Part shown: one piece after another, positions 1 through 64,000 of the stretch | Layout of the letters: each line of letters opens with the position of its first letter | Numbering within the stretch: the stretch's first letter is position 1 | Source: Mantamonas sphyraenae STR306 | Lineage: Eukaryota > Protista > CRuMs | Direction of reading: 5' to 3' | DNA length: 64,000 nt | Assembly: GCA_026936335.1 (NCBI GenBank) | Contig: JAPMXV010000001.1 | Span: 124,001-188,000 of the forward strand | Made by a program: the position numbers and the translations under genes | The notes under the pieces: model-generated | The model's database searches: none | What the model was told of the DNA's origin: nothing | What the model saw: the letters and a program-made list of their open reading frames with translations, nothing else

Positions 1-1
1 C

Positions 2-373
<372 letters not shown>

Positions 374-724
374 TTACGATGTACAGTGCACAAAGCACCC
401 ACGAATGCATTTCGTACAAACATGCGCAGACAGTGACCTGAGCTAAAAGGCACAGGCATGCACTGGTGGCGAGAGGCGGCGAGGTTGCAGAAAACGCTGA
501 TCCGTTTTTTCTCGCGCTCGGTGCCCCGCCAACACTGACAGGGGTCACAAAGGCCACCCGTGCATGCGCACAACACAACACACTCATACAAGGGAACGCC
601 TTCCATCACAATTTCCACATGCATGCATGTCAAAGAACAATGGCAAGTTTGGCAACCAACACACCTTTTTCACTTGCCTCCCGCTGCGCCCACTCGGCGC
701 ATCCGCTTTTGTGTCTCTCCATCA

Positions 725-3003
725 TCACCGTTTTGCGCGCGACACTTGCTTCTCCAAGGCCATTGTGGTTGCTCGTGCGTCGTAGAGCTCCTTCTTGGCG
801 TCGTCGATCTCCTTGCGAGTGTGCTCGGCCGTCGTGGCGCGCGTGCGCAGCACAACCTCCTGCTCCTCAGCACGCAACACATCCAGATAGGTCCAGTACG
901 ACCCCAACTCGCGGTTGATGTCCGACAAGATGGCGTCGAGTTTCCACTCTTCGTTTTCGTCGCTGGCACGCAACGCGGAGGAGCTGCTGGGCGACCCCAC
1001 AGCGGAGCTGGACGACGGGGAGCCCACAGCATCCTGCGTCTGCAGTGACTGCTGCTGTGCCTGCTGGGCCTGCACGGTCCCATTCAAACCGTGAAACTCC
1101 CGGGCGAGGTCGACCAATGGCAAGCCGTCCTTGCCCACGATTGCGTAGTCGTACTGCAGCATAAACTCCGGCAGCACCAGTTTGGGGTTGATCATGACAT
1201 ACTCCTGCGTCACCGGGTCGTACACAGAGTCGTACCCGGCCAGCAGTTCGTCCAGATCCATGCGTTGCAACACTTCACCCTGCTGCAACGTGTACACACG
1301 TCCCACAATCACACGACACAGCACCAGGTAGAAAACCCCATGTCTCCCTCCTCCTTGCGGCTGCTACTCTCCACAAGCACATTCCCCTGCGTCTTGATCG
1401 CCGCAAAGTCCGGACGCGTCGATTCCAGCGTGCTGAACCGACTAAAGTGGAAGGGCCTCTGGATGGACGCCGACATGTCGATGGCCTGGCGTACCTTGAA
1501 CTCGTAGGGGCCATTCGCCGCGCGGTCGTGCCAGAAGCGGGAGAATGCCACGCGGTAGTCGGCCTCGCTTGGATCCCGCAGCCCAAACGTGACCATGCGC
1601 TCGATGGCATCCTCGGGCACCACGCAGAACAGCCCTTTGATGGAGCCTGCATCGTACTGTTTCGCCTTGCGCTGGAACTGGTCCAGCAGGAACAGGTTTT
1701 CGATTTTAAACACATTCAGCACGTTCAGACTCAACGCAGGCTCGCTGGGCAGAAACTTGCTCTTGATATTGTCTGCAGCCACCTGTTTGCAGCGGGAAAA
1801 CAGGGCGTGGCTGGCCTCCAGCTGCTTCAGTCGGATGTAATCGTTCGTTTCCCACGCCAGCGTGTGTGCAAACAGCTTCAGTTCGCCCACCTTTCGCTGC
1901 AGTGCCTCCAGCTTGTCCAACAGCGCTGCTTCTTGCAGTCGCTTGGCATGCGCCTTGGCCACGCGCTCCTTCAGCACACTCTGAAACGCCAGCGTGTGTT
2001 TCGCCAGCGTGCTGTCCAGTTCCCGAAGCTTGGCCGTCGTTTTGTACATGTATGCGCGCGTGGAGATGTTCAGCGGCTGCTGGTGCATGGTACACAGCAT
2101 GTCAAAGTCTGCAATCAGCTGTTGGAACGGCTCCTCCCGCGCACGGAGAAACTCCAGCGCGATCGCCTTGCCGCGATCCAGCACCTCCAGCCGTTCCCGG
2201 AACCGGTTGATCACCGTGGCCGGCCTCCATGTCGACTCCATATAGTGTGACAACCGATATCCGGCCTGTCGTGGCGCTGCAGGGCTCTCGTCTTCCTCCT
2301 CATTGCGCTTGCCCTCCAACCGCGCCGTGCGCAGCACCGACCGCAGATGCTTCTTGCGGTCGATAGACAGGGTGTCCCGCGGTTGGATCACCACAAACCG
2401 GTAGAATGCTTCGGGACTGTCGAATCGAAGCTCCCAATCCGACTCTGTGTCCACATGTGTGTGTGTGTGTGCGTGTGCGAGAGTGAGCCATTTTCGCCTC
2501 CAAACCGTTTGGCGCGCACTGGCTCCTCCGCCGCCCCCACGCAAACGCAACGCCAACTTACCATCCCAGGGCTTTGCCATGGCAATGAGACTCTCGTTGA
2601 GCGACACCGGCAGCCGTGCGAGGACTCCATTGGGAGTCACCCACTCGCCCGAACCCGAGGGCCGCGACGACCGGGTCAACGCCAGATCAACCCCTTTCAG
2701 AGGCTTCTCCACCATCCGTTTGACAAAGGAGCCCACATCGTTGCCCACCACCACGTCACCGTCCAACCCTTGCTCTGCACCCATCTCTTCATCCGTCTCC
2801 TCCTCCTCCTCGCCCTCTTCCTCGTCGTCTTCTTCGTCCTCCTCCTCCTCCTCCTCGCTTGCATACGAGGTCTCTTCATCCTTTGTGCGACCCCCGTTTG
2901 CTCTTCGCTGTCCCGCACGTTCGCTGTACCCGCTCTTGGTGCTCTGCGTTGAGTGTGTCGAGCCCTCTGAGCTTGTCGACATCGAATCGTCGTCGTCGTC
3001 CAT
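725..3003 (-). CDS. Coiled-coil protein with C-terminal PARP/ADP-ribosyltransferase-like fold (probably degenerate)
   Basis: Acidic N-terminus and coiled coil, then VFKIENLFLLDQF..KGLFC..HFSRFS..(FYLV)LCRVIVG..GYDSVY..QEYVMINPKLVLPEF. In-frame intron 2445-2561. One missing base in the C-run at 1336-1339 joins the two ORFs. Confidence 0.6.
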
Positions 3004-3107
3004 CGTCCCGTGCAGAGTTTCCTTGGCGTCGCCAGTGCCAACACGTCACTGATCACACGTACCGCACACAAGGACAAACACACTGCTTGCATTCCGTTCC
3101 AACCCCC

Positions 3108-6100
3108 TCACACACATGCGGCCAGATCCGGCACAATAAACTCTGTGCCGCCGTAGTTGCTGAGAAAGTCAAAGACCAGGACAGAGCCAACCAACTCCAT
3201 GTCAAAGTCAAAGAACATCTTGGTACCTTCGGGTGCCATGGGCACGACGTATCGCCCGGCGACCATTTGGCCCACCAGTTCGCCGCTGCTGTCTGTTTGG
3301 ATGACGCTGACCCGCATGCGTTTCACCTGCGACCTGTACCCGTCCTCCTTGCCATGTTGGACCACCAGCGAGAAGCCGCGGATGGTCCGGTCGTTGCCCA
3401 GTCCAATGTCGTACGACTGACCCTGATTGCGAAGCGACGCCCACGCTGGCTTCGCCTCGTCACGCCGTACTGGTTGCGTGGCCTCCATGACACTCTGGTA
3501 CGTGCTTCGCTGCTCGCTGGTCAGCGTGCTGAATCCCAACATCTCTGCTGCCGGCGGCGCCATTTGCCTGCCGTGCATCAGCAGCCTCCCCAGATGCAGC
3601 GTGCCTCCAGCCTCCACCTGTTCCTCGCTCAGGCTCAGTTCCACCGTCACCACCCTTGCCTTTCGTTGTGCCTCCTCCGCAACCTCCAACTCGATGTGTT
3701 CACCCGCACTCCACAGCGTATCCATCTCCCGCAGGTCCCACCGCCCCACCTCTTCCTTCCGCACCAACAACCGCACCAACGGCGCATCCTTTGCTCGGTA
3801 GCCCTGCACATCGACCAGCACACCCACTTCCGACACCACACAACGCGCAGGCAGCACCACATCGATCGCCACGGCAGACACATTCCGCGGCGCACGCCAG
3901 TACAAATCCAGCGGGAATTCGTCCGCATCAAACAGCACCACTTCCACAGAGGGCGCATTCGCATGGGTGGCCACCTCGTGCAACACCCCAGCACCAGGGA
4001 ACCGAGCAAGGTTGCGCCGCCTGGCCTTTGCAGACCATTGCACGCTGTGCCGTCCACTCGGCGTTAGGGCACCCACCAGCAGGTTTTGGTTCTTCTTGGA
4101 CGTGCCCATGCTTCGCATGCCTGCTTGCTTGGCACTCAGCTTGCTGCACTCTGCCAGCAGCTTGTCCTGCTTGCGCACTTTCGTCGCACAGTCCTTGCAC
4201 ACTGCGTGTGCCTCGCTCCATTGAAACTCTGTGATCGGAGGCGGTTGTGCTTCCATGCATCCGCTACAGAAGCGCTTGTAGCAGTAATGGCACTGACTGA
4301 AGCTCTTGAGCAGGTTCATGCTGCCACACTTTCCGTTTTGGCAGCCCCACGTCTTGTACTTCATGTTCTTCAGCTTCTCCTTCACCTGAGTCACGTCCCG
4401 AGCGTAAATGAACCGGTTCGGATTAAAGTCTTCCACGTTTTGGCCCAGGCCGTGCAGCACGTCGTCCCGCTCCTCCGGCGAAATGTCCAGTTTCAACCGC
4501 ACAAAGTCCAGCTCGAGCACGTCCAGGAAATTCAGCAGGCGAGTCGACGACGCAATGCGTGTGCGCACCAGGTCCTCGTATTGGCCCATGGCATCCCTGC
4601 GCTTGCCCCTGTTGCCGCCACTGCTGTTTCCACTGCTGCCGCTGCTACCGCTGCTCCCGATGCTGCTCTTGCTCAGAAACGGATCCGAGGACGATGACGA
4701 CGACGACGATGACGACGATGACGATGAACCTGTGCCAATCGTGTCTCCTGTCAGCACAATCGGCATGCGTTCGCTCGACGTGCCGTCGCTGTCCACTTGG
4801 TCTCCCTCCAGAACCGATGGACGCAAGCCGTCACCCACGTGTGCCTTGCCTTGACTGCCAGCGCTCATTGTTGAACCCACCACCTCGCTTGCTCCCGTCG
4901 ATCCCTTGCCACTGGCCATGTTGAGAAACATCTGTGCGTTTGGCCTCCCTTCATCCTCGTCCTGCTCGTGTCCTGTTCCCGCGTCTCCATCCACGTCGTC
5001 GTCGTCGTCGTATGCACCTCCTCCTGTGCCGTCCATACGTGTTGAACTCTGCCCTCCGTCCTCGATACGCCGTATGATTCGGTCCACCATCTTGTTGGTC
5101 CTGTGCCTGAGCAGCCGTGCGCTTTGGCCCTCCTCGCCACTCATTCCTCTTCCATACACCTCAACCTTGCCCAGGGTCATGCATGTCTGCACACCAACCC
5201 CAGCAAATGTCAGTTTTACAACGCGATCCAGGCTGGCAAACGCCGGGTCGATGCCTGCAAAGTCGTACGTGTCCTCCGTCTCCCGCGACTCGGTGTCGGC
5301 TGCGGTGAACGGGAAACTCAGCCGCGTCCCTTCGGCGCAACTGGGCAGATTCAAGTGCTGATAGCGCACGTGGAGCCTGTCCAGGTACAGGCCGGATTCA
5401 ATGTCCAGGGTGCTGGGAAACGTGCCCAAGGCGTTGTTCTTGCACACCAGCACCACCTCTGTGATCTGGCACGGCCGTTGCAGCCACACAACCATCTCCA
5501 CCGTTTCCACGCCCACGGGTGTGATCCAACACAGGCCGTCATCGTGAAGCAGGAATTCGGGTGTGTCGATGCTTTCAAACAACGGCACCGCTTTCAGACA
5601 CGGAAGCGGCTTCAGAAAGAAGCTTGGATATGCGCTCATCCACTGCTCCATGCCTTCCACACACGATGGAAAATACTTGGCCAGGTGTGTGCCCAGCATC
5701 ATCTCGCACTGCGCCTGGCGCTGCTGCGCATGCCGCATGCTACCGTCGCGGAGTGCCATCGAACTCATAACTGTGCTTGATGTGGACGTGGACGACGACG
5801 ACGACGACGACGACGATGAAGAACTGGAGGACGTGGATGACGCCGTGCCTGCAGTAGCTCCCTCCAGGCTTCCCTCGCCTGTGCTTGTGTGCTGCGAGTA
5901 CTGACGCATCAGGTCGCTGTGGATTGCTGCCGAGTTGCTGTACAGCTCGCTGGTGATGTCACCCAGACATACGTAAAATTCGGTGAGACATTGCAACTGT
6001 GCGTCTTCCATGGCGTCCACCACATCGTCCAGTTCCTTCTGCAGATACGGCCACGCCTCGTCGTCGCCCTCTTCTCCCCCGCCGCCGTCCTCCTTCATCC

Positions 6101-7841
6101 ACCGCATCTGCTCGTGCAGCAGCTGCAACGACACGAAAAACGTGGCCAAGTTGCTTGTGTCCAGGCCATCGATGCAGTTGAAGCGCAGCAGGCCCTGTTG
6201 TTGCCGTCCTTCACGTTCAAAGTGGGCATAGTGACCCGAGGGACAACGGTTGACGCTGACCTCGTCCACCATGCCTGGTGAGAGTTGGTGCAGGGAAATA
6301 CTGCCTCTGTTCATGCCTGCGTCCACCAGACGATCCCCGAGCTGCGCCCACAGCCCAGCCACCGTCTCCTGGGCCTTGAGAATCTGCAGGTTGTGTGCCC
6401 AGTCGAAACTGTTCATGGAGATGTCCAAGCCACCCACAATGCCCGCCAAGTGACGCAACGACTGTTGAAACGCCTCGCTGAGCACTGTTTGGCCCTTCTC
6501 TGGTTCGCAGGACAGCAAGTTGACGCAGTGGATGGGCACTCGTCCGTACCGATCCAGCAGCGACAGATAGTATACTTCACACTTGTCAAACGGATCGTCG
6601 TCACGAATGACGACGCTGGTTTGGTCGCCGTCGCCTTCGGTGCGCCACCACACGGGCACAGTGCCACGACGCCACACGACCGAGGCCCAGCGCACCTGCT
6701 TGGTGCCACTCCACACCAGCTGTTCACATTCCAGCTCGTTTCCCGGACAGCCCTTGTCGTTGAGTCCACGTGCATAGTGACGTGTGCCCGGGTTCAGGTT
6801 GCTTCGTCGTGCAAGCAGACACGTCGTCGTGCCCGCCACACTGCGGCCCATGGCCATCCCCTGCAACAGCACCACACACCACCGGCGCATGCCCAGCTGC
6901 TCAAACGGCGAGGCCAACCAACTGTTCCAGCAAAACTCTGGATAATACTCGTGCACAGGGTGAGCCGACGGGAACGGACGCGTCAGGTCCAGCGTCTCGC
7001 AGAAGTAGTGCACGCCGTCCAGCGGAAATTGTCGCAGAACCTCCTGCCACACACACACACACGCAAGGGGGGAGGAGACGGATGGCGTGTCAGGGTTCCA
7101 CACAACACAGATGGGAGAGGAAAATGGGAAAGGGGGGGAAAGTGCGACACGTACCAGGTTGGCTGCTTCGTCGTCGGCTGGCAGCTGGAGGCGTTGAAGG
7201 GGCACGGGCACCCATTTGGTTTCCAGGACCGTAAACACCTGGTGAGCGCCAAACAGTACCATGGAGCGCCGGATCTTGGTGGCCACCACAATGTATGCCT
7301 GCCGAGGGTGCTGCACGTAACCCAGGAGAGCATACGCACGCAGCTTCTGCTTGAAGGCCTCCTTCTCGCTTGCGCCGCGCGTCAAGTACGCCAGCGCTGC
7401 CACGTCGCTGGGAAACACATCCACGCCAGCCTGGCCCTGGTGAGACAGAGCCCCAGTGTATGGATCGATGGCAATCACTTGCGAGTTGCGTCGTGTGGAC
7501 AACGAGCTCACCAGATACTGCGTTCGTGTCAGTCCCCGTCTTCACTCTTGGACTCCCTGAATGCACCCTTTGCCACACGTCCGCTGCACACGCATCCCAT
7601 GCTACATTTGCATCTGTCCAACGACTTGCGTTGTGTTGTGCAAGCCCGTCAGCTGTGCCCCTCCCCCTCCAAAACCTACAAAGCGGCCTCTCCGGGTTTG
7701 CACGATGGTGTGCGTCGTCTGCCTCCGCTTGGCCCCCTTTTTCGGTGTCCCTTTGGTCCCACTGCCCGCCGAGGGTGATCCTCGCATTGTCGCGGACGCT
7801 GACGATGACCCTGTCTCGCCTGCAGACGTCGACGTCGACAT
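3108..7841 (-). CDS. SAC9-like SAC-domain phosphoinositide phosphatase with FYVE-like Zn finger (~1486 aa)
   Basis: Exons 7680-7841, 7155-7517, 3108-7043. Motifs VIAIDPYTGAL, YFCETLDLTRPFPS, NPGTRHYARGLN, WRRGTVPVWW, GLLRFNCIDGLDTSN; Cys/His finger CQNGKC..CHYC..CSGC..CKDC. Confidence 0.85.
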
Positions 7842-7968
7842 GGGTTTTGCTTTTTTGTTTGTGACGGTGGGTACGGCTCGCTGAATCCATTCCTTTCTCT
7901 CCACCACCACCACCTCCTCCTCCTCTTCCACTTTCTCTCGTGTTGTCGTCTCGCTTTGCAAACAGGAA

Positions 7969-9224
7969 TCACTTGCTGTTCGACGACGACGATCCACCGC
8001 TCGCGTAGGTCGACGTCCACTCGCGTGCCGTGGCATCGTGCTTCTTCTTGTCCTTTGTGTACAGCTGGGCCACTTCCTCCTCCAGCGGATGCGCTGTCGT
8101 TCCAAAGGGGTCAGTCTCACGTCTCCATTTCCACTGTGTGCGGCGCATCTCGCATCTTCATCGTTCGCCTGAAAAACTTACAAGGGTTCGGGTCATCCAA
8201 CATGCCAATCACAGCTGCAATGCGATTCACACCCATCCATGTCCGTGTCCGCATCATTTCCATCCCGCCAACCCGCGACCGCCGTTCCGTCGTGCCCGTT
8301 GTCCCAGTGCCTGTGTCAGCCGTGCTGCTGCTGCGCAAACCCTCTCTCCCTTGCCAACCAACTCACCCTGCACAGCCGCGTTCAGCGAGTACGTCGGCGC
8401 CCAGCCGTCCTCAAAGATCGACGCACAGATGCTGATCCACGTCCATCCCAAACAGTTTCTGCGTGTCAGCCCACTCTCTTTTGCTCGGATGGTGCCGCAC
8501 TCCTGCACAATTCCCATTTCCACCGGCCTCTTTGCCTTTGCGAAACTCTTTGCCCGCACGCTCGCATCTGCACGCCACACGCCCAGTCTTGCCCTCGCAA
8601 ACCTACCTGCCATCCTTCTGCGCCACGTTCATGTGGTAGATCTTTGTGTTGAAGGTGATCTGCGTGTGTACCCGTCCGTCTTCTTTGTTAGCCGCTTTGA
8701 TCGCCTCCCCTCCCAAAACGCCACCCAAAAAGTGTCCACAACTCTCTCCCTCTCCCTCCCTGTGCACTCCCACAGCGCCACCTACCTTGGGTGCCTTGAA
8801 CGGGTACTGCGACGGGATCGAGATGTCCAGCTTGAACAGACCGCCCTCGTACGGCGTGCCGTCCTGTGTTGTGCAGTTCCGTCGTGCGTTCCGACGTGTC
8901 AGCCTCTCACTCAATTCCGCCGTGCAAACCCCCTCCCTCGGTCTGCCCTCTACTCCCCTCCCGCTCCACGTTACGGCTCCACCAACAACGTACAGGTCCG
9001 TTGAACTCGGCTGTCCAGTTCATCAGGTCATCCTCGCTGTTCGGAGCCAGCGACCCATAGCTGGGCGGGTCAGACTCGAGCTGCTTCTTCTCCTTGTTCA
9101 GGCGCTTCGTGCACTTGGAAGTCGACTACACACACACACACACACACTGTGTCAGCCCGCCAATTGCTCTTTCTGTCTCTCTCTCGTTGCTAGGCAATTG
9201 AACTCGTGTGGAAAACTCTACCAT
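7969..9224 (-). CDS. E2 ubiquitin-conjugating enzyme (UBE2D/UBC4-like, 162 aa, 7 exons)
   Basis: Exons 9222-9224, 8994-9125, 8786-8863, 8607-8659, 8367-8431, 8182-8214, 7969-8093 splice in frame to KRLNKE..GPDGTPYEGG..YPFKAPK..IYHMN..ICASIF..W.P..DPNP..AREWT. Confidence 0.92.
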
Positions 9225-9244
9225 CTTTGTTTTCGATGCCGCAG

Positions 9245-12200
9245 CTAGCGCCCTCCTCGCCCACGTCCTCGCCCACGCACAGATCCTCCTCCTCCTCCAC
9301 GTCCGCCTGCAGAGCGCACCACCACTGTGGCTCCGTTGCGTCCACGTCCACGTCCACCTCCTCCTGTGCCCAGCGTCGATCCGGGCCTTGCACTGCGTCG
9401 CCGTGCAGCCAGCGAGTCTGCAGACACCACAGACGGTCTCGAGGCAGGTGCAGGCGACGCTGCTGCGCTTCCTCCTGCTCCGCTCCCTCCGCTCTCTCCC
9501 ACCCCGGAGCCTGCACTTCCAGCCCCGGCGCCTCCGCCGTCCTCAGACACACGACGTGACTCTGCAGGCACCGCAATCACCTTCATCTGGATGTCTTCAC
9601 CTTCGTCGTCGCTGTCCTCTTTCTTGCCCTTGCCAAAGCCCATGCGCTCCAGCAGGTACGACACCAGGAACGAAATGGAAATCTGAAACACAATGTTCAC
9701 GGGATCGCCGATGGTGCTGTCCTGGATCGTAGCCACCAGCGACGACTTCATCCAGTCGCCTGCCGTCTCCTGCTCAAACTTCAGACCGTACAGGATGTTG
9801 ATGTACAGCACAAAGCCCAGCACAATGCCCGCGAAAATGTAGAAAGCAATCGACGCCCGCTTGCGCTTCTTGGCGTTCTTGATGGCCACCACTTTGTTGG
9901 CGCTCTTCTCCAGCGAGATGAACACTGGCAGCGTCAACACAGACGCAATGATGCCCGCCACAGCTGCTGCTCCCACGCTGCTCTCTCCCTCCGAGTAGAA
10001 CAGCGCGTTCAGCATCAACTGGAACAGGATGCGCACATACATCACCGTCGTGTGCATTGGACGCGTGATCGGATCGTTGGGGTCCTTGTAGAAGATCACA
10101 ATCCACAAGTACTCCCCACTGAATTTCTCCTTGATCTGCCGATACCAGCCCACAATGCCGCTGTTCAGCTCCTCCAACTCCTCTTCCGTGTACTCCACCT
10201 CCTCTGTGTTCTCCACAATGCGTCCGCGCTTGTCGATCGACACTCCTGCAGCCGTCTTTTCCAGCTCGTCCCGCCTGTCGTTGCGTCGCCCAATAAACAT
10301 AAAGATGCCATAAATGAACGTCAGCGACCCCATCACCACAAGTGACGTCGGGTTGTCTGCAATCCCTGCAAGCAGCAGCGCGTCCGCTCCAAACGGATTG
10401 ATGATGTTCAGCTCGGGCAGCGGAATGTCTGCCAGCAACGCCCCGAATGTCGTCAAATGTGTGCACTCGCACAGCGTGTAGTTTTCGTTCCGGTCCACTG
10501 TCTTGCATCCCTCTGTGGAAAACTTTTGCAGCTTCTCGTCCCAGTACTGGCAGATCGGCTGCCGGGCAAGGTTCTTGGCATCGAAATTCTTGGCCGCCGG
10601 CAGCTTGATGCGGATCGGTTCCGTCAGGCCCTTCACCTCTCGGTCTCCGTTCTCGTCACCCAATGACAACGACGACAGCGGCGAAATCAGACCCTGCGAC
10701 GTGTTGCTAAACGTAAACAGGTTCGTTTGCACAGTTTGCAGGCGCGTGTCCACGCACCCACTGCTGCCGTTGAACATGCTCGGCGGCAGACCAAAGTCCG
10801 CTGCTGGCTTGCCCGCCGAGCCGCCTGAGCTCAACGACCCGTTGGCCAGATCGCCAGGGAACTGCCGCGCCGATTTCGCTGCAATGTTGCCTGCCCCGAC
10901 ACCCACGGGCGCCTCGCCACACGCATGGTCCGCCAACACACTGCGCGCCATCTTTTCAAGGCTTGACGTAAGCGTGTTGCTGAGCGACTGGTCTCGCGAC
11001 CCGGGCTTGCTCACGTTGCTTTCTGCGCCCAGCGGGCTCGACGATACGAGATTGTCCAGCGCCTCGGTCACACTCTGACTCGTTCCTGCGCCCATACCCG
11101 TGCCCGTAGACGACGACACCAGCGAATTGATCATGCGTGCGCCGCTGTCCTGCGCTCCGTCCTGCAGGCCCGTGCTGTTCAGCACGAGGTTCACCATCTG
11201 CACGTTGCGGTCCACGTCTGCACGCGACCCAATCACGGTGTTGTTCAGAACCGTGTCCATCGCGTTCAGCATGCCGTTTCGTGCCTCCTGGCCCTTGCTT
11301 TCGGCCGCCGTGTCTTGCGCGTTACCGTTCGCATCCTTCTTTGTGCCCGTGTTGATCAGCGAACTCACACTCGTCACATACTGGCCAATGCGCTCGAAAT
11401 TGCCCTGCTTCACCTGCTCGTCCAGCTTCGTCTTGACAATATCCGCCGCCTTGCCAGCCAACTCGTCTGCGTTGCCCTGCACGGGTGTCACACGCACTTC
11501 CAACTCCACGCGCGTCGACGCAAGCAGCGAATCGTACGCGTATCCCACAATCGTAAGGGTGTCGTTGCGGTCGGGATCGCCTGCAGGCAGAATGGCGGTA
11601 ATCGTCGGCGTGTCCACAACGGCCGAAAGCGCAATCTCTTTGCCCGTAGGATGGATGTATGCAAACGAAAACTTCAACGGCATGTCCTCCGGGTCATCCT
11701 CCCAGTTCAGAAGCGCAAATTGGAATTGTGTGTCCAGCGTCTGGCCAACCTTGGGTTCGACGTCCAGATAGCCCGACGTTGGCGGCGTGTTCATCACCAC
11801 CGTGATGTCTGCCTGGCCCACGCCGTTTGCGTTGGTGCCGCGGACGCGGAACACGTACGTCGAGCCACCCAAGAGCACGTTCGGGTTGATCACCAGGTTC
11901 TGCGATTGGGGCGACGAGTTCAGCACGCCCGGGCGCGAAAAGTTGACGCGGCCCTCCACCACGCTCCACTCGTATTGCACCGGAAACTCCGACTTGGCAC
12001 TTGCCAACAATCGAAGCGGCTCGTCTGCGGGTACCTTGCGCGCCTTGAGCGGCGCAATCGCAAGCAGCGGCGGATTGCCCGGCACAATCGTCACCACACC
12101 GGACGTTGTGTCGTTGCGTCCGGTCTTGCGCACGACGAGGGTGAACGTGTACACGCCTGGCTTGCCCAGCTGCGACGCGGGCATCACCAGCTGCGAGCCA

Positions 12201-15200
12201 CGCTGGAATCCGTTCACGCGTGAAGGATTGCCGTCCACGCAGCCCACTCCCTTGTCGTCCACACACGTCCACGCGTACGCAAACTCAGACAAGCGCTGCG
12301 GGTCGTCCGGATCCAGGCTCAACCCGCCGTCCAGTACCAGTTCCGACGCCGTGCCGAATGTCGAACCTCCACCTGCCATGATGGCCGTGATGGGAGACGA
12401 GGCCACACTCACGTTGACACGCGACGTGCCACACAGCTCCAGCGGCACGCTGGCCGACTTTGGCATGCAGCCCGTGAGCTCAAATGTGTACTCCTGGCCC
12501 ACCACGAGCGAGTACGCAGGCACGTAAAGCTTGCGTGTCAAGCGCGTCGTGTCGTCCAGCTTCACGCTCGCTGCGTTCAAGCCCGCTGCAATGCGCCACG
12601 AAAACTTGAGCGAGTCCGACTGGGCACACGCACTCAATTCGGCACGTCCGTTCAGAGAGAACGGCTGCGCGCCGCGCTGGAAACGCCTTGCGTCGCCTTC
12701 GATGTTGATGGCCGGAATGGGAAACTGCGACTTGAAGATCTTGATGGTTGACGTGTCGCTCGTTCCGTTGAGGAAGTTCTGCACGCGCAACGAAAACGTG
12801 TGTGTCGCTGCAGCTTCCAGGTCGGTGGCGCCCAGAAGCAACACGGGACCCTTGAACGCGCGCACCTTGCCGATCATGCGGTTGTAGTACGCCGATGACA
12901 CTCCGTTCGGGTTCAAATCCCAGTTGAAGAGCATGGTACGTCCGCCCGAACCACGCGACAAACGCGCGTCAATTTCAGCCGCGTCGCAATCGCCCACCTC
13001 AGTGGGAGCCGAAATGACGGCTGTGGGCTTCAGCGGGTTGGCCGGCGCACGGATCAGCACCGAGCCCGTTGAGTACTCGATCAGGTCCTCGGGACCGCCC
13101 AATTCGCCCTCTTTGCGTCGCAGGCGCCCTCCACGCAGCTGCAGCGCTTGGTCGGGCTGCAGCGTGGTGAAACGGCTCGTGCGCACCGTCAGCGTGCGAT
13201 CGTCCTGAAACAGACACGACGTGCCCGACCCAAGCAGACCCATGGATGCGTCGTTGAAGATCAGTGCACAGTCAAAGATGTCCAACAGCTTGCCTCGATC
13301 GGTGTTGCGGTCAAATTCAATGATGATCTGTGCAGCCGTCGAGGTAAACACGCCGCCGACCGGCTTGGGCGCCTCGACGTAGTGACAGCGCGAGCCCGTC
13401 CAGCCGTAGTCGCACGCACATGTGCCGTCGTTTTGGCACAGGCCGTGGTTGGTGCAGTTGTTCACACATCCAATGGCTGGGCCCAGGCGGGTCGCAAACG
13501 TGGTCAGATGAGTGCACGTGCACAGCGTGTAGTCGTCCAGGTAGTCCACGACCTTGGGCGCAACACAGCCGTCGCGCACAAAACGCCCACGCACAGGATC
13601 CCACCATTCGCACGTGATCACCTCGTCCAGGGTCGCCTCGCGCCCAATGTACAGTGGCATGCGGATGGTGATGGGCGCAGCTTCAGAGAGGCCGCTCACG
13701 GACAGCTCCGTGCCGTTGCCACTTGTAAACTCCAGCGTTGTCAGCGGAGACGTGTAGTTGCGAGTGTCGTTGTTGCGTCCCTCGTACAGGTTGAATTCGG
13801 TGGACACAAGCTTCTGGTTCACGCAGTCGCTTGCAGGCACGCCCGCCGGCTTCAACACGCCCTGCGGCAGGTAGAACGCAGCCGAGCGTTGCGATCGCGT
13901 GTTGTTCACGTACTTCAGCTCCAGTGCACGTCCGTCGAAATCGCCTGGCTTGCGTCGCTGCACCGACGTCGACACCGCGTTTGTCGTCACGCGCATCTCC
14001 GTTTCGCCACACACGCGGTCCTTCAGCTGCTTGTCCAACACCTTGTTCAGCAGCTTTGTCGCCTGTTCCATCTTGGCGATGGCTTCTGGGCGACTGGCGT
14101 TGTTCTTGCGCACATTGAGCTCGTTGAACGATGCCAGGTTGCCGATCGTCAACGTCACCGACGTCGCCGCGTCCACATCCAGCACAGACTGCGCCTGTGT
14201 GATGTCCGTCACCAGCGTGTCCATCGTACTCAACATGGCGTCGGACAACGAGGGCGTCAGCTCGTCGGGCTTGTCTGCAACCAGCGACAGCAACTCGGCT
14301 TCGCGCTTCAGATCCGACGGGCTGCCTGCGCTCTTATTGCGCACGTCACGCACAACGTTGAACAGCTTGGTGCGGATTTCGCTCCTCTGGGATGCCTCTT
14401 GCTCGTTCACAGGCTCCTGCTGGCTGTTGAGTGTGGACGACACCACCGTGAGCAGCAGCGACACCTGCGCCTCGTTGCTCTGCTCCTGTGCGCTCGGAAT
14501 CATCTGATCCACGAGCGTGGTCAACAGGTAGTTCGTCAGCGCCACCTGCTGCTGCTGCTGCTGCACAACTTCTGGGTTGGGCGTGGCAGTAGGCGTCGGC
14601 GTCGGTGTGGCTGGTGTTGGCGTCGGCGTTGCGGTCGGCGTCGGTGTGTTTGTGCCATTGTTGGTTCCGTTGTTGCCTGGGCTGGGCGTGGCCGTGGCCG
14701 TAGGGACTGGCGTAGGCGTAGGCGTAGGTGTAGGCGTCGGCGTCGGCGCGGGCGTGGGAAACACAAATGGAGGCAGTACAATCACAAGAGGGGTGACCTG
14801 GATGTCCTGCGACAGGGTGGTGGTCGCACCAAGTCTGTCAGACACCACTGCCTTGAGTCGCATGGTGTTGTTGCCGAGCTGGCCCTGGGGCAGTGTGACG
14901 GAAACCTCGCTGGCGGCAGAGTTGAGCACAAGGCCCTTTGCGTTTGTGCTCAGCTCGTTGGGCGGCGTGTTGATGTCCAGCACGTTGTTCTCCATGTAGA
15001 AGCTGTACGTCAAGGGCAGGTCGGCGCTGTCGTCGACCCAGCTGACCATGCGCAGTGTAAACGTTTCGTTCACGGCCATGCCCACCTTGGGTGACACCTC
15101 GAAGCGACCTGCACTGGGTGCCTGGTTGACCACAATCTGTGTGATGGACGAGCCCTTGCCGTTTGTGTCGGTGGCCTCCAGCTTGAATTGGTAAATGGCG

Positions 15201-18200
15201 CCTCCGACAAGTGTGTTGGCGTTGATGACCAGCTCTGGGTTGTCTCGCGCAGTGGCCACCGAGTTTGGGTTGTTCAAATCAATGTCTCCCATGACCACGG
15301 TCCAAAGGTAGGTGATGGGGTCGTTGGTGGACGACACAGCTCCGCCAGAAATGACTGTGCGCTGTCGCGAATTGACTTTGCCCACCAGCTGCTGGATGGA
15401 CACCTGAGGGGGCGAGCCAGGCACAATGGTAATGGTCACACTCGTGTTGCTCTTGCGCAGGCCCTGCACGCCTGGCTTGACCACAGCCAGCGTCATCTCG
15501 TACTGGCCTTGGTCCAGCGTGGCATTCTGCACCGTCACGGTCAGATTGCTCGGCAGCGTGATGGCACACGGCTGGTCAAACCGGAACGTGTTCAAGTTCT
15601 GCTTGCGGCACTTCCAGGTGGCCGCAAAGGGCACTGTGTTTTGCGGATCGTCCGGATCCACGCTGGAGCTGCCGTCCAGCACCAAGTTCTGCGAGCGAGG
15701 CCACGTGCGCGAGCCGCCTGCAATCACGGCCTCCACGTCGCTGTTCACCACCGTCACGTTCACAGACGTGGTCGACGCCAGGTTGGTGCCGCGCACGGTA
15801 GCGGTCATGCTCACCTCAAACTCCTTGCCAAGGGCCATGGAGAACGCGGGCACGTTGAGCACACGCTGAGTGGACGACAGTTGGTCCAGAGTGTATGCTC
15901 CGTTGCCGCGAATGCCCCAGAGAAAATCAAGCACCGGGTTGGTTGCGCCGCATGACGAGGCCGTGCCCACGCCCTCGATGCTGATGCTCGATGCAAACTG
16001 CTTGGAGCGCGATTTGGAGCCCACAATGGACACGGACGGCAGCGGGAGCGAGGACTTGGCCACGCTGAGTGTGGTCGGTGCGCTGGTGCCGTTGAGGAAG
16101 TTCTCGACCACGAGGGTGATGTGGTACGTGGCGCCAGTGTCCAGATCGTCCGCGCCAAACTGCACCTCTTGGGTGGTGTCGGGCAATGCCGCGAGACGAG
16201 CCGCCTGCACAGAGGTGCTGTTGGTGATGGGCGTGGACGTGATGCTCCACGTGTGCCTGAGTGCAAAGGCGCCGCCTCCTGTCGATGAGCGTGCGTCGAC
16301 CTTGAATGCGTCGCAGAAGCCGATCTGGGCGGGTCCTGTAAGCACGGCAGTGGGCACCAGCGGGTTGTCTGGCGCAAGGACGCTCATCTCGATGTCTGTG
16401 AAGTACGGGTACAGGTTGAGGTCGTTGGACGCGCCGAAGCCCTGCAGCACGTCGTCCTTCATGATGAGCTGTGTGCCCACCTGCACCTGGTTGTTGATGT
16501 CCAGTGTGACAATCATGTTCTGGTTGTCCTGCCAGAAGCATTCGGAGGAGCCCAGGATGTTGTTGGATGCGGCGGTAAACACCTGTGCGCACGAGCCCAC
16601 GCCAGTCATGCCGGCGCGGTTGGTTGGCCGATCGTAACTGATGAAGATCTTTGAGGCTGCGTCGGAAAACTTGGCCAAAGAGACGAGCTTGGGCGGCGGG
16701 AAGAAGTAGCTGAAAGCGGCGCTACTTGCGGTGTACAGCGTGCCACTGAGGGTGATGCGCACAGGCACGGTGAGTGGCTCGGTGCGCGAGCCCGAGTTGC
16801 ACTGCATGGCAGTTCCGTTGATGAATAGGGCGGGCACGACGACGGTGCCGAAACTGCAGAAGAGTTTGGTGCCGTTGATGAAGTTTTGGCCCTTGACAAC
16901 GACGGCCACAGGGTCGTCAAAGGCAGTGCGAGAGGGATAGACCCCAAACACCTCGGGACAGGTGCTGTTGTCTCCGTCGCAGACACCGCAGTAGTCAAAG
17001 ACCTTGCCTGAGTACGGCACGCCGTCGCAGCCTGCACACACGCTGTTGTCGCCGTCGCAAATGCCACATCCATCGTACCGCTTGCCCGAGAAGGGCACAA
17101 AGTCGCAGCCGATGCATGTGCTGTTGTCTCCGCCGCAAACACCGCAGGCGTCGTACTGCTTGGTGGAGAACAGGATGCCGTCACAGTTCTGGCATCCCGT
17201 GCCGTCTCCGTCACATACACCACAGACGTCGTAGATCTTGAGTGAATTAGGCACGCCGTCGCAGCCTTTGCATGTGCTGTTGTCTCCTCCACACAGTCCG
17301 CAGGCGTCGTACTTCCTGCCCGAGTTTGGCACAAAGTCGCAACCGAGGCATGTTGTGTTGTCGCCTCCACACACGCCGCACGAGTCGACGGTCTTGCCCG
17401 AGAAGAAGACGTTGTCGCAGCCGAGGCAGGTGCTGTTGTCGCCGCCACAGATGTTGCAGCCGTCGAGGACGATTCCCGAGTATGGCACGCCGTCGCAGCC
17501 TGCACAGGTGCTGTTGTCACCTCCGCAGATGCCGCATCCGTCGTACACGAGGCCCGAGTCGGCGAGGCGATCGCAACCTGCACAGACAAAGCGACCTTGG
17601 CCTTCGCAGACGTAGTCGTCGTACCAGAGATTTTCGCGGATGGAGTAGCGCCAGAGGTCGTTTACCTTTTGTCCGGTTCTCAGGAGACCTCCTTGGATGT
17701 GTAAGGAGCTTTTGACAGCGGCCATGACGGTGGAGGCACGTGCGAGCGGAGGCAGGTTGCCTGCGACGAGGCGTGCCCATCGATGAAGGTCAAAGTCGAA
17801 CGCGTAGAGGTCGTTGAGAAATACGTCTCCGTTCCTGCCGCCAAAGACGTACACTCGGTTACCGTAGATGGCAGCAGAGTGGGAAGCGCGAGGGCCGGGA
17901 TAGATGCGAAAGTTGACGGTGACGTTTGCTCGGTACGGGGTGATGTACGAGACGTTGCAGTAGACACTCTGGCATGTTGTTGTGTTGCAAATGGTGAGGT
18001 TGCAGAGGGAGCGCAGAGTGCAGTTGGACACGTCGAGGCCGGTGACGTTTTGCGGGCAGAGGAGGTCTGTGCTGACGTTGACGACGTGGTGGTCGATGCG
18101 CTCGAGTTCTACCTCGACCACCTTGCTGTAGATGAAGGGAAGGATGGGAAGCCAGGTGCGGTTTGCCATTTGGAAGCACCAGAAATCGTCGAGGTGCCTG

Positions 18201-19813
18201 TAGGCGTCCTGCTTGGCATCCTTGAACTGGCGGCCGCCGTGGATGCAGAGTTGGCCCTTGAAGGTGAACATGACGTGCTGTCCTCTGACAGCAGGTAGTT
18301 GCGAGTCTGGGTGCGGTTGTATCTGGGTCCAGGAGTCGGCAGCAAAGTCGTAGCGCCAGAGATCGTTCAGGAACTTGCGGACCTCGCTGATTTCCTGGGT
18401 CTGCGGGTCGACGCTCTTGTTACGATGGTAACCGCCAAACAGGTACATGGAGTTGCCAAACTGGACGGCAGCATGGTCCATGCGCTGCACTGGGTCAGCC
18501 GAGCTTTCCTTGTTGTACGGCGGCGACCATTGTTTTGTTTCTGTGCGGAAGCGCGTGGAGGTGTGAGTCGAACATGGAGAGAGGGAGAGAGGGAGGACTA
18601 GGTGGAGATCTGGGAGTTGGGAGAAAGGCGGGGACGGGAGGAGAGCGGAGGGGACCTGCAGGCACGTGGAGTCTCCGTGTGCAAACGGGACGCGCAAAGG
18701 TAGGTTGTGGGTGATGGACGTACCAATTGTGAAGCGTCGAAGTGTGTCGTCGGTCTTGTTTTCGATAGTCTCGCCGCCAAAGGAGTAGACAGAGCCGCCA
18801 TAGACGACGATGGAGTGACGTGCCTTTGGCATGATCATGGGATCGTAGCGAGGCGGATTGATGTAGGAACCGTTGTTCGCTGGTATGGACGGCATTGAGA
18901 GAGGGATGTGTGTAGCATGTGTGGTGGTTTTGCGAGTGTGAGAAGGGAGAGTGAGGGGTCAAAGAGGGAGAAAACTGCCGGTTGGCAGGCAGGCAGGCGT
19001 TTCTCACCAGTTACACGCCATTCGTCGACGTTGCCGACCTCCTTCTTGTAGGAGTCCTCTCCACCGAGGATGAGCATGGCTGTGCCGTACACGCCGAGAC
19101 CTTGGCCCGAGCGTGGGACGGGTGTACATGTGGAGTTGGTGCCATTCTGTGGTGTGGGGCCCAGAGGAGAGAGCACGTGTGCGTGTGAGCGCGAAGGAAC
19201 AGACGACAGCGAGTGGCGCAGGGGAGGTGGGGGGAGGAAGCGAGACCACAGCGAGGGTGGGATCGCATGGGACGGCCTCGTAGGTGCACACAGGGACGCT
19301 GGAGGAGGGAAATATGGAGCACAGATGCGTGTGTGGGGTCACGCAGGCGGGGCGTGGAGGGAGTCCGGAAAAAAACGGGGCAAATCACGGACAGGTGCGA
19401 AGCGGAAAGGGCCGGTGGAGCGGGCATGGAGGAGTTGCATACAGCAAACAGATGATGAAACGGGAGGAGGGGATATGGTGGGAGGTATGGACACATGGAG
19501 AATGGACACAACTTACGCAGACTCCACAGATGTCAACGACAAGGCCCGAGTAGGGAACGCCGTCGCAGCCGCCACATGTGGAATTGTCGCCTGCACAGAC
19601 ACCACAGCCGTCGTACACCTTGCCGGAGCCCTGTACTCCATCGCAACCAGGGCATGTTGTGTTGTCGCCGTCGCAGACGCCGCAGATGTCGTATGTCTTG
19701 ATTGGGCCTGTGGAAAGGCCGTCGCAGCCGGCGGCTTGCGCGGGCTGGGCGAGCAGCAGGCTCGCTGTGACGTACACGAGACACAAGTATGGAAGCAGAA
19801 GCAAAATGCGCAT
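9245..19813 (-). CDS. Giant polycystin-1/PKDREJ-like membrane protein (~3295 aa): signal peptide, Cys-rich repeats, kelch, IPT/TIG, REJ-GAIN/GPS, EGF, REJ-GAIN/GPS, ~5 TM, RG-rich tail
   Basis: Exons 19517-19813, 19008-19146, 18724-18879, 9245-18540. Signal peptide MRILLLLPYL..AQA; kelch FGG/LW repeats; LDGSSSVDPD and LDGGLSLDPD REJ motifs; GPS motifs CTCTHLTTF and CECTHLTTF. Confidence 0.88.
14577..14760 (-). repeat. Pro/Thr-rich mucin-like linker (PTPTPT)
   Basis: Low-complexity (PT)n in the ORF, between the first REJ and the first GAIN region. Confidence 0.85.
16960..17585 (-). repeat. Eight tandem 26-aa (78-nt) Cys-rich repeats GCDG..SG..D.CG.C.GDNSTC (three more in exons 1-2)
   Basis: Directly visible in the translation. 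Confidence 0.9.
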
Positions 19814-19910
19814 ACTTGCCACGTGATGTGTGTGTAATATGGAGTTGGTTGTAGCTTTTGGATGCGCAGACCGAGGCATACGAAAAACGACACAACCAAG
19901 CCGCACGAAC

Positions 19911-22900
19911 ATGGCTTCGACACACACCAAGCTCTTTGTGGTGCTTGTGGCTTTGATGACCAGCCTGGCGGTGCCTGCAGCACACGCCCAAGGCATGCAG
20001 AGCCTGTGTATCAACTGTCAAAGCGAACACGGCCAGTTGTACGTCGATTGGAACGAAACTTCCGGATCCAACACAGGTAGGTGAAAGTTGCAGGGTAGAC
20101 GTTGCACACGCATACAGGCGGCACCATAGCGCAGGTGGACCAAGACGTGGACATGTGCGCGCGGAAGAGGATTTTGCGGCGATAGGGAGCTGCAGGTGTT
20201 GCGAAACGCTGCTGCACGACAGCCGCCGTTTTTTTTCTCACGCATTAGGTTTCCGGACCAGGCAGGCGAGTGGCATCTGCGGACGAATGAAACTGACACA
20301 CGCAAACTGCACACAGACACATCCTTCCGCATTGCGGTGCAAGATGGCACACAACAGATGGCCACGGCGCTGATGGCCAAAACCAGTGGGGTGACGCTTT
20401 ATGGTGGGTTTTTGGTGGTGCGGGAGACACATTGGCGCGGGAGCAATGTGGTCGAGAGAAAGTGGCCAAAAGCTGGGAGACAGTGGCGATGCAAGACATC
20501 GCGAGGTGGTGCAGCCTGCGTGCGCAATGTGCATGGACATGTACACAGTATCATGCGTGCACATGGATGCGTGTGGCGTGTGTGGGGCCCGTGCAAGGAG
20601 ATGCAGGAAAGAAGAGGGCCTGGCAGGCGTTTTTGCAGTGCGAAACTGACCCGGAAAACGAACACATACACACAGGCACGACCAATCTGGAAACACTGGA
20701 GTGCACAAGCGTGCAACTCACGAATCTGACCATCCAAGGAAACACACTGCAAGCAACCGATCCCAACGGGGACATTGTTCTGGTACCGAAAGGAAGCGGC
20801 GCCGTGAAACTGGCCGGGAACAAACGACTGGACCTCACAGGAGTCACGCTGGTGATGGACGACGATGCAATCAGCGGCGACAAGATTGAGGGAGGTACCA
20901 TCAACGCAATCACAATCAACACACTCACATCGACGACGATCAACGTGGGACAGCTGCGCCTGACGGGCGACACGCTGAGCAACACAGCAGCCAACGGGGA
21001 CATTGTACTCAGCCCCAATGGCTCTGGTGTGGTGCGCCTCGCATCTGGAAAGACTCTGGACCTTACTGGCAGCACCCTGGTTGTCCCAGACAACTTTATC
21101 AGTGGCGACAAGGTGGAAGGAGGCACCATCAACGCAATCGCCATCAACACGCTGACTTCGGGTCAGGTGACCGTGGACAACCTGCGCCTGGACGGAAACA
21201 CTCTCTCCTCGCTCACAGGCAGCCTGACACTGCGCACAAACGACGGCAGCGCCGTCATTGTGCCTGCGGGCGAGACTCTGGACGTGAGCGCGGCCACCCT
21301 TACGCTGGCCGACAACCAGATTAGCGGAGACAAGATCAACGGAGGCACAGTCGACGAACTGCGCATCACACGCCTCAACAGCTCCGAAACAGACATCGGC
21401 ACTCTGCATCTGCAGGGTGACACCATCAGCACCGTAGGCGACAACCAAGACATCGTCCTGTCGCCCAAGTCGACCACAGCTCGTGTACGTGTGCAAGCAT
21501 CGCACACCATGGCCTTCTCCGGCGCCACTCTGGACCTTACTGGCGGCACACTCGTGTTGGACAACGACGAGATCAGCGGTGACAAGGTGGAGGGAGGCAC
21601 CATCAACGCCATCACCATCAACACGCTGACATCTGGCCAAGTCAACGCTGACAACCTGCGCTTGGACGGCAACACAGTGAGCTCGACCAATGCCAACGGA
21701 CACATCGTGCTCACGCCCAACGGAGCGGGCAACGTCGTGGTCACAGTCGGTAAATCCCTGGACCTCACGGGCGCCACACTCATCCTGGACAACGACGAGA
21801 TCAGCGGCGACAAGGTGGAGGGAGGCACCATCAACGCCATCACCATCAACACGCTGACTTCTGGCCAAGTCAACGCTGACAACGTGCGCCTGGACAACAA
21901 CGAGGTGAGCACCATCAGCGGCAACCAAGACTTGCGACTGAACGCAGACGGCACGGGCCAGGTGCGCGTGGTCAGCGGCAAGGTGCTCAACGCCTCGTCG
22001 ACAACAGTGGACATGCGCTACAGCGTGGTGCTTCTGGACGACGACGAAATCAGCGGAGACAAGGTGGAAGGAGGCACCATCAACGCCATCACCATCAACA
22101 CGCTGACCTCGGGCCAAGTCAACGCAGACAACCTGCGCCTGGATGGAAACACGCTCATGTCAACCGACACCAACGGCAACATCGTGCTCACACCCAACGG
22201 AGGCGGCCAGGTGGTTGTTACGCCTGGCAAGACGCTGGTGTTGACAGGTGCCACGTGGTGTTGGACGACGACGAGATCAGCGGTGACAAGGTGGAAGGAG
22301 GCACCATCAACGCAATCACCATCAACACGCTGACTTCCGGTCAGGTCAACGCAGACAACCTGCGCTTGGACGGCAACTCAGTGACCTCGACAGATGCCAA
22401 CGGACACATCGTGCTCACGCCCAACGGCGCTGGCAACGTCGTGGTCACAGCTGGCAAGTCGCTGGACCTCACGGGAGCCACGCTCATCCTGGACAACGAC
22501 GAGATCAGCGGTGACAAGGTGGAAGGGCGGCACGATCAACGCCATCACCATCAACACGCTGACCTCGGGCCAGGTCAACGCAGACAACCTGCGCATGGAC
22601 GGCAACACTCTCTCGTCGACCGACGCCAACGGACACATCGTGCTCACGCCCAACGGCGCAGGCAACGTCGTGGTCACAGCTGGCAAGTCTCTGGACCTCA
22701 CGGGAGCCACGCTCATCCTCGACAACGATGAGATCAGCGGCGACAAGGTGGAAGGAGGCACGATCAACGCCATCACCATCAACACCCTGACCTCGGGCCA
22801 GGTCAACGCAGACAACCTGCGCATGGACGGCAACACTCTCTCGTCGACCGACGCCAACGGAAACATCATCCTGACGCCCAACGGCTCTGGCAACGTGACG

Positions 22901-25900
22901 ATCACACCCGGAAAGACGCTCGACTTGACCAACGCCACACTCATCCTCGACGACGACGAGATCAGCGGTGACAAGGTGGAAGGCGGTACGATCAACGCCA
23001 TCACCATCAACACGCTGACGTCTGGCCAAGTGAACGCAGACAACCTGCGTCTGGACAACAACCGCATCTCGGTGACCAACGTGGACGGCAACTTGTACTT
23101 GACTGCCAACGGCCAGGGTGAGATCATTTTCGAGCACGGAAACACGCTCAACATGACCAACACAACCCTGATTCTGGACGACGACGAAATCAGTGGCGAC
23201 AAGGTGGAGGGAGGCACCATCAACGCCATCACCATCAACACGCTGACGTCTGGCCAGGTCAACGCAGACAACCTGCGCATGGACGGCAACACTCTCTCGT
23301 CGACCAACGCCAACGGACACATCGTGCTCACACCCAACGCGGGCAGGCAACGTCGTTCTCACGGCCGGCCACTCGCTGGACCTTACGGGAGCCACGCTCA
23401 TCCTGGACAACGACGAGATCAGCGGTGACAAGGTGGAAGGCGGCACGATCAACGCCATCACCATCAACACCCTGACCTCGGGCCAGGTCAACGCAGACAA
23501 CCTGCGCATGGACGGCAACACTCTCTCGTCGACCGACGCCAACGGACACATCATCCTGACGCCCAACGGCGCGGGCAAGGTGATCATCACACCCGGCAAG
23601 ACGCTCGACTTGACCAACGCCACACTCATCCTCGACGACGACGAGATCAGCGGTGACAAGGTGGAGGGAGGCACCATTGACGAGATCACCATCAACGTGC
23701 TCACGTCCCAACAGATCGATGCAGACAACCTGCGCTTCGACGGAAACACCATTTCGTCGACCAACGCAGGAGGCGACATCATCTTTGCTCCCGCACACGC
23801 CCTGAAACTGGCCGAGAACCGCACCTTTGACATGACCAACACCACGCTGCTCCTCGACGACGACGAGATCAGCGGAGACAAGGTGGAAGGCGGCACGATC
23901 AACAACATCACCATCCGACATATGTTCTCCGAATACGTCCAAGTGGACAACCTGCAACTGGACGGCAACTCTATCTCCGCCTTGGACCCCAACGGGTCGA
24001 TCTACATTATGCCTTCGGGCAGTGGACGCCTCGTGCTGCAACCTGGCCATGACTTTGACCTGCGCAACACCACGCTGCTGCTCGACGACGACGAGATCAG
24101 CGGAGACAAGGTGGAAGGTGGCACGATCACGAACATCACCATCACCACTCTGTACTCTGGCCAAGTCAACGTGGACAACTTGCGTCTGGATGGCAACACA
24201 CTGAGCGCTCTCAACGCCAACGGGGACGTCGTTCTTCAACCAGACGGCACAGGCCGTGTTTACGTGACCACTCGCTTCCAGGTGGACAATCTGCACATGG
24301 ACGCCAACGTGATCTCCTCTGTGGGCAGCAACCAGATTGTCCTTGCACCCAACGGCACGGGCAAGGTTGTGATCAACCCGGGCTCCACGTTGGACCTCAC
24401 CAGCACCACGCTGCTGCTCGACGACGACGAAATCCACGGCGACAAGGTGGAGGGCGGCACCATCAACGCCATCACCATCAACACGCTGTACTCGGGCCAG
24501 GTCAACACAGACAACCTGCGCCTCGACGGCAACACGCTGAGTACGACGTCGGGCAACCTCATTTTCAACCCCAGTGGTAGCCAGGTGGTCTTTCAGCCGG
24601 GCAAGAACATCGACCTGCGCGGCACGACGCTGCTGTTGGACAACGACGAGATCAGCGGTGACAAGATCGAAGGTGGCACCATCAGCTCGATCACCATCAA
24701 CACGCTGAGTAACACCAATCTCCAGTCGATCACCATCAACGCTCTCACCGTCTCTGCGCTTACTGGCTCCATCACAACAGCCACTGCGGGCATTCTCACT
24801 GTGGACGAGCTGCAGCTCAACGGTCAGACCATCAGCACCGTGTCGCAGAACGCCGATTTGATCCTGGATCCTCAGGGCGGTGGCAAGGTTGTCGTGACCG
24901 CAGGCAAGTCGCTGGACCTTACTGGCGCCACCCTGGTGTTGGACAACGACGAAATCAGCGGTGACAAGGTGGAGGGAGGCACGATCAACGCCATCACCAT
25001 CAACACGCTGACTTCCGGTCAGGTCAACGCAGACAACCTGCGCATGGACGGCAACACCCTCTCGTCGACCAACGCCAACGGACACATCGTGCTCACACCC
25101 AACGGGGCAGGCAACGTCGTTCTCACGGCCGGCCACTCGCTGGACCTCACGGGAGCCACGCTCATCCTGGATGATGACGAGATCAGCGGTGACAAGGTGG
25201 AGGGCGGCACCATCAACGCCATCACCATCAACACGCTGACCAACACCGAGTCGACCATCGGGAACCTGTACATGGCTGAGAACAACTTGACGACAACCCA
25301 GGTCAACGGTACAATCAACATTGTGCCGAACGGAGCAGGCTGGCTGGTTGTGCAGCCAGGCACCACGGTGGACTTGCGCATGACGACACTGTTGCTGGAC
25401 GACGACGAGATCAGCGGTGACAAGGTGGAAGGCGGCACGATCGACGCCATCAACATCACGCAGCTGACCAACACCGAGAGCGTGATTGGCAACCTGCGCA
25501 TGGAAGGCAACAACATTAGCGCCGTAAACGCTGGCGGCGACATTGTGCTTGTTCCCGCAGAGGGTGGTGCCGTTGTGGTCACGCCTGGGCGTACCCTGGA
25601 TCTGCGTGGTGTGACGGTCCTCCTGTCCAACGACAGTATTTCGGCCGATTCCGTGGAGGGCGGCGTGGTTGAGAGCATGCAGGTCAACTCGCTCACCAGC
25701 ACGCTGCTCAACATCGACGGCATGATCTTGGCCAACAACAGCATCACTGTGGACACGCCCAACGCAGATCTCGTGCTGAGCGCAGATGGCACAGGCAAGA
25801 TTGTGTTTGCTGCCAGCAAGACGGTGGATCTGCGTGGCAACACCCTGCTGCTGGACGACGACGAGATCAGCGGCGACAAGGTGGAAGGCGGCACGATCAG

Positions 25901-27092
25901 CAACATCACCATCAACACACTGACCTCGGACCGCATCACCGTCGGTGACTTGCATCTTGAGACCAACACACTGACCACAACGACGGGCGGCCTGCTGCTT
26001 ACGAGTGCAAGCAACCACATCGCCGTGACTCCTGGTACTGTGTTGGACCTGACCAACACAGCCAGCATCCTGCTGAACGACAACTCGATCAGCGGTGACA
26101 AGGATCGAAGGCGGACGCATCGCAAACACTACCATCGATGCACTCTACTCAACAACGATGCGTGTGGGCAACACAAGACTGCAGGATGGCGAGCTTGTGG
26201 TGACACAGGGCAGCGGAGACCTGCGCCTGGATGCGGCAGGAAGCGGCAAGGTGCACGTGAGCACGTCCGACCTGCGTGTGGGCGTGGTGCATGTGGACCA
26301 CACCAACGGCGACGTGAGCACTGTGTCGGGCAACCAGAACCTGACCCTGAGTGCACATGGATCGGGCAAGGTGCGCGTGGCGCCTGGCGAAACGCTGGAT
26401 CTGCGCGGCGTGCAGGTGATGCTGGACGACGACGCAATCAGCGGCGACAAGGTGGAGGGAGGTTCGATGGAATCGTTGAACGTGACGCAGTACCTTGCAG
26501 TTGAGGGCGAACTGGAGATGGACAACCTGATTGTGTACAACAACACGCTGCGCAGCAAGAACAACGCAAGCATTGTGCTGTCGCCTTCGCCGGCGGCAGG
26601 CTTTGTGGGCATTGGCACAGAGACACCGCAGTACCTGCTGCAGGTTGGTACGAGCGGAGACGGCTCTGTGGCTGTGGGCAACGCGTGGAACCTGTTTTCG
26701 GATGCACGCCTCAAGAAGGACGTGCAACCGCTGCATCAGCCTCTGACATGGTTAACCGACTTCGTGGCGTGAGCTTCAAGTGGAAGCGTCCCGGGGCCGA
26801 CGAAGCGCGTGTGTATGGCTTCATTGCGCAGGAGATGGAGGCGGTGGTGCCCGAGCTTGTGCACACGGGGGCCGATGGAATCAAGAGCGTGGACTACGGC
26901 AAGATGACGGCCGTGCTGACAGGTGCCGTGACAGAGCACGAGAAGAGTGTGATGAGCACCACAAGCAACGTTCAGGAGCGCCTGGATGAGCTTCACAGCT
27001 CCATGGCGCACATGGACAGCTCGATGCACGATGCTGCCAAGCGCATGGATGCCATCGAGGCACGCATGGCTGCTCTGATGGGCAAGCTTTGA
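19911..27092 (+). CDS. Secreted phage tail-fibre-like repeat protein with C-terminal peptidase S74 intramolecular chaperone domain (~2239 aa after correcting five 1-nt indels)
   Basis: Exons 19911-20076, 20266-20403, 20676-27092. Signal peptide MASTHTKLFVVLVALMTSLAVPAAHA; ~24 repeats; C-terminus GFVGIGTETP..WNLFSDARLKKDV..LRGVSFKW..GFIAQEMEAVVPELV..SVDYGKM followed by a coiled coil. Confidence 0.85.
20720..26590 (+). repeat. ~24 tandem repeats, typically 76 aa/228 nt: LDDDEISGDKVEGGTINAITINTLTSGQVNADNLRLDGNTLSSTDANGHIVLTPNGAGNVVVTAGKSLDLTGATLI
   Basis: ISGDK(V/I)EGG motif recurs at ~228-nt spacing (e.g. 22730, 22958, 23186). Confidence 0.95.
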
Positions 27093-27231
27093 CAGGCATC
27101 TGTGTGCACGTAACGCACGCACACGCACACGCAACACACAGGGGAATGATCGCGGGGGAATCAGCAAAAATGAATTCCAAAACTCAACACACACTCACTC
27201 ACTCACACACACTCCCTCGCTCTTGATGAGC

Positions 27232-30200
27232 TCATGTGCGCAGAGCTGCCGACACGTTGTCTGCCTGGCGGCGCGGCAACTGATTGAGGGCATCGTCGAT
27301 CCATGCATCGTTGAGAACGTCGTTGTCGACATGGCGAACAAGTCGTGCAATGACAGAGTCTGCCCAAAGAGCTTTGCGCTGGGTGTCTGTGACACGCTGG
27401 TCGGCCACCTCGTCCCAAATGGGGTCTGTGGTCACGGCAGAAAGGATGACGGCCACGCCAAGCTGGTGCTTGCGCTCTGCGTTTGCGAGCCGTGGTACAA
27501 ACTCGATGGCCTGAATGGCAGCGGTGAGACGGTCGTCGTTGGAGCACTCATCGTTGTTCATGGTGTCGATGGTAAGTTGGATGAGTTCGTCCAATGGGAT
27601 GCTCGGGGTGGCATTGGTGACAGGGACCTGGCGCTCAAGCGTGAATACTTCCTGCAGCCCCTGCTCAAACTCTTCAAGCAGCAGACGTTGCTGAGCAAGG
27701 GCCCCCTGCTGTTCGATGTCGTCCTCCATCTCGCCACTATCCATGACGTCGTTGTCGTGTGTGGCAAGCACGGTGATGGCAGCCAGCTTGCCCAAGGAGA
27801 GGAAGGTCTTGCGCTGCAGGGCAAACTCTGCCTGTCTGCTCTCGCCCAGCAGGTCTTGCGCCGCCTGTTCAAAGTCGCCCACGTGGACGGCGTGGAGCCA
27901 GGCCATGGGAGTGTCGCGCTTGCGCAGAAAGTCGAAAAGGGCGTCGTCAAACTCGCGTCCGAGGGACAACAGTTTGGCCTGGCCGCGGCGCGAGTCGTGA
28001 TAGTGTTCAAAGACGGCGTCGACCAATTCGTCGTTCTCGCGCATCATGCTGGCCAGACGGACGTCGCCGTCGGCTGCACTCTCGCACAGTTGGATGAGTG
28101 TGGCGTAGTCTGCAAACTGTTCGGCCACGAAAAAGGCGCGTTCCAACTGGGTGGCGCCGCCCTTTTGCAACACGGTGAGCACGTGGTGGCGCACGTCGTC
28201 AAACTCATCCTCCCTGTGCACGCCGTTGAACAGCCAATGTTTGGCCAGCACAAAGTACGGTTCGTACACCGTCTCCAAGTTTTCGTGCAGCACACCATCC
28301 TGTGCCGTGCGCACTGTCCCACGCTGTTGATGTTGCTGTAGCTGTTGCTTGCTCTTTTTGCCCTGTGTCTCGTGGAGGCCACCGTGAGTGTCTGCAAGGG
28401 CCACGGCGAGGGATCCCAGATGACGCAGTTGCTCCTGCAGCGGATCCAGCAGCAGTGACTCCTGAGTCCAACGCAGCAGAGAGAGGGGCGCTTGCTGGAC
28501 ACTGTGCACATCCAGGCCCTCGTGATCCATGGCCACGAGGCTGTCGTCGATGTATTCGGTGGCGCCTGTCATGAGGGCGTCGATGACGGCGCCTGTGAGG
28601 AGGGCGAGCTGGGTGGCTCGTGTGTCGTCGTTGTGGTACGCCCAATCCTTGTCTGTTTGTGCACGGAGGAGGTGGGGCAGGCACTGGGGCACAGAGGAGA
28701 CCTGGCTGAAGAACACCTCTTGCACGCCGTGTTTGGTGGCCAGCGAGGCACCGCCGCTGCGTGCGGCCACACATCGTTCCATGGCCTGAAAGATGAACCG
28801 GCTGCTGGCTTCGTCGCCGGCAATGTCGTTGCAGTAGCGACGCAGGGCAATGGTGGCGTGCAGCGCAGCGCCCTGTTGCACCAACGCCCAAACGTCTTCC
28901 AATGGACACTTGAGCCCTCCAAGGACGCCTGTGTCTCGCAGGAACTGCACAAACATTGCGTCTCGCATGCGCTTTTCGTGAAGCTGCTCGTCCAGCAGCA
29001 AACTGGACGACACCGACGTGTCCAGGCCCGAGCGCTGTTCGCCTTCGCTCCACCGTGCGTCAAACTTGGGGATGGCGTTCAACATGCGTGCGTGGAACGT
29101 CACCAGTGTGCCCTCGCCCATACCACGTTCCACATCCTCCTGGAACCGGCCCACGTCCAGTCGCCCCTGTTGGTGCAGCGCAAAGGCCAGCTTGATAAAC
29201 GCATCCGAATCCACTTCTGCCTCGTCGTACTGCGCCTCCAACGAGTCACCCGCTGCCACTGAGGATGCGTCACCTACTCGTTTGCCTCCTCGTGCTCCTC
29301 CTCGTCGTCCACGTCGACCAGAGGCATCCATTTGCATGGCGTCGTCCTCGCCATCGTCGTTTTCATCGTCGTCCTCATCATCCTCGTCGCCGCCATACTC
29401 TCCTCGGCGCTCGTCTGCCCCAGGTGCAGAGTGGACGCCGTGGATGAGGCCTGTGTCAGAGGAAGCCCCGTCGACGAGGGCGTGGACAGAATCGAGCGAC
29501 ACAAAGTGGCCGCGGTGTGAGTGGTCGTACTGCACCACGGCGATTCCGTTGAGAAGGAGGACCATGGCGGCACCAGAGAGACCCGGACAGGGGCCCAGAC
29601 CCAACACATCGTCGAGTTCGAGCATGGCGCTGTTGCCCACGGTGAGGATTGAACCCTGCTGGCTTGCACTGCCGCTCCCGCTGCTGCTGAGGGGCAAAAG
29701 GTACAGGACAGAGTCGACGCGCAGAAAGGCTGTGTCTGCATGCACCATCAGGGTGCTGTGGTGGTGGTGGTCACGGTCGTCTGCGTCCAGCTGCGACGTC
29801 ACTCGTCCCAACACACGCACCTCCTTGGCTGTCACTGACAGCACTTCGTACGACAGGATGCTGTCGTCATCCGAGTAAGCACGCAGCACAAAGGCCTGCT
29901 GCTGCTTCTGCTTCTGGGAACGTGGGTGTGTGCTGTTGCTGCGCGTTGCGTTCAATTGCACATCCAACAACGCCAGCTTTCCGTCCAGTGGCTGCATCCA
30001 TCCCAGCGTGTCTTCTGGTATCCGATGTACCACAAACACAACGCATCCTGTTGCAACACAAACAGTTCCGTCGTGTCCTTCTCCTCGTCGTACTGGCCCA
30101 CTGCCATGGTCACAAACGAACTCCCCACCCCTCCACGTCCATCCTCTCCCCGGGAAGAGGATACCTTGCCAGACGAGGAGAACGAAGAGGAGGAGGAGAC

Positions 30201-31111
30201 GAAGAGGAAGAGGAGGAGGAAGCAGAAGCAGAGGAAAACAGATAGGACCAGATGCTTGCGCCTGCAGACGGCTGTTCGTCCTCCGACTGCTGTTGCGCTT
30301 GCACAGCCACCTCACGGTACACCATTTCGTCGTCCTCGTTGAGAGTGACAAAGAAGAGCCCCCCGAGGCACAGCCGAGGGCAAAGCCGTTGGGGTACAAG
30401 GTTTGCAGGCGGACAATCTCGTCGTTGTCGTCGAGCGGCAAACGCACCGAGTGCCAGGCTGTATCGTCGTGCCAGGTTGGCCAATACTTGAGTGTACCCG
30501 ATGGCGAACATGCGACCACGCCCAGCAGGCCCGACTCGTTCATGTTTGCCGGGACGAGGTCGACAAACCAGGAATCGAGCTGCTCCAAAGTCTCGCCAGC
30601 CTGTCCTCGCTGTCCAGGCAGGGTGAGTTGTGCCACCGTTTTCCCTCGGTGACTCCTGTCGCGTGGGTTGTGTTGTGCATGTGCTGCAGCCTGCCACAGC
30701 CAGACGCTCGTTTCCGTGAGCAGGAGGCACATGCCGTTCAAGTCCGCCCGCGCAGCATGGTAGGCAAACTGGTGCTGCTTGTTCACAGCCACATTCACCG
30801 CTGCTGGCAGCATGCTGTACATCTGTGCCACCATCGAGTCGCTGTGCTCACATGAACAACACCGTCCACACACATTGCGGTGTCGCCAGCAGACGTGTCA
30901 AAACGCGTCAGCCAAAGGGCGCGCCCACAAGCGGGCGGTGATCAGGAACCGCTTCTTCTTGGCAGGCAGCAAAACGGGTGATGGAGGAGACGGAGAGGGA
31001 CAGGCACAAAACCTACGTTGAACTCAGAACAGTTGCATCCCTGCGAGCCTTGACGGCAGAACGATGGGCGACGCTGCCGGGACTGGCAGTGCGGGTGGTG
31101 GTGCATTGCAT
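27232..31111 (-). CDS. NUP133: Nucleoporin Nup133
   Basis: LPAAV, GVVACSPSGTLKYWP, FFSQVS, AEQFADYATLIQLCE, AWLH, RKTFLSLGKLA. Intron 30842-31016; start at 31111 is tentative; three apparent 1-nt deletions at ~30362, ~30128, ~30010. Confidence 0.82.
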
Positions 31112-32470
31112 GGTTTCCGTACCCTGCGAGTCAGCTCCTCGAAGCACACAGATGGACACAAACACACACAGAGAGTGACATTGGAGGCTACTTACATGGT
31201 CAGCGGGGTCGCCGGTGCCGATGACTGTCTGTACATGCAAACAACTGATTGCGCAGAGCGGGGCAAGACGCCTACGATGACAACTCGGCAAATCGGCCCG
31301 CCCCTGGGTCTGCATGCTCAGGTGTTGCTGTGTGTGGTGTGTGGACGTCCCATTGGCATCAATTCGCTGGCCCACCACGAGGTGCTGTGTGTGCGTCGCT
31401 TTGAGGCGTCCACGGCCAAGCTGAAAGGCGTCAAGCTCCCCGATCCACCTCAACGCGATCTGCCGACGTCCGAGTCCTCGCAGACGGAAATTGCTTTGTA
31501 CAACCAAGAGGCCAGTCTCATTTTCTACGGACTCAAAACGGCGATGGCGCGTGCAAAGAAGCGTGCGGCACGAGAGCGGGCAAAGCAACGCAAAGCTGAT
31601 TTGCAACGGCGAGCTCAGTTTCAAGCCAGCCGCAACGCAAAGAATCTGGTGGAGGCACTTCATCTGAGCCATCTTCGCCACCATCTTGTGGTTTGCTTCA
31701 TCTGTGGACAGGAATACCCTCTTTGGGCGCTTTCGTCCCACGAACGACGCTGCGAACACCATCGAGCACAGGCCCAGCTGCTGCTGCCTCCGTTGCAGCG
31801 CGTGCCGTTGCAGTTGCCACTCATGCCGCCACCGGAGCATGGTTCGACAGCCATGCAAGTGAATGCGTACAATGTGGTTGCCATGGAGGTGTTCTGGGTG
31901 ACCAAGGAGGAGGAACGGGAGGCCGAGGAAGCCGAGTATCAACGTCAACGCAAACGAGCGCAGCGGGACATGAAACCGCAGCGGCAGGGAGCCAAGGCTC
32001 GTCTCATGTGTGTATTTTGTGGTCATTTGTATGGAATGGCCAGTTTGGAGCCACATCGAAAGCAATGTGGAGGAGATGTGCTGGAAGACGAGCAGGTTGT
32101 GGAGGAGCTCGCCCAGCTCGACCATTGGATTCCCCAGGATGCACAGTCACCCAGGGCGACCTTTGACGCATACAATAGGCGTGCGAAGCAAGTTCAACTG
32201 TGGGTGGCTCGCAAGATGGAGCGTGCAAAGGCTCGGGGCGTCGCCTTGCAGAAGCAACGGGACGAATGGCGGACGGTGCTTGTGGTCAAAGCAGGCAGCA
32301 ATCGTGGAGGACATGCAGACAGCCACACAGTGATGGCAGATGTGGGTGAGCAGATCGCGGGCAAGACGAGGACAAAAGGTGAGCAGCGAGGGTCTGCGTT
32401 GACGCGCAAGTTCCAGGCTCTTTGTGCGATGCAACAGGGTCATGCGTGGCGAGAGATGGCCAAGGGATGA
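31064..32470 (+). CDS. ZNF474-like protein with three C2HC-type zinc fingers (true start probably 31235 or 31277)
   Basis: CVVCGR..SLAHHEVLC, CFICGQ..LSSHERRC, CVFCGH..SLEPHRKQC, each followed by a YN-containing helix. Confidence 0.7.
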   Translation: MGDAAGTGSAGGGALHGFRTLRVSSSKHTDGHKHTQRVTLEATYMVSGVAGADDCLYMQTTDCAERGKTPTMTTRQIGPPLGLHAQVLLCVVCGRPIGINSLAHHEVLCVRRFEASTAKLKGVKLPDPPQRDLPTSESSQTEIALYNQEASLIFYGLKTAMARAKKRAARERAKQRKADLQRRAQFQASRNAKNLVEALHLSHLRHHLVVCFICGQEYPLWALSSHERRCEHHRAQAQLLLPPLQRVPLQLPLMPPPEHGSTAMQVNAYNVVAMEVFWVTKEEEREAEEAEYQRQRKRAQRDMKPQRQGAKARLMCVFCGHLYGMASLEPHRKQCGGDVLEDEQVVEELAQLDHWIPQDAQSPRATFDAYNRRAKQVQLWVARKMERAKARGVALQKQRDEWRTVLVVKAGSNRGGHADSHTVMADVGEQIAGKTRTKGEQRGSALTRKFQALCAMQQGHAWREMAKG

Positions 32471-32506
32471 ACAATGTCAGTGGGTGCTTCATGCTTGTTT
32501 TGGGCT

Positions 32507-33762
32507 TCACTTGGATTCCCAGTCGCTGACTTGTTCGCGCATGAGTTTGGCACATTCGGGAGTGAAGTTCTTTTCGGGGATGTCTGCGGTGATGCAAGGG
32601 ATGGGTGTGGCCACCTTGAAGCTCCAGTCGTCCTGCAGCTCCATGACGACAATCTGGCAATTGTGCGGGTTCTTGAGTTGGTGGTAGAAATCAACGTCCC
32701 AATGGAACCAACGCGTAAGAAACAGACGCATCGTCAGGCCGTGGGTCACCAGCACACAGTTTTCCACATCCGACGGCTTCTCCCACTCCCGAAACAGCGA
32801 CTCCAAAAAGAGCGAGACGCGGTCGTAAACGTCGGCTCCACTCTCGCCGTCACTGAAGCGGAAGTAGAACGAGCCGACCTTGTTGCGCTGTGAACGCACT
32901 TCGTTCATCTCTTCCACACGTTGGAAGTTGCCCCTGTGTGTTTGCGTTTGTGTTTGTGTGGACCTGTCAGCAGGGTTCGTGCAAACTCAAGCACGGGAAA
33001 AGCCCTCTGAACATACCATTCTTGCTCACGGATACGCGGGTCAACCTTGGCACGCACCACCTGTTCCTTGTCCAGGCCACTGATGATGCCGCGGTACGTT
33101 TGTTGCGTGCGTGTGAATGGGGAAAGCCAAAAGAAGCAGCGTTCGTCGCCAACGAGATCTTTGAGGTTCTGCCCTGCCTGCACCGCCTGCTCCTTGCCCT
33201 TGCTCGTCAGATTGAGCAGGTTGTCAGCCTTGCGCGTGTAGATGGACATGTCCACGTTCCCCTCAGATTCTCCGTGACGAATGAGCACGATGCGTTTCGG
33301 CAGATAGTAACAACGCGCTGCGCGAAGTATGTGTCAGCAGCAAACCCAACCCGAAGTCAAATCACACAAAAAGTCCCCTTTGCGCGAAACACCGCACCAC
33401 TTACACCCAGCCGGAGTCCACAGACGGCTGTATTCCTTGAGACCCACAGACGAGGCAGCTTCGGACAGCTCCACACGAGAAGAGGCGCTCTCGCCCGAAT
33501 GGAACACCACTGCTTGCAACGGCTTGCCGCGCACAATGAGCTTGTAGCCGCCGTCTTTGCCGGTCAGCTGCAACTCTTGCACCACTTCCAGCTCCGAATC
33601 GCCCACCGTCTCCACGCGCTGTCTCTTGGAAGAGGAGGAGGAGGAAGTGGAGGACGACGACGAGGACGACGACGAAGCCATGCCTTCCTCCAGATCCTCC
33701 AACGTCTCCACCGCTTCCTGCAGTGCTCGCTTTGCCTTTCGTGTGTACAAGAACGAAGCCAT
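32507..33762 (-). CDS. Histidine phosphatase/phosphoglycerate mutase family protein (DET1-like, ~361 aa)
   Basis: Exons 33405-33762, 33017-33317, 32507-32933. LIRHGESEGN, PRIREQEWGNFQ, GESGADVYDRV, LVTHG. Confidence 0.9.
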
Positions 33763-33818
33763 TGTGATTTGTGATGTGGTTTGTGGCTGTGGTGCATTCA
33801 CCAGCGCGATGTCGCCAC

Positions 33819-34622
33819 TCACCGTGCTCCTCCATGCTCCAACAAGGCTCTCCTCTTCCAACCACGCAACAGCCGTTGGCTTTGTACAAAGAACAACGCG
33901 GCTTGTGCTGCCGATTGCTCGTCAGGATCCTTCAGCAACGGAGTGGCGGCTCGTTTCAGGGCACGCACTGCCAACCCGGCCTGAGTCTCTCTGAGCAAGC
34001 CGATGCTCACCGGCAGGGTAGCCAGCCTATCGAATAGCCCTTTGGCGTGTTCCATCGCCTCGGTGTCCATTCGTGTCGTCTGCAGCTGACGCAACTCTGT
34101 CAACATGCTCTTGATTTCCTTGCCGCTGGGCAGCACGAATGCACTGACGCCGTCCACGCTCCGGCTTGCGTGAGAGTCCAACACCACCACCTTGGAGCAC
34201 GCCAGGATGGTCTGTTGGATGCAACCCTTCCGCCTGCGTGCCGTAGGTGATGTGCCACCGCGCTGCACAAACGCCTCCAGACCTCCTTGGGAACGGGTCC
34301 CACGTCTCGATGGAGTGCTGTTCGTTGTTGTGGACACTGCTTCTTCTTCTTTGTTGTGTGATGTATGTGGCGAATGGTCTGTGCTTGCTGCTGCCTCCTG
34401 CTCGTCGATTTCTTCCTCGTCGAACAAGCCGTCCTCCTCGTCATCCACGGTGACACTCTGGACACCTTCATTTGCCTCCATGGCTGTCCCTTCCTCGCTG
34501 TTCACTGATTCCGGTATCCTGCAAGCGTCTGCTTCCTCCTCGTCCTCCTCCTCATCGTCGAAAAGCGATGTGTGATCAGCCTCCTCCTCACGCACCACCA
34601 CGGCCTCGTTCGTACTGGACAT
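33819..34622 (-). CDS. Acidic protein with TFIIS N-terminal-like (LW/Med26) domain
   Basis: LATLPVSIGLLRETQAGLAVRALKR...SQRLLRGWK resembles the TFIIS-N consensus. Confidence 0.6.
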   Translation of the reverse strand: MSSTNEAVVVREEEADHTSLFDDEEEDEEEADACRIPESVNSEEGTAMEANEGVQSVTVDDEEDGLFDEEEIDEQEAAASTDHSPHTSHNKEEEAVSTTTNSTPSRRGTRSQGGLEAFVQRGGTSPTARRRKGCIQQTILACSKVVVLDSHASRSVDGVSAFVLPSGKEIKSMLTELRQLQTTRMDTEAMEHAKGLFDRLATLPVSIGLLRETQAGLAVRALKRAATPLLKDPDEQSAAQAALFFVQSQRLLRGWKRRALLEHGGAR

Positions 34623-34802
34623 GAACAAGAGCTTGAAATGAGGATGCACTAAACCTTTTGCACACAGACACAGCAACAGGGCGAGAGAGGATTGCTGGGA
34701 GTTGAAAAGTTCGTTCGTTGTGGTGCCTTTCCTGGCGCATTGTCCTTCATCATCGTCTGCTACACCCACCATCATCACGTCACCTCATCCGTCAACATGT
34801 CG

Positions 34803-35129
34803 TCATGCGTCATCCCCCTCTGCGGTCGAGTTGGATGCCTCATGGGCGTTTCGAAACCCTTCGTCCACAGACAACGTCCTGGCCGGCCGCACAAAGTTCA
34901 GCGTAGCGGATTCCTCCACGCCACATTCGTCCATGGTGTTGTCCATATCCACAAACGGACGTCCACCTGCGTCTCTCAGGAACACCGTTTCGGGGAGGGC
35001 GCCTGTGGCGTCCACAACACGTTGTTTGACGTCGCCCACCGTGTCACCCGAGCTCACGTCGTCCAGGACGATGAGATCGGTGTTGTTGCCACCAGAGGTA
35101 AACACGCTGACCCGCACAAAGATCTGCAT
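34803..35129 (-). CDS. Ubiquitin-like domain protein (108 aa, no C-terminal GG)
   Basis: MQIFVR..DTVGDVKQRV..GRP..NTMDECGVEESATLNFV. Confidence 0.75.
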   Translation of the reverse strand: MQIFVRVSVFTSGGNNTDLIVLDDVSSGDTVGDVKQRVVDATGALPETVFLRDAGGRPFVDMDNTMDECGVEESATLNFVRPARTLSVDEGFRNAHEASNSTAEGDDA

Positions 35130-35187
35130 GGTTGTGCTTTCCTGTGTCTCGGCGCGGGAGACAACAAATAAACCACACCCGCCCCTC

Positions 35188-35679
35188 ATGAGCAGACCCC
35201 GGATGAAGGTCAAGTCTCTGATCCAACGCAGTAAGGTGTTGACTGTGGACATCGACACACCCCTGGACGAGGCTGTACGCCTCATGCAGCGCTTTGCAGC
35301 GCACAAACTGCCCGTGATGGACTCCAGCCACGGCAGCCCCAAGCTGGTAGGCCTACTCACAAGCAAAGAGGTGCTCCTTGCCGCTCGTTCTCCCATTCTC
35401 TCTGCCATTGACGAGGAAAGCGACATGTGGAAGCACCTGAGCGATTTCACCTGCGAGTATGTGATGCAGAGGGATCCGCTCACCGTCTCTGAGAACGCGG
35501 ACATTGTCGACGTGGCCAAGCTCATGCGTGTCAGCGGCAAACAGGCCTTTCCTGTCCTCTCCTCCTCCAAGAAGCTCACGGGCATCGTCACGCGCACCGA
35601 CCTCATCGATTGCCTCATCAAGATCCTGGACGAGCCCCCCCTCGTCGTCACCACAAAGGTGGTCGATGTCGAGGTGTGA
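35188..35679 (+). CDS. Stand-alone CBS-domain pair protein (163 aa)
   Basis: Two CBS units: KLPVMD..KLVGLLTSKEV and AFPVLS..KLTGIVTRTDL. Confidence 0.88.
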   Translation: MSRPRMKVKSLIQRSKVLTVDIDTPLDEAVRLMQRFAAHKLPVMDSSHGSPKLVGLLTSKEVLLAARSPILSAIDEESDMWKHLSDFTCEYVMQRDPLTVSENADIVDVAKLMRVSGKQAFPVLSSSKKLTGIVTRTDLIDCLIKILDEPPLVVTTKVVDVEV

Positions 35680-35863
35680 CCGTGTGTCATGCCATGCGAT
35701 AGACAAGGTGGACCTGTGTACATTGCAATTGAGGATTGATTTCTCCGTTTCCTTTCCGGTTTCTCCGTGCAGCTGCGCCCAGGTCTTTGCGACCGACCGC
35801 TGCAATCAACCATGTGCGTGTTGGTGCTCCCAAACTTTAGGAATGGAGCGTACCAAACCCGTT

Positions 35864-36367
35864 TCAGTTGATGCTTGTGGGCCGTTGGCGCAGCTCCTGG
35901 GCGCTGCGGTTGCGCGTTTCCTCTTCCAGCCGGGAGTTTGGGGCGTACAGCGTTTTCTTGACGTCTGCTTCCCACAGTCGGCCGAGATTCCACGCTGGCA
36001 CCAGAGTGTCCACCAGTTTGAGGAGCAGGAGGATGGAGACGACGATGATGAGGGTAAACACCACAATGCGCTGAAAGAGCGAGTCGCGTTCCTCGCACTG
36101 CACGGTGACCCGAGACGTGGTTTCGTCGCAAAGTGGAAAGCGAGAGAAGCAGATTCGTTTGGAGCATTGTTCCAGCTCACACGAGGGCACTGCAAACGTG
36201 CGGTTTTCTGCCTTGAGACACTCGCCACGCACGCTCTTGTCGCAACATGTGCACGTGCACACGGCGTCATACTCCAGGTCCTCCTGGGCCTCTGTTCCAC
36301 CCACACACCACATGGCACCCACCACACAAACCACAGCAATCCACACACACACTTCCGCCACTCGCAT
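35864..36367 (-). CDS. Small Cys-rich single-pass membrane protein with signal peptide
   Basis: Hydrophobic N-terminus, CTCTCC..C..C..C..C..CEERDS, TM segment IVVFTLIIVVSILLLL. Confidence 0.7.
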   Translation of the reverse strand: MRVAEVCVWIAVVCVVGAMWCVGGTEAQEDLEYDAVCTCTCCDKSVRGECLKAENRTFAVPSCELEQCSKRICFSRFPLCDETTSRVTVQCEERDSLFQRIVVFTLIIVVSILLLLKLVDTLVPAWNLGRLWEADVKKTLYAPNSRLEEETRNRSAQELRQRPTSIN

Positions 36368-36427
36368 CTCTTTCGTTCTCCAGCACTGGGCGTGTGAGCG
36401 CGCGACTGCTTCCAAAACCACATTTAC

Positions 36428-37759
36428 ATGGACAACCCACTCGTCAAACGGGTGTTGGACACCCTCGAGTCCTTTCATTCCAAAGTAGCACACACCCATG
36501 GCTCATCCCTGCGCCAACTCCAGTGTCAGGCGCTACACGAGGTGCACCACACACTCTCCTCCGTCTTGGAACCGCCGCGAGATCCACAGGAAGCCGCGGG
36601 TCTGGCCAAGCTCGTGTCTCTGGTGTTTGCCACTGCTTGTGTACATTTGGGCTGGGATTCGGAGCTGGAGGCTGGCCATGACATCCTCCTGGCCGCGTTT
36701 TGGGTCGCTCGATTTGGCGCGCTTCACGCTCGCTTTGTCCTCACTTTGCAGAGCGCCCAAGAGTGTCTGCTGTCCACACGTGCCCTCATGCTCTCCACCG
36801 TTGCTCAGAACAACCCGTGGGTGTCTGTATGTGCTGCCTCCATGCACACCCAGCTCGCCAGCGAGCATTTGTCCCTCGACGAGTACCACGGCGTCGTCGG
36901 CGACCTGGTGGCCCTCATGCGATCACGAAACGGACCCTGCACCCTTGCATCGTGTGTGGCACCGCTCACCGACTTTGTGTGCATGGCCAATGCCACACGC
37001 CTGGCACACACCTTCCTGTCCTCCTCCACCGACAAAGACCAACCGAACAACATCAAAGCGGTTCTGCGCATGCTCGGCGTGGCCTGCAAACCCCTGTTTG
37101 GCTTTGCCACTTCCGCCTCCCCCTACTTTGACTCCCCGGCCACACCCATGCTTCGGCTGCTGGCTATCCGCTCCCTGTACAGTCTTGTCGCCGCCCGCGA
37201 CACCCTGTGGCACGATGTCGTGCACACAAACCAAGCCATGGCTGCCGATGTGGTTGGCGTGGCTGTCCAGCTGCTCATGGACAGTCCTCATCCCGACGTT
37301 CTCGTCGCTGCCCTTGCCCTGCTCACCCACGCCTCCAACGGTCTCTACACAGCCTCCCTTTTGTACAGCAACACCATCCTCACTGCCAAACTGGCTGCAC
37401 GTCTCCTCCTCCTCTTCCGGCTGGCTCCAGCTCGATCCAGCCTGTCCTTTGCCTCCCAACGCGCCCTCGTGGCCTTGATTCGCCACCCCAACTGCGCCCC
37501 TGTCTCCTCTCCGTCGCCATCGCGGTCCCGTGTCCAACAGTGGAAGGACCTTGTGGCCAACGCCCTCTCCAACCTCTCCCTGGTCAACGCATCACCCCTC
37601 GAGCAGGCCTCGAAGCAGCGTCTCCAGCAAATCCAGCAGCTCGTCCAGGAAACCCTGGAGCTGGAATCCACGCCTTCCTCCTCCTCTTCTTCCTCCTCCT
37701 CTTCTTCTTCAACAAAGACGCTGCACAAGCGATCGTTTGCGTTTGCCAGTCGAACATGA
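36428..37759 (+). CDS. Hypothetical alpha-helical (ARM/HEAT-like) protein
   Basis: 443-aa Leu/Ala-rich ORF that fills the gap between neighbours exactly; no recognised motif. Confidence 0.55.
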   Translation: MDNPLVKRVLDTLESFHSKVAHTHGSSLRQLQCQALHEVHHTLSSVLEPPRDPQEAAGLAKLVSLVFATACVHLGWDSELEAGHDILLAAFWVARFGALHARFVLTLQSAQECLLSTRALMLSTVAQNNPWVSVCAASMHTQLASEHLSLDEYHGVVGDLVALMRSRNGPCTLASCVAPLTDFVCMANATRLAHTFLSSSTDKDQPNNIKAVLRMLGVACKPLFGFATSASPYFDSPATPMLRLLAIRSLYSLVAARDTLWHDVVHTNQAMAADVVGVAVQLLMDSPHPDVLVAALALLTHASNGLYTASLLYSNTILTAKLAARLLLLFRLAPARSSLSFASQRALVALIRHPNCAPVSSPSPSRSRVQQWKDLVANALSNLSLVNASPLEQASKQRLQQIQQLVQETLELESTPSSSSSSSSSSSSTKTLHKRSFAFASRT

Positions 37760-37794
37760 ACAGAAATGAAAGACGAGACTGCTTCAGATCTGCT

Positions 37795-39622
37795 TCATTC
37801 CACACGCTGCCGTTTGCCTCCTCCCTCTTCATCCTCCGTCTGCTCACTCTCCAGTGCAGCAGCGGCGTCTGCGTTGCCTTGTTCATACTCTTCCCGGGTG
37901 CGTACGGTTCCCTGTCCACTCTGCTGCTTGCCTGCCCCTTCGACCTGTACAAAGGCCTCACCCTCTTCCACAGAGGCCATCTGCTCGTCGGTGGCCTGCT
38001 GAAGGATCACTTTGATGGACAGGTCCTGTTGGAAATCCTCCACAGCCAGCACGGTTTGGTGTGTCAACCCAAGGGCCTGCAGCGTCTGTGCGCCGTTGCT
38101 GGTGTACATCTCCACCTCATCTTCGTCCAGATCATCGCCCATCTCAAACAGTTGGTTGAACCCAGCCACCACCGTGGGCTGGTGGAAGCCCAGCTTGCGT
38201 TGCAGGACGTCGGTGACGAGGGAATTGAGTGTGGTGGAGGCCAAATCGAGGGTGGCTTCCACCGTTCTGCTCTGGCACACAAAACAGGTCGGGTTGGGCT
38301 TGGGTGTCACCATGGGTGTCAACATACGCTTCTGCACGGGCTTCCTGTTCAGATACACCTCGCGACACAGATCCAGCCTGTCGTTGAGGATGTGAAACGC
38401 TTGCAACACCATCAGCCCCGCAATGACTGCGTTGGACGTGGCAATTGCAGGAATGATGTTTCCTGCCATCGATTTGATGTCAAACCGACTGCTTGCGTCA
38501 ATGCCAAACGCAGCTGCCCTCAGATTGGCCGCAGCGGCCACAAAGTCCATCGCGTCGCTGTCGTCCTTGTCAAACTCCACGCCCCCACCACGAGCAAGCA
38601 GCCGCTCCGTACTCCGCACAAACACCTCTGCAGACTCACGCAGACTCCACACACGCTGGTCCTGTGTGCGCACACCCGTCCCACTGCTACTCTGTGCTGT
38701 TTCCGACGACGACGACAACGACGACGACAGCGTCCCCTCCAGCGTGCGTGCTGTGGGTGGATCCCGCTGCATCCCTTCCCAATTCTGGTTTTCCTGGAGC
38801 TTGCGGATGTCCCTGTCAAACAGCTTGTCAAACATGCCCTGTGCAGTGTGCAGCCACGTGTTTTCCGGGTCGTCCGCTTCCTGCAAATCCTCCGCGTCCG
38901 TGCCAGCGCCAAACACGTTGGCAAACACCCACTTGCCCCATACCACACAATGGATGGGCTTCTCCGGATGCTGTCGGATGGTGCACACGGGATACGTGCG
39001 ACGTGGCGGGTGCGGGGTGCACTCGAAGCACCGCGTGACCTGCTTCCGGATCACACTCACCTGGCCCAGGTACCCTTCCGTGCCACTCTCCACCAGCGGC
39101 TTGTCCACACTCAAGCACAATCTGTTCACGTGTCTGCGTGCGTCCACGTTGTCCAGGGCATTCATCACCAGGTCGAACCCGTCCACGTAGTCCCTCCCAA
39201 ACTGCTCCTGCTTCACATTGCCATGGTGTGCCACAATGTCCACCTCTGTGTTGAATGCCCCGGCCGTCTCTTTGGCCACATTCGCCTTGCTCATGCCCAC
39301 GTGCTTCTTGCGGAACAGAAACTGCCGGTTCAGGTTCGAGACGTCGATCGTGTCCAGATCAATCTGTCCCCACAGGCCATGTAAGACACCACCATCCACA
39401 CAACGCCACGCAAACACACACAACAACGAACGCACGCCAACCATTCAATCAACAAGAGCACGCACTTACCAACTCGATGCGTGTGAATCCAGACATGACC
39501 AAGTTCTTGAGCAATTCACAGCCGATTCCACCTGCGCCCACCACCAGCACGCGTGCATCCTGGACACGCTTCAGCAATGGTGCTCCCAACACACGCTTCA
39601 GATTTGCATTGCGTTTACTCAT
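37795..39622 (-). CDS. UBA2: SUMO-activating enzyme subunit 2
   Basis: [14 protein letters not shown], intron 39364-39469, [17 protein letters not shown], catalytic [25 protein letters not shown]. Confidence 0.93.
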
Positions 39623-39709
39623 GTTTTTTTTGGCTGGTCCCAATGGAGGCTGCTGTGGCTGATGTCTTTCTGCAACAACAACACATCATTCATCTCCAGC
39701 CTCCTGCTA

Positions 39710-42700
39710 TCACTTGCAGTAGATCACATCTTCTCCCTCAAACTCAAAGTAGCCCTTGTCCTCACACGACTCGATACACCCGTCAATGACACTCTGTTGG
39801 ACCACGTACAAACGCGACACAGCCTGTCCACACTCTGCCTCCAGTGCCTTACGAGCCATACGTTTCTCCCGTTTCATGATGCGCACCAGTGCACTGCTCA
39901 CAGCCAGTTTCTGCTCCCGCATGTATTCCTGTGCGGAGCGTTGTTGTTGCTGTGGCTGCTGCTGGGCTTCATCCTCACGGTCGTCGTCCTGCACGCCCTG
40001 TGTTTGTGCGGACGAAGAGGACGACGACGATGATGACAATGACATGGATCCGGTGCCCTTGTTGTTGCCTCCTGCGGTCCTGTCGGTGACTTGTTCGTCC
40101 ATGGCATCGTCGTCAACTCCAGTTGTTCGAGCCATGGTCAGATCGATCTTACGCCTGCGCAAGCGGACACGACTGTTGAGCTGCCATCGGTTGTTGACGC
40201 CACCCCTGCGTGTGCTCTTCTTCAAGTTTGTCACCATGCCCGTACGCTCCAGTTTCCGCATGGTCTCACGCACTGCGTCGCAGTCGGCCTCCAGGCCCAG
40301 GCCGGTGCCCAGCTCGTTATCGCTGAGAGTGGGCAAGACGGCACGCTGCATGCCCTGCGGCTTGCACTCGCCCAGCAGCAGCAACACCAGTGCCTGCAGC
40401 ACGGTACACACCAGTGTGACGCCCTGTTCGCCCCAGTACAGGTGCACCTGGCTGCGTGTGTGCACCCACTCCAGCTTGCGTCCGTCCCTGTCCTTGCGGT
40501 ACCACTCTTCAAACGCCGCCAGCTCCTGAGCCACCGCCTCCGGCATGCGCAGACGTGTGTCCACATCCTCCAACGCCACCGGCCATGACATGTTGGTCAG
40601 CGTGCGCACCGACAGCGGCTGTCGCAACGAGGATGGCCGTGTGTGATGGTCAGCGCCGGCCAAGGCCCTCTCGTCTCGCACCCGTGCGCTGTGAAAGGCT
40701 GTGTTCATCGCACGCCAGGCCATGGCGTCGCTGGCCATGGTTTGCATGCGTGACAGCAGCGTGGTGCCACACATGCCCTGCAGGCGTTCCAGCAGCGTGT
40801 TCATCGTGCACGTCACCAACGTCTCCCGCTGCTCGCCACCCAGACGCAGCAACAGACTGCCCAGTTGTGCCTGCAGACCCATCACCACGCCCACCTTGTC
40901 GTTCATCCAGTGCACCACCTTCAACATGCGCTCCGTGCTCCCGTTGGCTGCGTCGTCCTCCGCCTCCGAGCTCACCGATTTGTACACCTCGTCCATGAGC
41001 AGCGACACCATCACCTGGCTCAATGTCGAGCTGCCTGTCATTGCTTCTCTCGCCTCCTCCGCCTCCTCTGCCTGTTTGCTGGCCTCCTCCGCCGCAGCTT
41101 CCTCCTTGTCGTTCGGCGTCCCAGTCGACGCTGGTGTCGCAACACTGCTGCTACTCCCACACGCCTGTCGTGCCTCTGTCGGCAACGCCAGGTTGACCAT
41201 CAATGTGTACAGATCGTTCCCCACGGGCCTCACCGCCACGTGACGTTCAAACACAGTGTCGACAAAGGCCTGATTCAGCGCCACGACGTACGCCAGGTGT
41301 GCCACGTACTCCCTCTGTGCCTCCTTGGTCTCTGCTGTGGCCTTGGCCAACTCCTGGGTCTTGCCCAGGAACTCGGTGGTGAACCACGCCTTGTAGGACG
41401 CCACATACGGCAGACACGACGCACCCAACCTCTCTGTGCATGACAACAGTGTGCGCATGCGCTCCTTGGCCACTTTGTGCGCCTCTGTGGGTGTGTCGGT
41501 GGCTACAGCCTCCACCATGCCCGGCACACAGCTATCAAACAACTCCACCAGCATAGCCTTCCACTCGTCCATCCGCTCGTCAATCAGGTGTGTTCGCATG
41601 CAAGCCACTGTGCGTGCTTCCAGTTTGTGATGCGAGGGCCACACACGCCCAATCACCAGCTCCCGTTCCAGTCGCGTGTCAAGGTGAGCCAACGTCTCGC
41701 ACACGTCCTCGCCACTGCTGCCCAGCTGTGCAAAGAACGCCTGTGCCGATTCATACACACAGTTGGCCACCATTTCTTGCTGCTGTTCCCAGTTGCGTTG
41801 TGCCTGGGCGTCGTACAGCGGCGAATCCTCCTCCACGCCCGGATCCAGCGATCTCACCAGCGTGCCCAGCAAGCGTGGGATCTCCTCACGAGTCGCGGCA
41901 TCACACTCCATGCTGCGGAACAGGGCCAGGGCGTGTTGTACGCTGTCCACCAATTGTGGCATCAACATCAGCTCCTGCCACACGTGGTCCATCCAGCACT
42001 TCAGTGCCAGCGTCGTTGTGTCCTGCGCACGGTGGATGCTCATCCCTTCGTCGTGCAACATGTCCAAGAAGTGGGCCACCTTGGGAAGGTACCTTGTGGC
42101 CACTCGCTCCACCCGCAGGTAACGTTCCTCGTAGCTCCTCAGTTTTTCCAGCGGATCGGTCTGCTCACACACCCGCTCCAGGAGTTTTCGCACTCCTCGC
42201 TGCAACGCCTCGTCCATGGCTCGGATCAACTCGCGCTCCTTCTCCTGGTCCGGTTCCACGCTCACCTGTTCATAAATCAATCTGTGGGCGTGCGTCCGCG
42301 CCGTGTCAGCGCGCCGGGCGCAGCGAGCTCGGGAATCTCCTGGCAAAAAGGGCAGATGAAACGTCCGCAGGCACACAGAGGCACACATCACATGGTGGGT
42401 GGAACGTCGAACACACGCAAACGTTCGTGGGGAAGACCTCAGCAAAGGTATGCGTGCATGCATGCAGGGCGTGGCGCAGTGCGGGTGGGTGGAGGTTGTC
42501 GTGGAAACGGAAGGCGCGCAAAATGAGCGGTGACGGGTTTTGTGCGGGGCAACGGCCACTGCCGGGGGAAAAGGAGGGCGAATCAGGAGACACCAACTTA
42601 CGTGTAGTGATGGATGACATCCATACGCTTGGTAGGCTCGAGCAACAATTCGTAGATGCTTGTGCTGAGGTCTAGAAAGGCGGTGCGTGCCTTGCGCTGG

Positions 42701-43317
42701 CGTTGGCGTTGGTCGCGTTCCGTGCGCGACTTTTTCGGGGAGGAGAAGAGGTCGAGGCAGGGCACTGTGGTGGTGGTGTGTGTCGACTGTTGATGTTGCT
42801 GGGCAGCCAAGGCCATGCCTCCGTCTGAGAGCGAGGAAGAGGAGCCCGAGCTGAGATCGAGCACACGTTGTCGCTTGTGCTTGTGCAACCCTGGAGATGG
42901 GTTGAACACATCCTCCTCATCGCCGTCTTCGGACAGTTGCGCCCCACTGCGTGTGCGTTTGCCACCACCCAGTTGGCCGACGACGGTGCTCGAGCTACGT
43001 CGACGGCGAGCTTGCCTGGCCCAGGGCGACGTGTTGGTCGACTCGCTGTGATACAGGAGCGTGGAGGCCACGCCCCGGTTGGTGGCCATCATGCCAAAGT
43101 TGGTTCGGCCACTTTGGTAGCATTGGTTGCACAGGATCGACCGGTCAGTGGCGCTGTGCACGTTGTACTGGTCTTTGTTTCGTTTCAGCTCCCCCAGGCA
43201 GCCCGAATGCACCATCACACGCATGGGCGGGTGTGACGTGCCTGTGCAAAACACAGTCGGCCCCTGGCTGCTCCCTCTGCTTTCGCACACGATACATAAC
43301 GGTGTCGTTTGGGACAT
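39710..43317 (-). CDS. Divergent cullin with N-terminal PHD-like zinc finger (~1095 aa)
   Basis: Exons 42602-43317 and 39710-42281 join as HYT|LIYEQ. Cullin homology TLTNMSWP..FEEWY..GRKLEW; neddylation motif ALVRIMKREK..IESCEDKGY. Confidence 0.75.
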
Positions 43318-43632
43318 CGGCGACGGGAGAAAAAGTTGGTGACGGCGGCGATGACGCAGTCTGCCCTCATGACTGTCCATTGATCGATCCGATGCACATT
43401 CACCTGTGGGGTGGGTCTGTCATGGCGTTCATCGGACGCTGATGTCATGAAATCCGGATGCGCGTGGAAGGTGGGGAAAGTGTGGCCGCACGACTCAACC
43501 TCAGTTGCAACCACGATGGACGTCCAACCAAATGCCCCTCCCTCCTTTCTTCCCCTGCCATCCTCCCTTTCACTCACTCACATGAGGAACCGTTCCTTCA
43601 TTGCTCGCTTCTCTCCCTCCGAGCACAACACT

Positions 43633-44576
43633 TCAACGCCTCTTCTTCTGCTCCAGACTCTTGCGAATGAAGATGGCAATGTCCTCGTCCTTGGCCAGGT
43701 CCACCGGGTTCTGGTTGCGCTTGTTGGGAAAGTTGCGAGCCCCCTTGCGGATCAAGTCGCTGACCATCTGCTTGTTGCAGTGGAACACTGCCACATGCAG
43801 TGCCGTGTTTCCACTGCGGTCCTGCACATTCGGGTTGGCGCCACTCTCCAGCAGCAGACCCAGGATCACTGTGTCCTGTCGCCACGCTGCATGATGCAAC
43901 GCCGTCGTGCCCGTCACGTCCGCCTCGTTCGGGTCGATTCCCGTCGTTGTGATCAGATACTGCACCGCATCCACGTTGCCATACTTGGCTGCCAGGCCCA
44001 GTGTGCAGAACTTGGGGCAGTTGTCGTATGTGCGCAGAGGGATTGCGTAGTTCGACTTGGCAAACTCTTCCAGGTACTCGTCACGGATTTGCAGCTTGCA
44101 CTCCTGCGTTTGGTTACACAGCGTGTGGACGGTGTGTGTGTGTGTGTGGAAATGTGTCCATCGTGTGTGTGTGTGACGTGTGACGTGTGATGTGTGTGTG
44201 CCTTTTGGTGTCAGTGTCATTCGTTGCGCATGCAAACCCGTGCTGTGCGTGTTTAGAAGCCGCGCCGACCCCAAAAAAGCAAGGCGGCCACTTTCCCCTC
44301 TTGCGCCTCGCACCACCTTCCACGTACCTGTGCCAGCTCCACAAACATCTCTGCGGGCTCGAAATCCACGCTGTCCTTGGTGGCCTTGCGGTTCTGCACG
44401 TCTGTGATCTTTTCCATCTGCTTGACGACCTCCTTTTGCTTTGTGTGCCCGATGCGAATCTGCAGCTTGCGGTTGTTGGCTGCCGTGATGAACTTGGCCA
44501 CCATGTTCTGTGCCAGCTCCACCGACTCCTCGTTGTACACAGCCTTGCCTGCCGAAGCACCGCCGCTTGTGCTTCC

Positions 44577-44610
<34 letters not shown>

Positions 44611-45245
44611 CTGCTGCTGCCGCCGGCGTTGCGCTTCTTGGAGGGGCCGCGCGCAAACAGTTCGGCAAACTTGTTTGCCTCCAGGTAAAAGTCCAGGATG
44701 TGTGCCTGTTTGTTCTCGGTGAGAAAGTGGTGCAGTTGCTGCGTGCCAAACGAATCCCCCAGCAGCAGGTCTATGTCCTGCACCAGCGGGTTCAACGGCT
44801 TCACTGACACGCGGTCAATCACGTTGTACTGCTCCAGCTGCTCCAGCACAGGCACCGACCCGCCAATCGCTCCGTAATGTGCCACTGTGCGCCCACTGTT
44901 GTCCGTCATGCTTGCGTCCAACTCCAGCTCCTCCACAAGGTAGGCCATCACGCGCTCCTTACCCGACACCGCCGCCACGTGCAGCGTCGTCAGGCCCGTC
45001 TCGTCGGGCGACAGCGGGTCCAACTCAAACTCGCTCACCAGATACTTCAGCAACTCCAGATTGCCCTTGGCCGCACACCTGTGGATTGGCAGCAGGTCCG
45101 TCGCATTTGCCTGCGTCGTCAGCAATTTCGCCTGCGACTCCTCCGGCACAAAGTCCGCCAGGAATCCCTTGAACTGCTCCACCGTCGTGTCCTCCTGGAT
45201 TGCCTGTTGCAGCTTTTCCACAAGACTGTTCTTTGTCGATGCCAT
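43633..45245 (-). CDS. Ankyrin-RGS-ankyrin protein (~462 aa)
   Basis: Exons 44328-45245 and 43633-44103. ANK repeats (GLTTLHVAA, GNTALHVAV) flank LHHFLTENKQAHILDFYLEANKF..KFI..F..AQ|EC..IRDEYLEEFAKS. Confidence 0.78.
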
Positions 45246-45363
45246 TGTGCAGCGGTGGGTTCGGTTGGTTGCGTAGGGTTGGCGTGCACGCATCCACACC
45301 TCTGTCCTTCGGTCATTCCTCCATTCATCAACAACCCTCCATTCATCAACAACCATTGCTTCT

Positions 45364-48300
45364 TCATTCCACAGACATTCCACTTTCGTCCTCATCCTCA
45401 TCATCCTCATCCACATCGTCGTCCTCGTCATCCTCGTCATCCACATCGTCATCCTCGTCCTCTTCCTCCTCCTCCTCATCATCCTCGTCATCCTCCTCGT
45501 CCGTAATATCCTCCTGGTCGTAGTCCACCTCGTCATCGTCGTCATCCGACTCTGCCCAGCCACCCACCTTCATGGTGTCCACCTCTTTCGGCGTGGCAAA
45601 ACGTTGCTTCTCGTACATGACACAGTCCTCCACGCCCGGCAGGTCCTGGATGTACTTGAGGATGGTGTTTTGGTTGAACCCAAAGTAGACTGGCCCGCTC
45701 ACTGTCGTGGTCTTGCGCGCCTCGCTGTCCGCCTTCAGATCGTTCACCCGCTTCACAATCACCGCCCAGCACGACGTCGGCGTCGGCCCCGTCAGTGTTT
45801 CCATCTGCACGCCCTCCTCACCCGGTCCGGGACGCGGCGTCACGCAGAACAGCGGGCCGTCCTCACCCTCGCGGATTTCGCTCACGTACTGCGTCTGCAC
45901 GCCGTTTGTGTACATGCTGTGGTATGTGCGCTCACACTGGTATCCCACGGGGTAGATGTACCGCGACGAATGGTACCCTCCCAGTGTGCTCACCTTGCCC
46001 AGCGAGTGCACCGTAAAGGCCCCGCTCTTGAACGGCACCACAGGGTAGCCGTTTTCGTCCTCCGGCACCCGATGGTACGAACGCACACCCGCACGACTCG
46101 CCTTTTTCGCTGTCGACATCTTGCGTCGCTTGCTGCCCCCGCTTCCTTCGCTTCCGCGTCGTCCGCCGCCTCCACGTCGCTTCCTTCCCCCGCTTCCTCC
46201 CGTGCCGCTGCCGCTGCTCGACGACGACGACGACGACGAGCCTCCCGTGGTCCCACTCACCATCACCATCATCCACGCGCCCGACTCCAGCTCCTTCTCG
46301 ATGCTTGCCGCACGCTCATCGTCGCCCGCCTCCTTGGCTGCACTCATGCGTGCCTTGAGCTCCTCGTGGTGCGACCACACACGCGACACCAGCTCCACCA
46401 CACGCTCCAGACGCTTGGTCAGGTCCCGTGCGTCCGGCCACTCCATTGTCTGGCCCTGCTCCTTCAACACCTCCTCCGTCTTGACAAACGACAGCTCTGG
46501 GTCCTTGCGCAGGTCGTCCCACGAGCCCACTCCGTGCTTGGCAACGCCCCACAGCAGCTGGAAGTCGTGCACGTTGTGACGCCACCACTCGGGTGTCCCA
46601 CTCAGCCGCAGCGTGCTTGTGCGCGAGCTCACAATCGCACTCAGCGTCTCCTGCGGAATGGTGAGCACCTCGCTGCGAAGCTTGCCCATCAGCGCCACCC
46701 GGTTCAGGATTCGCTGTGCGTACAGCTCTGCCAGCGACTCCTTCTCCACGTCGATGTGCTTCAGGTCCACCTTGGGAAACTCCTCCGGCCGCTCCTGCAT
46801 CGCGCTGCAGTCCACCACCAGACTCATGTACTCCTGGTAGAAGCTGCGCACCAGCTCTGCACTCTTGCGTTCCAGCTTACCCTTCACCTTGAACGCCTCC
46901 CAGCTCCACGGGTAGTAGAACGCCAACTGGTTCATCTCCGCATCCGTGTACACCCGGTGGCCGTAGTCGTCCTTCTCCGCATCCTCCCTTTCTGCCAGTT
47001 CGCAGTGCATCTGCGTGCCGGGTCCGTATGACATCAGCGTCGAGCGGAACGCCGCCTTTTCACGCTTTGTCCACTCAAACATGGCCTGTTCCCTCTTTTT
47101 GCGTTCCTGCTCCTCCTTCTGCTTCCTCTTCTTCTCTCGCTTCTCTGCAAGCGCCTTTTCCCGCTCCGCACGCTTTGCCTCCAGCACACGTCGCTTCTCT
47201 TCGCTCATCTTGGCTCGCTCCATGCGCTGCTCCTCCATCTTTGTGTCTCGTTCCTCCTTCTTCAGGCCCAGCTTGCGTGCCTTGATTTCCTGTTGCTCCC
47301 GGATGCGTGTGACACCCTCCTTGTCCTTCTTGGCACGCAGCTCCTTCATCACTGCGTTCTCCACAATCTTGGCATCCCGGTATCGGTCGCGGATGATTGC
47401 CTTCATCAGACTCTTCAGCCTCGACGTCAGCGCCATGCTGTTGGGCCACTCGCGCAGGTCCTTTGCATTCTCCAGCACACGTCGTGCCGCACGCAGCGAC
47501 TCCATGCCCAGCTCCGTCAGCTCCAGAAACTCCTTGCGATCGGGCGTCAACTCCAGCGCCAAATCCACCTTTTTCAGTGCTGCCTGCGCCTCTGCAATCT
47601 CCTTCATCGACTGGTTGATCATCATCGGGTCGTCCGGCTTGCTGTTGTTCAGCGTCGTGCTCGTCATGTCCTCGCCACCCTCTGCCCCAGGTGCCGTGTT
47701 GCTGTCCTGCTCGGTGTCCATTGCCTCGGCGGAGTTGTCATCCATGTCATCATCGTCCGCCGCCGCAGTCTCCTCTTTCTTGGCCACCTTTCCGTTGCTG
47801 CTGGTGCTACTGCTGGTACTACTGCCGTCCTTGGTCGTGCTTGACGTGTCTTCCTCCTGCATGCTGTCGCTTTGCTGCAGGTGCGTGTGGCCATTGCTTC
47901 CGTTGTTGTTGTTGCTCTCCTCCTGCTTCGGTGCCTTGTCCTGCATGGCTGTGGCGTCTGCGCCGTCTGCGCCGTTTGTCACTCCGCCTCCGCCCGTGAT
48001 CTGTTCCATGGCCTTGCGTGCTGCTTGTTCCACCACCTCCATCTCCATGTCCAGCTCCGGAAGCGTCACGCGTCCAAACCACGGCAGGTCCGGATCGTAG
48101 CGCATCTCGTCGTAGCGTCCAAATCCGTAGCGGTACAGCGCCACAAACAGCAGCGCGTCATCACGATGCGTCCACCAGTCCACAGGCGGCGCAGCCTGCA
48201 GCACAGGAATCGTCATGTGCAGCGGATCCTTCACCGTCTCCACAATGATCATGATCTGAGCCATCTGCCGCAAGCGCGACAGGATTGCCGTCATGTTGCG

Positions 48301-51300
48301 TTCAATGTACTGCGTCTGGTCCTTCTCCTTCCACGTCGGGTCGATGCGGATCAGCTTCATCTCCTTCTCTGGCACCTGGTACATGAACGTCAGGTCCGCA
48401 AGCATGTCCGTCTGCTTCGATGCGTCCGTGTTGGCTTCCGCTGCGTTTTCGCTCTGTTCGTTCGGCCCTCGTTTCCTGGGTCCGTCCGGCTTCTTTGCAG
48501 GCGCCGCTGCCGCTGTTGTCTGTTCTTCCTCCATCTTGGCATTGCTGTTGCTGCTGCTGCTGCTGCTTGCAGACTTGTTGGCTGCTGCTGCTGCTGCTGC
48601 TGCTGCCGCACTGCTGCTCGAACTGCTGCTGCTGCTGCTGTTGCTTGCATCGCCGTCCGACGATTCGACTTCCATTTCGCTGCTGGGTTCCGCCTTGCCC
48701 TGCTTGCCGTTCTGCTTCGTCAACTTGGCGTCCTCGGCCGCCTTCTTCTTGCGCTCGCGCTCGACCGTCTTGCGTCGCGCGAGTTCATACTCTGCATCAC
48801 GCTGCTTCTCAAACGCCAGCTCCTCCTCCATGGTCCACACACGCGGCGGGTCTTCGGCGGTGTAACGTGTGAGGCCGCCGTAGATCTGGCGTGCGGCCGT
48901 GCCCGGGTTCATCTGTGCCCAGCGTGTGTAGGCCACACTGACACGTTTGCCCTTTTCGCGGTCGCGCACAAACGACACCTCCTTGAGGTCAAACACGGAT
49001 TGGTACTCGTCACGCAGCTCGTCGGGACACAGGTTCTCCACGTGTTGGATGAACCCACGCGCGTACTCTTCCATCTCCAGCAATGTGCGGTGAGGCAGCT
49101 CCGCACGCACTCGCATCATCTCCCATTGGCCATAGCCAAGCGACAGCAGCGCACGGCGGAACTTCATGCAGTCCGTGCGTGTCCACACGTCACTGCGTCG
49201 CTTGCCACCCACGGCGGTGTACGACCCCAGCAGATCGTCCTCGTCGCCGTACTCCTCTCCGGCAGCCATGTCTTCGTCGCTCTCGTCGCTGAGGTCGCTG
49301 AGTCCGCTGAGATCGTCCTCCTCGTCGTCGCTGCCTGCGCCAAAGCGGCGCACCTGCTTGCGCTTGCGGGGCTCGATCATCATCAGCTTCTCCTCCTCCG
49401 CAAACTCGCCCTCGGGCAGCAGCTTCTTCCAGAAGTTGGGATCTTCCATGTCCACGGCCGCGTCGGCGTCGTTGGAAAAGAACGTGGCCGTGTTGTACGA
49501 ACTCAGCTTGCTCATGGCCGTGCTCTTGACGTCCGTCTCGTTCTTGGCGTCCACCACACGCATGGTCGAGCGTTCCAGGATGCTGTCGATGTCGCTCTCC
49601 TCAAACTTTTTCGACTCCTCGTCCTCGTCCTCGCGAAAGACGTCGTAGGCGCCGTGCTTGAGCAGGTCGTTCACCTCCTGCTTGTTGAGGTTGGCCAGCG
49701 TCGGCGGCTTCTCCTTCTTCTTGGACTTGCGGTCGGCGTTGTGCGACGTGGTCTCGGTCATGTTGGTGAGCACGCTGTGATGGAGACCCAGTTTGAGAGA
49801 TGCCTTTTCAAACATCTTTTCCTCGTAGGTGCGGCGTGTGATGAGGCGGTAGATCTTCACCAGCTTGGTCTGCCCGATGCGATGTGCGCGTGCCATGGCC
49901 TGGATGTCGTTCTGTGGGTTCCAATCGCTGTCAAAGATGATGATGGTGTCTGCGGCGGTGAGGTTGATGCCCAGGCCGCCTGCGCGTGTGCACAGCAGAA
50001 AGACAAAGCGGTCCGAGTCTGGCGCCGAGAAGCGCTTGATGGCCGCCTGGCGGTCGTTGCCACGCACGCCTCCGTCGATGCGCTCGTACTTGTGGTTGCG
50101 GTAGTGGAGGTAGTCCTCGAGGATGTCCAGCACCTTGACCATCTGGGAAAAGATGAGGACGCGGTGGCCCTCACGCTTGAGCTTGGGCAGCAGCTTGTCG
50201 ATGAGTACAAGCTTGCCCGACTGCTTGATGAGAAGCTGGTTGATGGCCTCGACGTCTTGGGTCTCCACCTCCTGCGTGGTGCCGCTCTCGATGCCGTTGA
50301 TGAGGTACGGGTGGTTGCAGCACTTGCGCAGCTCCATCATGATGTTGCGCATGTTGGGCAGGTTCTTGTTGGTGGCACCCTTCCACAGCACCGAGGTGTT
50401 GCGCTCCAGGATGGCGCGGTAGCATTGCTTCTGCAGCGTGGTCAGCTCCACGTGCACAATGGTCTCCTCCTTGGGAGCGATGCTCTTTTCCACATCCTCC
50501 TTGACGCGTCGCAACACATACGGCTGCATGACCTCGATGAGCGCCTCCACCTCGCTGCTGTCCGACATATCGCCAAACTTTTCCAGAAAGGCGTTGACGT
50601 CGTCAAACTTGTAGGGGTCGATAAAGTTGAGGAGAGACCACAGCTCTGCAGTGTTGTTCTGCAGCGGAGTGCCTGTGAGCAGCAGGGTGTGGTCGCGTTG
50701 CACGCGCTCCATGACCTCGAGCAGCTTGCAGTCGCGGTTTTTGAGTCGGTGCGCCTCGTCGATGACCACGTACTTGAAGGGAATGGTGCCCAGGTATGCA
50801 ATGTCCGCCATGAGCGACTCGTAGGTGGTGATCAGCGCGTGGAACTTGTACGTAAAGTTTTCCTCATCAAAGTAAAACTCGTGCTCGCGGATGATCTCGC
50901 GGGAGCGTTTTGTGCCGTGATACATGATGGCCTGTGTGCGGGAGACGGGGGGGGGGGGGGGGGGGGATGCGGGGCGGAGCAGGGTTAGCGTGTTGGTGTT
51001 GTGGGAGGGCGCCGGGGGTAGGGGGGAGGGGGGAGGGGGGAGGGGATCGGGCTGTCCACGTACGTTCTGATCCGTCCAGCGGCGAAACTCGTAGAGCCAG
51101 TTGTTGATGGTGGACAACGGGGCAATGACGAGAAAGGGCCCAGAGACTTTGTAGCGCTTGCGCAGTGTTTCGAGGATGGCAATGCTTTGGACGGTCTTGC
51201 CGAGGCCCATCTCGTCGGCGAGGATGGACGAACGCTGGTCGAGCCAACAGAGCTGGAGCCAGTTGAGGGACTCGACCTGGTAGGAGCGCAGGGTGTTTTC

Positions 51301-53238
51301 GTCCTTGAACACGGGGCTCTCCTTGAGTTCCTTAAAGGCGGCGAGTCCCGGGCGCGGGATGTGTGAGTGGGCGGCATTGTTGTGGAGCTCTGCCTTGCGC
51401 TCGTCGCTGTGGCGCAGCTCCAAGTCCTCGAGGAGATCGTTGTCGTCGATGTCCTCTGCGGTCTCCCAGGTGCAGTCGAGGTACTGGAGGGAGCACCACT
51501 TGACCATGTACTTTGTGACGGCCTCGCCGGTCTCATGGTCGACTTCCTGACGGCGAGCGACAACGCGCTCGGCCTGGCAGTAGTCTGGGTTGAAGTACAG
51601 CGAGATATCCTCCGGGTTGTCATCCTCGGGCACACCCTTGCGAGCGTCGCGTTCCCAGTAGCGGCGGATCATCATCTTGCCGTGCTTGGGGTTGATTTCC
51701 AACACGCGTTCGGTGGTGATCCACTCGCACTTGGCGTAGCTCATGCCACGCCACTTGACGAGGAAGCGCACTGTTTGTTGCTCCTCCTCCTGCACATGGG
51801 TGGGAGCCAGCACTTGCTTGCGCTTGCCTGGGGAGAGGGCGTTTGAGACGACCGAGGAGGAGGAGGAGGAGGAGGAGCTGCTGCTGCTGCTGCTGCTTGC
51901 ACTGCTGCTGCTGCTGCTGGCCGATGAGGCGAGTGTGCTTGCGCGCGACTCGTCATAGCCAGGGTAAACCCACTTGTGACCGAGCATCTTGTCGATCTTG
52001 GGTCCTTTGTCCTCCTCCTCCTCTTCGTCGTCGTCGTCGTCGTAGTACTCTGCGGCGCCGCCGTCGCGAGCGCGTGCAGCACGGTCCTCCTCCTCGATGT
52101 CATCCGAGTCATACTCGACCATGTCCATGTGCTGGACGCCGCGAGAGTTGCGTCCAGAGGAGGTGTAGCGTGGCTCGCGTGCAGAGCGTCGCTTGCCTCG
52201 CTTGGACTTTTTGCCTGCGTCGCTGTCGTCATCGTCGTCATCGTCGTCGTCGTCGTTGTCGTTGGCATAGGAAACGGGCCGTGTGGAGCGTCGCTCGCGC
52301 GAGCTGCGTCGCACGTTGGCCTCCTGTGCAAAGCGACGAACCTCGGCCGGGATGTCGTCAACGAGGCCGTCGTCGTCTTCGTCTTCGTCGTCGCCACCGT
52401 CGTCGTGGTACTCGTCGCTGTCGTCGTCTTCGTCAGCGAGGTCACTCACGTCGTCGGAGGCGAGTGAGGGTTCGGTGTCCGCCGCGTGTCCAGAGTTGTG
52501 GTTTTCCGCTTTTTTCGTACTGGCCGAAGCAGCCTCTTCCACTTCCTGCGAGGGCGACGCGGGAGACACGTTGAGGGGGTTGCGAGGTGAGGGGGTCAGT
52601 GGACATTGGTTTGAAGGTGATATGCATGTTGCAGGGGCAGGGCAATGCAGGTGCGGAGGAGGATTGGAAGGAATTCGGGTCGAGAAGGGAACAGAAGGGG
52701 CTGAAAAGGAAAAAGGCAGCATGGCTGATCAAATGCTTTGCGATGGGTGGCGTCGAAAAGGGCGGGAGGACGGAATATGGCAAGGGACGGGTGCAGGTGG
52801 CGGATGTGCGTTGTGTGGGGTGTGGGCCAAGCAGGGACAAGGACCATGCACGGGGAAGGGAGGGGTGGGGCGGCAGGGTGCGGGGAGAAGCCGGACTTGC
52901 TTGGTGGGAGCGAATGTGGGGTGGACAAAAAGAGGGAAGATTCTCAGAGGCCGGAACCTAGAGCTTGGGCAGGTGGGACGTCAAGGAGAGAGAAAATGAT
53001 TGCGTGTGGAGAAAAGTGGAAACAAAGGGCCATGCAAAGGGTGGGGTGGAGGTGGGGACCAAGGTTGAGGATGGAGGGGGTGGGAAGGGTGGAATCGTGG
53101 GGCGAGGGTCGAGATGCACGGTGCATTTCGAGCCCTCCACCGAAGCTGCGAGAAAGCAAGGGAGAGAAGGGGGTAGAGAGTGCGGGATGCGGTGGGGACG
53201 GGATAGGGGGAGATTTTGGAGGTGGAGAGACGTACCAT
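45364..53238 (-). CDS. CHD6-9/Kismet-like chromodomain helicase with C-terminal FYRN/FYRC domains (~2350 aa)
   Basis: Two chromodomains, ILADEMGLGKT, DEAH, QAMARAHRIGQ, SANT-like repeats, FYR region. Exons 53236-53238 (inferred ATG-only), 51064-52545, 45364-50931. Confidence 0.9.
50947..51043 (+). repeat. Poly-G (20 nt) and clustered G-tracts inside a CHD intron
   Basis: Directly visible; G-quadruplex-compatible. Confidence 0.8.
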
Positions 53239-53310
53239 GGTGTGTGGGGGGGCAGAGCGGATAGGGTGGGGGCCGTGTCGCGCGAGGACGGAGCCAAGGT
53301 GTGGGGCAGG

Positions 53311-54252
53311 ATGTCGATTGAGAGCAAGGAGGAGCTGCTTCGACATGTGAAGCCCGATGAGAGTGCACTGGCGCTTTTTGGGCGTGAAAGACGAGTGCGT
53401 GTGAGCAGTGCGGTGCCGTTTTTTGGGCGAAAAGGGTTGCGAGCGGGCAGTGTGGTGGATGTGTGCGGGGAGAGCGGAAGCGGGAAAAGCGAGGTGCTGC
53501 TGGACATGTGTGTGCGGTTTGTGTTGGAGGTGGGCACGCAGGGACAGGGGCGTGTGGCGTGGTTGGATACGGAGTACAAGTTTGAGGCGGAGAGGCTTGC
53601 GGAGCTGGTGATCGCTCACCTGCCGCAGGACATGAGCGAGAGCCGGCGGAGGCAACGGGTGGAGGAGCTTCTGGAACATGTGGATGTATACAGGGTGGGC
53701 GACGCGTTCCAGCTGCTGATGACTGCGCAGATGCTGCATGAAGAGGCAGCGGAAGGCGGAGTCGGGTCGGGAACCGAGCGGGATGCGGAGGAAGAGAGGA
53801 GGAGAGGGCTTGGGCCGGTGAGGCTGGTGATTGTGGATGCATTGCATGGGTTCTACTACGAGGACAAGCTGGAAGATGACCTAGGGTCGATGCGAAGGAA
53901 CCCGCTGATTCCGCAAGCGTTGCGACGGCTGGCGAGCGAGGATGACATGGTGGTGGCAGTGAGCATTGGGTCGTTGACAAAGAGCAACGTGATGGGTGAG
54001 CGGAGCCGGTACATGTTTGCATGGAGCGACGCCGGCCCGCGGCACGTGGTGGAACTGCAACGGACGAGGGACGTGCGCGAGCAAGATGTGGACGAGGAGG
54101 TGGACGAAAGTGCACAAGCAACGGCGGGTGAGGAGTTGATGGCGTACCACGTGCAGAGCATGGACGGGGGTGCAGTTTGGGGAGGAGGCTCTTCTGGAAC
54201 CGGGTGGTGCTTTGTGGTGACATCGGATGGTGTGCTGGCTAGGAATGGGTGA
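53311..54252 (+). CDS. XRCC2: RAD51 paralog, XRCC2-like
   Basis: ESALALF N-terminus, Walker A GESGSGKS, WLDTEYKF, Walker B LVIVDALHGFYYED. Confidence 0.75.
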   Translation: MSIESKEELLRHVKPDESALALFGRERRVRVSSAVPFFGRKGLRAGSVVDVCGESGSGKSEVLLDMCVRFVLEVGTQGQGRVAWLDTEYKFEAERLAELVIAHLPQDMSESRRRQRVEELLEHVDVYRVGDAFQLLMTAQMLHEEAAEGGVGSGTERDAEEERRRGLGPVRLVIVDALHGFYYEDKLEDDLGSMRRNPLIPQALRRLASEDDMVVAVSIGSLTKSNVMGERSRYMFAWSDAGPRHVVELQRTRDVREQDVDEEVDESAQATAGEELMAYHVQSMDGGAVWGGGSSGTGWCFVVTSDGVLARNG

Positions 54253-54334
54253 GTACGGGTGCAAACGGGTCAAAGGGGGGGGAAGAGGAGAGGGGTGTTG
54301 GGTGCGTCGGTGGAGGCACACGAAATCAAGAGGG

Positions 54335-55280
54335 ATGGAGAAACACTTTGCCAGGTGGCCGAAACTGTCCAGCGTGGAGGGATGGGTTGGGTCTGGTTCG
54401 CAGATTGTGGATGTGTTGGATGGACGACCTGCACACTATGTGCGGATGGCTCTGGGGAGGCATGGGCCGCCCAAGGCGGTGGGTGGGTCGGAGCTGGCGC
54501 TGCCCATGTGCTTTCACTGGGGCTACTTTGTCGATCAAGCACAGCACACGTTGGAGGAGCTTCCCGAGGACGGGTACAATGTGGGCGGAGTGATGGCAGA
54601 AAACCCATTGCCGCGTTTGATGTACGCCGGCAGCAGTGTGGAGGTGCACACGCCGCTGGAGGTGGATGCGGGCCGTCAGTTGTGCAACACGCGGAACATC
54701 TCGTCGGTGGCGCTGAAAGAGAACAAAAGGACGGGCGAACCGTTGGTGTTTGTGGAGGAGGAATGCAAGATTGCAGACGAGGCGAGTGGAGAGGCGTTGG
54801 TGACGGAGACACGGTCCTTCGCCTACATTGCAGCGGACCCTCCACGTGTGCAGGCGCAGGTGGAGGAGGAAATGGAGGAAGGGGAAGCCACGGAAGGATT
54901 GGGGCTGAGTGAAGAGGAGGAGGCAGGGGCATGTGTGGAAGTGGTGACGCCAACGCCGACGATGTTGCTTCGCTACAGCGCGGCCACGTACAACGCACAC
55001 CGGATCCACTACGACATGGAGTACACTCGAGAGAAGGAAGGATACGACGCATTGGTTGTGCATGGACCGCTGATTGCAACTTTGGCTGCGTCCATGCTGC
55101 ACAGGGCGGAACCAGAGCGTGTGCTTCGTCGTTTCTCGTTCCGCAACGTCTCACCCGCGTTCTGTCCGCAACCGTTGGCGTTTGTGCATGTTCCGCAGGG
55201 GAGAGGATGGTGCACGTGTTGTGGTGCGTGCCATGGATGGTCGAGTGGTGATGGAGAGTGCCGGGGAGTGGGATCTGTGA
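54335..55280 (+). CDS. Double hot-dog-fold dehydratase (HTD2/mesaconyl-C4-CoA hydratase family)
   Basis: HWGYF..DG..PRLMYAGS, RYSAATYNAHRIHYD..EGYDALVVHGPL. Apparent extra G at ~55200; corrected end is ..DGRVVMESAGEWDL*. Confidence 0.85.
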
Positions 55281-55295
55281 GTGTCATTCGGTAGT

Positions 55296-57427
55296 TCATT
55301 CGTTGTCGTCTTCCACACGCTTGGCTCCCAATGGATCGAAATACTTGACCTGTTCCTCTTGTTCCTCTTGTTGTTGCTGTTGCTGTTGCTGTTGATCCTG
55401 TTGCTGGGTGTCTGCGTCGTCTGTGTGCCGAACTATTTCCGGGTTGGCACGAGTGTCGTCGCCGGTGGCTTCTTGCCAGCCGTCGTCCTCGATCTGAAAG
55501 GTGATGATGTCACGCACCTGCTTCATCTCTGCCAAGGCCATGAATACGGCGGCCTGGTCGTAGGAGGAGGTCGTGGCATCGCCGGCGTCGTCTGCCGCGG
55601 GTGCAGAGAGGAGCTCACGCTGCAGGAGAAGGATGGCCTCGTTGAGGCGTGCGCCCTGTCGTTGCATCATCTGTCGCAGTTTGGTGAGCTCCTGCCTGCT
55701 CTCCATGAGGCCAAATTCTGGGTGGGCGTGGGGACGGGAGGCGGAGGAGGCGGAGTATTGGCTGGCAGAGGAGGAGGCGCCTCCCACCTGGTTTGTGGTG
55801 ACACGAGAGCGAGCAAAGGCCGACGGGTCGATGTTTGGCTCTGCACCGATGCCCATGCTGGTGAAGAGCTCGCGTGTGTTTGCGGTGAGCGTGTCGCCAA
55901 AGCTGCTGACGATGTTGGAGGCCTTGTTCTTGCGTGCCTTTGTCTTGCGTCCGCTGTTGCGTTTGGCTGTGTTGCTGCGCCCTCGCACAAGGGACACCTC
56001 TGCCTCATCTGTTTGGTTGCTCTTGGCACTGCTGCTGCCGGAGGACGTGTTGATGCCCCACATGGGGCCAGGATCGCTGTCGCGGATCTTCTTTGCCGTG
56101 ACGATAAAGGCATGGACGGATTCGACGGGGGGATACTTAAAGAGGCGCTTGAGACACATGCTGTAGTCGCGTTCGAGCAGCTGCTCGCGGATGTAGGCAA
56201 GCATGGCGACGGCGACGTAGGGGACGAGCTCGAGGGAGGCACTGTCTGCAAAGAGGCCATCCCAGAGCACAATGACGTCTTCGAGGTGGAACTCGCGGCC
56301 AAAGAGGAGGCGGACCCAGCGCAGACCGTAGAGCTGGGGCTGGATCTCCATGGCGGTAAGATGGGCGTGGAGGGCAGGATCCCGGTCGGCCAGAATGGTG
56401 TTTTGGATGTGGTCACAGGTAAGCTTGATGGGCGCCTGCTGCTCGTCCTGTTCCGCTGCCTCGCGTTGTTCCTTGCTGAGGGCAGCGCGTTGGGAGGGAG
56501 AGAGATCGCTGACACGGTACCAGGCACAGGCGGTGTGCATGAGACGCTCAAAGATGAGATAGGTGTCCGGGACAAGATAGGCACGGTCAAGGAGTTGGGC
56601 GTAGACGGAGCCGTCTTGCTCTTGCACGGCCTCACGCTCGGTGATGTAGAGGATGGGGGCCAGCAGCTCGTGCATCCCCTGCCTGTACGACGTCTGTTCG
56701 TTCTCGCGTGCGTAGAGAAAGAGCATCTCGCGCATCATCTCTTTGACGTCCTCGCGCTGGAAAAAGTCGTTTTCCGGGTGTCTGTGGCACGGGGGAGGGG
56801 GTGGGAAAAGCCAGAGAGAGGGGAATTGGGGGGTTGGGAGTGAGCGTCGGGGGAACGGGTAGGACGGAGGGCGCGGTGGGACACACGGGTGTGGGTGTCG
56901 GGTGTGGGTTGGGTGTAGAGGGAGTTTACGTGGGATGTGCGTGTGAAGGGGCAGTGGACAGCGAGGGGGGGGGTGTCGGTGGAGGGGGTGTGTGGGTGGT
57001 GGTGAATTGGCAAAGGCCGTGGACGGGACAGGGTGAGGACGTACGTTCGATCAATGTCCTTCTGGATCTCCTTTTCGAGCTCTGTGTTTTTGAAATACTT
57101 GTTCCAGGTGCTTTCAGAGGCGGTGGAGAGCGGGTTGTTGACAACGAGGTCCTCGGGCTCTTCCTTGTGGGGATCGACGACGTGTTTGTCCAGCAGTTCC
57201 TGGTAGCGCTGGCGATGGGTGGCCAGAGTGGCTGGCCAGTCGTCGACAGGTTGCTCCTTGTCCACAAGCCCAAAGAAGACCTTCCACACAATGCTGCGCA
57301 CACGCACGCCGAGCAGTTCGCCCGCGGCGGCCTTGTCGTACGCCGTCTGGACGCCGTCAGGTCCACAGAACAGGGTTTGGAATTGGTCCTGCGGTGGATC
57401 CGGCCAGAATCCAGACGCTGTTGACAT
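55296..57427 (-). CDS. TBC-domain Rab GTPase-activating protein (TBC1D5-like, ~622 aa)
   Basis: Intron 56782-57044. NNPLS..W..YF, IQKDIDRT (R finger), YRQGMHELLAP (Q finger), LRWVRLLFGREF. Confidence 0.9.
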
Positions 57428-57510
57428 TGGTAGGTCGGGTGTGGGGATGTTGGGTTGGGGAAGGAAGGGGGCGGGCCAAGGAAACTCTCTTTCAAGACGT
57501 TAGCACACAC

Positions 57511-59620
57511 ATGCAGGAGGAACACGTGTTGGGCTTTACGGGACAGCACCAGTCATCGCTGCTGGTGCATCCAGACAATGCCAGGGCCGGGGTGTACTCC
57601 GTTGGGTCTGTGTTGGTGTTGTGCGAGACACCGGCGCAGGCGGGCGGGTCGTCGTCGTCGTCGTCGTCGTCGTCTTCTTCATGGACGAGTGGTGGAGGCG
57701 GTGGAGGCGGTGGACGGGCTGGGGGAAAGGGAGCTGGAGTGACCATTTTGCGCGGCCACACGCGTCCCATCACCGCCTTGACGGTGTCGTCGTCGTACAT
57801 TGCCAGCGGGCAAACGGTCGAAAGGACCATCAACGGCTTTTTCGCAGACGTGCGTGTGTGGGACCACGATGGGAACCAGCTGATGGTGTTGGATGGTACG
57901 TTTTGAGGAGGAAGATGGGGTTCAAGGGGGTGGTGGTGGTGGTGGTGGGGAAAAGGGGGCGGAAAGGGGTGAAGCCAGTGACGGGAGGTGGGCTCGCGGG
58001 AGACTCACACCCGACACACACACAGCGCACCAGGACACGATCCTGTCGTTGGAGTTTTCACAGGACGAAAAGTTGCTGTTGACGCGGGATGCGTCGCATG
58101 TGATGCACGTGTGGGAGGCGGCAACGGGGGAGTTGCTGTGCACGATTTCGCAGCGGCTGCCGGTGATGTTTGCGTGCTGGGCACAGAGGACGGTGGCAAA
58201 GGAAAAGTACCGTTCGTGGACTCATACGTACACACTGTACGTGGGTCAGCACGCGGAAATCCTTGCGTTTACGCTTGCGTACGACGCACAGAAGCAGACG
58301 CTGGTGTACGGGAGCAGCCCGGTGAAGCTTCCATCGTATGGACTGAAACGCACGTGGTTGTGCGCAGTGTACGACGCCGAGGACAGTCTGTTGCTGGCAG
58401 GGACGTCGTCCGGGGATGTGTGTATGTTCAATGTGGACACAAACGTGTACAAGGGCACGATGCCCGTGGATGCGTTTAACCAAGTGCAGGCGCTGGCGTA
58501 TGCGGTACCCGGACGTGTGCTGGTGGGCACGGGGGACGGAAAGTGTGTGTTGCTGACGGGAAGTGGGCTGGAATGGTCGGTGGCAGCTCAGATGGGTGCA
58601 GAGGCCGGGAGTGTGAACAGTGTGAGTGTGGCAAAGGATGGCAGCTTTGTGTATGGTAGCACGGCAGGGCTGATGTATGCGGGGGTGTTGGACTCGTCGT
58701 CGCTGGCAGTGGAGCCGCGGATGTTTGCGCAGCACCCGAGTGGGGTGGTGCGTGACGTGGCGTTCCATCCGGACAAGAGGGACGTGTGTGCAACGGTGGA
58801 CGAGCAGGGACGGCTGCAGGTGTGGCGATTGGACAAAATGACGTGCAGCATGGAGTTGGAACGATCGTGTGCGGCGCTGGTGGTGGAGTTTACGGAGCAA
58901 GGGGATGTGGTGAGCGGGTGGGCGGACGGGACGTTGCAGTGCAACGCGTTGGGAGGGTACGAACAGTGGCGCATGGACCATGCGCACCGGGGTGGAATCA
59001 CAGCTCTGGCAATTAGCCCTTACTTCTTGGCGAGTGGCGATGAGTACGGCGGGGTGAATGTGTGGACGGCCAAGTCGCACCAGCTGGTGGCCCCGTTCAA
59101 GAGCCACAAACGAGCCGTGGTGGCAATCTGTGCGGATCCAAACACACCGCACGTGTTGCATTCGTGTTCGTCGGACGGCACAGTGGCCACAGTGTGTCTG
59201 CAAACGGAAAAGGTGTTGGGTACGCGGCTGGTGGATGAGGGCTCGTTCACAGACATGGCGACGACGTTGACGATCGACACACAGGTGGTGATGTATGTGA
59301 CATCCACCCTGGGCCAGCTGCTGGTGTATGCGGGCGGAGACAAGGGCCAGGTGGGGGATGCCATGCCACTGGATGTGTTGCAGTCGGGCGGCGATGGGTC
59401 GCGTCTGAATGCGGTGGAAGTGAGTGCATCGGGACGGTATGTGGTGACAGGAAGCGAAGCAGGCGTGTTGACGCTGTGGGACAGGGTGCACAACGAGGTG
59501 ATTGACGAACGACGGGTGCACGACGGTCCCATTCAGCGGCTGTGTTTCAGCGGCGACGAAACACGGGTGTTGTCGTGTGGGGAGGATTCGGTGGTGGTGG
59601 TGTGTGATGTGGCCGTGTGA
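57511..59620 (+). CDS. WD40-repeat protein, CFAP52/WDR16-like (~659 aa)
   Basis: Intron 57896-58025. EHVLGF, LRGHTRPIT..IASGQ, GTSSGDV, SGWADG..AHRGGIT. Confidence 0.7.
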
Positions 59621-59684
59621 GTGTGAGTGTGAGTGTGATTGGAGGCGGAGGCGGGTGCCAAGAGAGCGAGGAATGATGCTTTGT

Positions 59685-60863
59685 TCAAAGTTTGGATTCG
59701 TCCAGTTCCAGGGCGACGACTTCGGTCATGGTGCGCTCGAGTTGGGGCCGGGAACGCTTGGAAACGAGGGGATACAAGCTGGCAATGTGCTGCTTGTACC
59801 AGGAGGACCCATCGCACTCGAGGCCCATGACGTCGTCGATGCAGGCGACCAGGTTGCGTCGGAAGGCCTTTTCCTTGGCGAGGGACTTGTCGACAGAGTG
59901 GCGAAAGACCTTGCGACGCAGAAAGACACGCATGGTGGCAGCAATGAGCTCGTCACGTTGGCTGGAGGAGGTCTCGTCGTCCAGGATGAAGTTGTCGAGG
60001 TGGTCCTCGCTCTCGTTGTCAAGATGGGAGTGGCCGTCAAAGGCACGCAGGAGGAAGTTGACCATCCACTCGAGGGTCTCTGGACGGTCTTCGCGGAAGC
60101 CACGTGCGCGAAAGTTGAAGAAGCGGACGACGCGCATGCCAAACAGGCGATCGGCCTCGACCCAGTCGACAAGGCGGTCCATGGGCAGGGGCACACGAAG
60201 GATGGCCAGGCTGGCATCGCCGACGCCGTAGCTGCTGGGGTCCACCAGCGTGTCTGTGTTGACGTCGTACACCATCATGTTGCAAGCAAACTCACCCTGG
60301 CATCCAGAGCCCAGGGTGTGTCCACTGAACTTCTGCTTGGCCTCCTTGTCCCCAATGGCAATAAAGTCGTCGCGGACGTCGCCTGTCTTTTCACTGGTCT
60401 TAAGGTGGTAGGCCCAGCCGTGGGCGTCACATTGCTCGGCCAACCAGGGCACGGGGCAAGTGAACAGCAGGTCGATGTCGTCGCCAATCACTCCGCGAAA
60501 CAGGTCGCGAAGGAAGCCGCCGTAAACGTAGACGTGGTAGCCGCCCTCTTTGATGGCGTCGCAGATGTCCTGAAAGAGGACCCCGTCGAGGCCGTCCACG
60601 GTGCGCTGCAGCGCCGTGCGGATCTCACGTCCGACAGCATCTGCGTTCCAGGTGAGGGCAGGTGGTGTGGCATAGCCCTGGACTGCGTCGTGGGCCATCA
60701 GATCGCTGTCTTCCAGGTCGTCGCTGCTGAGGTTTTCGTTGTCGGCCAGAATTTTGCGCACGTCTTCCCGGGTCAGGTACGGGTAGCCGTCTGCGTCCAG
60801 ATCCTGTTCCGGGTGGATGGAGGAGGTGGATTCGAGGGGCGACGCGTCGTCTGAAGAGGACAT
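59685..60863 (-). CDS. Divergent class II nucleotidyltransferase (CCA-adding/poly(A) polymerase head-like)
   Basis: VYVYGGFLRDLFRG...DDIDL, EFACNMMVYD...LVDP..YGVGD...ILR, RVVRF; intronless. Confidence 0.75.
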   Translation of the reverse strand: MSSSDDASPLESTSSIHPEQDLDADGYPYLTREDVRKILADNENLSSDDLEDSDLMAHDAVQGYATPPALTWNADAVGREIRTALQRTVDGLDGVLFQDICDAIKEGGYHVYVYGGFLRDLFRGVIGDDIDLLFTCPVPWLAEQCDAHGWAYHLKTSEKTGDVRDDFIAIGDKEAKQKFSGHTLGSGCQGEFACNMMVYDVNTDTLVDPSSYGVGDASLAILRVPLPMDRLVDWVEADRLFGMRVVRFFNFRARGFREDRPETLEWMVNFLLRAFDGHSHLDNESEDHLDNFILDDETSSSQRDELIAATMRVFLRRKVFRHSVDKSLAKEKAFRRNLVACIDDVMGLECDGSSWYKQHIASLYPLVSKRSRPQLERTMTEVVALELDESKL

Positions 60864-60922
60864 GTGGGAGGGGGTGGGAAATGGGATGGGGCAGCGAGGG
60901 CCGGGGCAAGTGAAGCGAGAAG

Positions 60923-63174
60923 ATGGACGACACAACGGCGATCGATCAAACGATCAAGGCGATCATCTTTGACATCAAAGCACAGTGCTTCCACGATGGG
61001 CATTTGATCTCAGACGCACTGGCGGTGATGGTGATGAAGGCAGTGGTGCTGGAGAACCAGGAGGAGTATGATCTGGATGGGGAGATGAGCGCGGAGCAGG
61101 TGGAGGCGTTTACAAGCGTACGTGTGGAGCGTGTGAAGGGTTGTGGAGGGACAAGGGGAGCACAGGAGCATTCGCGTGGTTGCAGAGGGGAATGGAGGAC
61201 ACGTGCTGACGCGTTTGTGTGTGATTGCAGCTGTGTGTGGACAGGATCACGGAAAAGAACAGCCCGTCGCTGGCAACGATGCAGATGCAGGTGGCGTTTG
61301 AGAGCGCATCGCAAGAGCAGGAGGAAAAGCGGGACCAGAGGAAGCGGGCATTTGTGGACAAGTGCAACAAGATGCTGCATGAGATTGCAGAGAGCAAGGC
61401 AAAGAGCGTGGGCGGACTGGAAGGTAAGCGGTAGCCGTTGCGGGTCCGAGTCTTGGCGAGTTTTTGCGAAGGAAAAGGGGGGTGGAGAAGGAAGAGAAGG
61501 TGCAGAGGGGAAGGAGAGGAGGGGGCAGGGAGATAAGGGGGGGTGGTGGGTGGGTGAAAGGGGGGGGCACGGATTGTGGAGGCACATGGTGTGGGAGAAA
61601 CGGGGGTGGGGGATGACGTGTGGACGTGTGGCGGCTGACACACACGCGCACACTCACTTGGCTTGGTGGAACGACAGCGTTGTACCGGAAAGATTGTGTC
61701 GTATGTGATCACACAGAGTGCGCTGGGGGCGCCGACAGACACGGGCACGGTGCGAGAGACGACGGCTGCGCTGGAGTCGATTTTCCCGCAGAGCGAACTG
61801 GTGGGGTTTGTGCAGCTGCCGCGAGGAGAGAAGGAGGAACATTTGAAGCAGTTTGCGGCACTGGTGACGGGCATTCGTCTGTTCAACATGGAGATTGGGC
61901 AGGGAGGGAGCGGGGTGCGTGAACTGCCAAAGATGTGCAACGACCTGGGCAAGTCGCTGAGCTACGACCTGTACCAAAAGATGGAGGGTCTGCAGGACCT
62001 GGTGGCACAGTACAGCGTGGTGATCAACGCGGCGGAAAAGAGTGTGCAGGCGGAGCTGGAGGAGGTGGACGTGGTGCGACACAAGGAGGAGCTGGTGAAC
62101 GCACGGCAGTACCAATTCTACTGCCAGCTGCTGCAGACGAATGTGGAGGCGTCGCGGGAACAGATTGGGATCTATGTGGAGAACTACGAGGCCAAGTTGG
62201 TGGAGCTGCAGACGATTGTCAAGTCGCAGACGGCGGTGGCGACGGAGGCGGTGTTTCCACGATTCCTGTTTCTGGCACACATGTGGGAGGGGCTGCAGGA
62301 GGAGGAGGAGATCCTGCAGGCGATTGGGGCCATCAGTGACGCGGTGCATCCGTTTTCGACGTCGTTTGAAAGTGCACTGCGGGACGAGGATGTGGAGACG
62401 TCGTTTGCTCTCAAGGCAGAGACGGACGCACGGACGGCTGCTGAGGAGGCGGCGGCAGAGGCAGAGGTGGCGGAACGCGGTGGGGCGCCTGCAGACGGGG
62501 CTGTGGTGGTGAGTGCCGAGGAGGTGGAGGCAGCAGAGGTGGTGACGGAGTACAAGGGCTTCTGCCCGTGGACTTTGGTGGCACGCGATGGCCTGCTGCT
62601 GCAAGGAGACGTGTCGTTGGGTCTGGTGGTCTACAACGAGCGGTACTATGCGTTGGCGTCGTCGCGCGCACTGGCAGAGTTTCTGGAGCATCCAGAGGCG
62701 TACGTGGCCGGAGTGGCGGAGGCGGCGCGGAGGTCGCCAGAGTTGATTGCGTTGTTGGGCATCGAGGAGGCGTGGAGTGGAGTGGGGCGACTGGAGGAAA
62801 TCCGTGTGCAGATGGGAGCGTGGGGAAGGGACGGGTCGAGCGCAGGCAAGTCGTTCTCGGATGCACAGTGTGGGACGGACGACTATGAGCTGCCGTCGGG
62901 TCACGACGAAGGGTACGAGTGGAACGAGTGGGCGATGCGACGCAAGGCGCTGTTGCTTGTGAATCTGCGCAACAAGAGGACGCACTCGACACAAACACAC
63001 AAGAGTCAGTTCCGCAGGGAGGCGGAGACGCAGGTGTATGTGAACAAGGAGAACGGGACGCAGACTGGCATTGACAAGGGGGTCAACCACGCCAAGCGGG
63101 TGCAAAAGGTGATGGGGTTGCGCGGCGGGCGGCAGGAGAAGGTGCACGTTGTGAGTGTGGAGTTGGAGCTGTGA
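60923..63174 (+). CDS. CFAP206: Cilia- and flagella-associated protein 206 (~627 aa)
   Basis: Exons 60923-61117, 61231-61423, 61678-63174 (extra A at ~61690). SPSLATMQMQVAF, ETTAALESIFPQSEL, VTGIRLFN, YEWNEWAMRRKAL, STQTHKSQFRRE. Confidence 0.92.
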
Positions 63175-63244
63175 GGAATGAATGGGCGATGAATGTGGGA
63201 GCAGTGGATGGGATGGCACATGCACTGCAATTGCGAGAAGGGCG

Positions 63245-63256
63245 AAAAAAAGAAAA
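63245..63256 (-). terminator. RNA polymerase III terminator (TTTTCTTTTTTT)
   Basis: T-run 4 nt downstream of the tRNA 3' end, in an otherwise GC-rich genome. Confidence 0.8.
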
Positions 63257-63260
63257 TGGT

Positions 63261-63376
63261 CACCCCCGACGGGATTCGAACCCGCAACCTCCCAGTACCC
63301 GAAGGACGATAGAAGCCGGGTGCGCTATCCAATTTGGCGGGGATGATTGTGCTAAAATCCCATGCGCCACAGGGGT
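63261..63376 (-). tRNA. trnR-UCU: tRNA-Arg(UCU) with two introns (D-loop 14/15: 63334-63362; anticodon loop 37/38: 63297-63309)
   Basis: After removing both inserts: ACCCCTG TG GCGC AATTGGATA GCGC A CCCGG CTTCTAA CTGGG AGGTT GCGGG TTCGAAT CCCGT CGGGGGT G, with all four stems pairing. Confidence 0.9.
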
Positions 63377-63645
63377 GGTTTGCGCCTAATGCGGCCGAAC
63401 AGGTAGATAATGGAGTTGGATTTGCATTAAGGAGAAACGGGGTTGCGACCAGGGTGTGAGGATATGGGAGAGATTGTTGTGGACTGGAGAGGGGGGAGAG
63501 GGGGTAGTGTGGGTAGTGGGGGAGAGGAATGGGGGAGTGGGGTGGAGGGATGGAGGCGTGGGGAGTGGGTTCGAGCGAGTAGCGGGAGCGGAGGCAGGAG
63601 AACAAGGAGGGGAACCGTGCCAATTCGACAGTCGGAACCGAGAGC

Positions 63646-64000
63646 ATGAGCGAGCGCTCGGAAGTGTTGCAAGCAGAGCTGCAGGCGATGGAGGACCTGA
63701 TTGGCCAGTTTGACGCGGATGACTTTGAGGACGAGGCGTTTGGGGTGGCAGAGAGTGGACAGGGAGTAGGCGTGGCGCAGGAGACGGATGTACAGGTAGC
63801 GAATGAGGCGAGGGTGGATGATGTGGATACACAGGTGGATGTAGAAGAGGGTAGGCTGCGGGAACCTGCGGATGCCAAGTTTCAATTTCCGTTTGATCCG
63901 TACGACATCCAGGTGGGGCTGATGAAGACGATCTTTGAGACGCTGGAGAAAGGGGGCGTGGCACTGCTGGAGTCGCCGACGGGCACGGGCAAGACGCTGT
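63646..64000 (+). CDS. DDX11: DDX11/Chl1-like Fe-S DNA helicase, 5' partial
   Basis: [38 protein letters not shown]; first ATG after the stop at 63580. Confidence 0.8.

What the first reader, a model, noticed from the sequence alone, without database searches (positions are those of the whole stretch)
19911..27092. Domesticated phage tail-fibre-like gene: signal peptide, two spliceosomal introns, ~24 beta-rich repeats and an intact S74 auto-cleaving chaperone
Seen: a eukaryotic signal peptide and two GT-AG introns (20077-20265, 20404-20675) precede ~2000 aa of repeats (DNLRLDGNTLSSTDANGNIILTPNG.G / LDDDEISGDKVEGGTI), then VGIGT.TP and FSDARLKKDV..GFIAQE..SVDY and a coiled coil. Established: the S-D-x-R-x-K Ser/Lys dyad defines the intramolecular chaperone domain that trimerises phage tailspikes/fibres and cleaves itself off; in eukaryotes it is best known from MYRF/MrfA. 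From memory (not searched), the repeat resembles marine phage fibre/structural proteins. No other viral genes flank it. Inference: a virus-derived gene repurposed as a long secreted trimeric filament, e.g. surface or flagellar hair, extrusome shaft, or prey-capture adhesin.
Basis: partly seen in the sequence, partly recalled or inferred. Interest (0 to 1): 0.86.

Follow-up and report, generated by a model that had tools for sequence, protein, structure and literature searches.

The report
Phage-type fibre gene in a flagellate
A free-living flagellate carries, among ordinary nuclear genes, an intron-containing gene for a very long secreted fibre built from phage tail-fibre repeats and a self-cleaving phage-type folding domain; the breaks in its reading frame are mostly sequencing errors, so it is probably a working host gene of viral or bacterial ancestry.

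Summary
The described features exist at 19911-27092: a signal peptide, two in-phase GT-AG introns, about 26 units of 76 aa, a VGIGT motif, a Peptidase_S74 domain with an S-D-x-R-x-K dyad, and a coiled coil.

Short-read contigs of the same organism correct three firmly (22254, 26102, 26746). One is probably corrected (22523) and one is unresolved (23340). Differences from a paralogue are mostly synonymous (dN/dS 0.03-0.21), so the gene is probably intact.

The repeat unit is homologous to fibre proteins on phage contigs, including P-SSM2 and Melnitz, and on 162 IMG/VR contigs. The S74 domain is closest to bacterial and phage tail-fibre proteins. No hit carried a eukaryotic name.

The immediate neighbours are cellular genes, and codon usage matches theirs. 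A roughly 10,000-aa paralogue 55 kb upstream shares the signal peptide and both intron positions. This scan had already noted that paralogue (s1-596405) and these frameshifts (s1-604441).

Three copies of four repeats are predicted to form an intertwined trimer (score 0.79, best control 0.00).

No RNA data were reachable, so transcription, splicing, cleavage and function remain inferred. Assembly statistics match those of Mantamonas sphyraenae.

The parts
19911..19988 (+). Start codon and 26-aa signal-peptide-like leader (charged start, hydrophobic core, A-H-A before Q)
   Evidence: Translation. It is the only stretch with a 19-residue Kyte-Doolittle mean above 2 in the whole product. The paralogue has an equivalent leader.
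19911..20076 (+). Exon 1 (166 nt, ends in phase 1): leader plus a C-x-x-C ... Y-V-D-W segment
   Evidence: Donor ACAG|GTAGGT. The segment is conserved in exon 1 of the paralogue, which is 169 nt and also ends in phase 1.
20077..20265 (+). An alternative acceptor at 20316 (intron 20077-20316) is equally in frame.
   Evidence: GT..AG boundaries. The alternative gives an 87-nt exon 2 identical in length to the paralogue's exon 2, and has the CACAG| acceptor seen at the other three acceptors of the two genes. No RNA data.
20266..20403 (+). Exon 2 (138 nt, or 87 nt from 20317), ends in phase 1
   Evidence: Its 3' part aligns with the paralogue's exon 2. Donor TATG|GTGGGT.
20404..20675 (+). Intron 2 (272 nt, GT..AG, phase 1)
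   Evidence: The paralogue has a 171-nt phase-1 intron at the equivalent position, with unrelated sequence.
20676..27092 (+). Exon 3: shaft, S74 domain, coiled coil and stop. It is interrupted in the assembly by five one-base frameshifts.
   Evidence: The pieces sum to about 2,232 aa.
20684..26595 (+). Array of about 26 units of about 76 aa. Each unit has an L-D-D-D-E-I-S-G-D-K-V-E-G-G-T-I half and a D-N-L-R-L-D-G-N-T-L-S-S-T..N-G..I-V-L-T-P-N-G half.
   Evidence: TRF period 228 nt. 24 ISGDK motifs. 28 profile matches, all of the genome's matches lying in this gene and its paralogue. Homologous to phage fibre proteins.
22254..22254 (+). Frameshift 1: one C missing relative to the paralogue and to the short-read contigs
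   Evidence: Contigs of X1 and X3 put in a C behind 22253 at full depth. The X3 contig covering 22087-22291 has no other difference and carries the target-specific letters.
22523..22523 (+). Frameshift 2: one extra base in a G run
   Evidence: One X1 contig of target type lacks the base. The other contigs end here or belong to the paralogue, so the correction is probable, not firm.
23340..23340 (+). Frameshift 3: one extra base. Unresolved.
   Evidence: Only a low-depth X4 contig with three other differences covers it, and it leaves one base out. X1-X3 have no contig here.
26102..26102 (+). Frameshift 4: one extra G
   Evidence: All contigs of X1-X3 leave it out, including ones anchored in target-specific sequence.
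26746..26746 (+). Frameshift 5, inside the S74 domain: one C missing
   Evidence: Long unique contigs (3.2 kb in X1, 11.3 kb in X2) and X3 all put in a C behind 26746. Their depth equals that of the flanking unique contigs, so both alleles carry it.
26605..26619 (+). V-G-I-G-T motif preceding the S74 domain, as in bacterial and phage tail-fibre-domain proteins
   Evidence: Compare G-I-G-T-T..P..L-E-V in P0166, P0167 and P0171.
26698..26864 (+). Peptidase_S74 / intramolecular chaperone domain. The Ser of S-D-A-R-L-K is at 26698-26700 and the Lys at 26713-26715.
   Evidence: PF13884 at 42.1 bits on the part after the frameshift. 27 PHROG families matched, most of them tail-fibre or baseplate (best E 1e-16). 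PDB 6F45 long tail fibre by sequence. The AlphaFold model (pLDDT 88) best matches the MyRF ICA domain 7DC3.
26865..27089 (+). C-terminal long helix / coiled coil, with no transmembrane segment
   Evidence: A single helix spans residues 50-113 of the model. There is no hydrophobic stretch.
27169..27174 (+). AATGAA 77 nt after the stop, a candidate polyadenylation signal
   Evidence: The motif was proposed genome-wide by other first-stage notes and was not tested here.

Best explanation
This is a genuine nuclear gene of a heterotrophic flagellate. The assembly statistics match Mantamonas sphyraenae. Its ancestry lies in the tail-fibre proteins of phages, or of bacteria or eukaryotic viruses that carry the same modules.

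The product is about 2,240 aa. It has a signal peptide, a short Cys-containing head encoded across two phase-1 introns, about 26 copies of a 76-aa fibre unit, and a C-terminal S74 intramolecular chaperone followed by a coiled coil.

Proposed mechanism. Everything from here on is inference, partly by analogy with endosialidase, phage fibre and MYRF ICA domains:
- The chain enters the ER.
- Three chains are brought into register by the C-terminal S74 and coiled-coil module.
- The shaft folds into an intertwined homotrimer.
- The Ser/Lys dyad cuts the chaperone off at the Ser encoded at 26698.
- The mature, very long fibre is exported to the cell surface or surroundings. There it most likely serves adhesion, to the substrate during gliding or to bacterial prey.

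Shown here: the sequence features, the homology to phage fibres, the cellular context, conservation of gene structure in a paralogue, purifying selection, and that most frameshifts are assembly errors. The trimer is a prediction only.
For: Eukaryotic context:
- Neighbours are a SAC9-like protein, a REJ/GPS/Kelch receptor and a CHD remodeller.
- Neighbours of the paralogue are an RCC1-BTB-Ank protein, a class II aaRS and a RhoGAP-MyTH4 protein.
- Third-codon-position G+C (GC3) is 0.76-0.82, against 0.72-0.79 in the neighbours.
- Short-read contigs of 3.9, 3.2 and 11.3 kb run from the gene out into its flanks.

Gene structure:
- The signal peptide, both phase-1 intron positions and exon content are shared with the paralogue at C1:58485-89740, while the intron sequences differ.

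Intactness:
- Frameshifts at 22254, 26102 and 26746 are absent from all covering short-read contigs, at full depth. The one at 22523 is probably absent too.
- The published assembly is PacBio/FALCON polished with Pilon. Its 25.06 Mb, 78 contigs and GC 59.19% match G000.
- dN/dS against the paralogue is 0.03-0.21.

Phage ancestry of the shaft:
- P-SSM2 gp118 and the Melnitz tail fibre, both next to neck genes.
- phrog_15769, E 1.6e-28.
- 698 hits among 1.84 billion representative proteins. The context-checked hits P0002, P0004 and P0185 lie on phage-type contigs; P0001, the best in that search, lies beside very large genes including a DUF4815 protein. P0185 came, not.
- 162 IMG/VR contigs.
- Both halves of the unit occur in the same order in P0016, P0008 and P0013.

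S74 domain:
- Pfam, PHROG and PDB sequence matches, the dyad and the ICA-type fold.

Trimer:
- Three copies of 304 aa scored ipSAE 0.79 as the median of runs scoring 0.00, 0.79 and 0.79. The best of 3 controls scored 0.00.
- pLDDT was 91-92 in the good runs, against 74.5 for the monomer.
- In the tool's calibration the mark was reached by 21 of 30 solved one-chain pairs and by 0 of 23 single chains.
Against: - No RNA run was on record, so transcription and both splice junctions are unverified.
- The frameshift at 23340 is unresolved, and the one at 22523 rests on one contig in a repeat.
- The short-read runs come from one study, probably from the same culture as the assembly.
- One of the three trimer runs failed. 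The tool warns that passes can come from memory of solved fibres and that its calibration used two copies, not three.
- The trimer state of the S74 module itself was not tested.
- No homologue named as eukaryotic was found, so conservation across species cannot be shown.
- The target's S74 is only 35% identical to the paralogue's, so the two genes have a mosaic history that I cannot date.
- There is no anchor domain or globular tip to indicate what the fibre binds.
Confidence: 0.72

Rival explanations
1. The gene is a decaying duplicate (pseudogene) of the giant paralogue. A partial copy of the giant fibre gene has accumulated five frameshifts and makes no functional product.
For: There are five one-base frameshifts in 6.4 kb of the assembly, while neighbouring 9.6-kb and 7.4-kb ORFs are unbroken. 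The frameshift at 23340 could not be checked. Part of the gene is a 99%-identical copy of the paralogue.
Against: Three frameshifts, including the one in the unique S74 region, are absent from all short-read contigs at full diploid-level depth, and a fourth is probably absent. Differences from the paralogue are mainly synonymous, with dN/dS 0.03-0.21. The paralogue itself also shows one such shift, and another first-stage note reports 1-nt deletions in a neighbouring ORF, which suggests residual assembly indels. The S74 domain is 35% identical to the paralogue's, so this is not a recent simple copy.
Confidence: 0.08
2. The gene belongs to an integrated eukaryotic virus (polinton-like virus, virophage or giant-virus fragment) and serves as that virus's capsid fibre, not as a host protein.
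For: Polinton-like viruses integrated in protist genomes very commonly encode large modular fibre proteins (up to 3.9k aa) ending in Peptidase_S74 (PMC12220804). A Heterosigma virus has S74 fibre-like genes (PMC13659346). A contig binned as a giant-virus MAG encodes an ORF of at least 2,842 aa that is 34% identical over about 700 aa.
Against: A cellular gene starts about 1 kb upstream, and another ORF ends 140 nt downstream. No capsid, packaging ATPase, protease, integrase or polymerase gene lies near this gene or near the paralogue. The signal peptide and two spliceosomal introns at positions shared by two paralogues are host-type features. Codon usage matches the host's. A virus of this kind remains a possible donor.
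Confidence: 0.05
3. The locus is bacterial or phage DNA from the xenic culture, joined to a eukaryotic contig by mis-assembly.
For: The culture was xenic and over 60% of the long-read data were discarded as contaminant (PMC10492846). The nearest relatives are prokaryotic or phage proteins.
Against: Independent short-read contigs cross both borders into eukaryotic genes. GC and GC3 equal those of the neighbours. The reading frame needs two GT-AG introns to reach its start codon and signal peptide. A second copy lies in another cellular neighbourhood on the same 441-kb contig. The best relative is only 35-42% identical.
Confidence: 0.02
4. It is an old, vertically inherited eukaryotic fibre family that merely looks phage-like because relatives of this under-sampled lineage are missing from the databases.
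For: The genome belongs to a poorly sampled deep lineage and its own proteins were not in the searched libraries. Two hits come from a marine eukaryote catalogue. One of them (P0199, 802 aa) has related repeats, an S74 domain with S-R-R-A-L-K, and a coiled coil. Host-like codon usage and the very divergent S74 domains of the two paralogues point to a long residence.
Against: No hit carried a eukaryotic name or eukaryotic context. Every hit whose context showed a recognisable marker was phage-type (P22 or SU10 capsid, Phage_stabilise, DUF3310); others were uninformative, and one sat on a contig binned as a giant virus. The family has only two members in this genome. Long residence is compatible with an ancient transfer and does not contradict viral or bacterial ancestry.
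Confidence: 0.1

Closest known systems
Tail-fibre and fibre-like structural proteins of marine T4-like and podo-type phages (P-SSM2 gp118, Methylophilales phage Melnitz tail fibre, phrog_15769, metagenomic P0185/P0004/P0002)
   Same: They share the same sequence modules (I-S-G-D-K-V-E-G-G-T-I and D-N-L-R-L-D-G-N-T-L-S-S-T-N..N-G..I..L-T-P-N-G-T-G). In some they sit in the same order within a unit. Identity is 35% over 93% of a 919-aa piece and up to about 70% within motifs. Both are predicted or known to be trimeric, and an S74 domain is often present in the same or a neighbouring protein.
   Different: The phage genes lie in virion modules, without introns or signal peptides. Their units have other periods (45-110 aa) and they usually carry a distal binding domain. 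This gene has a regular 76-aa unit repeated about 26 times and sits among cellular genes.
Bacterial 'tail fiber domain-containing' giant proteins with C-terminal Peptidase_S74 (for example from Patescibacteria)
   Same: They have the V/G-I-G-T..P..L..V motif, then S-D-x-R-L-K, then L-R-G-V-x-F-x-W-K ... G-F-I-A-Q-E ... P-E-L-V, then a coiled coil. The target's S74 is 43% identical to P0163, more than to its own paralogue.
   Different: The proteins are prokaryotic, with other N-terminal repeats and no introns.
MYRF / MrfA (eukaryotic membrane-tethered transcription factors with an ICA domain)
   Same: Both are eukaryotic nuclear genes using the phage-type self-cleaving trimerising ICA domain. 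The best structural match of the modelled domain is the MyRF ICA crystal structure 7DC3.
   Different: This gene has no Ndt80-type DNA-binding domain and no transmembrane segment after the ICA. It has a signal peptide and a fibre shaft instead. By sequence the domain matches phage fibres (6F45), not MYRF.
S74-terminated fibre proteins of polinton-like viruses and giant viruses of protists
   Same: Both are large modular repeat proteins ending in Peptidase_S74, found in protist genomes (PMC12220804; PMC13659346; GVMAG contig L054).
   Different: Those sit inside viral elements next to capsid and packaging genes. This gene and its paralogue have cellular neighbours, introns and a secretory leader.
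The giant paralogue in the same genome (C1:58485-89740, about 10,000 aa)
   Same: It has the same leader, the same two intron positions, the same repeat and the same A-W-N-L-F-S-D-x-R-L-K junction. A 1.15-kb block is 99% identical in DNA.
   Different: The paralogue inserts thousands of residues of SBBP beta-propeller repeats between the shaft and S74. Its S74 is only 35% identical. The target goes from shaft directly to S74.

Membership tests
Peptidase_S74 / intramolecular chaperone auto-processing (ICA) domain | Profile match above the curated threshold | tested here: met
   PF13884 at 42.1 bits against a cut-off of 22, profile positions 15-58, on the piece after the frameshift. 27 PHROG families matched, most of them tail-fibre or baseplate, best E 1e-16.
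Peptidase_S74 / intramolecular chaperone auto-processing (ICA) domain | Catalytic Ser-Lys dyad in an S-D-x-R-x-K motif at the start of the domain | tested here: met
   S-D-A-R-L-K is present, with Ser at 26698-26700 and Lys at 26713-26715.
Peptidase_S74 / intramolecular chaperone auto-processing (ICA) domain | Motif and the rest of the domain lie in one reading frame | tested here: met
   Not met in the assembly, which has a frameshift at 26746. Met in all short-read contigs of three runs, which carry one more C there at full depth.
Peptidase_S74 / intramolecular chaperone auto-processing (ICA) domain | ICA fold: small beta unit followed by a long C-terminal helix | tested here: met
   AlphaFold2 model of 114 aa, pLDDT 88.2. 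The top Foldseek hits are the MyRF ICA domain 7DC3 (probability 1.00, E 0.009, TM 0.53). 3GW6 and 3GUD appear lower in the list. The E-value is above 0.001, so the support is moderate.
Peptidase_S74 / intramolecular chaperone auto-processing (ICA) domain | Self-cleavage at the Ser after trimer assembly | not testable with these tools
   This needs expression of wild type and S/K mutants, or proteomics.
Phage tail-fibre shaft proteins | Sequence homology of the repeat unit to proteins in phage virion modules | tested here: met
Phage tail-fibre shaft proteins | Homotrimeric intertwined shaft | tested here: inconclusive
   This is a prediction only. The score was 0.79 (runs 0.00, 0.79, 0.79) against a best control of 0.00, with pLDDT 91-92. 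The monomer model is extended, with pTM 0.39. No solved structure matched significantly.
Phage tail-fibre shaft proteins | Encoded within a phage or prophage structural module | tested here: not met
   The neighbours are cellular eukaryotic genes. The gene has introns and a signal peptide.
MYRF / MrfA family | Ndt80-type DNA-binding domain before the ICA and a transmembrane segment after it | tested here: not met
   No such Pfam match was found in any piece. No hydrophobic stretch exists apart from the N-terminal leader.
Fibre gene of an integrated polinton-like or giant virus | Lies in an element with capsid, packaging ATPase, protease, and integrase or polymerase genes | tested here: not met
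   The flanks of the target and of the paralogue hold cellular genes only.
Spliced, secreted eukaryotic gene | Introns removed and mRNA made | not testable with these tools
   No RNA run was on record. The support is comparative only: intron positions and phases are conserved in the paralogue.

The most novel reading that the evidence does not exclude
A bacterivorous gliding flagellate has taken the receptor-binding fibre of bacteriophages into its own secretory pathway and uses it to catch or hold bacterial prey or the substrate. It has one plain shaft version (this gene) and one version armed with beta-propellers (the giant paralogue). This would be a eukaryotic cell structure built on a phage fibre plan, including the self-cleaving chaperone.
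Probability: 0.15. Interest if true: 0.85.

Novelty: new variant of a known kind. Interest (0 to 1): 0.62.

Why it matters
The phage-type self-cleaving chaperone is known in eukaryotes from MYRF transcription factors and from fibres of viruses integrated in protist genomes. Here the whole fibre plan (shaft repeats plus chaperone) appears as an ordinary host gene with introns and a secretory leader, in a deep-branching and little-studied lineage, and in two paralogues kept under purifying selection.

If the protein is made and exported, it would be a clear case of a viral or bacterial adhesion device turned into a eukaryotic extracellular structure. It would also offer a tractable system (a regular 76-aa unit and a predicted trimer) for studying how such fibres fold in the ER.

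The case also shows in practice that frameshifts in repeat-rich genes of long-read assemblies should be checked against reads before calling pseudogenes.

Tried and rejected
- Pfam on the repeat pieces gave only sub-threshold chance-like hits (Dehydratase_SU, BiPBP_C and others). I disregarded them.
- A PDB sequence search with the repeat found nothing.
- Foldseek with the four-repeat monomer model gave no significant match. The weak rows (BadA, T4 gp34, reovirus sigma1, Kp7 fibre) all have E above 2 and are not used as evidence.
- A protein search with the cullin-like ORF, meant to place the organism, returned nothing at E 1e-30 and cost one search. The organism was instead inferred from assembly statistics.
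It was repeated with the unit alignment A2.
- The ESM Atlas look-up gave only weak leads: recognition below the usual mark, with some clusters labelled Uroviricota.
- The joints reported by read laying inside the array are jumps of short contigs between repeat copies. They are not evidence of deletions or splicing.
- I considered programmed frameshifting and rejected it. The shifts are absent from short-read DNA contigs, and they correspond to single-base differences from the paralogue.
- I considered that the shifts might be one allele of a heterozygote. I rejected this for 26746 because the corrected contig has the same depth as the flanking unique contigs.
All searches used pieces by reference. 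The only joining was a local translation of the 5' exons to check phase.
- No S74 phylogeny was built. The sample available here (long bacterial proteins only, about 60 alignable residues) would not resolve it.

Full report
**What is in the sequence**

The window is eukaryotic. Its long ORFs encode a SAC9-like protein, a REJ/GPS/Kelch polycystin-like receptor and a CHD remodeller, and GC is about 0.59-0.61 throughout.

On the + strand an ATG at 19911 opens a 26-aa leader with a hydrophobic core, ending A-H-A before Q. This is the only strongly hydrophobic stretch of the whole product.

- Exon 1 ends at 20076 with the donor ACAG|GTAGGT.
Both introns are phase 1 with GT..AG ends.
- From 20684 to 26595 runs an array of units of about 76 aa. 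TRF finds a 228-nt period. There are 24 ISGDK-type motifs. A profile of the unit gives 28 matches, some partial.
- After the array come V-G-I-G-T (26605) and S-D-A-R-L-K (Ser at 26698, Lys at 26713).
- A PF13884 match follows at 42.1 bits against a cut-off of 22.
- A long helix then runs to the stop at 27090-27092.

The roughly 2,230 codons are not one frame in the assembly. Single-base shifts lie at 22254 (a C missing), 22523 (an extra base in a G run), about 23340 (an extra base), 26102 (an extra G) and 26746 (a C missing). The last falls between the catalytic motif and the rest of S74. Three of them are single-base differences from an otherwise closely similar paralogue. Another first-stage note (s1-604441) had listed the same five shifts.

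**Are the shifts real?**

G000 has 25,061,354 bases in 78 contigs. The published FALCON PacBio assembly of Mantamonas sphyraenae has 25.06 Mb, 78 primary contigs and GC 59.19%. It was polished with Racon and Pilon and came from a xenic culture (PMC10492846). I take the genome to be this one; that is an inference from statistics.

Four DNA runs from one study hold the stretch. Their contigs were laid on 20900-26890 and checked against the target-versus-paralogue differences.

| Site | What the short-read contigs show | Status |
|---|---|---|
| 22254 | X1 and X3 put in a C at full depth. The X3 contig over 22087-22291 has no other difference and carries five target-specific letters. | Firmly corrected |
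| 22523 | One X1 contig of target type lacks the base. The other contigs end there or are the paralogue's. | Probably corrected |
| 23340 | Only a low-depth X4 contig with three other differences covers it. | Unresolved |
| 26102 | All of X1-X3 leave out the G, including contigs with the target's letter at 26070 or anchored in target-only sequence from 25865. | Firmly corrected |
| 26746 | All of X1-X3 put in a C, on unique contigs of 3.2 and 11.3 kb. Depth (40.3, 57) equals that of the flanking unique contigs, so both alleles carry it. | Firmly corrected |

With that C the reading continues ...P-L-T-M-V-N-R-L-R-G-V-S-F-K-W-K..., the canonical S74 continuation.

Aligned segments differ from the paralogue mostly at synonymous sites, with dN/dS of 0.03, 0.11, 0.18 and 0.21. 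I conclude that the gene is probably intact and that the shifts are residual long-read consensus errors in a repeat that short-read polishing could not fix.

**The paralogue**

PF13884 occurs only twice in the genome, and all 54 repeat-profile matches lie in these two loci.

The second gene, at C1:58485-89740 and 55 kb upstream, has open frames of 6,502 and 3,809 aa separated by one more single-base shift. It carries the same repeats, then SBBP beta-propeller repeats, then a full S74 and a coiled coil. The scan had noted it before (s1-596405).

It has its own signal peptide, the same C-x-x-C...Y-V-D-W segment, and two phase-1 GT-AG introns at the equivalent positions. Those introns have unrelated sequence and are 105 and 171 nt long. 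This is comparative support for the introns.

It also suggests that the target's intron 1 may end at 20316 rather than 20265. That choice is in frame, gives an 87-nt exon 2 equal in length to the paralogue's, and has the CACAG| acceptor seen at the other three acceptors.

The two genes are mosaic:
- 1.15 kb is 99% identical in DNA.
- Other blocks are 84-96% identical.
- The S74 domains are only 35% identical. The target's S74 is closer (43%) to a Patescibacteria protein.

**Relatives elsewhere**

The repeat matches the following:
- P-SSM2 gp118 and the Melnitz 'tail fiber'. Both lie just upstream of the neck genes of T4-like marine phages.
- phrog_15769, at E 1.6e-28.
- 698 proteins among 1.84 billion representatives, the best at 221 bits and 42% identity.
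- P0185, with 35% identity over 93% of a 919-aa piece.

Context-checked hits and their contigs:
- P0002 lies on a contig with a P22-type coat protein, a lysozyme, Cro and lambda P.
- P0004 has a K1-lyase C-terminal domain next to Phage_stabilise.
- P0185 lies near a DUF3310 gene in a compact co-directional array.
- L028 carries an SU10-type capsid protein, with a separate S74 protein nearby.

Both halves of the unit, including the exact I-S-G-D-K-V-E-G-G-T-I motif, recur in these proteins. In some they occur in the same order. IMG/VR holds 162 contigs with relatives. One of them, binned as a giant-virus MAG, has an ORF of at least 2,842 aa next to a class II aaRS.

Long S74-bearing relatives are bacterial 'tail fiber domain-containing' proteins at 31-45% identity. 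By sequence, the nearest solved structure is a phage long tail fibre, 6F45. The modelled domain (pLDDT 88) best fits the MyRF ICA structure 7DC3.

No hit bore a eukaryotic name. Two come from a marine eukaryote catalogue, and one of these (P0199) has related repeats, an S74 domain and a coiled coil.

**Is it a host gene or an integrated virus?**

The literature shows that polinton-like viruses in protist genomes commonly encode large fibres ending in S74 (PMC12220804). Algal giant viruses carry S74 genes too (PMC13659346). Such a virus could therefore be the donor.

Several observations point to a host gene:
- The target is bounded by a cellular gene 1 kb upstream and by another ORF 140 nt downstream.
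- The paralogue is bounded by an RCC1-BTB-Ank protein, a class II aaRS and a RhoGAP-MyTH4 protein.
- GC3 (0.76-0.82) matches that of the neighbours.
- The genes carry leaders and introns.
- Short-read contigs cross both borders.

Together these argue against an integrated element, contamination or a chimera.

**Structure and mechanism**

As a monomer, four units fold into an extended chain with three short strands per unit (pLDDT 74.5, pTM 0.39).

Three copies were predicted to form an intertwined trimer:
- The score was 0.79 as the median of runs scoring 0.00, 0.79 and 0.79.
- The best of three controls scored 0.00.
- pLDDT was 91-92, with about 1,690 confident contacts.
- In the tool's calibration the mark was reached by 21 of 30 solved one-chain pairs and by 0 of 23 single chains.
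- The tool warns that the calibration used two copies and that memory of solved fibres can give a pass.

The product has three Cys, all in the N-terminal head. It has 31 N-x-S/T sites and no transmembrane segment. There is no globular tip before S74.

The most likely course is as follows. It is inferred by analogy with endosialidase, phage fibre and MYRF ICA domains.
1. The chain is imported into the ER.
2. Three chains are registered by the S74 and coiled-coil module.
3. The shaft folds.
4. The chaperone cuts itself off at the Ser.
5. A long adhesive fibre is exported.

What the fibre binds is unknown. Adhesion to the substrate or to bacterial prey fits the organism's gliding, bacterivorous habit but is speculation.

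**Limits**

- No RNA run was available, so expression and splicing are untested.
- The shift at 23340 is unresolved.
- All reads come from one study.
Every search used pieces by reference, and the only joining was a local translation of the 5' exons.

**Verdict**

This is a new variant of a known kind: the phage-type S74 fibre plan present as an intron-bearing, secretory host gene family of two members in a deep-branching flagellate.

Noticed in passing
G000:C1:58485-89740 (loci L012, L013, L006, L003, L004): A giant paralogue of about 10,000 aa. It has a leader, two introns, fibre repeats, then thousands of residues of SBBP beta-propeller repeats, then S74 and a coiled coil. One single-base frame change lies near C1:78330, probably another assembly error.
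   Followed up: partly
window 21099-22250 versus C1:59428-60580: A 1.15-kb block is 99% identical between the two fibre genes, while the rest is 80-96% and the S74 domains are 35% identical. This suggests recent gene conversion within an old gene pair. Short-read contigs here have double depth.
   Followed up: partly
window 21274, 26096 and 26727: At these three positions all short-read contigs read another base than the assembly (A, C and G respectively). These are further probable consensus errors or collapsed copies. The change at 26727 is synonymous.
   Followed up: no
L054:3723-12248 (IMG/VR contig GVMAG-S-ERX555907-90_000001): A contig binned as a giant-virus MAG (GC 0.34) encodes an ORF of at least 2,842 aa next to a class II aminoacyl-tRNA synthetase. 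The ORF has six 105-aa units of the same fibre repeat and a Melnitz-like tail-fibre segment. It could be a giant-virus fibre or a mis-binned jumbo phage.
   Followed up: partly
P0199 and P0186 (marine eukaryote catalogue entries): P0199 (802 aa) combines D-N-L-R-L-D-G-N-T-L-S-type repeats with an S74 domain (S-R-R-A-L-K) and a long coiled coil. P0186 (981 aa) has the repeats and a G-I-G-T motif but no S74. These are possible planktonic eukaryote or virus relatives, and no contig context is on record.
   Followed up: no
window 27169-27174: AATGAA lies 77 nt after the stop codon, in the 140-nt gap between two convergent genes. It fits the candidate polyadenylation signal proposed in other notes on this genome.
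   Followed up: no
window 27232-30873 (- strand): This 1,213-aa ORF, called Nup133 in another first-stage note, gave no Pfam match at E 0.01 in two scans. That note reports compensating 1-nt deletions in it, which would fit residual assembly indels.
   Followed up: no
window 18895-19911: The fibre gene and the REJ/GPS/Kelch polycystin-like receptor gene are head to head, with about 1 kb between their start codons. Possible co-regulation of a surface receptor and a surface fibre was not examined.
   Followed up: no
PMC10492846, Table 1: The longest contig of the published transcriptome of the presumed source organism is 32.28 kb, close to the roughly 31-kb coding length of the giant paralogue. 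It may be that gene's mRNA, but this could not be checked here.
   Followed up: no

What the first reader, a model, noticed from the sequence alone, without database searches (positions are those of the whole stretch)
63261..63376. Nuclear tRNA-Arg(UCU) with an archaeal-type bulge-helix-bulge intron in the D-loop plus a canonical intron
Seen: the 5' half reads ACCCCTG-TG-GCGC-A[TGGGATTTTAGCACAATCATCCCCGCCAA]ATTGGATA-GCGC. The 29-nt insert folds as a BHB-like motif: central 4-bp helix GGCG/CGCC, 3-nt bulges CA^T and AA^A, inner helix GGGAT/ATCCC; the outer helix is imperfect. Cutting after the second base of each bulge, as tRNA splicing endonucleases do, restores a textbook D-loop (A14 A15 T T G18 G19 A T A21). 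A second 13-nt intron lies at 37/38 and keeps the C32:intron-G pair. Established: non-canonical and multiple tRNA introns are typical of archaea, and in eukaryotes I know them mainly from Cyanidioschyzon and algal/nucleomorph genomes. Inference: this flagellate has a broad-specificity, BHB-recognising TSEN, and probably more disrupted or permuted tRNAs that standard scanners miss.
Basis: partly seen in the sequence, partly recalled or inferred. Interest (0 to 1): 0.9.

Follow-up and report, generated by a model that had tools for sequence, protein, structure and literature searches.

The report
Two-intron tRNA-Arg gene in Mantamonas
The only recognisable gene for the arginine tRNA that reads AGA in this heterotrophic flagellate (Mantamonas sphyraenae by its assembly statistics) is interrupted twice, once in the D-loop by an archaeal-style bulge-helix-bulge intron, a gene layout so far reported in eukaryotes only from a few algae.

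Summary
On the minus strand at 63376-63261 lies a tRNA-Arg(UCU) gene. A 29-nt insert sits between positions 14 and 15 and a 13-nt insert at 37/38.

- Removing both inserts gives a complete cloverleaf. Its D-loop equals that of the uninterrupted Arg(ACG) gene.
- The D-loop insert pairs with exon bases 9-12 (4 of 4 pairs) and with itself (5 pairs). Both splice sites then lie after the second base of a 3-nt bulge. Only 162 of 300,000 shuffled inserts do as well.
- The outer helix is missing, so this is the relaxed HBh' form, not a strict archaeal BHB.
- The gene is single-copy. Pattern scans found no other Arg(UCU) gene, and AGA codons are in use.
- Contigs from two public runs carry both inserts unchanged.
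- The same genome has two tRNA-Met genes with a D-arm insert. All four proline tRNA genes found are circularly permuted in the D region, one at 14/15.
- It encodes Sen2, Sen34, Sen54 and Sen15.
- No RNA data were available, so splicing is inferred.

This kind of gene is known from Cyanidioschyzon, whose Arg(UCU) gene also has a D-loop intron. The lineage is new. The scan had already flagged this stretch (s1-596472) and related genes elsewhere in the genome.

The parts
63363..63376 (-). Exon 1: tRNA positions 1-14 (acceptor 5' strand, U8 G9, D-stem 5' strand GCGC, A14)
   Evidence: It pairs with 63262-63268 as a 7-bp acceptor stem.
63334..63362 (-). 29-nt D-loop intron between positions 14 and 15
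   Evidence: It is absent from the paralogous Arg(TCG) and Arg(ACG) genes.
63365..63368 (-). Central helix H, exon strand (G9 G10 C11 G12)
   Evidence: Pairs 4 of 4 with 63336-63339. Pair probability is 0.82-0.83 in the ensemble of the whole precursor.
63336..63339 (-). Central helix H, intron strand (CGCC, intron bases 24-27)
63357..63361 (-). Inner helix h', 5' strand (GGGAU, intron bases 2-6)
   Evidence: Pairs 5 of 5 with 63340-63344. Pair probability 0.76-0.83.
63340..63344 (-). Inner helix h', 3' strand (AUCCC, intron bases 19-23)
63362..63364 (-). 5' bulge C13 A14 | U; predicted 5' cut after A14
   Evidence: It is a 3-nt bulge in the local and constrained minimum-energy folds.
63333..63335 (-). 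3' bulge or loop A A | A15; predicted 3' cut before A15
   Evidence: In the folds it lies in a loop, because U8 can pair with the first A and there is no outer helix.
63310..63333 (-). Exon 2: tRNA positions 15-37 (rest of the D-loop with G18 G19 A20, D-stem 3' strand, anticodon stem 5' strand, loop CUUCUA; anticodon UCU at 63311-63313)
63297..63309 (-). 13-nt canonical intron at 37/38 with the C32:G anticodon-intron pair
   Evidence: The central helix is only 2 of 4 and the outer helix is the anticodon stem, which is the eukaryote type.
63261..63296 (-). Exon 3: tRNA positions 38-73 (anticodon stem 3' strand, variable loop AGGUU, T arm, acceptor 3' strand, G73)
   Evidence: unique in the genome
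63245..63256 (-). T-run (TTTTCTTTTTTT) four bases after G73, a likely RNA polymerase III terminator
   Evidence: That it acts as a terminator is inferred from established knowledge of polymerase III genes.

Best explanation
This is the functional, single-copy nuclear gene for tRNA-Arg(UCU), the decoder of AGA, in Mantamonas sphyraenae. It is transcribed as a 116-nt body with two introns.

D-loop intron. In the precursor, exon bases 9-12 pair with intron bases 24-27 instead of forming the D-stem, and intron bases 2-6 pair with 19-23. This gives a 4-bp helix with a 3-nt bulge on one side and a bulge or loop on the other (HBh' type). Both cut sites lie two bases 3' of the helix. The tRNA splicing endonuclease (Sen2/Sen34 active sites) cuts there by local structure alone, and a tRNA ligase joins A14 to A15.

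Canonical intron. The D-arm can then form, and the 13-nt intron at 37/38 is removed in the usual way that depends on the mature domain.

Shown: the gene anatomy, the motif and its register, uniqueness in the genome, the endonuclease genes, and parallel disrupted genes. Inferred: transcription, the two cuts, ligation, and the order of the steps.
For: - Anatomy and cloverleaf.
- Motif in exact register: H 4 of 4 and h' 5 of 5, with 162 of 300,000 shuffles as good.
- The nine core pairs have probability 0.76-0.83 in the ensemble of the full precursor.
- The spliced D-loop AAUUGGAUA equals that of the uninterrupted Arg(ACG) gene. The D and T arms nearly equal those of Arg(TCG).
- A15-U48, C13-G22-G46, G18 G19, A20, U33 and the T-loop are all in place (sequence).
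- The gene is single-copy. No other Arg(UCU) gene appeared in three pattern scans.
- AGA is used at 1.5 per 1000 codons in long window ORFs.
- Both inserts are present and unchanged in contigs of two runs whose flanks differ.
- Same genome: Met(CAU) twice with a 29-nt D-arm insert. Permuted Pro(UGG) has its junction at 14/15 and the same exon 9-12 pairing, 4 of 4. Pro(AGG) and two Pro(CGG) genes are also permuted.
- Endonuclease genes: Sen34, Sen2, Sen54 and Sen15.
- Eukaryotic endonuclease cleaves BHB substrates (PMC4090602, citing Fabbri 1998).
- The C. merolae Arg(UCU) gene has a D-loop intron, and atypical tRNA introns in that alga were shown to be spliced by RT-PCR and northern blots (PMC3728597).
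Against: - There is no RNA evidence. No RNA run holds the locus, and contigs cannot show splicing.
- The outer helix is missing, so the 3' site lies in a loop rather than a closed 3-nt bulge.
- The folding energy of the region is no better than that of shuffles.
- The intron splits the A-box region.
- Insertions in the D arm of eukaryotic tRNA genes are usually taken as a mark of pseudogenes (PMC4090602).
- My scans for a second Arg(UCU) gene assume a standard T-loop and anticodon loop. They would miss a permuted or otherwise split copy.
Confidence: 0.78

Rival explanations
1. It is a dead or dying tRNA gene. A 29-nt insertion disabled it, and AGA is read by another, undetected tRNA or is being lost.
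For: - D-arm insertions in eukaryotic tRNA genes are usually pseudogene marks (PMC4090602).
- AGA is rare, at 2.3% of Arg codons.
- The folding energy is not exceptional.
- My gene scans are not exhaustive. The Rfam-based list missed a normal Ala(CGC) gene.
Against: - The rest of the gene has no defect.
- The insert fits the splice register at p about 5e-4.
- No other Arg(UCU) gene was found.
- AGA codons are in use.
- All proline tRNA genes found need the same kind of processing, so the pathway must be active.
- The gene is identical in two runs whose flanks differ.
Confidence: 0.1
2. The 29 nucleotides stay in the RNA as an enlarged D region, or they are removed by a route other than the splicing endonuclease.
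For: There are no RNA data either way. The 3' site is not in a closed bulge.
Against: - While retained, the insert keeps bases 9-12 from forming the D-stem and pushes G18 G19 29 nt further along the chain from A14.
- The motif geometry is the one the endonuclease uses.
- Permuted Pro genes cannot give a tRNA without cutting and rejoining at the same kind of site.
Confidence: 0.06
3. The insert is an assembly or polishing artefact.
For: The reference is a long-read assembly (PMC10492846).
Against: Contigs assembled separately from two runs (depth 46 and 32) span the gene with both inserts and without any difference.
Confidence: 0.01

Closest known systems
Cyanidioschyzon merolae nuclear tRNA genes with ectopic or multiple BHB introns, in particular tRNA-Arg(UCU) with a 69-nt D-loop intron (Soma et al. 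2013, PMC3728597)
   Same: - Nuclear gene of the same isoacceptor, with an intron in the D-loop.
- Two introns in one gene occur in both genomes.
- Relaxed BHB (BHL) motifs at the junctions.
- Permuted tRNA genes coexist in the same genome.
- Standard gene finders miss them.
   Different: - The host is a heterotrophic flagellate of the CRuMs group, not an alga.
- The intron is 29 nt, not 69.
- Only a minority of the genes I saw are disrupted, against about 63% in C. merolae.
- Sen15 is present here but was not found in C. merolae.
- There is no RNA evidence here.
Archaeal non-canonical tRNA introns (Crenarchaeota and others) with hBHBh' or HBh' motifs
   Same: - A 4-bp central helix, with cuts two bases 3' of it on each strand.
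- The intron lies outside the anticodon loop.
- The exon is drawn out of its mature pairing to build the motif.
- Metagenome contigs with a prokaryote-type SRP RNA carry tRNA-Arg(UCU) genes with D-loop plus 37/38 (plus T-loop) introns.
   Different: - This is a eukaryotic nuclear gene with a polymerase III style T-run.
- The enzyme set is the four-subunit eukaryotic one, not a symmetric archaeal EndA.
- There is no outer helix.
Canonical eukaryotic 37/38 tRNA intron (for example human and yeast tRNA-Arg(UCU))
   Same: The 13-nt second intron has the same position, the C32:G anticodon-intron pair and the anticodon stem as outer helix.
   Different: The first intron lies in the D-loop. The ruler mechanism that measures from the mature domain cannot apply there.
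Circularly permuted tRNA genes of C. merolae, Ostreococcus/Micromonas and chlorarachniophyte nucleomorphs
   Same: The permuted Pro(UGG) gene of this genome has its junction at the same 14/15 position and uses the same exon 9-12 pairing as the Arg intron. That suggests one shared processing rule.
   Different: The Arg(UCU) gene is collinear, not permuted.

Membership tests
Endonuclease-spliced tRNA intron at a non-canonical position (BHB/BHL-mediated disrupted tRNA gene) | Removing the insert restores a complete tRNA with the conserved and tertiary-pair nucleotides | tested here: met
   There is a 7-bp acceptor stem, 4-bp D stem, 5-bp anticodon stem and 5-bp T stem, plus U8, A14, A15-U48, G18 G19, A20, U33 and the T-loop. 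The D-loop equals that of Arg(ACG).
Endonuclease-spliced tRNA intron at a non-canonical position (BHB/BHL-mediated disrupted tRNA gene) | A 4-bp central helix with each splice site two bases 3' of it, in a 3-nt bulge or loop, and at least one flanking helix of 2 bp or more | tested here: met
   H 4 of 4, h' 5 bp, p about 5e-4 against shuffles; the folds reproduce the 5' bulge and both helices.
Endonuclease-spliced tRNA intron at a non-canonical position (BHB/BHL-mediated disrupted tRNA gene) | The intron is absent from the mature tRNA (RT-PCR, northern blot, tRNA sequencing) | not testable with these tools
   No RNA run holds the locus. Only contigs could be laid on it.
Endonuclease-spliced tRNA intron at a non-canonical position (BHB/BHL-mediated disrupted tRNA gene) | The genome encodes a tRNA splicing endonuclease with catalytic subunits | tested here: met
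   Sen34 and Sen2 homologues. Tyr/His/Lys are kept in Sen34 (aligned). The His and Lys motifs of Sen2 are visible by eye in its second exon.
Endonuclease-spliced tRNA intron at a non-canonical position (BHB/BHL-mediated disrupted tRNA gene) | The gene is needed: it is the only gene for its anticodon | tested here: met
   The limit is that the pattern scans assume standard loops.
Strict archaeal hBHBh' motif | Outer helix h of at least 2 bp directly next to the 3' bulge | tested here: not met
   0 contiguous pairs. U8.U16 is a mismatch, and the weaker pairs further out would compete with the acceptor stem.
Canonical eukaryotic tRNA intron (the 13-nt second insert) | Position 37/38, an anticodon-intron pair between base 32 and the base three before the 3' site, and the anticodon stem intact | tested here: met
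   C32:G, U33.G, and an outer helix of 5 bp.
tRNA pseudogene or tRNA-derived repeat | Redundant with intact synonymous genes, or multi-copy, or carrying stem-breaking changes | tested here: not met
   single-copy, no synonymous gene found, and no broken stem.

The most novel reading that the evidence does not exclude
Disrupted tRNA genes (ectopic BHB introns and circular permutation) are not limited to algae. They occur in a plastid-free CRuMs flagellate that has the full Sen2/Sen34/Sen54/Sen15 endonuclease. If so, the four-subunit enzyme predates the split of CRuMs from Amorphea, and it does not by itself confine introns to 37/38. Its structure-only cutting mode would be used in vivo on essential tRNAs: Arg(UCU), Met and every Pro.
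Probability: 0.65. Interest if true: 0.75.

Novelty: new member of a known kind. Interest (0 to 1): 0.66.

Why it matters
A 2026 review states that non-canonical tRNA introns in eukaryotes occur only as rare exceptions in certain unicellular algae (PMC13578239). A 2023 review of the endonuclease proposes that the four-subunit enzyme, known only from Amorphea, can remove introns only at 37/38, and that non-canonical introns might go with a two-subunit-type enzyme (PMC10485636).

Mantamonas would contradict both statements. It is a heterotroph from the sister group of Amorphea and has all four subunit families. One tRNA-Arg, two tRNA-Met and all proline tRNA genes found need cutting and rejoining in the D region. 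The organism is culturable and has a near-complete genome, so the question of which enzyme architecture allows ectopic introns can be tested in it. The case also shows that eukaryote-mode tRNA annotation under-calls genes in such genomes. I found no mention of this in the genome paper or elsewhere in the searchable library.

Tried and rejected
- Folding energy as a test: the 47-nt region folds no better than shuffles (z = -0.52). The signal lies in the register, not the energy.
- Minimum-energy fold of the whole precursor gives a long-range alternative (-42.9). The ensemble still gives the motif pairs about 0.8 probability.
- RNA evidence: the single run search found only contig-level holders not recorded as RNA. 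Laying them shows presence only.
- Constraint from alleles: 0 differences in 116 nt of gene against 4-6 in about 785 nt of flank. This is too few to be significant.
- Orthologues in metagenomes: the exon pattern with a gap found 65 loci, none from a relative. About 40 are one tRNA-Arg(CCU) gene type with a 21-nt D-loop insert in AT-rich contigs. Four are tRNA-Arg(UCU) genes with two or three introns, and one of those lies on a contig with a prokaryote-type SRP RNA. The rest are chance matches.
- T-loop pattern hits as a route to hidden genes: 29 of 31 fetched hits of the looser pattern were not tRNAs. Of the other two, one was an ordinary Ala(CGC) gene and one (L157) has a 5-bp T-stem but no other tRNA features. 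A tighter pattern (56 hits against 5 controls) yielded the two Pro(CGG) genes.
- Strict BHB in the other disrupted genes: Met, Pro(CGG) and Pro(AGG) reach only 3 of 4 or less in the central helix. They support an active pathway, not a strict motif rule.
- C/D-box or other guide RNA inside the 29-nt intron: no boxes seen by eye.
- The own-genome Rfam search is incomplete. It scored 63 of 262 candidates and missed Ala(CGC), so I did not rely on it for absence.
- The joined (spliced) tRNA sequence was built only inside scripts for folding and inspection. All searches used references or short patterns.

Full report
**What is there**

Read on the minus strand from 63376 to 63261, the window holds a tRNA-like gene of 116 nt.
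- It starts with the acceptor strand ACCCCUG, then U8 G9, D-stem GCGC and A14.
- Then come 29 nt that have no place in a tRNA.
- The gene resumes with AUUGGAUA, GCGC, A26, the anticodon stem CCCGG and the loop CUUCUA.
- A 13-nt insert follows.
- After it come A38, CUGGG, AGGUU, the T arm GCGGG-UUCGAAU-CCCGU, the acceptor strand CGGGGGU and G73.
- Four bases later a T-run begins (63256-63245).

ARAGORN, with or without intron mode, and Rfam at gathering score report nothing in the window. A permissive Rfam scan gives 20.7 bits, and only by treating part of the insert as a false acceptor strand.

**Which organism**

The window's genome has 25,061,354 bases in 78 contigs. One contig is 751,365 bases long. 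These figures equal the published FALCON assembly of Mantamonas sphyraenae, which has 25.06 Mb, 78 contigs, a longest contig of 751,365 bases, TTAGGG telomeres and 59% G+C (PMC10492846). Mantamonas is a heterotrophic gliding flagellate of the CRuMs group, which that paper describes as branching at the base of Amorphea. The genome paper does not contain the word tRNA. No paper in the library combines Mantamonas or CRuMs with nuclear tRNA introns.

**Is the insert an intron in a bulge-helix-bulge?**

The splice boundaries can be set without reference to any motif.
- Taking out the 29 nt gives the D-loop AAUUGGAUA. That is exactly the D-loop of the uninterrupted Arg(ACG) gene of the same genome.
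- The resulting D arm and T arm are nearly those of Arg(TCG).

With those boundaries:
- Exon bases G9 G10 C11 G12 pair with intron bases 24-27 (CGCC), 4 of 4.
- Intron bases 2-6 (GGGAU) pair with 19-23 (AUCCC), 5 of 5.
- The two cut sites fall after the second base of C13-A14|U and of A-A|A15.
- The outer helix is absent. U8.U16 is a mismatch, and the weaker pairs beyond it would compete with the acceptor stem.

In the nomenclature used for archaea and C. merolae this is the relaxed HBh' (BHL) form, not a strict hBHBh'.

Against chance, 162 of 300,000 shuffles of the insert do as well, although I allowed three registers and both orientations. In the thermodynamic ensemble of the whole 116-nt precursor each of the nine core pairs has probability 0.76-0.83. 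With the acceptor stem and T arm enforced, the best fold keeps the 3-nt 5' bulge and both helices.

The folding energy of the region is not unusual (z = -0.52). The evidence is therefore the register, not the stability.

The 13-nt insert is an ordinary 37/38 intron. C32 pairs with the G three bases before its 3' end, U33 with the next G, and the anticodon stem is the outer helix.

**Is the gene real and needed?**

- A BLAST search of the gene and a 35-nt pattern of its 3' part with three mismatches find only this locus.
- Three pattern scans for a UCU anticodon loop at the right distance from a T-loop find this gene and chance hits only. They covered genes with or without a 37/38 intron, and strict or loose T-loops. 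The hits were at or below the control counts, and none is a tRNA.
- AGA is rare but used: 16 of 10,814 codons in long ORFs of the window. By standard decoding rules it needs a UCU anticodon.
- The spliced sequence has the expected tertiary partners: A15-U48, C13-G22-G46 and G9 with G12-C23. It also has A20, which is typical of arginine tRNAs (from the sequence, and my knowledge of tRNA structure).
- Contigs assembled from two public runs (depth 46 and 32) span the gene with both inserts and no difference, while they differ from the reference at four to six flanking places. This excludes an assembly error. It is too little variation to show constraint.

**The same genome has other genes that need cutting and rejoining in the D region**

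I followed leads from earlier notes of this scan and checked each one.
- Two copies of elongator tRNA-Met(CAU) have a 29-nt insert at 22/23 that contains a UUCG-capped hairpin. They lie at G000:C54:420319-420420 and 426057-426158. The central helix is 3 of 4.
- tRNA-Pro(UGG) is circularly permuted (C42:619354-619432). Positions 15-73 come first, then a 7-nt linker, then positions 1-14. Its junction is 14/15, the same as the Arg intron. Exon bases 9-12 again pair 4 of 4 with the four bases that end two before the 3' cut, and leader and trailer pair with each other.
- tRNA-Pro(AGG) (C70:284280-284403) and two copies of tRNA-Pro(CGG) (around C70:110451-110535, and its inverted twin near C70:118254) are also permuted in the D region, with looser motifs.
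- I found no collinear proline tRNA gene. Processing of this kind must therefore be active and essential in this organism.
- Canonical introns in Ile(UAU), Leu(CAA) and Leu(CAG) show the usual relaxed eukaryotic form, and Ser(CGA) a looser one.

**The enzyme**

The genome has two genes with the endonuclease catalytic domain.
- One matches human Sen34 best (2.5e-22) and keeps the Tyr, His and Lys of the active site.
- The other matches Sen2 best (9e-25). Its catalytic domain is split by an intron.
- There is also a Sen54 homologue (Pfam 2.3e-15, PDB 1.7e-19).
- There is a Sen15 homologue (Pfam 4e-11, above the curated cut-off; PDB 6e-4).

This is the four-subunit set.

**How it most likely works**

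- While the intron is present, bases 9-12 are held in the motif and the D-stem cannot form. The mature-domain ruler that Sen54 provides (PMC10485636) then has nothing to measure from.
- The D-loop intron must therefore be recognised by local structure. Eukaryotic endonucleases can do this on BHB substrates (Fabbri 1998, as cited in PMC4090602).
- After ligation of A14 to A15 the D arm forms, and the 37/38 intron can be removed in the ordinary way.
- In C. merolae the 37/38 intron is always the last to go (PMC3728597). The same order is my prediction here.
- All of this paragraph is inference.

One further observation: the first six bases of the intron (UGGGAU) read like the D-loop they displace. 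The DNA therefore still reads TGGCGCATGGGAT, against TGGCGCAATGGAT in Arg(TCG). This may keep an A-box-like promoter element.

**Comparison with what is known**

The kind is known. C. merolae has 42 introns in 27 nuclear tRNA genes, 14 of them in the D-loop. Its tRNA-Arg(UCU) carries that genome's longest intron, 69 nt, also in the D-loop. It has permuted genes as well, and processing was shown by RT-PCR and northern blots (PMC3728597). Cryptophyte and chlorarachniophyte nucleomorphs, prasinophytes and Chondrus add further cases (PMC4090602, PMC13578239). All of these are algae or relics of algae.

What is new here is the host, and the coexistence with a complete four-subunit endonuclease. C. 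merolae lacks a recognisable Sen15. A recent review expected ectopic introns to go with two-subunit-type enzymes (PMC10485636).

**Verdict**

- Two corrections apply. The motif is the relaxed form, and nothing points to a special enzyme.
- Splicing is not demonstrated. I put 0.78 on a functional two-intron gene processed as described.
- It is a new member of a known kind, in a lineage where it was not expected.
- The scan had already noted this same stretch (s1-596472) and several of the related genes on other pieces of the genome.

Noticed in passing
L032 101-202 and L033 101-202 (G000:C54:420319-420420 and 426057-426158): Two copies of elongator tRNA-Met(CAU) with a 29-nt insert at about 22/23 in the D arm. 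The insert holds a 6-7 bp hairpin capped by UUCG. ARAGORN miscalls the gene as Arg(tcg).
   Followed up: yes
L072 255-333 (G000:C42:619354-619432): Circularly permuted tRNA-Pro(UGG): positions 15-73, a 7-nt linker, then positions 1-14. The junction is at 14/15 with exon 9-12 pairing GGUC/GACU, and a leader-trailer helix.
   Followed up: yes
L073 281-404 (G000:C70:284280-284403); L177 172-256 and L178 (G000:C70:110451-110535 and its inverted twin near 118254): Permuted tRNA-Pro(AGG) has its junction in the 3' side of the D arm, a 49-nt linker and an 8-bp leader-trailer helix. There are two copies of permuted tRNA-Pro(CGG) with junction G18|G19 and a 13-nt hairpin linker. No collinear Pro gene was seen anywhere.
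   Followed up: yes
L182 1853-3287 and 8464-9898 (G000:C70): The two Pro(CGG) genes lie in a perfect 1,435-nt inverted repeat with a 5,176-nt spacer. At least a dozen other tRNA genes in the Rfam list also occur as inverted pairs 4-13 kb apart, for example C52:268318/273877, C60:19485/24430 and C34:412867/425295. I did not determine what lies between the arms or whether these are mobile units.
   Followed up: partly
L037 (G000:C34:419036-419144): The 3' two-thirds of a tRNA-Ile(AAU) lies midway between the inverted pair of intact Ile(AAU) genes, with no recognisable 5' part upstream. It runs from the D-stem 3' strand to the acceptor and is followed by a duplicated ATTGACCAA-TTTGTTTT. It could be a truncated copy or a split gene.
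   Followed up: partly
L143 1118-1899 (G000:C54:408982-409763); L141 1100-2712 (G000:C62): The Sen15 homologue sits about 1.5 kb from tRNA-Ser(CGA) and appears to have one intron. The Sen2 homologue has an intron inside its catalytic domain. All four TSEN subunit families are present in a CRuMs species.
   Followed up: partly
L075-L135 (about 40 metagenome loci, for example L075 1189-1229): One tRNA-Arg(CCU) gene type in AT-rich contigs has a 21-nt insert at the same place in the D-loop. It recurs nearly unchanged in many freshwater, sediment and groundwater metagenomes. It is probably archaeal, but I did not verify this.
   Followed up: partly
L082, L104, L120, L129: Metagenome tRNA-Arg(UCU) genes have a 37-40-nt D-loop intron plus a 37/38 intron. 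L082 and L120 also have a T-loop intron. L120 carries a prokaryote-type large SRP RNA. They are archaeal-style analogues of the Mantamonas gene layout.
   Followed up: partly
window 63357-63369 (minus strand): The first six bases of the D-loop intron imitate the displaced D-loop. The DNA still reads TGGCGCATGGGAT, close to the A-box region of Arg(TCG), TGGCGCAATGGAT.
   Followed up: no
L052 257-375 (G000:C1:190556-190674, about 2.6 kb beyond the window end); L035, L036: tRNA-Ile(UAU) has a 46-nt 37/38 intron, and ARAGORN miscalls it as Ala. Leu(CAG) and Leu(CAA) have 27-nt and 41-nt introns that both start with CGAA.
   Followed up: partly
window 63201 and 63618: Contigs of run X3 stop on either side of the tRNA locus, and one carries an Illumina adapter tail. 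This would fit a transcript-derived library that covers only the flanking genes.
   Followed up: no
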